A DNA stretch of 64,000 nt, taken from NCBI GenBank assembly GCA_040357565.1, contig JBDODJ010000016.1. One strand, 5' to 3'. The DNA is from Cercozoa sp. M6MM. Its lineage: Eukaryota > Protista > Endomyxa: Ascetosporea. Below the pieces are notes generated by a model. The model had not been told where the DNA came from. It ran no database searches and was given only the letters and a program-made list of their open reading frames with translations. Position numbers and translations under genes: made by a program. Shown here one piece after another: positions 1 to 64,000 of this stretch (the first letter of the stretch is position 1; the number at the start of each line of letters is the position of its first letter).

Positions 1-8
1 AAATAGAA

Positions 9-44
<36 letters not shown>

Positions 45-784
45 CAACGTACATGGAAGAAAAGCTGGGCCACCAACTCGCCCTGCAGGGGAGCGCTACA
101 GCACATAGAACAGAGGTGCCACAGGTACACTTCCCAAGAGAACAGAGAAAGCAGATACAGAACGCCACAAGGACCGCCAAACAGCTGCCGCAAACCAGCG
201 CGGAACTCGGTTCCTTTCGTATCTTCTACAAACACATAAACACAACACACACATGCACACAAATATACACCCAGACACCAGTCACTACTCAGGAAAGAGA
301 ATTTCGAGTTACGAGAAGAGCTGTCGTACTGGGCGAATGCAAACTTTTGCGACAACCAGCGTCGTCTACATTCACAAAGACATACCCATTAGCAGCATCT
401 TCAAAAAGTTTGTAATACCTGTCCTCGTCTTGAGCGTCCGCACCAAACAACAAGGACATCAGTTCCGCCTGCTTCGCAGGTGCGATTTCACTCCACGTCA
501 AGGCAGACGCTCGCGCACGCTTGGCAGGAGGCTCCTGCTGCTGTACGCCACGGTCGCGCGGACGCACGCGGATCTCAAACGTGAAATCGCCGAGTTCGCT
601 GTCGTCAATGCAGCTCATCAGGGCCGCATTCAACGGCGCTGCCAAACACAGCAGAGGGGATTAGTTTTTCGTTTTCCGTTCGTACAATATACAGACATAT
701 AAATGGAGAGGTACTGTCGCCAGGCAGCGAGCACGTACGACGAGCTCCATTGGCATCAACAAGTGTAAAGTCTATGTCGTCCAT
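1..784 (-). CDS. Hypothetical multi-exon protein, 3' end runs off the window; head-to-head with Rab5
   Basis: ATG at 784 (MDDIDFTLVDANGARRTCSLPGD), GT-AG introns, further exons such as PLNAALMSCIDDSELGDFTFEIRVRP; no recognisable motif. Confidence 0.5.
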
Positions 785-1201
785 CTGGTCAGTGCTAATG
801 GAGAACCTGTCAACACATATCCATGCAGATGATACGATAAGAATGTTGTTGGGAAAGTACAATCGCACAGCTCGCGGACTTTTGCTTAGCTTTTGTCTTA
901 TAGAGCACGATATCGCACAAAACACTAAAAAAGCAACTTGTCCGGCAACTCTGCTCTGTAATTCTGATTTTCCTGTGAAACAGCACACATCGGATCAACT
1001 GCAATACAAAATATGTCGGTCGGACCCTTCGACTCAAATTGCGAGTTCCCGAGCCAAATAGCAGGTTGAGTGACGACGGCTGCTAGCGCCGACTAGACAC
1101 TGCAAACGCGGTTTGAAGCTAGGGAAAGTATAGTGGGGCTGCTGAGGAAGCAAATTGAGTTGTGATCGGAGCTGCTCGCTGATTAGTCTGTTGGAGCGCA
1201 T

Positions 1202-2492
1202 ATGACGACTAGCTCGGCTCCTCGGCAAGTAAAACTCGTGTTGTTGGTATGTGGCACTTTAGAGCAGGATTTTTCGTTGGTGACCGATTTTGATCAATGT
1301 TGCGCGAGAACTGCGAAAAAATGATGATGTGGGCTTCTTCAGGGCGACACTGCCGTCGGCAAGACGTCGCTCGTTATGCGGTGTCGTGATTTCCCTTGTG
1401 CCGTTCCGGCGTTGCCTTGCTTTCTTGACCCACTGTTTTCTGTGCAGCTTCGCGAAGGACGTTTGGTTCGAGTATCAGGTACACTGCATTCCGCGAAGGC
1501 TCCAAACAGAGGAAGACGTAAGCTCATACGAAATCTCAACAGGAGAGCACAATCGGAGCAGCCTACATGCCGCACACAATTCAGGTGACTTTTTCAAAGC
1601 AATAATCTGTATCCCAAATACGTGTTGTATGTTGCGTTTCCTGCAGGTGGATGGCACGCCAATTAAATTCGAAATTTGGGATACGGCCGGGCAGGAGCGA
1701 TACCATGCGCTTGCGCCGATGTACTACCGCGGTGCAGGTGCAGCAGTCATGGTACGTTAGCTCTTGCCCCCCAACTTTCTTTGCACGTACTGCGCTTTGG
1801 CAGGTTTACGATATCACCAGTGCGTACTCCTTCCGGAGAGCTCAACAGTGGGTCCACGAGCTCCGCTCTCAGGTACCTTGCTTACGGGCGTGAGCACAAA
1901 TTTTCGCAACTCTATGTTTGTATCAGGTAAGTGACTGCGTGGTCGCTCTTGCTGGCAACAAGTGCGATCTGGTATTACCTCCTGCATGCATCTTGATATT
2001 CTTTGTGACTGCCGTCACTCCCTTCTTTTGGCAGGCCGATCACCGTGAAGTTGAAACAGAGGACGCCAAGTCTTTTGCTGAGGGTAGTGTTTGTGTGCGT
2101 GCGTGCGCGCGCGCGCGTGTGTTGTGTGATCATTTGTGTCATTGGATACTCCCGGTCCCTGTAGAGCACGATTTGGTGTTTCAAGAGACGTCGGCGAAAG
2201 CTGACATTCATGTTGGAGAGTTGTTTGAGCAGCTCGGTCGCAGGTACACCTCGAGTTCTGCAAAGGAGATGAACATGTTGATTTGAAACCTTGCCTAGGT
2301 TGCTGGAGCAGGAGCGCCAACGAACGCAGGAGGAGGAAGAGCGGCGGAAGCGGTGAGTTTCTCGCTTTCTGCTCTTGCGCTGTATCCTCTCTGTTCAAAC
2401 TAACTATCAAATGCTGCCGCTACAGGGAACAAAAGAACTCTGGCACCGTCCGCATTGACAACACCAACAAGTCTTCCGGTGGCTGCTGCTGA
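1202..2492 (+). CDS. RAB5: Rab5-family small GTPase, 11 exons
   Basis: Spliced motifs [60 protein letters not shown]-terminal GGCC prenylation motif, stop TGA ending 2492. Confidence 0.93.
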
Positions 2493-2894
2493 TGATTTCC
2501 GTTTCAGTCGGCCAGAGTTTTCTCGACGGAACACGGGCGATTGTCCCGAGGTAGATTATGGTCGCCGCCGCACGCGTAAGCCAACTCACGGCACCGCACT
2601 GCAACGCAAAAACGGCGTGAGGCCGTCACGGTGATTACCGTGAGTACGGTTCTACCCTTCGCTTGCCTACGTTACGTTACTTCAGTTACTAGATCGTACC
2701 AGTACGGTACGCAAGTACGATACGCAAGGTAGTTATCAATAGAGTTCGATAAGAAACCAACTCTGGGGTGGGCCGCAAGCGGCACGCGAGGTAACAACGG
2801 GATGTCACGCGCCCAGATCAGGAGTAGCTTGCATAGCAGTATACGGTCACGATCACGGTGGACGGCGTCCGGTTTCCGTGACTGCGGCTCGATC

Positions 2895-9670
<6,776 letters not shown>

Positions 9671-10023
9671 TCCTACGTTTTGACGTTCCGTGGTGTAGAC
9701 TCTGGGAGCAGCAAGTTTTCGACCGTACGCAGACTGCACACTCTCTACTGACTCAGCTACATAAGTTTAATATCGTACTGTATTCCGATCTGCGGCGCAG
9801 TCTGTGCGGTATTCGAATATTGGATACACGATGCGGGGTTGCCAATGCAAAACTGTGTCGGTGAAGACAACGATGTACGGTCGTTCGAGTAAATGTTCGT
9901 CCGACGTTTTCAACAAACTGAAAGATACTCCAGTTGAGAGTTTGAAAAGGTGTGTTCGAAGAATTCACAGCTGAAACTGAACGATTTTGTCGTCGGTTGC
10001 TTCTAACTCTTGCGTAAAATCGA

Positions 10024-10175
10024 CCAAGTCAGTTGCTTTGGTGTCAACAAGCTCTCTGTTGGGGAACCTCGGTATCTGTTGAGGAACCTGTTTTTTCACG
10101 CCACTCTACCAATCTGCCAAGTTCGGCAATTGCTAAGTCGCTGTACCGTATCAACTCTCAACCTTACCAACACTT
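10024..10175 (+). mobile_element. Degenerate fragment of repeat family 1
   Basis: CAAGTCAGTTGCTTTGGTGTCAACAAGC and CTCTCAACCTTA.CAACACTT match the copies at 29.4-29.7 kb and 37.9-38.1 kb. Confidence 0.7.
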
Positions 10176-10228
10176 AGCCACAGTACTGCGCTGCGCTATA
10201 CTCAACTTCTAGTCTCAACGCAACGGAC

Positions 10229-13200
10229 TTAAAATCCAAGGTCGGTCATGAGAGTGCGTTGTCGCGGACGCTCCGTGTCGCTGAGGCCGTAACTACGAAA
10301 CACAGAGAGCAGGTCAGAGTGCCAATGATAGATAGACAAGAAGAAGAAAGAAGATAAACTACACGAGCAGCTGGCCGGCCGCAGTGCCAGCCAGGAGGTG
10401 CAGCTCGTGCGCCGACCACGCAAGCGTATTGATGGCTGCCGGTGCGTCGTCGAACGAAGCCACTTCACTCAAGCTACACAGATGCACACACACGCATAAG
10501 ACCAGTCATGGGCACACTGAGAGACTGGGCCATACTCAAACAGTGCGCGCACTGTGACACGGCCTCGTTGTCCTCCCTGCACAAGCACAGCAAGGTAACA
10601 CAGCGGGGGGGGGGGGGGNNNNNNNNNNNNNNNNNNNNNNNNNNNNNNNNNNNNNNNNNNNNNNNNNNNNNNNNNNNNNNNNNNNNNNNNNNNNNNNNNN
10701 NNNNNNNNNNNNNNNNNNGGGGGCAAGGGTATATAGGTATATGATATATAGGTATATGGGGGGTAGGGTCAGTACCAACACTGACATGGTCAGGTACTGC
10801 GACGGCACGAGCGACAACAAATGTCGCAGGGCACGCCACACTCTGAGGGTGAGGGGTAGGGTAGGAGGGGGTAAGGGGTAGGGTAGGGGGGTAAGGGTAG
10901 GGTAGGGGGTAAGGGGTAGGGTAGGGGTAAGGGGTAGGGTAGGGGTAAGGGGTAGGGTAGGGGGTAAGAGGCTAGGGGGTAGAGGGGTAAGGGGTAAAAG
11001 AGACCGCAGCTGCGTCATCTGCGCCAGTGTGGCATCCTACCAAGTGACACACACACGTGTGACCACCCTATGATCAGCCACGTGGCCACTGACCCGATGT
11101 GACCACCACCCACCCACGTGGGCGGCCACTTTCAGTGTGCGAGAAACGCACCTCGTGAGCCAGAGCGATCAGCACGCGCAGCAGCGCCGCCAGCGTGTCC
11201 TCCTCGTCCTGGCGTTTCTCGTTCCCGCCGTCCGTCTCTATAGCGGTACACACGGACGGTACACACGTACGGCACAGGTACACATGGACAAGGACAGGGA
11301 CAAGAACAGGGACAGGGACAGAGGGGGCACCTCGCAGCAGTTGCGCCCACTTGTGCAGCACGACAATGACGAGCGACACGCCGCCCAGACTCCGCAGCAG
11401 CACCGTGGCTACAGCGTTCCGTATGACAGCTCCCTTAACAGAGACTCCCCAGTGGGACACTTGTACGTCCAGATGTACCGTTGGTGAGCCGGAATCGCCA
11501 AGTGCGCCGGAGACACCGCGCATGTAGTGGACGTTCGCCCAGCTGACGCTGCGCCTGTCTCTGTGTGTGCCACATCATCACTTTACCTTCGTTATTACCC
11601 CGCCTATTACCCTCCCATTATCCCTTACCCCTACCCCCTACCCCCTACCCCCCCCCCCTACCCCTGCCCCATACCCCTACCCCTACCCCCCCCCCACTCC
11701 CCCCCCCCCCCCCCTGTATGCTGGGTACATCAGGCGGCGTGCCGTCCAGCACGTAGTCGCCGTCGGCAGCGCCGGCGTGCAGCCACAGCGCCACCGACGC
11801 GCGCAGTTCCGCCGCCACCTCGCTGCTCGTCTCTGCCGTGAGGGGGGTAAAGGGGAGTAAAGGCGGGGTAAAGGAGGGAAATATGGGTACCGTGCGTACG
11901 CTCGAAGCAAGCTGTGTAGTCAGCGCCACGTGCGTAGATCACCTCGGCATGAGCCTGTCCAGATCGGTCAGACAGAAGGCCATATGGACAGGGCCATATG
12001 TACCCGGCCATATGGACCGACAGATGTACCTCGTTAAGGGCGCGTTCAAACAGAGCGAGCGTGCCAAGCTGGCCGCGGAAAGCCTTGCCAAACGAGTCCG
12101 TACCTACACAGACATACATATATATCCTCATATATATATATATATTAAAATACACAGAGACTTAATCGTATACTGATGCGTGTACCATAGAAACACCGAG
12201 TGACCGGTGTGTCCGCGCGGAGACAGCTCGATGCCGTCGCGCACAGTCGTTGCGCGCCGTCCACAAAGACGCGAACTTGCGTGCCGAGCGGCTGCGTCGA
12301 CTGCGAGCCCACCAGCTGCACGTGGGTACAGGGTATAAAGGGGTAAAGAGGGGGGTAAAGAGGGGGGTAAAGCCACCAGCTTCTGTCGCAACGAGGCCGA
12401 CGACGACGGCGGCGGCGAAAGCGACAGCACCACGTGACACCACCGTCGAGTGGCTACACACACACACACGTACAAACAGACGGTACATACGGACGGGCAG
12501 CAGGACTGGCTACATGTGGTGTCGCTCTCCACAAACGGCACCACGAACTCGTCTGCCGCCGTCTGTATGGGGGGGCAAAGGGTAAAGGGGAGGGTAGGGA
12601 GTAGAGGGGGTGGTGGGGTAGAGGGGGTGGAGGGGGTAAGGGGTAGGGGGGATAAAACTGCACCTCGCGAAAGCGCAGCACAATGCGCAGTCCGTCGTCA
12701 GCCACATAGATTTCGACACCTTCACAAAGACGGGGGGGGGGGGGTAAATGGGGAGTAAAGTGGGGGGATAGGGATGAAGTGGATAAAGTGAGAGGGTAAA
12801 TGGGAGGGGGATATAGGAGGTAAAATGGGTATGGGGGTAAAGGCAGTCTACCTTGCGTGCCATCCTGAGTCAGCAGCGACACCAGGCACGAAGTGTCCGA
12901 CTGAGTCAGTTCAGTCGACTGAGTCACCTGAGTAGACAGGAACCACAGCGACAGAGCGCAGCTGCTGGGCAGTTGCTGTCCCAAACGCACACGCAAATTA
13001 ATTCCTCGGAAACACTTCCGCGCGGACACACAAAATACAAGAAACAGCAGAAAAATTAAACCCTCAGCGGCGCCAGTAACAGACCGCTGCTTTCGCCGTC
13101 GCACTCTGCAGGAATATCAACAACCGTGTTTGAACAACCGTGTTCGAACAACCTTGTTTGAACAACTTTGTTATTTGCAATCCAATGTTACGCAGGAAAC

Positions 13201-16200
13201 TCGCCGGGTCACTCCGTTCTTCCTTCACGATCTGCTTTGGTTTGATAGTTCCATTTTCTTGTATTCTTCCAGAAAGAGCGGACAGGTAGCGGAAGGGATC
13301 GCACCAGTGCGAGCGTGTGGAGTAGTCGCTGCACGCGGCGTTTCTCCGAGGTCTGCCGGAAAAAGAAACAATCGACACCAGGGGGAAGGGAAAGGGGGAG
13401 GAGTAGGGGTAGGGAGAGGGGTAGGAGTAGGGTAGGTCGGGGATAGAATGGGGGGCAAAGGGTCCAAGGAGGCAGACAGTCGCCAGTCTACCTGCTTTAC
13501 AATGGCGAGGAAGCGACGCAAATGTCGCGCTGTCAGACGACGCGATCCCTGGGGTAATGGGGGGGTGGTAAATGGGGGGTAAAATGGGCGAGTGAAATGA
13601 AGGGTGTAGGATTAGGGTAGGGTTAGGGTAGGGTAGGGGTAGGGGGGTAGGGGGGTAAAGCACTACCACGTGCTCGAACAGGCGCAGCTGCAGTTCGTAG
13701 AGCGTTTCGTCGTCCTCGCGGAAGCGACGAGTGTCCGGTCGCTCCAACAGCTGCAGCAGCTGCGTCAGCACTGCTCAAGGTGGTCACCCAGTCACACATG
13801 TGGCCACTCAGTCACGTGGTCAGTGAGGCACGTGGTCAGTCACACACGTGGTCAGTGCAGGCACGTGGTCAGTGCGGTGGTACCCGGCTTGTCGCCGCCG
13901 ACGAAGCGCGAACGCGGTGACGTCGCCGTCCGTCGCAGCAGCCACTGCAGCAGTCGGTGGCACGCACCTTTAAGCATACACACACCGGTCCATATGGACA
14001 CACAGTCCGTATAGACACACAGGCAGTATGGACACACAGGCAGTATGGACACACAGTCCGTATGGGCACACACACGGTACATGCATACGGTATACATATA
14101 CGGTCCATTTCGACTGTACCTGTCTCGGCGTGCGGCAGCAGCGTCAGTGCCGACACGAGTCCTGTCCGAGTAACGAGGGTCGGGGGGGGGTAAAGGGATA
14201 AGGGGGGTAAAGGGATAAGGGGTAAAGGGTTAAGGGGGTAAAGGGTTAAGGGGGGTAAAGGGTTAAGGGGGGTAGAGGGTTAAGGGGGGTAGAGGGATAA
14301 GGGGGTAAAGGGATAAGGGGAGTAAAGGCAAAGGGACAGGGGGGGGGGTAAAGTGCACCATCAGAGAAGACGAGTTCGGGCTGAATTTGCTCGCGTGGCG
14401 CGTCGACCCTACATATCCAACGGGGGTAGGGGGTAAAGGGGGTAAAGAGGGGGGTAAAACTACAGTGCCGAGCCATCCAGCGCAAAATCGTTGACGACGC
14501 CCTTCTCGCAAAAATCGGCGTCGCACGCGCATCGCACACAGTCCTGGAAGAGGGGGGTAAAGGGGGGTTAATGGGGTAAAGGGGTAGGAGGGTGAAGGGC
14601 TAAGTGCACCCACAGCAAGCATTCCGGAACACAAGCGTTCTTTGGCAGCAGACGTGCCAAGAATAACTGCGTCAGTGCCACCGGGCCACCTTGTTCACTA
14701 CACACACACGTAGACACTTGTATGTACCAAGGGGGGGGTAAATACCACCACATGGCCTGGTAACGAGGATTCTGCCGTGTGCACAGTGACGTCGCCAGCA
14801 GCATCGATCGACACAGTAGTACCCTGGGGAGGGGGTAAACAGGGGGTGAACAGGGGGGTAAACAGGGGGGTAAACAGGGGGGTAAACAGGGGGGTAAACA
14901 GGGGGGTAAACCGCAGCAGGCAGGCGTCGGGCGGCAGGTGCGAGGCCGTCCACAGCGCGCACTGCGGCAGCGCCGTCAGCAGGCCGGCCCGGCGCCAGAG
15001 TCGCTGCACGCCGGGCAGCGCGTCCTCGTTGGCGCGCAGCAGACTGCCGGCCACCTGATCGCACAGTGATCATACCAGAGTGACCACATGACGTACATTG
15101 GCCAGTCAGACTGATCGGAAGGTACCACGTGCACCAACAGTGCCGTCCACACCGCCGGACGGCGTTGCAGCGCGTCGCTCTGCAGCACGCGCATCGTGTC
15201 GCTCGCCAGTTCTCTGCCCGGGGAGGGGGGTAAGGGGAATAAAGGGAGAGCATGAGGATAGGGACAGATGGGGAGGGATGGGAATAGGTGGGTAGGCTTA
15301 GGTGGGTAGGCTTAGGTGGGACATACCCGGAGCACGAGGCCTCACTGCCACTGATGCCACTGGTACTGATCCCACTGGTACTGATTCCACTGGTACTGAT
15401 GCCACTGGTACTGATCCCACTGGTACTGGCACTGATCCCACTGGTACTGATCCCACTGGCACTGGCACTGACACTGTTGGAGGTGACGGAGCGACCGCCG
15501 TCCGACAGTTGCGGCGACGTTGTCTACTCACACACATACACACACAATATATATTTATATCTATACACAGTAGCATCCGCGCGGAACGTCGCTACCGTGG
15601 CAGATGCCGCCGTAGCCACCACCAGCGACGCCGTCAGTCTCCGCGCGGCCGCACGAACGCGCTGCTCGTCGTCTGAACAGGGGGGGGGGCGAACGAGAAT
15701 AGGGTAAAGGAGTCAAATAGAGGTAAGGGGGCTAGACTACCAGCAACCAACGGCAGCAGCAGGCCCGACACGCCTTGTCTGAGGAAACGGAGGCACGTGT
15801 GCCACTCGAGTACAAATGAGTGTGCCACGTGTCAAAAGGTACCGCTGCTGCAGAGCGACTCGTTGCACGGCACGTGCCTCCAGTGCCTGTGTCACCTGCA
15901 CTCTCACACACGTGCCAAGTCACACAGGTCAAGTCACACCGGTCAAGTGAACAACGGTACCAGAGTCAAAGCAGCCACACGTGCCTCTGTCACCGGGACC
16001 CTCTCTACAGTCAAGTGAAACCACGTGGTCAACCATACATTCTGACACTCACAGAGTCAGAGACGGTTGCACCCGACTCTGCCAGCGACGGTGTCGCAGC
16101 CGCACACAGCAATGCCGCTCGCAGCGCGTCGCACTTCAGCATCGCGTGGTGCCACGCACCCTTCGTACACACCGGGGGGAGGTAAACAGGAGGGTAAACA

Positions 16201-18761
16201 GGGGGGGGGGGGGTAAACAGGGGGGTAAACAGGGGGGTAAACAGGGGGTAAACAGTACCCGTTCGCCCAGGCGCAGCGCGAGTGTGAGCGAGTCGCAGAC
16301 GTCGCGTGCCACGACACACGCGATCAGTCTGCACGAGTGGTCGCTTTGAGTGCACACGTGCTCAGTGGACACGTGCTCAGTGGCTATGTGCTGAGTGAGC
16401 ACGTGCTCAGTGGCAGTGGAACCGCGCGGAAGGTGCAGCACGTGGCGGCAGTGCAGCAGCTGCTGCACCAGCAGGTCGCACTCGACGTCGCACGGAGCGC
16501 CGGGCCGCGTGGTCAGCGAGGTCAGCGTCGCCAGTGCAAAGGCACGCAGCGACTGCGCCGACGGTGTCGCGCACTCGGCCACGTGGAACAGCGTCGGCAG
16601 ACTCACCGTCTCCGACTCGGCCACCGTCCCAGTAGAGGTAACACCGTCGGTATCAACATCGTCGGAATCAACACCGTCGGAATCAACACCGTCGGTATCA
16701 GTGCCACCGCACCACAAGGCACGCAGCAGCGGCGCCAGCGTCCACTGCGACTTCCAGGCCGCCGAGTCACCTGCAGGGGGTACATGGGGGGGTAACAAGG
16801 GGCAGTCGGTAATAGGGAGGGAAGCAACGAGTACCGACACTGGCCATGCCGCGCAGGTAGCGAGTCAGCAGATGCACGCGCACGTGTCGTAACCTCACTG
16901 TGCACACACGTGTCCACTGACCGATCGACCGACTGACCGACTTGAGACACGTGGTCTCACCCCACTGAGAAAGTACCAGGTGTGTCCGAGTCGAACGTGC
17001 ACGCAGCAGCCATTACTCTCTGCACACACACAGTCACAGGGATCATGCGGGCAAAGGGGGTAAAGGAGGTAAAGGAGGTAAGAAGGGTAAGGGGGTAAAA
17101 GGGGTCTAGACACGAGGCTACCGCCAGTCGCGTGGCAGCACTGTCGTCGTGACCCACGTCCGTATCCGTGTCTTCTGCCGGGGGGGTAAGGTAGGGTGAA
17201 GTAGGAACAAAGAGAGGGGGTAAACAGGAGGGTAAATAGGGGGGTAAATAGGGAGGTAAATAGGGAGGTAAATAGGGAGTAAACATGGGGTAACAGGGGC
17301 GAGGTAAATAGGGGGTAAACAGGGGGGTAAGGAGGAAACAACGGGCACCATTGGAGTGAAACTGCGGCATCGGCAAACGCGCCTGTCGCGTCTCCTCGGA
17401 GGCACGCCAGTGACCGCTGGTTTTAGCGGGTATCCGCGCGGACCGCGTGTGCGGCAGAGTGACGGCACTGCAGGCCAGCACACCGGCCAGCACAGAGGCC
17501 ACGTGCCAACTGGGCAGTGGCAGGCACCGTCCCTCTGACGACCGTGTCTGCGCCAGTCGCACCAGTGCTTCGCTTACGTGCGCTAGCTGCGCCGCCACCT
17601 CTGCGTCCGCGCGGCCTGTCGGGTCAACAGGAGGGTCAGCGGCGGATCAAGAGAGGGGAGGGGAAGGAGGGAAAACAGGGAGGCAGGCACCCTCGAAAGG
17701 CAGCGCCGTCAGTTCGCGCAGATCGGCGGCCAGCGCGTCAAAGAAACCGGCACGTGCGCAGTACTACATACACACACACAATATATATATATATGTACAT
17801 AAACATATACATATGTAGAGCTACATACATATACATATATATATATATATAAAATGTAAATGCATAGATACAATAGGCAGTACCTGCAATGCGTCGGACG
17901 GTGTCACCGGCGCTGCCAGCGACGTCGACTGGCACCACGCGTCCTCTCTCTGCCAGGGGAGGGTAAACAGGGGGGGTAAACAGGAAGCTAAACGGGAGGG
18001 GGTAAGCGGGGCACCACGTGCGTCCAGAAGTGCCGCAGGCAGAGCAGCGCGTCGAGTCGCCGCCGCACTCGAAAAAGTGAGTGCACACGCGAGGCCACGT
18101 GCTTCGACTGATCGTGCGTCACGGAGTGGTCACTTCTTGGGTGGTCACTTGAAAGATCACTAGGGTGATCACTTGGGTGGTCAGCAGTCCGATCACTGGG
18201 CCGATCGGTCGGACGATCACTCAGGGAGAGACGCGACACGGCGCGCGCCATCAGCGCGTCCACTGCGCCGGCGTGGAACAGCTGCACCAGGGGGAGGGGG
18301 TAACGGGGGTAACAGGGGTAACAGGAGGGTGTAACGGGGGGGTGCAACAGGGGGGTATAAATGGCACCGTCTGACGCGCCTTGGACGACAGCAGCGACGA
18401 GGCGCCACAGAAGTGCATCACCTGAGTCGAGTCAGATAGAGAGGGGCAGGTGCCTACGTCAAGACATCGAGGGGGCATACCTCACACTCCAGCTGCGCAT
18501 GCGCCAGCGACGATGGGGAACCGTTGGCTACATACACACATACATACACATAATACACATACATACACACATACACACATCCAGACATACATACATACAC
18601 ATATACACATACACACACCCAGACATACATACATACACACATATATACATACACGATACACATACATACATACATACATACAAACACACATACATACATA
18701 CATACATACATACATACATACATACATACATACANNNNNNNNNNATACATACATACATACA

Positions 18762-18793
<32 letters not shown>

Positions 18794-20554
18794 CATACAC
18801 ACAGGGGGGGGGCATACATAGTGCGTCATCCACAAGCAGTCGCAGCAGCGTTGCCGCGCACGTCGCCAGGTCGCACAGCTCGTCGCTTTCGCGTGCTGTC
18901 CGCACACCCACACATGCATGCATGCATGTCACTGACCCCTCTATTACCCCCTGCCCCCCATACCCAGGTGAGGCGAGGCGCGCATCTGGCGCCACTCGGC
19001 GTCGTGGCACAGCAGCAGCGACAGCGTGCGGAACAAGTGCGTCAGCGTGCCACACAGTGCCTGTTCCGACGTCACCTTGGACCGACTGTCCTGACACTGA
19101 GTGCACACATACATATACCCCGTGTATACCTGGACGTACATTTGGGCGTACAATAGGACAGCATGGTACCTGGGCAGGATCGTAGCCATAGCCGGCACAG
19201 CAGTCGGAGTCGACGGTGTCAGCAGTCTTGGCGGCAGGAGTGTCGACTTGCTCTGGCACAAAGGCCGCCTGCAGCGATGGGTGCAGGTACCGCGCTGGCG
19301 TGCCTTGGCACAGACACACGTCGACGTCGGCCACCGTGCTGCGTAGGTTGTCTGCAAGCGGTAAACAGATAGGAGTAGGGAGGTAGGCAGAAAGGGATAG
19401 GGAGATAGGTAGGCAGGGAGGGAGGTAGGCAGGAAGGTAGGCAGGAAGGTAGGCAGGAAGGTAGGTACGCAGGGAGGTAGGTAGGTAGGTAGGAAAGTAG
19501 GTAGGTAGGGAGGTAGGGAGGGAGGGAGGGAGGTAGGTAGGTAGGGAGGTAGGTAGGGTAGTACCTGGACGAAAGGAAGCACGCGCGGTGCGGCATCGCT
19601 GCACGGCCACACGTCGTAGCAGTTGCTGCGTCGTCACGTTCACGTACTGCGCCAGCACACGCACTGCGCCGCCTGACAGCAAAGGGTTGTAGGGGTAGCA
19701 CAGGTTCCAGGGGGTAACATGGGCTGACAAGAGGTACCAGCCAGCACGGCGCGATTCGGAGCAAAGTGCGCCAGCAGCGTCACAATGCGCAGCGGCACCC
19801 AGATGCGTCCCTGTTCGGCTGCCTCGGTGGGCGAGGCACTCTCAAGGGCGCCTCCAATGTACCGTTCCACCAGTGCCTCCAGGATCTGTCGCGGTGTGTG
19901 TGCACACTGCCGAAACGGGTAAGGACGTGGATAGGGCATACGGCATAAAGCTTGAATATGAAGCACGGAACAAAGAGTACCTGGAGACGTTGTGCTTGTG
20001 CTGTTGCACGTGATTCGCCCAGTTGCAGGTGTGTCTACGACACAGGGCAACACACTCGGAACAAGCACACACAGGAGAACAAAGCAGTACCTCAACAATG
20101 TGCTGTCGCAGCAGTCGCTCGAACTTGTGCCACGCAGCGTCGGTGCCGTGGGGAGCTTGCTGTGCCTAAGTGTGCACGCAGTAACTGCATTTAAATCGTG
20201 CAAGCGAACATGCAAAATACCTCCTGCCAGGCCTGCGTCAGTGCCGGCGTCAACACAAAGTTGCCGTTCAGCTGGATCGTTCTAGCACGCGGCAGCGCCT
20301 CCTGCGTGCAGACACACAAGTCCTTTGTGTTGCATACGAGTGAAATGTGCGTTAATGTGAATCTACCTCGTCGATGAGAGCGCCGTACAACACAGACCAT
20401 CTCTGATTGTCCTCCTGCATATGCAAAGTGATATCTAGGGCTCCAAGACAGCGGCAGAGGCAGAGACACAGGAAACCTCTTTCTTAGTTGAGGCGGGTGT
20501 CTCTTCTTCCGCCTTTCGTGAGCTCGGCCAGCGCAGGCGCTGGAAGAAACTCAT
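10229..20554 (-). CDS. BEACH-domain family protein (N-terminal helical region, ConA/LamG-like domain, C-terminal WD40); central PH-BEACH part inferred to lie in the assembly gap
   Basis: SFL/ECDGESSGLLL, ALSLWF, RRWCHVVLSL, VRVFVDG, FRGQLGTLALFERAL and LRSLGGVSLVIVVL resemble the BEACH-protein ConA region; after the gap GGQRGRVTVRAL and AINTLAWSAHELHLLAGTAAGQLLVY are WD40-like. The BEACH domain itself is not seen. Confidence 0.7.
10619..10718. other. 100-N assembly gap flanked by G runs
   Basis: Seen directly; another 100-N gap at 34191-34290 and 10-N gaps at 8234, 18735, 50707 and 62980. Confidence 0.99.
10845..10997 (+). repeat. G-rich (GGGGTA/GGGTA)n intronic repeat with G-quadruplex potential
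   Basis: Tandem G3-G5 runs separated by TA/TAA. Confidence 0.9.
14182..14350 (+). repeat. G-rich (GGGGGTAAAGGGWTAA)n intronic repeat
   Basis: Seen directly. Confidence 0.9.
14830..14910 (+). repeat. 12-bp tandem repeat (GGGGGGTAAACA)n in an intron; similar arrays near 16175-16255 and 17215-17330
   Basis: Seen directly. Confidence 0.9.
15346..15472 (-). repeat. 15-bp tandem repeat, probably exonic, encoding (STSGI)n
   Basis: CCACTGGTACTGAT units on +; open minus frame TTSPQLSDGGRSVTSNSVSASASGISTSGI... Confidence 0.7.
18530..18802 (+). repeat. (TACA)n/(CA)n intronic microsatellite with a 10-N gap
   Basis: Seen directly. Confidence 0.95.
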
Positions 20555-20875
20555 GCCTCCACGCTGCCGCTCGGCCACACTGGGACGAAAACTACAACTG
20601 CAATCAACAAAACTCCCTGTGTTTTCGTTCCAAGTCGTGCGGCCCACCCCTCACACTGTGCTATTAGCACACGTGTGCAGCCTTTTCTTTACTGTGCTCA
20701 CTACTAACCCGCCCCCTTAATATAAAGTAGTAAAAATGAAATTCGATCTTCTGCCGGCACTCTGACTGGAAGTAGGGAGGGAAGTTCTAATGTCGACGGC
20801 AACTCAGGCTGGAGGGATGATGTAAGTCCGTAAAACTACTCTAGATACTTCAGTTTTACTGGCCGGGAACTCAAT

Positions 20876-25307
<4,432 letters not shown>

Positions 25308-26390
25308 GCTGCACAGACGCCGAAATACAAAGACACCCAACGATATGTCAGAAACCGGATGAACATCGTACCCCAAAAATAAATTATTCAAGTGTGCTCA
25401 GAGTGCAGCACAGACGGGCAAGACCCTGAGCTCGTGCCGAGACGTTCCCGAGCGTCCACACACCTGAGGGCCTCAGTGACACACCTGTAACAACCGGCCA
25501 GAGACAGTGAGTCGGGTGGTCCGTTCTTTTTCACTGCTTTGATCGGTTATGACTTCCGAACTTTTTTGAGGCGTGGGTGGAGCTTTTTGAGCGCCCATGT
25601 GATTTTTACTTTGGGCCCGCGTGCATCATTCGCCTGAAGCAGTTTAGGCACAACTGTATAAGCTAAACGAAATACAGATAACTCTGGTGGCAAGCAACGA
25701 CTTCCATGGTGCTGCCCGTGACAGCGATCGATGTCGCGCGACATCACGTGCGGTGCTGAGACCGGTCACTGCCACGGTGCCGCATGTGCGAACGTCTGCA
25801 ACCAGATAACGTGGTGTGTTTGCCGATCATATTTGTGGACGAGTGCAGCCTCGGCGGTGCGCCAGAAAAATTGAAGAAAACTAAGTTTACTTCAATCCGG
25901 TCAAGCTGAGACTGCGTCGCGTTGTTGCACAATGAATGATGTCGCAAACCACGCGACAGCTAGCAGGGACAAACGAATTAAAGTGTCTGGCAACCTTTCT
26001 TTACATGATTTTCGTTGTAGCATCTGTTCCCAAGCGAAACCACATCCCAGGTGTCCACTGCCACACTCCGCCTCCATGGTCTAATAAATAAGGCACTCTC
26101 GCGAGAGCACTCCGATTCGTCAAACGCGCCATGAACCTGCGGTGTAGGTTCTTGCACCTAACTCATATCGTGTTGGATATTTCCTCGGCGGTCTAAGGTT
26201 GTCGGTTTGCACCTCACCCCACATTAGCATTACGAGGATGACAATTTGCTTGTGTCCGTGTTCTTGATACACTTTAATGAAAATGGTTCTGAGCTGCTCT
26301 TGTGCGTTGCGTACATTTCGTGTGCCTTGCCTGTGTGCATGACTGCTCGCTGCCATGCCAGTTTGATTCCGCATTTAATTCCCGAGCTCT

Positions 26391-26980
26391 CTAACTAGAA
26401 GCCGTTGGGGCGTACTGAGGATTGAACGGAGGCGGCTGGTACATTCCCTGTGGTTTCGGCTGCTGATGCTGCTGCACAATCTGCTGCGGGTATTGCGTCT
26501 GGAATGGCGTGAGTTGCTGGACTTGCAACCTGTGCACAGAATGTTGACACGATGTTTCCCCTCCCTTAGGATCAAAGCTACCGCAAATGTTGGAGTTGCG
26601 ATTCCTGATGCGCCATGTGTTGCTCTTGCTGCCGCACTTGCTGTTGTAACCGATCACGCTCTTGTCGCAGATTTTGCAGCTCGCGGTTGTTTCGATGCCG
26701 TCCAAATACTGACAACAACTTCAGTTTTGCCCCCCTTACCTTTAATTTCAACGTACCGCAAACGACCGACACAACAATGATAGTGGCCATGACGAAAAAC
26801 CCACCGAAAAATCTGCCTCATAACATATCTTTAATGTCTCGAAAAACTCAAAACGATCGCTTGCACAAAAGGAATTTACACTGCTAGAAACGCCGACATG
26901 TGCAAAGTTAGAACGCCCGCAGGTGCCCACGCTCAAAAATCTATACGTAGAGTGCGATTGCAACAATGCCGAAAACGCCT
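26391..26980 (-). CDS. Small putative membrane protein with coiled-coil and Q/P-rich tail; 5' end unresolved
   Basis: Exons FFGGFFVMATIIVVSVVC / RHRNNRELQNLRQERDRLQQQ / LQVQQLTPFQTQYPQQ...PPPFNPQYAPTASS*. Confidence 0.5.
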
Positions 26981-27187
26981 GGCTACAGTAGCGAATCCCC
27001 TTAAAAGATAAGATACTACGATTTGCACATTCACCGACAGCCGACACTGAGCAGTAGCCCGTCAAGTGGTACAGTACACTCACTGTACTTGTACAGTGCA
27101 GGAATAATAACAAATTCGATACTGCAAAGAGTACCTACTTTTGATACCCTCTGGTCTTTGGAGCGAGGTCCGGAGGTGACACGTTCG

Positions 27188-28888
27188 ATGGGTGTTTGCG
27201 CTTCGCAAACTGCATTCAAAGAGAACAACGTACAGTAGGTTTGTTGCTTGTGCCCCTGACCGTGGTCAGCCTTTGATCTGCGCACAAAAAACACTGACAG
27301 GGTTTGGTGTGGTATAGCGTGAGGTAGCGGCCACGCGCACCGAGAAGCTACTGCTTCTTGGCACGAGTAATTTACACCACTGCTTCCTCGACTTGTCCTC
27401 ACAACAGTGCACTTATTTCGTTCTACCCCTGGTGGCAGGTGAATCAGGCAAGTCGACACTGTTGAAGCAGATGATTTCCCTGTACGGCGAGGGTTTCTCC
27501 GATGAGGATCGCAGACAGTACGTGCATGTCATCTACGGCAACGCTATCGAGGTGCACCTCACCGTGGCAACTGCGCTGTGTTGATACAAGATAAGAACTT
27601 GGTCTGAGAAGAGCATGCTTGAGCTGCTGGCGCAGACCAAAAAGCTGCGCGATGAGTTGGGTATGTAATGCACAACAAATATCGTGTGCCCCTCATTACC
27701 GTTATGTGTGCTGCCGGAATAGAACCTCAGGGCGAGAGCACAGTGGTGTCAGAGGCCAAGGCAACATTGCAAAACGTTATCGCAGCCACCACCGCACAAG
27801 CTTTTGCCGACATTGATCAATCCGAGAAGGAAGCTGTATGAACATCATGCACCCTTTTGTGCTTGGGCGGAGTTGCACTTTGTCGATCCTTGCTGCCTTC
27901 AGGTAGCCAAAGCAATCCGCATACTCTGGGGTGACGAGGGCGTGCAAACGGTGTACGAGCACCGCAGTGAGTTTCAGCTGGTGGACTCGGCCAAGTACTA
28001 CTTCGAGAACATGGATCGCATCGTGCAGCCCACCTATGTGCCCACCATGCAGGTAGTTCTACTGAACATTTTTGACCCGCGTATCTATATCGAACTGCAG
28101 GATGTTCAGCGTGCGCGCACGCGTACGACAGGCTTTGGGGAAACACGGATGCACGCGAACAACACCGATTTCGTTTTGATCGACGTCGGCGGTCTGCGCA
28201 GCGAACGCAAGCGGTTTCCTTTCCATAATTCCACTTCACCTGTTGTATCTGGTTACTTTATCTTGCATGACAGTGGATCCACTGCTTTCAGAATGTTGCG
28301 ACTGTGATTTTTGTGGCTGCTATCAGCGAGTATGACCAAATGCTGTTCGAGGATGAGAAAGCCAACAGACTACATGAGGTAGTGGCTGTTTCGTCCCTCG
28401 AAGCATCTGCTCTATATGCAGCAGGCGTTGCATGTTTTCGACGAGGTCAGCAACTCGCGTTGGTTTCGCAACGCCACGTTGGTTCTGTTCCTCAACAAGC
28501 GCGACTTGTTCGAGGAGAAGATCAAGAGGATACCGCTCACGGTGTGCTTTCCCGAGTTCCCTGGTACGAATACGCCGACCATTTTTCTTTGTTTGTAAAG
28601 TATGCCACTTTCAGTTGTGTAACGGTATAAATGTATCCAGGACCACAACTTGAGTACAATCCGGCAGTGCAGTACATACAGCAGCGATTTGAAGCACTGC
28701 ACCAGGACAAGGTGTTGCTCATTTGTAGATTACGTTAGATTAAACCTTTCCTGAACTATTTGGTGTAGAGCAAGGCCATTTACACGCACGTAATGTGCGC
28801 GCTCGACACCGCCGATGCAGACTTGGCTCGGACATACCGTGCTTTTCTACCGGCATACCGCGAACTCTCCACTTGCCCGCTGCTCTAG
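27188..28888 (+). CDS. Heterotrimeric G protein alpha subunit, atypical (predicted GTPase-deficient), 11 exons
   Basis: MGVCAS lipidation motif, [82 protein letters not shown]; frame open to TAG ending 28888. Confidence 0.95.
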
Positions 28889-29050
28889 CTGGACGGTTCC
28901 GTCACGCTTAGTTGGGCGCCGCGTTTGGCTGAACTTACGTTAGTAGATCGTTCAGTGTTACAGACTGACTCACGTCAGAAACCCACGTTTCAATTTCTCA
29001 GCCTTAGGTTTTTCCGTTCATTTGGGGTTCGGTTGCTTATCATTACGCTG

Positions 29051-29167
29051 TAAGTACGGTTGACTATCGTTAAGCCCTTCTAAGTACGGTTGACTATCGT
29101 TAGGCCCTTCTAAGTACGGTTGACTATCGTTACGTCCTTCTAAGTACGGTTGACTATCGTTACGCCC
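29051..29167 (+). repeat. 30-bp tandem repeat, about 4 copies (TAAGTACGGTTGACTATCGTTAVGYCCTTC)
   Basis: Units start at 29051, 29081, 29111 and 29141. Confidence 0.95.
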
Positions 29168-29179
29168 ACGTATGTTAAT

Positions 29180-29768
29180 GTGAGATTGTCAATTTTAGTG
29201 AAGGCAACGATTAAGTAAGAATGTAAGGTCGTTTAATTTAGTGTTCGTTCGACGTCTCAAAAACCGAAAGATAACCGAAGAGAGAAGGTTACCCCAAGGT
29301 AGGGCCGTCGTTACAGTTTAAAGTGTTGAGAGGCTTGTTCGTTGATAAACAAACGAAAACCCTCTTGCCTGCTCAAGATAGAGCAAGTCAGTTGCTTTGG
29401 TCACAGCAGCACCACAGGCGCATGGCTGGACCAACAGTACGGTCTTTTCGCGCCATGTACCCTCGTTCTATGAGGTAGCCAAGTGCGAGCTTGCCGAGCA
29501 CACGTATGCTTGTGTCTTCCTGGAGCTTGCGTGTCGGTACCTGTGTGTCAACAAGCACGGTATCATTTGAGGTACCTGGTATTGGAAAGAGGGCCTTTTT
29601 CCCTTCTTGCAGCAGTTTCGAGCTGCCACCAAACACAAGGTATGCCAAGCTAGGCAGCACTCAATTGCTAGGTTACCAGCTCTCAACCTTAGCAAAACAC
29701 TTCAATTCTAATTTGGCATGACTGATAGTTGTTCCACGCGGAGCGGGCGGTCAGCCGAGTAGGTTGTT
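29180..29768 (-). mobile_element. Repeat family 1 copy, with a 146-bp internal insert, interrupted near its end by the family-2 element
   Basis: Reverse-complement match to 37880-38268, plus a 19/21 match of 29180-29200 to 38410-38430; homology resumes for about 10 bp after 30197. Confidence 0.85.
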
Positions 29769-30197
29769 TGTTACGAAACGGTATTTTCCATCCGGCCGCC
29801 AGTCAGATCTGTCTGAGTTCTGGTGTTCCGCGCGGAAGAAAGCTATTCATTAAGCACTTTGAGAAGTGTGGTGTATTGTGTTTGTCTGACTGAGCCCGAA
29901 AGAGCAAGACTTTGCTCCTTTCCTGAAAAGGCTCTCTACTCACCAGCACAGAGAGCCTTTCTTTTTCTCCTTACGTCCCTCCTTCTCCTTCCTTCCTTCT
30001 TCTGACTGCCGGGCCTCTCTTCCTTCCCGACCAGCTACTTCCTGTACTTTGCCGACCCTATCTTGGGGTAACTACATCACTACATCTACTGACTCAATTC
30101 TTCTCCGCATCGATTCCATTTGTTTCTTTAGCCTTTTTCCTGGCATAGTCCTCTTTTGCACTCCCAAAGCCTCAATTTCTGAAAGGCTGCGGTAACA
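29769..30197 (+). mobile_element. Solo-LTR-like element, family 2, intron-less copy (429 bp)
   Basis: TGTTAC...GTAACA termini, TGTT 4-bp target-site duplication, collinear with the reverse complement of 38641-39183. Confidence 0.88.
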
Positions 30198-30227
30198 TGT
30201 TTGATGTTGATAGCTATGCTAGTCGGT

Positions 30228-32766
30228 TTAGCTATCGTACTCCTCGTCGCTTTTCTCGTCATGCTCATCGACGACCTGAGCTTCGGCACGTTGCGCCTTC
30301 TCCTGAATTACCTCGCGCGTCATTGCGGCCTAGCAACACAAGACAACAAAAAGACAGTACACGGAGAGTGCACAAAAAACCACACACAAACTGTCACAAA
30401 AACGCGAGGCACCTTGAGATGTGCGTGCACGTGCTCGTATACAACGAGAGCATCCTCGTGTCGCTGTTTCTGCACGAGCATATCACCGAGTCCTTCGCTC
30501 AGAGTGAGCGAGCCCTTCTCGCTGCAAGAACATGTCGTAACTAGGGCATGGCAACACACGCCGGTACTGCACACAGAAAGCGTACTGGGCGGCGTCGTAG
30601 AGTGGAACGTCGTCCGTACTGTACACGAGAGTGAGACGGCTGCACGGCACAGGAGTAACAGAGAATAGAACACGTGACAATGCTCTTTTAGAGCTCAGTA
30701 CCTTTCAGTGGCGGTAAGGACATCTGCATCAGCGGTGAGGTACACGATGTAGGGTCCACACAGCTTGAACTGGTCCAGGAGCTGGGCCACCTGTCTCAGA
30801 AAGTAACAATGAGCACGACACCACAACGTCACTCAAAGGGATGCGGTTACAGCATCGCGCGCAGCCACATGCGTCGGGTCGTGCACATTGTCGAACACGC
30901 TGAGCACCTCGGACGGCAGCTGAGCCAAGAAAGAGCCGGCGTGCCGGTTGAACTCAGCCTCGTCTTCCGTCTGCACAGTGCACACAGTGCACACACGGCG
31001 AACAACGTTGTAAACAGCACACAATGTATAGTACGTGTTGCGAAGCGAGACCAAGTTGCGTGCAAAGACGCATCAGACGAGAGAACGTGTCGGACACCTG
31101 CAAACAAAACCAGTAGATTCGAAACGACATAACGGTCGGAAAGTACATGCTGCTGTTCAAGCGCAAAGTCGCGGTCGATCTTGCGAACCTCGTCAACCAT
31201 GGCCTCAATATCGTTCAGCGTTGTCACTGCGCAGAGTCACAAGGTACACACATTGTATTTTTTCGACGATAAGGCATCGTACCATCCGGACGCTCAACAA
31301 CGAGTTCATTCAGCACCAAAGAGTGAGCCTACACATCTCAGATGGAACAGAAACAAACCCAGTGCAGTATTGCTGTACTTGCGAGGTGCGGCATAAATGT
31401 CGCAGCATCACGCGCAACAGACTGACTCCCACTTGCGACAGTGAGCTGCAAACCCAGTCATGGAATGCTCTTCCGAAACACACCGAAAAAAGAAAAGGCA
31501 CACGCCACGCACGTCCAGGTGCGCAATCTCGCCTTCCTCCGTCCTTCAATTTGCGCATATAAGCTAAAGCAAAAAGATGACGCATATGAGTACAGTTGCA
31601 CGTCCATGTGTCTCGCCATGATGCACAACTACAATGCCTCAAGAGAGGGCGTACACTGACATTGCACAAAAACAAGAACACAACAACCAACCGATCCGAG
31701 AGCAAATGTCTGCGCCGATGCCGTCGGGCGCAGCTGGAGTGGCGGCGTGCGCACCCTAAATCAGACAGTGGTACCATGCTACACAACATAAGAGCCGAGT
31801 ACGTCTGGACGCCGGCATCTTCGTCCGCGCGGAAGCCCAGAATAAACGCCGACGGCGCGTTACGCACTTCCTCTTGGTCTGAGGTGAAGACCATCAAGAG
31901 ATGCAATGTTTTAGAAATACGTGTAGTGTACCATCAGCACGGAGAGCAACAGTCACCGCGCTAACCCCTGCAGTCCAATCGATGTGCACACTCATCGGTA
32001 TGCGTAGAGTTAGGACGCAACGGTACAGGAAAGAGGGGCACGCAGGCTGAGTCGAAGCGGGCCAAAGCGTTGCTGGCCACCCTCTAAACACAGTGAAGTC
32101 CAGTCAAGCTCCTGCGACATCCCTGAAGGAACTGCCTTACCCTCCGACTCGGTGGCCGCGCAGCGCCAGAAACGACGCGTGTCTGGCGACCGCAGCGCTT
32201 GGTGCAACACTTCGTCCGACTCGTTTTCACTGTGCACACGCATGCAAGCGTAAGACTCGGTGTGTACCACCACAGAACACTTATACAAGAAGACGGCGTC
32301 GGCAAGTGACGCAGTCCCGCGCTCGTTCAGTCGCTTGGCGTCGGCGTATACTCGCATAGCCTCGCCGGGCTGTGTGTTTTAACGACTCAACGGTCCAACA
32401 ACGATACAAAAAGAATGGAACCGCGGTACCGTGCAAATGAGTGACTCGTGCTGAAGGGCTTCAAGCGGAATCACAAAGGCACAGTTCTGTCCAAAAGATC
32501 GCAAATATGGGCACACCGGACGCAGAGTGAGATCGTCAATCTACGCTCGTGAACTGCGCATGCAGACGCCGCAGCCACAGAGAGGCGTCCAAAGCGGCCA
32601 CGCACAGAGGACGGCACGTCTGGGCCGCGTGCGCGATCGACTCTATCAGAAGAAAGAACAGGCGCAGTAAAGATCACACGTGCTGTTCAAGTACTCTACC
32701 ATCGTCGCAAAGCAGCAACACGCGCTCCAGCAGCGCTGGCGTCTCAAGAACCGTGCGCAGCGCCAT
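30228..32766 (-). CDS. F-box-like protein, multi-exon
   Basis: N-terminus MALRTVLETPALLERVLLLCDDESIAHAAQTCRPLCVAALDASLWLRRL fits the F-box pattern; ends EHDEKSDEEYDS*. Confidence 0.6.
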
Positions 32767-33084
32767 CTTTGAGCTCTAATCACTGACCACGGCAGCCTGC
32801 AGCCTGCAAATATTGAAACAGTTTTTGTTCTTCTGTAGCCAATACTGCTGTGACAAACTTTCCAGCGCAAAATACACTTTGCATGTAGCTGTGGTTGTGG
32901 TCGAGCTTAGAAAAAGTAAGGAGTTGTTGCCTGCCTGCACCAGAACCACTTTGATGCGGCGTGAGTGCGGGCGGTAGACACGGCCATGCTCTTGTGACCC
33001 ACCCCAGGCTGGTGCAGGGGAACTACATAGTTGGTTTCCAAGACTCAACTAACTAACGAGTGCAGCCGTTCAAATCGAAGTCAC

Positions 33085-34091
33085 CTAAATTCCGTAGGCA
33101 CCGCCATGCTCGTCGCCAAAGGCACCGCCGAACTCAGACTCGGCAGGAGGCTGCGTCTGCTGTTGATCCTCTTGCGGCACTGACGGCGCCTCCCTACACA
33201 GACGGGAAGAAAAATACGTCTACCATGTGCGCAATATAGAAGTGAGAGGTTCGCTGAGGTACGGGGCAGGCTGCACAACATCAATTTCGCCAAACGAATT
33301 GGCCGCGTCGTTCTGGCCGAAAGCGTCGCTGTAGGCAGCGCCCGAGTCTTCGCCATAGGCGGCCTCACCATAGGCACCTTGCACGTCACTCGCGTCCAAG
33401 TCGCCCACGCTAAACGGGCTATCCTGCTGGTCGAAGGCGTTATCCTGTGATAGACAAAAATATAGCGACATTGCACGTGCACAGAAAGCAGCTGCCGTAC
33501 CGACGCGAGCGGCTTTGCGTTCTGCTGGCCGAAAGACGACTTTCTCTCCTGTGTTGGTACAGACATGAGGATGAAAAAACGGCACTTTGCCTCACAAAAA
33601 AGGTACCAAAGCAGGCGGTGTGTAAGAAGAGCGTGCATCTTCGATGTCACCTGACCCGATGGCGCCTTCCATCCCAGAGTCCTCGCCGAACACTCCCTCT
33701 GTTCAACATGTTCTCAAAATGAGAGCACACAAACAGATACTCTATCTAGGAGCACACACGTATCTACAACAAGCATACCTCTGCCATCGACAGAGGCCTT
33801 GGGACGGTGCGGCGCGTACAGGAAGGACAACGTCAAAGTCACCAAATAGGCCAGGTAAAACACACTGCCGGCGTCCAGCAATGTCACCGTTACGAAGTGT
33901 CCCTTCTCACACCGCAACGACGCACCTGGCGGTGTGTACTGTCCCAGCAACTTGTCTTTCTTGCAGAACTTGCTGCCACCTGCAACAACTCTTGCGATGC
34001 CCTTTCTTCAAACTTTCAAAAGCACAGCGAATACCATCGACCATGGACGCATCTTGAATCATCAGGTAAAAGTAGAAGCCCGACAGAGCGA

Positions 34092-34186
<95 letters not shown>

Positions 34187-34886
34187 ATAGNNNNNNNNNN
34201 NNNNNNNNNNNNNNNNNNNNNNNNNNNNNNNNNNNNNNNNNNNNNNNNNNNNNNNNNNNNNNNNNNNNNNNNNNNNNNNNNNNNNNNNNNGGGGGGGGGG
34301 TACCGATCGATGCAGCAACAAAACGCAGTGCACTGTCGCTGAAGCCGTTTTGCAGGTAGTCCTCATCGTCACCAACGTAGCTGAAAAATATAACGGTGCA
34401 TCGCGTGTTTATACTAGACAAAGTGAAAGCTACACTCGGAACGGCTTGCGGTAGAACGGACTGTCCTCCTTCGGCACATTATCACCTGCGGTCACATAAA
34501 GAGGCTTAAAAAAAAACAAAATACGACGGACGGATGTTGTACCCGGCAGAATGAGGGAAGAACGAGACGTCTTCGCTGTAGTTTTTTGCGTGAGCGCAGA
34601 GAACACAAGGACCGCCACTTGCAGCAGTATGCTACGCAACTAAATCCTGACAAGGAAGAGGGCAGCAAGGTGGGTACCCAAGCACGTGAGCCACAGTCAC
34701 GGTAAATTTGCGCGGACGGCGGAACCACATCCTCCAGCAGCACGACAGAAACTTGCCGCACGGTCCCTTGCCTGCATGGCACAGAACAAACAACGTCGTA
34801 CTTTTCACCCACCAACTATTTGCAAATAGACCATTGTTGTCTGCATGAGATCGGCCACTCTGCTCTTCGCTAAAGCTAGTGCTCAT
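33085..34886 (-). CDS. Hypothetical protein with acidic Gly/Ala/Phe-rich C-terminus; spans a 100-N gap
   Basis: Starts MSTSFSEEQSGRS; exons DNAFDQQDSPFSVGDLDASDVQGAYGE..., ESEFGGAFGDEHGGAYGI*. Confidence 0.5.
34094..34184 (+). repeat. (CA)n microsatellite next to the gap
   Basis: Seen directly. Confidence 0.97.
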
Positions 34887-35102
34887 TTTGCCCCACTGCG
34901 CAAGAGCACTGAACTATGAGGCTAATCACAGTCCTGCGTCGTTTCAAGGCAGAAGGTGCAGCAGTGCGGTCGCTAGCTGGAACGCCGGTTGCAGACCGAT
35001 CAGAAAAATAAATAAGTGTCCAATCACTGCTTAGCGCAGCTTACTGCGATTATTTGGGTGATACCGACGACAGACACATTGTGACGCACACTCGCAGCAA
35101 CA

Positions 35103-37708
35103 ATGGTATGTATTCTTAAAAATGTGTGGTCCACAATCACATTTTCCTAGTCGTCGCTCGAACTGGTGCGCGAGAAGAAGTTTAGCGACCTCGGCCTGTC
35201 CAAATGTATAAGCGTAGATTCGTTGGATTGTTTTCTCAAGGGACACACAACATATTTAGGGCTCGAAAGGAACTGCGGAATGTTGGGCATGGAACATCCC
35301 TCCAAGATCCAAGATCTGTGCATCCCAGAGGTGCCTTGCTTGGGTTGTGTGCGTGTATGTTGATCACTCGTGAGAAGCGCGTGTTTTCATAGGTTCTCAA
35401 GGGTCGTGATGTCATTGGTCGCTCGCATACAGGCAGTGGTGCAGTCATCATCAGCATGTTGACGCTGTGAGGTAGATCCGTTTTTCTTTAGGCAAGACGG
35501 CGTGTTTCGCACTGCCGCTGCTCCAAAAGCTGAGCGAAGATCCATACGGCGTTTTTGGCGTCGTTCTTGTACTTTTTGTTTCTTTGTTTCTTCGATGATT
35601 GAGAGCTCGGTGTGTGCAGACGCCTGCACGCGAGTTGGCCTTCCAGATTGCTCAGCAGTTTGACGCCTTTGGAAAGTACACAAACGTGCAACCATCCCAA
35701 ATAGTAAGTACCATGTATACCATTGCTGGGTCAGAACCATGAACTGTGACGTTGCTTGTATCACCGGCGGTGGTGACTTCAACAAAGAGGTATGCGCCGA
35801 GTTCGATGATACTCTGTAGTCTATACCTGGGTTTTTAGGCCCGCGCGCTCGAGCAGCGACCGCATGTGATCGTGGCGACGCCGGGCCGATTGGCTGCGCA
35901 CCTGCGCAATGCGACGCCCGAGGAACGGTACCCAGACGTGTTATGAGTTTCCTGCAATTTAACTCGCATACTCAGGGAGGAGTGGTTCGAGTACACGCGC
36001 TTTCTTGTGCTTGACGAAGCTGACCGGTAACGACTTAACTACTCACTGTATGTGCACGTGCACTATACGCCCATGCTTTGAGCAGTCTCCTCGAAGGTGG
36101 CTTCCGCAAGGACCTCGATGTGATTCTCTCTGCCTGTCGCAACTCGCAAGATGGCGAAGAGGACACTGATGACAGCGAGAGGTGCCTTTTTGTACAAACG
36201 TGTTGTGGTGTGAGGATGTGGCTGTGCGTATCACAGACTGCAAGTCTTGTTGTTTTCTGCGACAATGTCGACCACCATGAAGGTTCCTTTACCTCTCAAT
36301 GCACAAATACCCTGCCAGTTGTGTTTGCAGGAGATTGGCGATGTTGCGATGAAGGACGCACTTCTGCTCGAGACGACCAAGCAGGCATCTCTTGACTTCG
36401 TCCTGTGTCCTTTGGGTGATGTTTGTGGTTTGCAGGAAGAGCACGCCACTCCAGACTCGCTGGAACAGACGTACATTTTCGTTCCTCCCAGTACATTTGT
36501 CTTTAGTGTATGCAATGTGCAATCCCACATGCATTCTGTAGAGCTGAAGCTGGCGAACGTGCTAGCTTTGTTGAAGGAACACACAGAAGATTCCGCCATT
36601 CTCTTCGTCAACACGCGAAGGTAGTTGCCATCTCATTACTCCCCTATTTTACACCCAAGTGTCCTGGCAGGAAAGCTGCACTATTGACGGAGACGCTGAG
36701 ACAGTTGGTTAAGGACATGCCCATTAGCGAGAACGACGATGCTGTTCAGACCGCTGAGGGATCGAAGGGCGACTCTGCCGTGTTGGGTGGAATTGAGTCA
36801 CTGCACGGTGGCATGGAGCAGCGCCGACGACTCGCTGCGCTCGGCAAGTTCCGCTGCGGCAAGGCGAGGTGCTTTCTTTCGCAAATTTTTGCCTACCTGA
36901 TGCAAAATGCATTCATTCGCTTACCTTAGAATACTGGTGGCCACCGACGTTGCTGCGCGTGGTCTCGACATTCCTCAAGTTGGTCTTGTTATCAATGTCG
37001 ATGTGCCACGCAAGGCTACGGTACCTTCAAATGACACTGTGTCATCCGCGCTTTGTAACATCTTATGTGCTCCACAGGATTACGTGCATCGAGTTGGTCG
37101 TACTGCTCGTGCAGGAAGGTGTGTTTTGTTCCTGAAAACGTTAAACAAAAACTAGAGCTGATTTGCAGAAAGGGCAAGTCGGTCACTCTGCTGACTCAGT
37201 ACGAAGTCGAACTGTTCCAAGAAGTAGTTTTTTGTTTTTGCTGACATTTTTTTGAAAGCACTTCTGTTTTATTTATGCACAGATGGAAGAGTTGATCGAC
37301 CGCAAGATACAAGAGCACGAGTTTGACCAACATGATGGCGAGGCTATCCTCGACTTGGTGTGTCTCTTGTCATGTCCGTTTCCAGGTGATAACTTTTTTG
37401 ATCAGGTCAAGCCGGTTAACACGGCCGAAAAACTGGCGGCTCTCAACCTTCAGCGCTACGGTAATTCTCATCTCTTCGCATTTTGGACTGGGAGTTTCTG
37501 AATAATATGTTTGATTTCACAGAGATGAAGGAGCAGCAGCGTATGTTCCGTGACACGTACGATGAGACAACACTGCTGACGAAGCGACCTCGTTCTCAAC
37601 AGGTGTGTATCGCTTTTCCATTCTTCGCGTTGGAAATTTGCGTATTGATTTAAACGCAACGTGCTTTCTTAGGTTGATGAGCGCAAGACGAAAAAATCGC
37701 GTAAGTGA
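35103..37708 (+). CDS. DBP8: DEAD-box RNA helicase DBP8/DDX49
   Basis: [25 protein letters not shown] (typical of DBP8), [51 protein letters not shown]. Confidence 0.93.
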
Positions 37709-37869
37709 CATGAATTTACATTTTCCTACGCGACGCGTCGACGTCAGTTTGCACCAATTGGGTACCGGAGCCCTCTCAGATAGGAACCAGGCCTTGGTAA
37801 ATTGAGGGTACTCCAGTGACACAAAAAAAAACTAAGGAACGTATGAAAGTCTGTTCTTAGAGGTAGAGT

Positions 37870-38294
37870 TGTTACTGTAAACATCAAACAACCTACTTGG
37901 CTGACTACTTGCTCCGCGTGGAAGCAACTATCAGTCATGCCAAATAAGAATTGAAGTGTTTGCTAAGGTTGAGAGCTGGTAGCCAAACAATTGAGTGTAG
38001 CCTAGCCGTAGCTTGGCGAGCAGCTCGAAACTGCTGCAAGAATGGAAAAAGGCCCTCTTTCCAATACCAGGTACCTCGAAGGATACCGTGCTTGTTGACC
38101 CAAAGCAACTGACTTGCTCTATCTTGAGCAGGCAAGAGGGTTTTCTTTTGTTTATCATCGAACAAGCCTCTCACCACTTTCAACTGTAACGACGGCCCTA
38201 CCTTGGGTAACCTTCTCTCTTCTGTTATCTTTCGGTTTATTGAGACGTCGAACGAACACGAATTTAAATCTTCATCCGAGAAATAAGAGTAACA
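37870..38294 (+). mobile_element. Solo-LTR-like element, family 1 (about 425 bp; right boundary uncertain)
   Basis: TGTTAC at 37870, GTAACA at 38289-38294, flanks GAGT/CAGT (imperfect TSD); homologous to 29232-29768. Confidence 0.75.
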
Positions 38295-38640
38295 CAGTGG
38301 CAGGTATACCGTCAGCAAGCCGCGGATCTCGTGCAAAACATCGTCTGAGGCCACTACCTCACGCCGAGCTTGCAGCAGACGTAGCCGAATCTGCCCAAGC
38401 CGACAAAGCCACTAAAGCTGACAATCTCACAGTTCGAGAGAGTGAGTTACCCCACCGGTCTAGTTGCGTCAAAGTACTAGTAGACGAAGTTATTACGGCA
38501 CTGCGTTTCTCGTTGTCATCTGACTGCTCGTAAGCGCGGACGATCAAATCTGACCCAGTATGGTTAATAGCGAAGGATTTGTTTTGCTAGGTATCTCCGG
38601 CCTTACATCCTGAGGCTTCGCTTCTACTCGTACTTGCATT

Positions 38641-39183
38641 TGTTACCGCAGCCTTTCAGAAATTGAGGCTTTGGTAGTGCAAAAGAGTACTATGCCAGGA
38701 AAAAGACTAAAGAAAACAAATGGAATCGATGTGAAGAAGAATTGAGTCAGTAGACGTAGTCAGTTCAGAGGTAGTTACCCCAAGATAGGGTCGGCAAAGT
38801 ACAGGAAGTAGACTGGTCGGGAAGGAAGAGAGGCCCGGTAGTCAGAAGAAGGAAGGAAGGAGAAGGAGGGACGTAAGGAGAATAAGAAAGGCTCTCTGTG
38901 CTGGGAAGACAGCAACAAGGGATTCCGTGAGAGTGCAAGGGCTGGAGCCTGGAGAGGTGCTTTACCTGGTGAGTAGAGAGCCTTTCAGGAAAGGAGCAAA
39001 ATCTTGCTCTTTTGAGGTCAGTCTACCAAACACAGGGTAAGGAGGTTAGCAACACTCTCGGAGAGGTCAGGGTACCAGACAAACACAATACACCACACTT
39101 CTCAAAGTACACAATAAATAGCTTTCTTCCACGCGGAGCACCAGAGATCTGACTGGCCGGATGGAAAATGCCGTTTCGTAACA
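38641..39183 (-). mobile_element. Solo-LTR-like element, family 2, intron-containing copy (543 bp)
   Basis: TGTTAC...GTAACA termini, CATT 4-bp TSD; contains minus-strand GT-AG segments at 39023-39075 and 38901-38965 that are absent from the 29769 copy. Confidence 0.9.
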
Positions 39184-39423
39184 CATTGCTAAGTGTTGTG
39201 CAGATCTGACTTTAGAGCTTGGGTCAAGCTTTCTACTGCTCACGATCTCTTCTGCGGAGCAGCGAACTGCTCACAGTAAACAGTACAGTACGTAGTCCAG
39301 TGCTGGCACTGTACAAGGAAAAGAGCTTAATATGTCTGTTCACAATCAGTTTTGTAGCCACTATTCAAAGAACGCGGTCGAAAGAACGTATGATACAACT
39401 CCCGTAGGTCCCGTTCATTTCGT

Positions 39424-40301
39424 TTACGTCAGAAGTAAGTTGAAGAGCGAGTCAGCGGAGCTGGAGGCGCCGGCCCTGTGTGATACCACGTAGATGCAAG
39501 TCCAACTCATTAAATTAGAGTTTACGGTGGGGTCGTGGCGGTTGTGGCGATACGTGATATGAGTGCGCGCGTCCAGTTTGTGGTCTAAATTTACACACCA
39601 AAAAGTTGCCTTCAATACACGCTTCGGTACTACAGAGCAGGGCACGTGTGCGATGGCAGTGGCGAGCGCGCTAGATGTCACATACACACGCGCACTGAGC
39701 GAACAAAGAAACAAGACTGTGTGCTGGGTAAATTTACAAGGCGGCGGCGGTGGTCGGAAACGACTGGGCGAGGGCGGCGTGACATCACCGGACTAGACCG
39801 ATAAGAAGATAAAGGTCTGCAGCATTTTCTGTACAATATCTGAAGGGTACGGCAGGACGACGTCCGCGTGGAGGGGGTCTTGGTAGCGATGACTAAACAC
39901 ACGTACAGTGCAACGTTAAAAGAATCGGTATCATTATACGTACCAAGATATCATCGATGGTTTCAACTGGTGCTGGCGGAACCGGCTTCTTCCTGGCCTA
40001 TAAATCAATGACGAAAAGCTGGAGTATGGAAGGAAGGCAACACGAAAAGGCTACAGGAGGCGGCGGCACAGCACGATGCTGCGTGCTGAGACTCACGCTG
40101 CGCTGCAGCAGCGGCGAAGGCGCGCGAGGCGACGGAGTGCCCAACGGTGTCGTTGCTGACGCTGTCGCTGACGAAGACTGCTCCAGCAACGAGAGTGCCT
40201 CGTCGATGTGTTGAAACACAAAGGTCACGGCGTCGCCTTCCTCCTTCATACCTTGCATCGACGCCAGCTGGTTGTCTGCACACACACAAACACACAAACA
40301 C

Positions 40302-40348
<47 letters not shown>

Positions 40349-42398
40349 CACACACACCATTAGCCTATACTCTTTCTGCCCACTCTATAAGAAAAGTACC
40401 AGAGGCCGACCGCAGCATGGCAGGCGCCAAACAAACACTGAGATTACGCGGCGCCATCTTGGTCGCCGCCAGACACTCTAGGTACCCAAGGACAAGTCAA
40501 ATGAACAGGTCCAAAGGTCCAACAGATAGGTCAAGTGGACAAACTGCAAAATGGACTACCAGGTGACAGGAGACACTGCACGAACAGCAGCAGTTCGCGC
40601 AGCGTGGCCTTGTGCGTCGCACTTCGTGTCTGTCGCAACGCCTCGGCAAAACCGTCGAGTGTCTGCGAGAGAAGGTTCAACGTGCCAACAGTGCGAGATT
40701 AGAGTGAGTGAACCTGCTCAGTGGCCACGCGGCAGAAGGCATTGCGTGCGTCGAACGGCACCAGCGGCACTGGTAGGCCGCGCAGCCACTCCTTCAACAA
40801 GGCGGCGCACGTGTGCGGCGACGTCAATTTCGCGTCGCTTTCGATCGCATAGTCACCTTCTGCCAGCTGCGCACCGCGAAGAGATACAATCTTAAGATAA
40901 AGACAGAGGGAAAGCAACCTTGCGTCGCAGGTACTTGAGGTCGGAAGCACCGGCCGAGAGTCGAAAGATACCCTCGGTGTGATGTCCGTCGAGGTGCTTG
41001 ATTCCGGAAATCAAACGTGTCACCAGCAGCGGCACATACGGCACGTCAGGTCGGCTGTTCTCTCTGTCGTCAGAAGAAGTGACATTGGTATCACAAGGAG
41101 GTAACACGCAAGGTAAAAGGTACGGCAGTGACACGACGTCATCCAATGATGACCGAAACAGTGCACTCGACAGTTCCGGAGGTAGACCCCAGTCTGCCTC
41201 GCCTTCCTGTCAAACAGACTTAGGAGGACCATTCCACAGCAAAGTATTCGACGCACCTCGAGTGCGGCAGCAGCAGCGGCGTGTGACTTCTGCTGCTGCG
41301 TCAGAAAGAGCGCCACTCGCTTGCGCAAAGCTACAAAATTAGACAGGTACAACTCCGATGTACTGGCGTACAACAGAAAAAAGAAAGATAGAGAGGTGAT
41401 ACTCAAATTGTACTCGTCGCGCAGCTCCGTCACAGCCGTGATGAACTCTTTTTGCGCAGCCTCGTAGGCGTCCAGTGCCTAGACAACCAAGTTACTTGTA
41501 CTGAGGAAGTAGGCCAAGTACAGTACCTGGCGTTTCTCATACGCAAGTGCAACTTTTGCAACGGCATCGTCGTACTCTGCGCGTGACCAATACATAGTGC
41601 ACAGTCACAAATGCAGTCTAGCCATCGACGGAGTACGCAGGTGCGTCGTGTCCAACTTGCGTCGGAGTGCCTTGGAACGCTTGATAGATTGCTCGTACAT
41701 TGACAGCGGCACTAGCACCTACAGCACACACAAAGTCTAAAAAGGAGCGAGCAAAGACAAAAGGCGCACCTCGTTTTGGAACTGTTCAAGCAACTCGTTG
41801 ATCGCCGTGTCGGTCACAGTGCGCATGCCAGCTGCAGGAGAACGAGGGCCGGGGTAAATAGAGGGGCACACACAAGATGAGTGTACACTCGGTAGCATTC
41901 AACGGTGGCGGCAACGACGAACTGTTAAACACATATTAGCTGCACGGAGAAACTGCTGTAAAGAGAATCGGTACAACATGCTGCAGAGGTCCTGGCCAAC
42001 TTTCAACGTTCGACGCAGCTGCGCCTCAAACGCCTTGGCTGCAGTGTCGTATACATGTGTATTATAAGAAACAACCATATCTTCAGTACCCTTGGCCAGA
42101 ACGCCATCAAAGTTCTCCACCGCCGCTTCAAGCACAGTCTGCCAAAAGTCTTATACACGACACGACACGAATACCTCAGGATAGAGGCGAGGCACCTTCA
42201 ATTGCGATATCTCGGGTGAGTCTTGACTGCCTTCGCGGCGCCCGGTCTTCTGCAACGCCTGTTGCCGCCAGGCTTTGCTCTGAAGCACACCATGAGGGAA
42301 ACAATAATACTTCACAGCTATCAAAACGGTCCGAGCCCGGCAGCAGCTTGACCACATCGACTCACCTTAGCTTTGAACGAGGCCTTGAACGAGCTCAT
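39424..42398 (-). CDS. BAR-domain + RhoGAP protein with proline-rich tail
   Basis: RhoGAP motifs VPLLV, EGIFRLSAG (arginine finger), AALLKEWLRGLPVPLVP, TKMAPRNLSVCLAPAML; N-terminal helical BAR-like region; 3' end approximate. Confidence 0.85.
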
Positions 42399-42628
42399 CC
42401 CTATCTATACAGAGCCACGCCTCCAGCTCACTGTGTCGGAGAGCTCGATCGTGCGCTACTTGTGCACCCGAAAGTTGTATAGCTTATTATTACAATAATA
42501 ATAAACAACGGTGTCTCGTCTATTTGGACGGTACAAGTGAACGTTGAATATTCGACAAACAATTAAAAAACAAGGTGGCCCGAGAGAGTCTTAACAGTCG
42601 TTCAAGTGTGTGTCAAGTGTGTAGCACA

Positions 42629-44399
42629 ATGTCACAATTTGAAACACAGGATTTAGACGCCTTTTCAGACTACGGTAGCTTCTCAATCCACATGTTTCAT
42701 TCAAATGAAAAATGTGGCTTGTAGACTTTCTGAGTGACGTCTCTCAGTCCCAGTCGCAGTCGCAGACACAATCACAGGTGTTTTTCTTTTAAGCTGTGTA
42801 TTTTGAGCTGCCTGATACAGCTCTGGGTGCAGTCTCAGTTCTCGCAATACGAGTTCGACGGCGATCACGACGACGAGTACGACAACTCGGTAGTTTCGCA
42901 TGTAGAACCTTGCTTTGGTAGATTCTATAATGCCGCGGTTGACAGACAGAGTACCTGGAAGAGGAACGTGACGATGATGATGTCGAACACGCCCATCTGG
43001 AGGTGTGTTCCTGTCTTTTTGATGGGTGTTATTCGTTGTAGTGTTATTCGCGGTAATGTTGAATGTGGTGACCGCAGGAACTAGAGTTCGTGGAGAACGA
43101 AGAGGACCAGAAGCTTCCGCGTGACTCTCTAGTCGATGAACAGCTTGAATACGACTTGCGTGAGGTAACAAGGTGCACTGGGGGGTATAACTACGGAAGT
43201 ATGGCTGGTGTGTGTAGCTTCCGGACCAACACTGCGAGTACTGTGGCATCCACGAACCTGGTACTCGGTCCTTGTTGTCCTAGACTGGCCTTCTGTTTTC
43301 TTTTTGTTTTACCTATTGTTTCCTAGACGCCGTAGTGCAGTGCCGTGTGTGTCGCAAGTGGTTCTGCAACTGGCGCGGTGAGTCATCGACGGCACACATC
43401 GTGCACCACCTGGTGCGGTCAAAGCACAAGCAGGTACAGCCGTCCAATCGTAGTGCTTTTGGTGACTACACAATAACTGTATAGGTTGTACTGCATCCTC
43501 AAGCACAACTGCGCGGCACTCCTGTCGAGTACTCTCTACCTAGACTATACTTTTAGCAAGCAAGAGTGTGACGTATGGCGTGCATAATGTACAGGTGCTA
43601 CAACTGCCGCTGTCGCAATGTGTTCCTGCTCGGTTTCGTTCCGGCACGCAACGAATCCGTCGTCATGGTAGAAGCCTTTCCTGGCTTTCCTCCTGTTTGC
43701 GGTTAAGCATGATGCATCCACTGTGTAGATGCTGTGCCGCGAGCCGTGTCTGACGCACCCGTCGTTGGTGGCGATGGAGTGGAATCCGTCGCAGTGGGAG
43801 CCGCTCATTCAGGATCGTCACATCATCGACTGGCTGGTGCGACGGCCCGACGGTGAGCAACTGGAGCGTGCTATCCGGTCGACGTCGACGCAGATGGTCA
43901 AACTGGAGGAGGCGTGGTTCAACGGACGCGAGGACGTAGACTTTCCCTTCTGCCTTTGTTTTTACTCTTGACCCCCCCTCTCCCCGTAGGCGACGTTGTA
44001 CGACCTGGACGAACCCGAGTTGAACACAGACCCTGAACCAGTGTTGAACCGCTACGAGGATTCGGCACACTACCGCTCGATCATGTCACCGCTGGTACAG
44101 ATGGAAGCCGACTACGATCGCAAGATCAAAGAGTCGCAGACACGCGATGGTGTCACTGTTGAGTGGCGGTATCTTTGTGACATTCTTTCCGTTCCCACCT
44201 TCTGCCACCTGGCTTTTGTAAATTTGATTTCTTCCTGCAGTTTTTCGGAGGAAGACGACACTCTGGCGGACCATATCTATGCCACCTACGAGGGCGGCAG
44301 TCATGCTGCGCATGCTGCCAACAACGTCAACAACAGCAAAAACACGGTTTACGCAGTGTTCCGTTTCGCGTCCACCAACGTGTCGGGTCAGGTGCTTTG

Positions 44400-44473
<74 letters not shown>

Positions 44474-47400
44474 CTGGCAGGAGCTGCACGTGGTGCCGGG
44501 TGACCAGTTGCGTCTGTGTCACGACGGCCTGCTGTGGCAAGGCCAGGGCCAGGTCATGAAGGTCACCGAGAAAGAGGATATCATCCTCGAGGTCTCTGAC
44601 AGTCGGCATCTCACACTCGCCAACGAGGACGAAGATTACGTGCGCTTTCTGTTTTTTCCTTTCCTTTTTTAAAATTTTACTCTCACCTTTTGCAGGAACG
44701 AAAGGACATGCGCGACGAAAAGAAAAAGCCCGTCCCGACCGACTGTCAGACTGGCTTCCGCGTGGAGGTATCCGAAAAATGCCGGAAATACCACTGGACC
44801 GGTGTCTCATTTTATCCTTTCTTGTAGTACGTGTGGAAAAGTACGACGTTTGACCGTCAACTGGTGCGTTGTTCTGTTTTAACCTGGAGTGTTGTGTTCG
44901 AGGCAATGTGTTGTTGTTTTAGGCGGCGTTAAAGGCGTTCACGACGGACGCGCGCGGAGTGAGCTTTTGGTGTTTGCTTAAGGGTGAGTTTTGCGTCTAA
45001 AAGTTTTGTTTTGTGTTACTGCAGCACCCGCGAATGGCCAACGTCATTCGCTGCGCTTTGCTGGTGCCACTTTCTCTTGCTGATCCAGTTTCACTTTGTC
45101 CCTCGCTTGAAGTGGTGTCAACCAGGGCCATGGACATGACGATGCGCTGCTGCCGCCGGACGTTGCGTCGCCGCTGCCTCGTGTGAAGAAGGACACACTC
45201 GTGGTCGCTAGTGGTGCCGCGCCACTTTCCTCACCTTTGACGTTGTGTCACAAACGATTTGGTTATTTACCCTTTGGTGGGTGGATGGACAGGTGTGCAG
45301 CAGCCGCCGAAACTTCCGTCGCTTAACGCGTCGCAGCTGCGTGCTGTTTCTGCTGCAGTCGGTCGCTCACTTTGTCTCATCCAGGTGCGTGCTTGCGTTT
45401 CTTTCTGTCGGACTGTTCCTCGATCCCGCGGTCTCTTTGCACCCTGTTTACTTGCCACAGGGTCCTCCTGGCACGGGCAAGACAGTCACGTCGGCCACCA
45501 TTGTGTACAACATGGTGCAGCAGGCTATGGCGGAACGAAAGGCTATGGTACTCACTGTTTGCCCCGTTGTGCTTGCATTGCACGTTTACCTTCTCTCCTT
45601 GCAGAAGAAAATCAAGGCCGAACACCGACCGCGCGTGCTCGTGGTGGCGCCATCCAACATCGCTGTTGATCAACTGGTAGGCTTCTTCCACCTCCCTGCT
45701 TGTCTGTGTTGTTTATTTGTTATGCTTGTTCAGACTGCGAAACTACACCGTGCTGCACTCAAGGTAATGATACTTCTGCTTTTGTTTATTTGGTCAACTC
45801 TCGGTACGTTTTTTAATGATACAGGTCGTACGCGTCTGCAGTCGCACGCGCGAGAAGGTTCAGTCTGACGTAGACTTCCTGACGCTGCACCGTCTGATGT
45901 ACCCTCTCACTCATAGTCACACCGTCGGTTACGACATGTGCGTGTCTGTAGGTACCAGTTTGCCGAGAAACAGCGAGGACCGTTGTTTGACTTACTTCGG
46001 CGAAAGGAGATGTACGACCGCGATGAGGTTTGCCTCTCACCCCCGTCTTTACGTCTTACTTTACTTTTCACCATTACACCTTGTTTTATAGAGCAAGCGA
46101 TGGAGCAAGAAAGATCAGAACAAGCTGCGCAAACTGCAGGTATGTTTATCTCTGTAAGAACAATGTTTCTCTCTGAGTAAGAACACTTTTGGCAGAACGC
46201 ACTGGAGAAGGAGCTGCTGTTGAATGCTGACGTCATCTGCACTACGTGAGTTTTGACTTTCCCCTGTGTACCACTCTTATTTGCTACCTGTCATCCTTCC
46301 TATCTTGTGCAGTTGTGTCGGTGCCGGCGATCCGCGACTGAAGGACTTCATGTTCACGCGGGTGTTGGTGGACGAGTCGACACAAGCCACAGAACCGGAG
46401 GTAGCTCGGTTCTTTTGTTCTGGGGGGGGGGGGGTATATGTATGCATGCCTTGTAGTCTCTAATCCCGCTAGTGAAAGGCGTGCGACAGTTGTGCATGTA
46501 AACGATTTCCCTTACTTTTCGACTCGGTGTATGCATCGTCTGTACATGCGTGGTGTTCTTGCAGGGTGGGCGACCACTGTCAGTTGGGTCCAGTCATTAT
46601 GCACGCGCCTGTTGCAAACGCCGGCATGCAGCGCTCTCTGTTCGAGCGGTAAGTCACCTCACTTCTCTTGACCTTATTCCTTTTAACCTTCACGTGCGCA
46701 TATCTGTAAAACAGACTCATCGTGCTTGGCGTGAAACCTGTGCGTCTGCAGGTGCAGTACCGTATGCATCCGGCACTGTCGCAGTTCCCGAGCAACACCT
46801 TCTACGAGGGTACTCTGACTGCACCACACGTTTAAACAGAGAAACTGATAGGTTTCAAACAGGCTCGTTGTCCAATGGTGTCTCGGCGGAAGATCGGCCG
46901 CCTCCGCCATCGCTGCGCGAGTTTTGTACTTCCTTTTTTAAACCCTACACCAACCCACCCCACCCCTTTCTTACTGCTCCCGCCCCATGTGAACAGGGCC
47001 GTCGCTGACGTCGCCGATGATGTTCTGGGTGGCACTCGGTCAAGAGGAGGTACATACCGATTCTTTGAACCTGAGATTTTTACCCCACTGTCCCCGTAGT
47101 TTAGCAGCAGCGGCACGTCCTTCCTGAACCGTGTTGAGGCCGCGCAGGTCGAACAGGCCGTGACCTACCTGATGAGCAAGGGCGGCGCCAGACCCGATCA
47201 GATTGGTGTCGTCACACCCTACGAGGGCCAGCGACACTTCATCCGCGCGCACATGCAGGTGTCTATCTGCCTTTTTTATTTTTCTGAGTGTCTTTTTTGT
47301 TTTTTGCCCTGCACGTGTCCTTTCCGACAGAGAGCCGGTCAGTTGCCGCACCGCGAGTTGTACGACGAGGTTGAAGTTGCCTCGGTCGATGCTTTCCAGG

Positions 47401-48326
47401 GTCGCGAGAAGGACTACATCATCCTCTCATGTGTACGCAGCAACGAACATGCTGGTAGGCAACCTATCTTCCTTTTCTTCCTTGCTTACCTGCTTACCTC
47501 TTTCCCCCTGCAGGCATTGGTTTCCTCAAGGACCCGCGTCGAATGAACGTGGCGCTGACGCGTGCCAAGTATGGTCTCATCGTGGTCGGCAACGCTCGCG
47601 TTCTGTCGCGACACCAGGTCCCACCCTCGCTTTCCCTGTGCTTCTTCCCTGTCCGTGTACCCTCGTCTACTGCCAATAGGTTTGGAACAACCTGCTCTTC
47701 CATTTCAAGCGACGCAACGTGCTGGTTGAGGGCCGTATCCAGGTTCACTAATACGCACGTATCTATATACACAGTGTATGTACGTCTGGGTGTTCCACAG
47801 GAATTGCGCCAGAGCAATGTGCGTTTCTCCAACCCGCGACGGTTTCACAACGACCGCCTGCAGCGTGATGGTGCCTTTTTCGCATACATGTATCCTGTGC
47901 ATACAGGCTTACTCTTTCCTTTTAGAGGATGACGACACCTACGGTGGTCCCATGCTGTCTTTGCAAAAGCAAGATGACGGCGATGATACGCGCAGCAAAA
48001 ACGACGACGATCTCTTGACTGGTACCACTGGTCTGCACGCTCCTACCTTGGAAACAGCTTAACTTATCTGTGTCGGTGGTTTAGGCTACGGTCTGACATC
48101 GGGTGCCACCTTCGGTGGTGAAATGTCGCACACAGGCGGCGGTAGCGCCTTCTGGCACGCTTCGTCGTCTCAATTCCACTCACAGCTTGATGATGTACCT
48201 TGCTTCTTTCTGCAAACGTTCGTGCAGGGTGCACGTGTGTAAGGTGTTAATATTGATGGACAGGCCGCACTGACGCAGTCGCAGTCGCAGATGTCGCAGT
48301 TCTCGTCGCAAACGCTTGGCTACTAG
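42629..48326 (+). CDS. UPF1: Regulator of nonsense transcripts 1 (SF1 helicase)
   Basis: CH zinc domain ([38 protein letters not shown]), [58 protein letters not shown]; SQ clusters at both ends. Confidence 0.97.
44400..44473 (+). repeat. (CT)n(TA)n microsatellite in a UPF1 intron
   Basis: Seen directly. Confidence 0.95.
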
Positions 48327-48362
48327 CGAGTATTAATTAGCGTCGCGTCGCATCATCCATCC

Positions 48363-48605
48363 TGTTACGGCATAGCGTTTCTCAGTCAATCAAGTCTGTA
48401 ATCTGACGTGACTACTCGTCAGCGCGGACGATCAAATCTGAGCCAATATGGGGGAACAAAAAGAGGGGAAGGCGGGTTCGGTTTTTCCTCGAAAAACTTC
48501 GCCATACCCGTTTGACCAAGTTGGTTGAGGACCGGACTGAACGACGCGCCGCCCGCGCACTAAGACTGAAGTTTTATACTAACTCTCGTTTCAACGTCGG
48601 TAACA
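48363..48605. mobile_element. Short TGTTAC...GTAACA-bounded element (243 bp) filling the UPF1/DNA-PKcs 3'-3' gap
   Basis: Terminal inverted repeat (extendable to TCCTGTTAC/GTAACAGGA); about 43 bp at 48409-48451 matches 38521-38563; no clear TSD. Confidence 0.55.
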
Positions 48606-48677
48606 GGAGACTCGATCAAACTGAATCAAAATCCGCTATCGCGAGGTACGTTCGTTGACACGACGACCGAATACTGC

Positions 48678-64000
<15,323 letters not shown>

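Follow-up and report, generated by a model that had tools for sequence, protein, structure and literature searches.

Long terminal repeats (LTRs) are commonly regarded as modules that supply a promoter and a terminator and contain no introns. The locus described here raises the question of how one LTR can be present in a genome in two forms, one of which lacks, with exact borders, segments that resemble spliceosomal introns of the host. The window, the whole stretch of 64,000 nucleotides of Cercozoa sp. M6MM DNA that we analysed, corresponds to C16:62001-126000 in an assembly of 23.6 Mb and 2235 contigs that was searched in full. It holds a long and a short copy of the same LTR, and the differences between them are small indels and two large gaps of 53 nt and 65 nt. 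When rechecked against the letters of the window, the coordinates, ends, separate TSDs and both gaps reported in the original prediction were reproduced, as was the exact read-through of the short copy at 29888/29889 and 29946/29947. The features of the two copies are as follows.

38641-39183, minus strand: long solo LTR, 543 nt, termini TGTTAC...GTAACA, all three intron-like segments present (self match 100 %)
39184-39187, minus strand: upstream TSD of the long copy, AATG on the element strand (CATT on the plus strand)
38637-38640, minus strand: downstream TSD of the long copy, AATG on the element strand
29769-30197, plus strand: short solo LTR, 429 nt, termini TGTTAC...GTAACA, without candidate introns 1 and 2, candidate intron 3 kept (30068-30131/30148)
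29765-29768, plus strand: upstream TSD of the short copy, TGTT
30198-30201, plus strand: downstream TSD of the short copy, TGTT
29888-29889, plus strand: exon-exon type junction 1 of the short copy, TTTGTCTG/ACTGA
29946-29947, plus strand: exon-exon type junction 2 of the short copy, CTCACCAG/CACAGAG

Both window LTRs have a member of another repeat family, unrelated to them, as a neighbour (29293-29696, plus strand, and 37959-38207, minus strand). The order of repeat and LTR differs between the two loci, and both are therefore small nests of independent insertions rather than one inverted duplication.

Both window copies are solo LTRs of one Ty3/gypsy-type LTR retrotransposon family whose element is about 6.9 kb long. 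Searching the assembly with the long copy gave about 90 candidate matches, of which 40 were scored and about half inspected base by base; copies on C934, C1704, C718, C27, C818, C5, C830 and others were scored by junction k-mers or alignment coordinates only. In this genome search the long window LTR is 95-98 % identical to more than 15 other full-length LTR copies, and most copies of the family, the two in the window included, are solo LTRs. Perfect 4-bp TSDs flank 25 of the 30 complete copies that were read. Four of the five exceptions abut a PBS or a PPT (PBS-like on C414 and C858, PPT on C107 and C2), in keeping with LTRs that belong to full elements; the fifth matches at 3 of 4 nt.

The LTR nature of the element, proposed originally from its ends and TSDs, is borne out on other contigs, where direct LTRs flank a PBS-like site, a PPT and an ORF encoding RT, RNase H and integrase. 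The PBS-like sequence AAT-TGGTACGAGATCC... directly follows the 5' LTRs and begins with TGG three nt past the LTR; it continues as AAT-TGGTACGAG... after the 5' LTRs of C414, C858 and C1194, and AAT-TGGTACGAGATCCGAGG adjoins the LTR on these three contigs and on C107. A search for a tRNA matching this site found none, and the LTR itself contains no self-priming complement of 7 nt or more. The 14-nt PBS word also occurs at C314:11682, C394:7179, C793:5319 and C989:596 without the LTR junction k-mers of this family, and these four sites probably belong to other LTR families using the same primer tRNA.

At the other end, the polypurine tract GGGGAGGCAGGA abuts the 3' LTR on C107 (L022/L041) and C2 (L034). 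C107 encodes an uninterrupted ORF of 1948 aa that ends 18 nt before the 3' LTR and has Pfam matches to RVT_1 (1020-1157), RT_RNaseH (1222-1349), Integrase_H2C2 (1499-1557) and rve (1573-1669), that is, RT, RNase H and integrase in the Ty3/gypsy order. No Pfam match to gag, protease or a chromodomain was found in this ORF, whose N-terminal region is partly an N gap. Downstream of the 5' LTR, the internal sequences of C414 and C1194 are 98-99 % identical to that of C107. The best relatives of the pol protein in a protein database search are 28-38 % identical, with none above 38 %. An Atlas search returned generic Ty3/gypsy clusters only, most often and weakly from Basidiomycota, and a metagenome scan gave no match to the LTR 5' end.

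We then consider the segments that distinguish the two forms, which in the long window copy are placed as follows.

39023-39075, minus strand: candidate LTR intron 1, 53 nt, CTG/GTACCC...GCTAAC...TTTGGTAG/A; missing from all short copies
38901-38965, minus strand: candidate LTR intron 2, 65 nt, CAG/GTAAAG...CTCAC...CTGTCTTCCCAG/C; missing from all short copies, always together with intron 1
38707-38778, minus strand: candidate LTR intron 3 with proximal acceptor, 72 nt in the window copy, GGG/GTAACT...CTGAC...TTTGTTTTCTTTAG/T; precisely missing on C8 and C342
38690-38778, minus strand: candidate LTR intron 3 with distal acceptor, 89 nt in the window copy, same donor, acceptor GGCATAG/T; precisely missing in the C107 3' LTR

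All of these segments lie on the gag-pol sense strand. The acceptor end is GGTAG for intron 1, TCTTCCCAG for intron 2 and TTTCTTTAG or GGCATAG for intron 3, and the acceptors are preceded by a pyrimidine tract and a branch-like motif (CTAAC, CTCAC and CTGAC, respectively); in intron 3, CTGAC motifs and a T-rich tract lie ahead of the proximal acceptor. Intron 3, which is new relative to the original prediction, combines one donor at LTR position 406 with two alternative AG acceptors, and the C107 3' LTR that lacks it up to the distal acceptor is part of the element with the uninterrupted 1948-aa ORF. A different third intron, suggested earlier at about 29975-30034 and thought to be retained in both window copies, is not upheld, as no copy lacks that interval.

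In an alignment of 36 LTR copies, the short copies all lack segments 1 and 2 with identical borders and the long copies all have both. The border ambiguity is 1 nt for segment 1, the same microhomology as first described for the 53-nt junction, and 4 nt (CCAG) for segment 2. GT...AG phasing on the sense strand is possible for both, which for two random deletions has a chance of (2/256)x(5/256), about 1.5e-4. The aligned full-length copies show four large internal deletions, each of which can be phased as GT...AG on the sense strand. The joint chance of this is about 1e-8 (2, 5, 2 and 2 phasings at 1/256 each, given uniform borders), and two of the four have a common donor and a different AG acceptor. 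Other indels in the family are at most 12 nt long or are end truncations. These results support an LTR with three putative introns of the spliceosomal type that would be spliceable, and we infer that they are spliced at the RNA level.

Exon 1 and intron 1 end in nearly identical stretches of 12 nt (TGTGTTTGTCTG, 39076-39087, and TGTGTTTGGTAG, 39023-39034, respectively, both minus strand), which caused overlapping BLAST hits. This near-repeat could be a trace of the origin of intron 1 by partial duplication.

For comparison with host introns, we used the G-alpha gene at 27341-28800 (plus strand) of the window, which contains at least seven very short introns. Seven of its exon junctions were located by conserved peptide anchors, six phased and one not; the six phased introns measure 43-77 nt and some have no in-frame stop. 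The LTR segments, at 53-89 nt, fit this small sample (n = 6), in line with their earlier description as host-sized. The G-alpha donors are variable (GTAATT, GTGCAC, GTAGTT, GTAGTG, GTACGA, GTGTTG), and the GTACCC donor of LTR intron 1 is not odd among them. With host 5' splice sites degenerate beyond GT, GT-AG alone is a looser criterion here than in many genomes. At the P-loop of G-alpha the sole frame-compatible splice yields ...LLLLGTSESGKST. The exons of the host are very short, with no more than two ORFs of at least 300 codons in the 64 kb, and the seven longest ORFs of the window have no Pfam match.

To count the two forms genome-wide, junction k-mers taken from the sequences were run across the assembly. 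Spliced junctions 1 and 2 are each found in 12 clear copies, in the same LTRs wherever both can be scored; hits with 2 mismatches on C74, C461 and C56 stand outside these 12. Unspliced junction 1 is found in about 33 copies and unspliced junction 2 in about 29. The tabulation by intron content that the original prediction had proposed separates two classes with constant borders. Intron 3 is removed at the proximal acceptor in 2 copies and at the distal acceptor in 1, and its unspliced donor is present in about 45-50 copies, all short copies included. In total, spliced-derived copies number about 12-15 among roughly 50 LTRs, or between about a quarter and a third of them. The junction k-mer counts reveal no copy in a mixed state, with only intron 1 or only intron 2 removed, and none without all three introns; an exon-2-skipped junction is absent genome-wide. 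Those complete short copies that were examined have their own TSDs. At C547:1556 and C1513:1803, a common variant follows the intron 1 donor for 10 nt (TGTGTTTGTCTGGTACCCTG) and then diverges (TG...).

Several contigs (C1194:1, C107:1, C367 end, C324 end) start or stop inside the LTR exactly at the variant borders. The first base of C1194 is LTR position 280, immediately behind intron 2, and that of C107 is at about position 497, immediately past the distal acceptor of intron 3. Divergence of the spliced and unspliced forms probably causes a fork in the assembly graph at these points, and the assembly may have collapsed full-length copies of either type. An element with two short LTRs is not seen in the assembly, which breaks inside the elements. 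On C2, a short LTR remains joined to the PPT and to the final 310 bp of internal sequence (the pol 3' end), from which it follows that short LTRs were formerly parts of whole elements.

Which of the two forms came first can be read from distant relatives of the LTR. The intron segments are kept in a long copy at 85 % identity (L026) and in two LTRs on C324 at about 72 %, and they are conserved at least as well as the flanking LTR parts (82-83 % identity for intron 2, 72 % for the 5' part). The presence of the segments in LTRs this divergent makes the long form ancestral and the short forms products of loss. A phylogenetic check of polarity, proposed with the original prediction, leads to the same result, with short copies nested within the diversity of long ones. 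Loss rather than gain is therefore the supported direction of change.

Whether this loss occurred once or many times was addressed with a maximum-likelihood tree built with the intron columns removed, the short group having been fixed before the tree was seen. In this tree the short copies are dispersed among the long ones, which requires 8 changes of state, and forcing the short copies into one clade is worse by 50.6 log-likelihood units (AU p=0.0011); informative sites are few and support is low on most branches. For all 10 complete short copies, the nearest copy is a long one and not another short one. On C9, the short copy has the 17C marker and 414C of a young long subgroup (L003/L004/L005/L016), and the one on C770 matches L006 at 14C and 63T and L015 at 63T and 530G, so that both carry long-subgroup markers on both sides of the deleted region. 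The short copy C16:34911 has an insertion downstream of the introns in common with the long copy L023 (99/95 support), and other short copies have a 9-nt U3 insertion typical of older long copies. The two losses of intron 3 at the proximal acceptor, on C8 and C342, are on different U3 haplotypes. There is no short-only clade larger than a possible pair.

The simplest reading that these data suggest is one of recurrent insertions derived from spliced RNA. Recurrent, border-identical loss on several LTR haplotypes fits propagation through both spliced and unspliced RNA, a proposal of the original prediction that gains from the further intron with alternative 3' splice sites. The lack of an expanding short-only clade suggests, without proving it, that elements with short LTRs propagate poorly. 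Overall, we consider it very probable that a Ty3/gypsy-type element with a three-intron LTR gave rise to the short copies by repeated insertion of spliced RNA.

One explanation that would remove RNA from the picture makes the family a non-LTR element, for instance a MITE bounded by terminal inverted repeats, with indels that have nothing to do with RNA. The 6-bp terminal inverted repeat TGTTAC/GTAACA and the isolation of most copies as units of about 0.5 kb are what such an element would look like, but TG...CA ends with a 4-bp TSD are a typical integrase product, and direct repeats of the unit stand on either side of a PBS-like site, a PPT and an RT-RNaseH-integrase ORF; we rejected this candidate and give it practically no chance. 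DNA-level deletion by replication slippage or microhomology end joining, coinciding with GT...AG, could draw on the 4-nt microhomology (CCAG) at the borders of intron 2 and on the near-repeat of TGTGTTTGTCTG and TGTGTTTGGTAG at the ends of exon 1 and intron 1. Recombination between the near-repeats would, however, leave ...TGTGTTTGGTAG-ACTGA, which is not what is seen. Such deletions would also have had to hit GT...AG on the sense strand four times independently, to recur with identical borders on different haplotypes and to use one donor with two different AG acceptors, in a family whose other indels are small or terminal, and we regard this as very improbable. An ancestral short LTR into which two or three introns were inserted, the gain that the original prediction had kept as its alternative, would agree with the young, homogeneous burst at 95-98 % identity among the long copies. 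The same segments in the relatives at 85 % and 72 % identity, together with short copies that nest inside rather than outside the long-copy diversity, leave this scenario hardly any probability.

It is more conceivable, although in our view still unlikely, that splicing made the short LTR once and that the short lineage then spread, with gene conversion, or template switching between co-packaged short and long RNAs as they are reverse-transcribed, moving the deletion to other haplotypes. Retroelement reverse transcriptases are known for frequent template switching, the loss of intron 1 always goes with that of intron 2, the tree is poorly supported on most of its branches, and the short window copy and C16:40293 have private 3' variants in common at positions 450/452. 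A single origin is nevertheless at odds with the AU test against one clade, with the proximity of every short copy to a long one and with at least two short copies (C9 and C770) that have markers of the same subgroup on both sides of the deletion. The losses of intron 3, on different haplotypes and with two acceptors, would in any case call for repeated splicing-derived insertion. Whether there was one event or many, the origin of the short LTRs appears to lie at the RNA level.

For the recurrent insertion of spliced RNA, we propose the following course. When an LTR element replicates, both new LTRs receive their U3 from the 3' end of the RNA and their R-U5 from its 5' end. The full-length RNA of the element would usually be reverse-transcribed unspliced, and sometimes RNA without the LTR introns would be reverse-transcribed and integrated. 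A spliced template would yield an element with two shortened LTRs and with PBS, gag-pol and PPT intact, and spliced forms could for that reason integrate with normal TSDs. Later recombination between the two LTRs would leave a short solo LTR with its own TSD. The process would have been repeated from different source sub-lineages, and the short-LTR progeny seemingly propagated little or not at all.

The position of the introns relative to the transcription start may be approached from the LTR sequence. A TATTTAT box upstream of intron 1, which had been taken to place the introns in R/U5, is present in only 2 aligned copies, and the consensus is TATTCAT, so the box no longer serves this purpose. 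The sense strand of the whole LTR is free of ATG (3.15 expected, P(0)=0.027), and gag-pol opens at the first ATG, which lies 92 nt past the LTR. This speaks weakly for a long 5' leader. On the other hand, a CT-rich tract at about 300-370 might just as well indicate a promoter, and introns 1 and 2 would then be in U3.

It is tempting to ask whether the introns work in the life cycle of the element. Unspliced RNA could be the packaged genome and spliced RNA the message, with cis signals for propagation (promoter, enhancer, packaging) inside the introns and spliced insertions dead on arrival; this is a tentative idea, which we would sooner doubt than accept. If true, LTR retrotransposons would have their own equivalent of the retroviral 'packaging signal in the intron' logic and of the L1 SpIREs, and the short copies would form a natural fossil series, with alternative 3' splice-site use included.

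The family shares with fungal and protist Ty3/gypsy elements (Metaviridae) TG...CA LTRs, a 4-bp TSD, a PBS-like site that starts with TGG three nt past the 5' LTR, a PPT, a single gag-pol ORF, the RT-RNaseH-integrase order and many solo LTRs. It differs from them in the three intron-like segments of its LTR, in an LTR length that is di- or trimorphic at exact GT-AG borders and in a pol protein without a close database relative (best 28-38 % identity).

Among known systems, the closest likeness is with the LINE-1 SpIREs, which are retrotransposed from RNA spliced within the 5'UTR, lose promoter activity and usually prove to be evolutionary dead ends (Larson et al. 2018, PMC5860796). Both are genomic copies that come, or in M6MM would come, from RNA spliced in its own non-coding control region, and both appear as scattered copies without a thriving lineage. 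The SpIRE-like trait is present here as 12 clear copies that lack exact donor-to-acceptor intervals, with TSDs of their own in the complete copies examined, and as three copies without intron 3. L1 is, in contrast, a non-LTR element that uses target-primed reverse transcription and is spliced in the 5'UTR only, whereas the M6MM splices would fall inside the LTR and be copied to both ends; spliced-derived copies are also common in the M6MM family (about 12-15 of roughly 50 LTRs).

Our literature search on introns inside LTRs found only one claim of first evidence, a 2026 preprint on maize and at the RNA level, and no report of integrated, spliced LTR variants. Maize LTR retrotransposons produce spliced LTR-contained transcripts, described by the authors as the first evidence of introns in LTRs; the evidence consists of long-read transcripts with introns averaging about 1.3 kb and lncRNA-like products, and integrated spliced LTR copies are not reported (bioRxiv 10.64898/2026.05.08.723830). 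Canonical introns inside LTRs, putative in M6MM, are common to both cases, with DNA-level evidence alone and introns of 53-89 nt in M6MM as opposed to RNA-level evidence and about 1.3 kb in maize.

In HTLV and foamy virus, a splice donor is located in R. In Ogre and EVADE/copia, introns lie in the internal region (PMC12786077). In all of these the host spliceosome acts on the genomic transcript, as it would in M6MM, and splicing yields subgenomic mRNAs without coding sequence in the Ogre, EVADE and retroviral cases. They differ in that the M6MM introns would lie entirely within the LTR, with gag-pol, PBS and PPT spared by splicing. In the classic experiment of Boeke et al. 1985, as recounted in the same source, an artificial intron in the internal region of Ty1 was lost precisely on transposition (PMC12786077). 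Exact intron loss is the signature of an RNA intermediate in both systems, but the putative introns of M6MM are natural and inside the LTR. As possible host context by analogy, inefficiently spliced introns in Cryptococcus, mainly in DNA-transposase transcripts, have been linked to RNAi, according to a review (PMC7175516).

In the M6MM genome the outcome appears to be recorded as three GT-AG intervals removed repeatedly from integrated copies, alternative acceptor included. This would be a natural version of the classic intron-loss proof of retrotransposition and would provide a measure, from sequence only, of how often spliced and unspliced RNA are reverse-transcribed. Long and short LTRs could also be used as an assay system to learn if an LTR element of an intron-dense genome is disabled or regulated by splicing. 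Length variants of LTRs that are bounded by GT-AG may be overlooked by repeat annotators or mis-split into separate families.

Two more short LTRs are located upstream of the window on C16, at 34911-35345 and 40293-40723 (L031), in the same orientation and 5.4 kb apart. They lie 27 kb and 21 kb upstream of the window and have the TSDs AATT and ATTT; C16 thus carries three spliced-type solo LTRs within about 57 kb, the window copy included. The pair was considered as one full-length short element and rejected, given the separate TSDs and the absence of gag-pol in the intervening DNA. Within the window, a 30-nt tandem repeat of about 4 copies lies at 29051-29197, just upstream of the nest that contains the short LTR, and long (CA)n microsatellites occupy 34095-34190 and 40279-40357, the first of which adjoins an N run (assembly gap).
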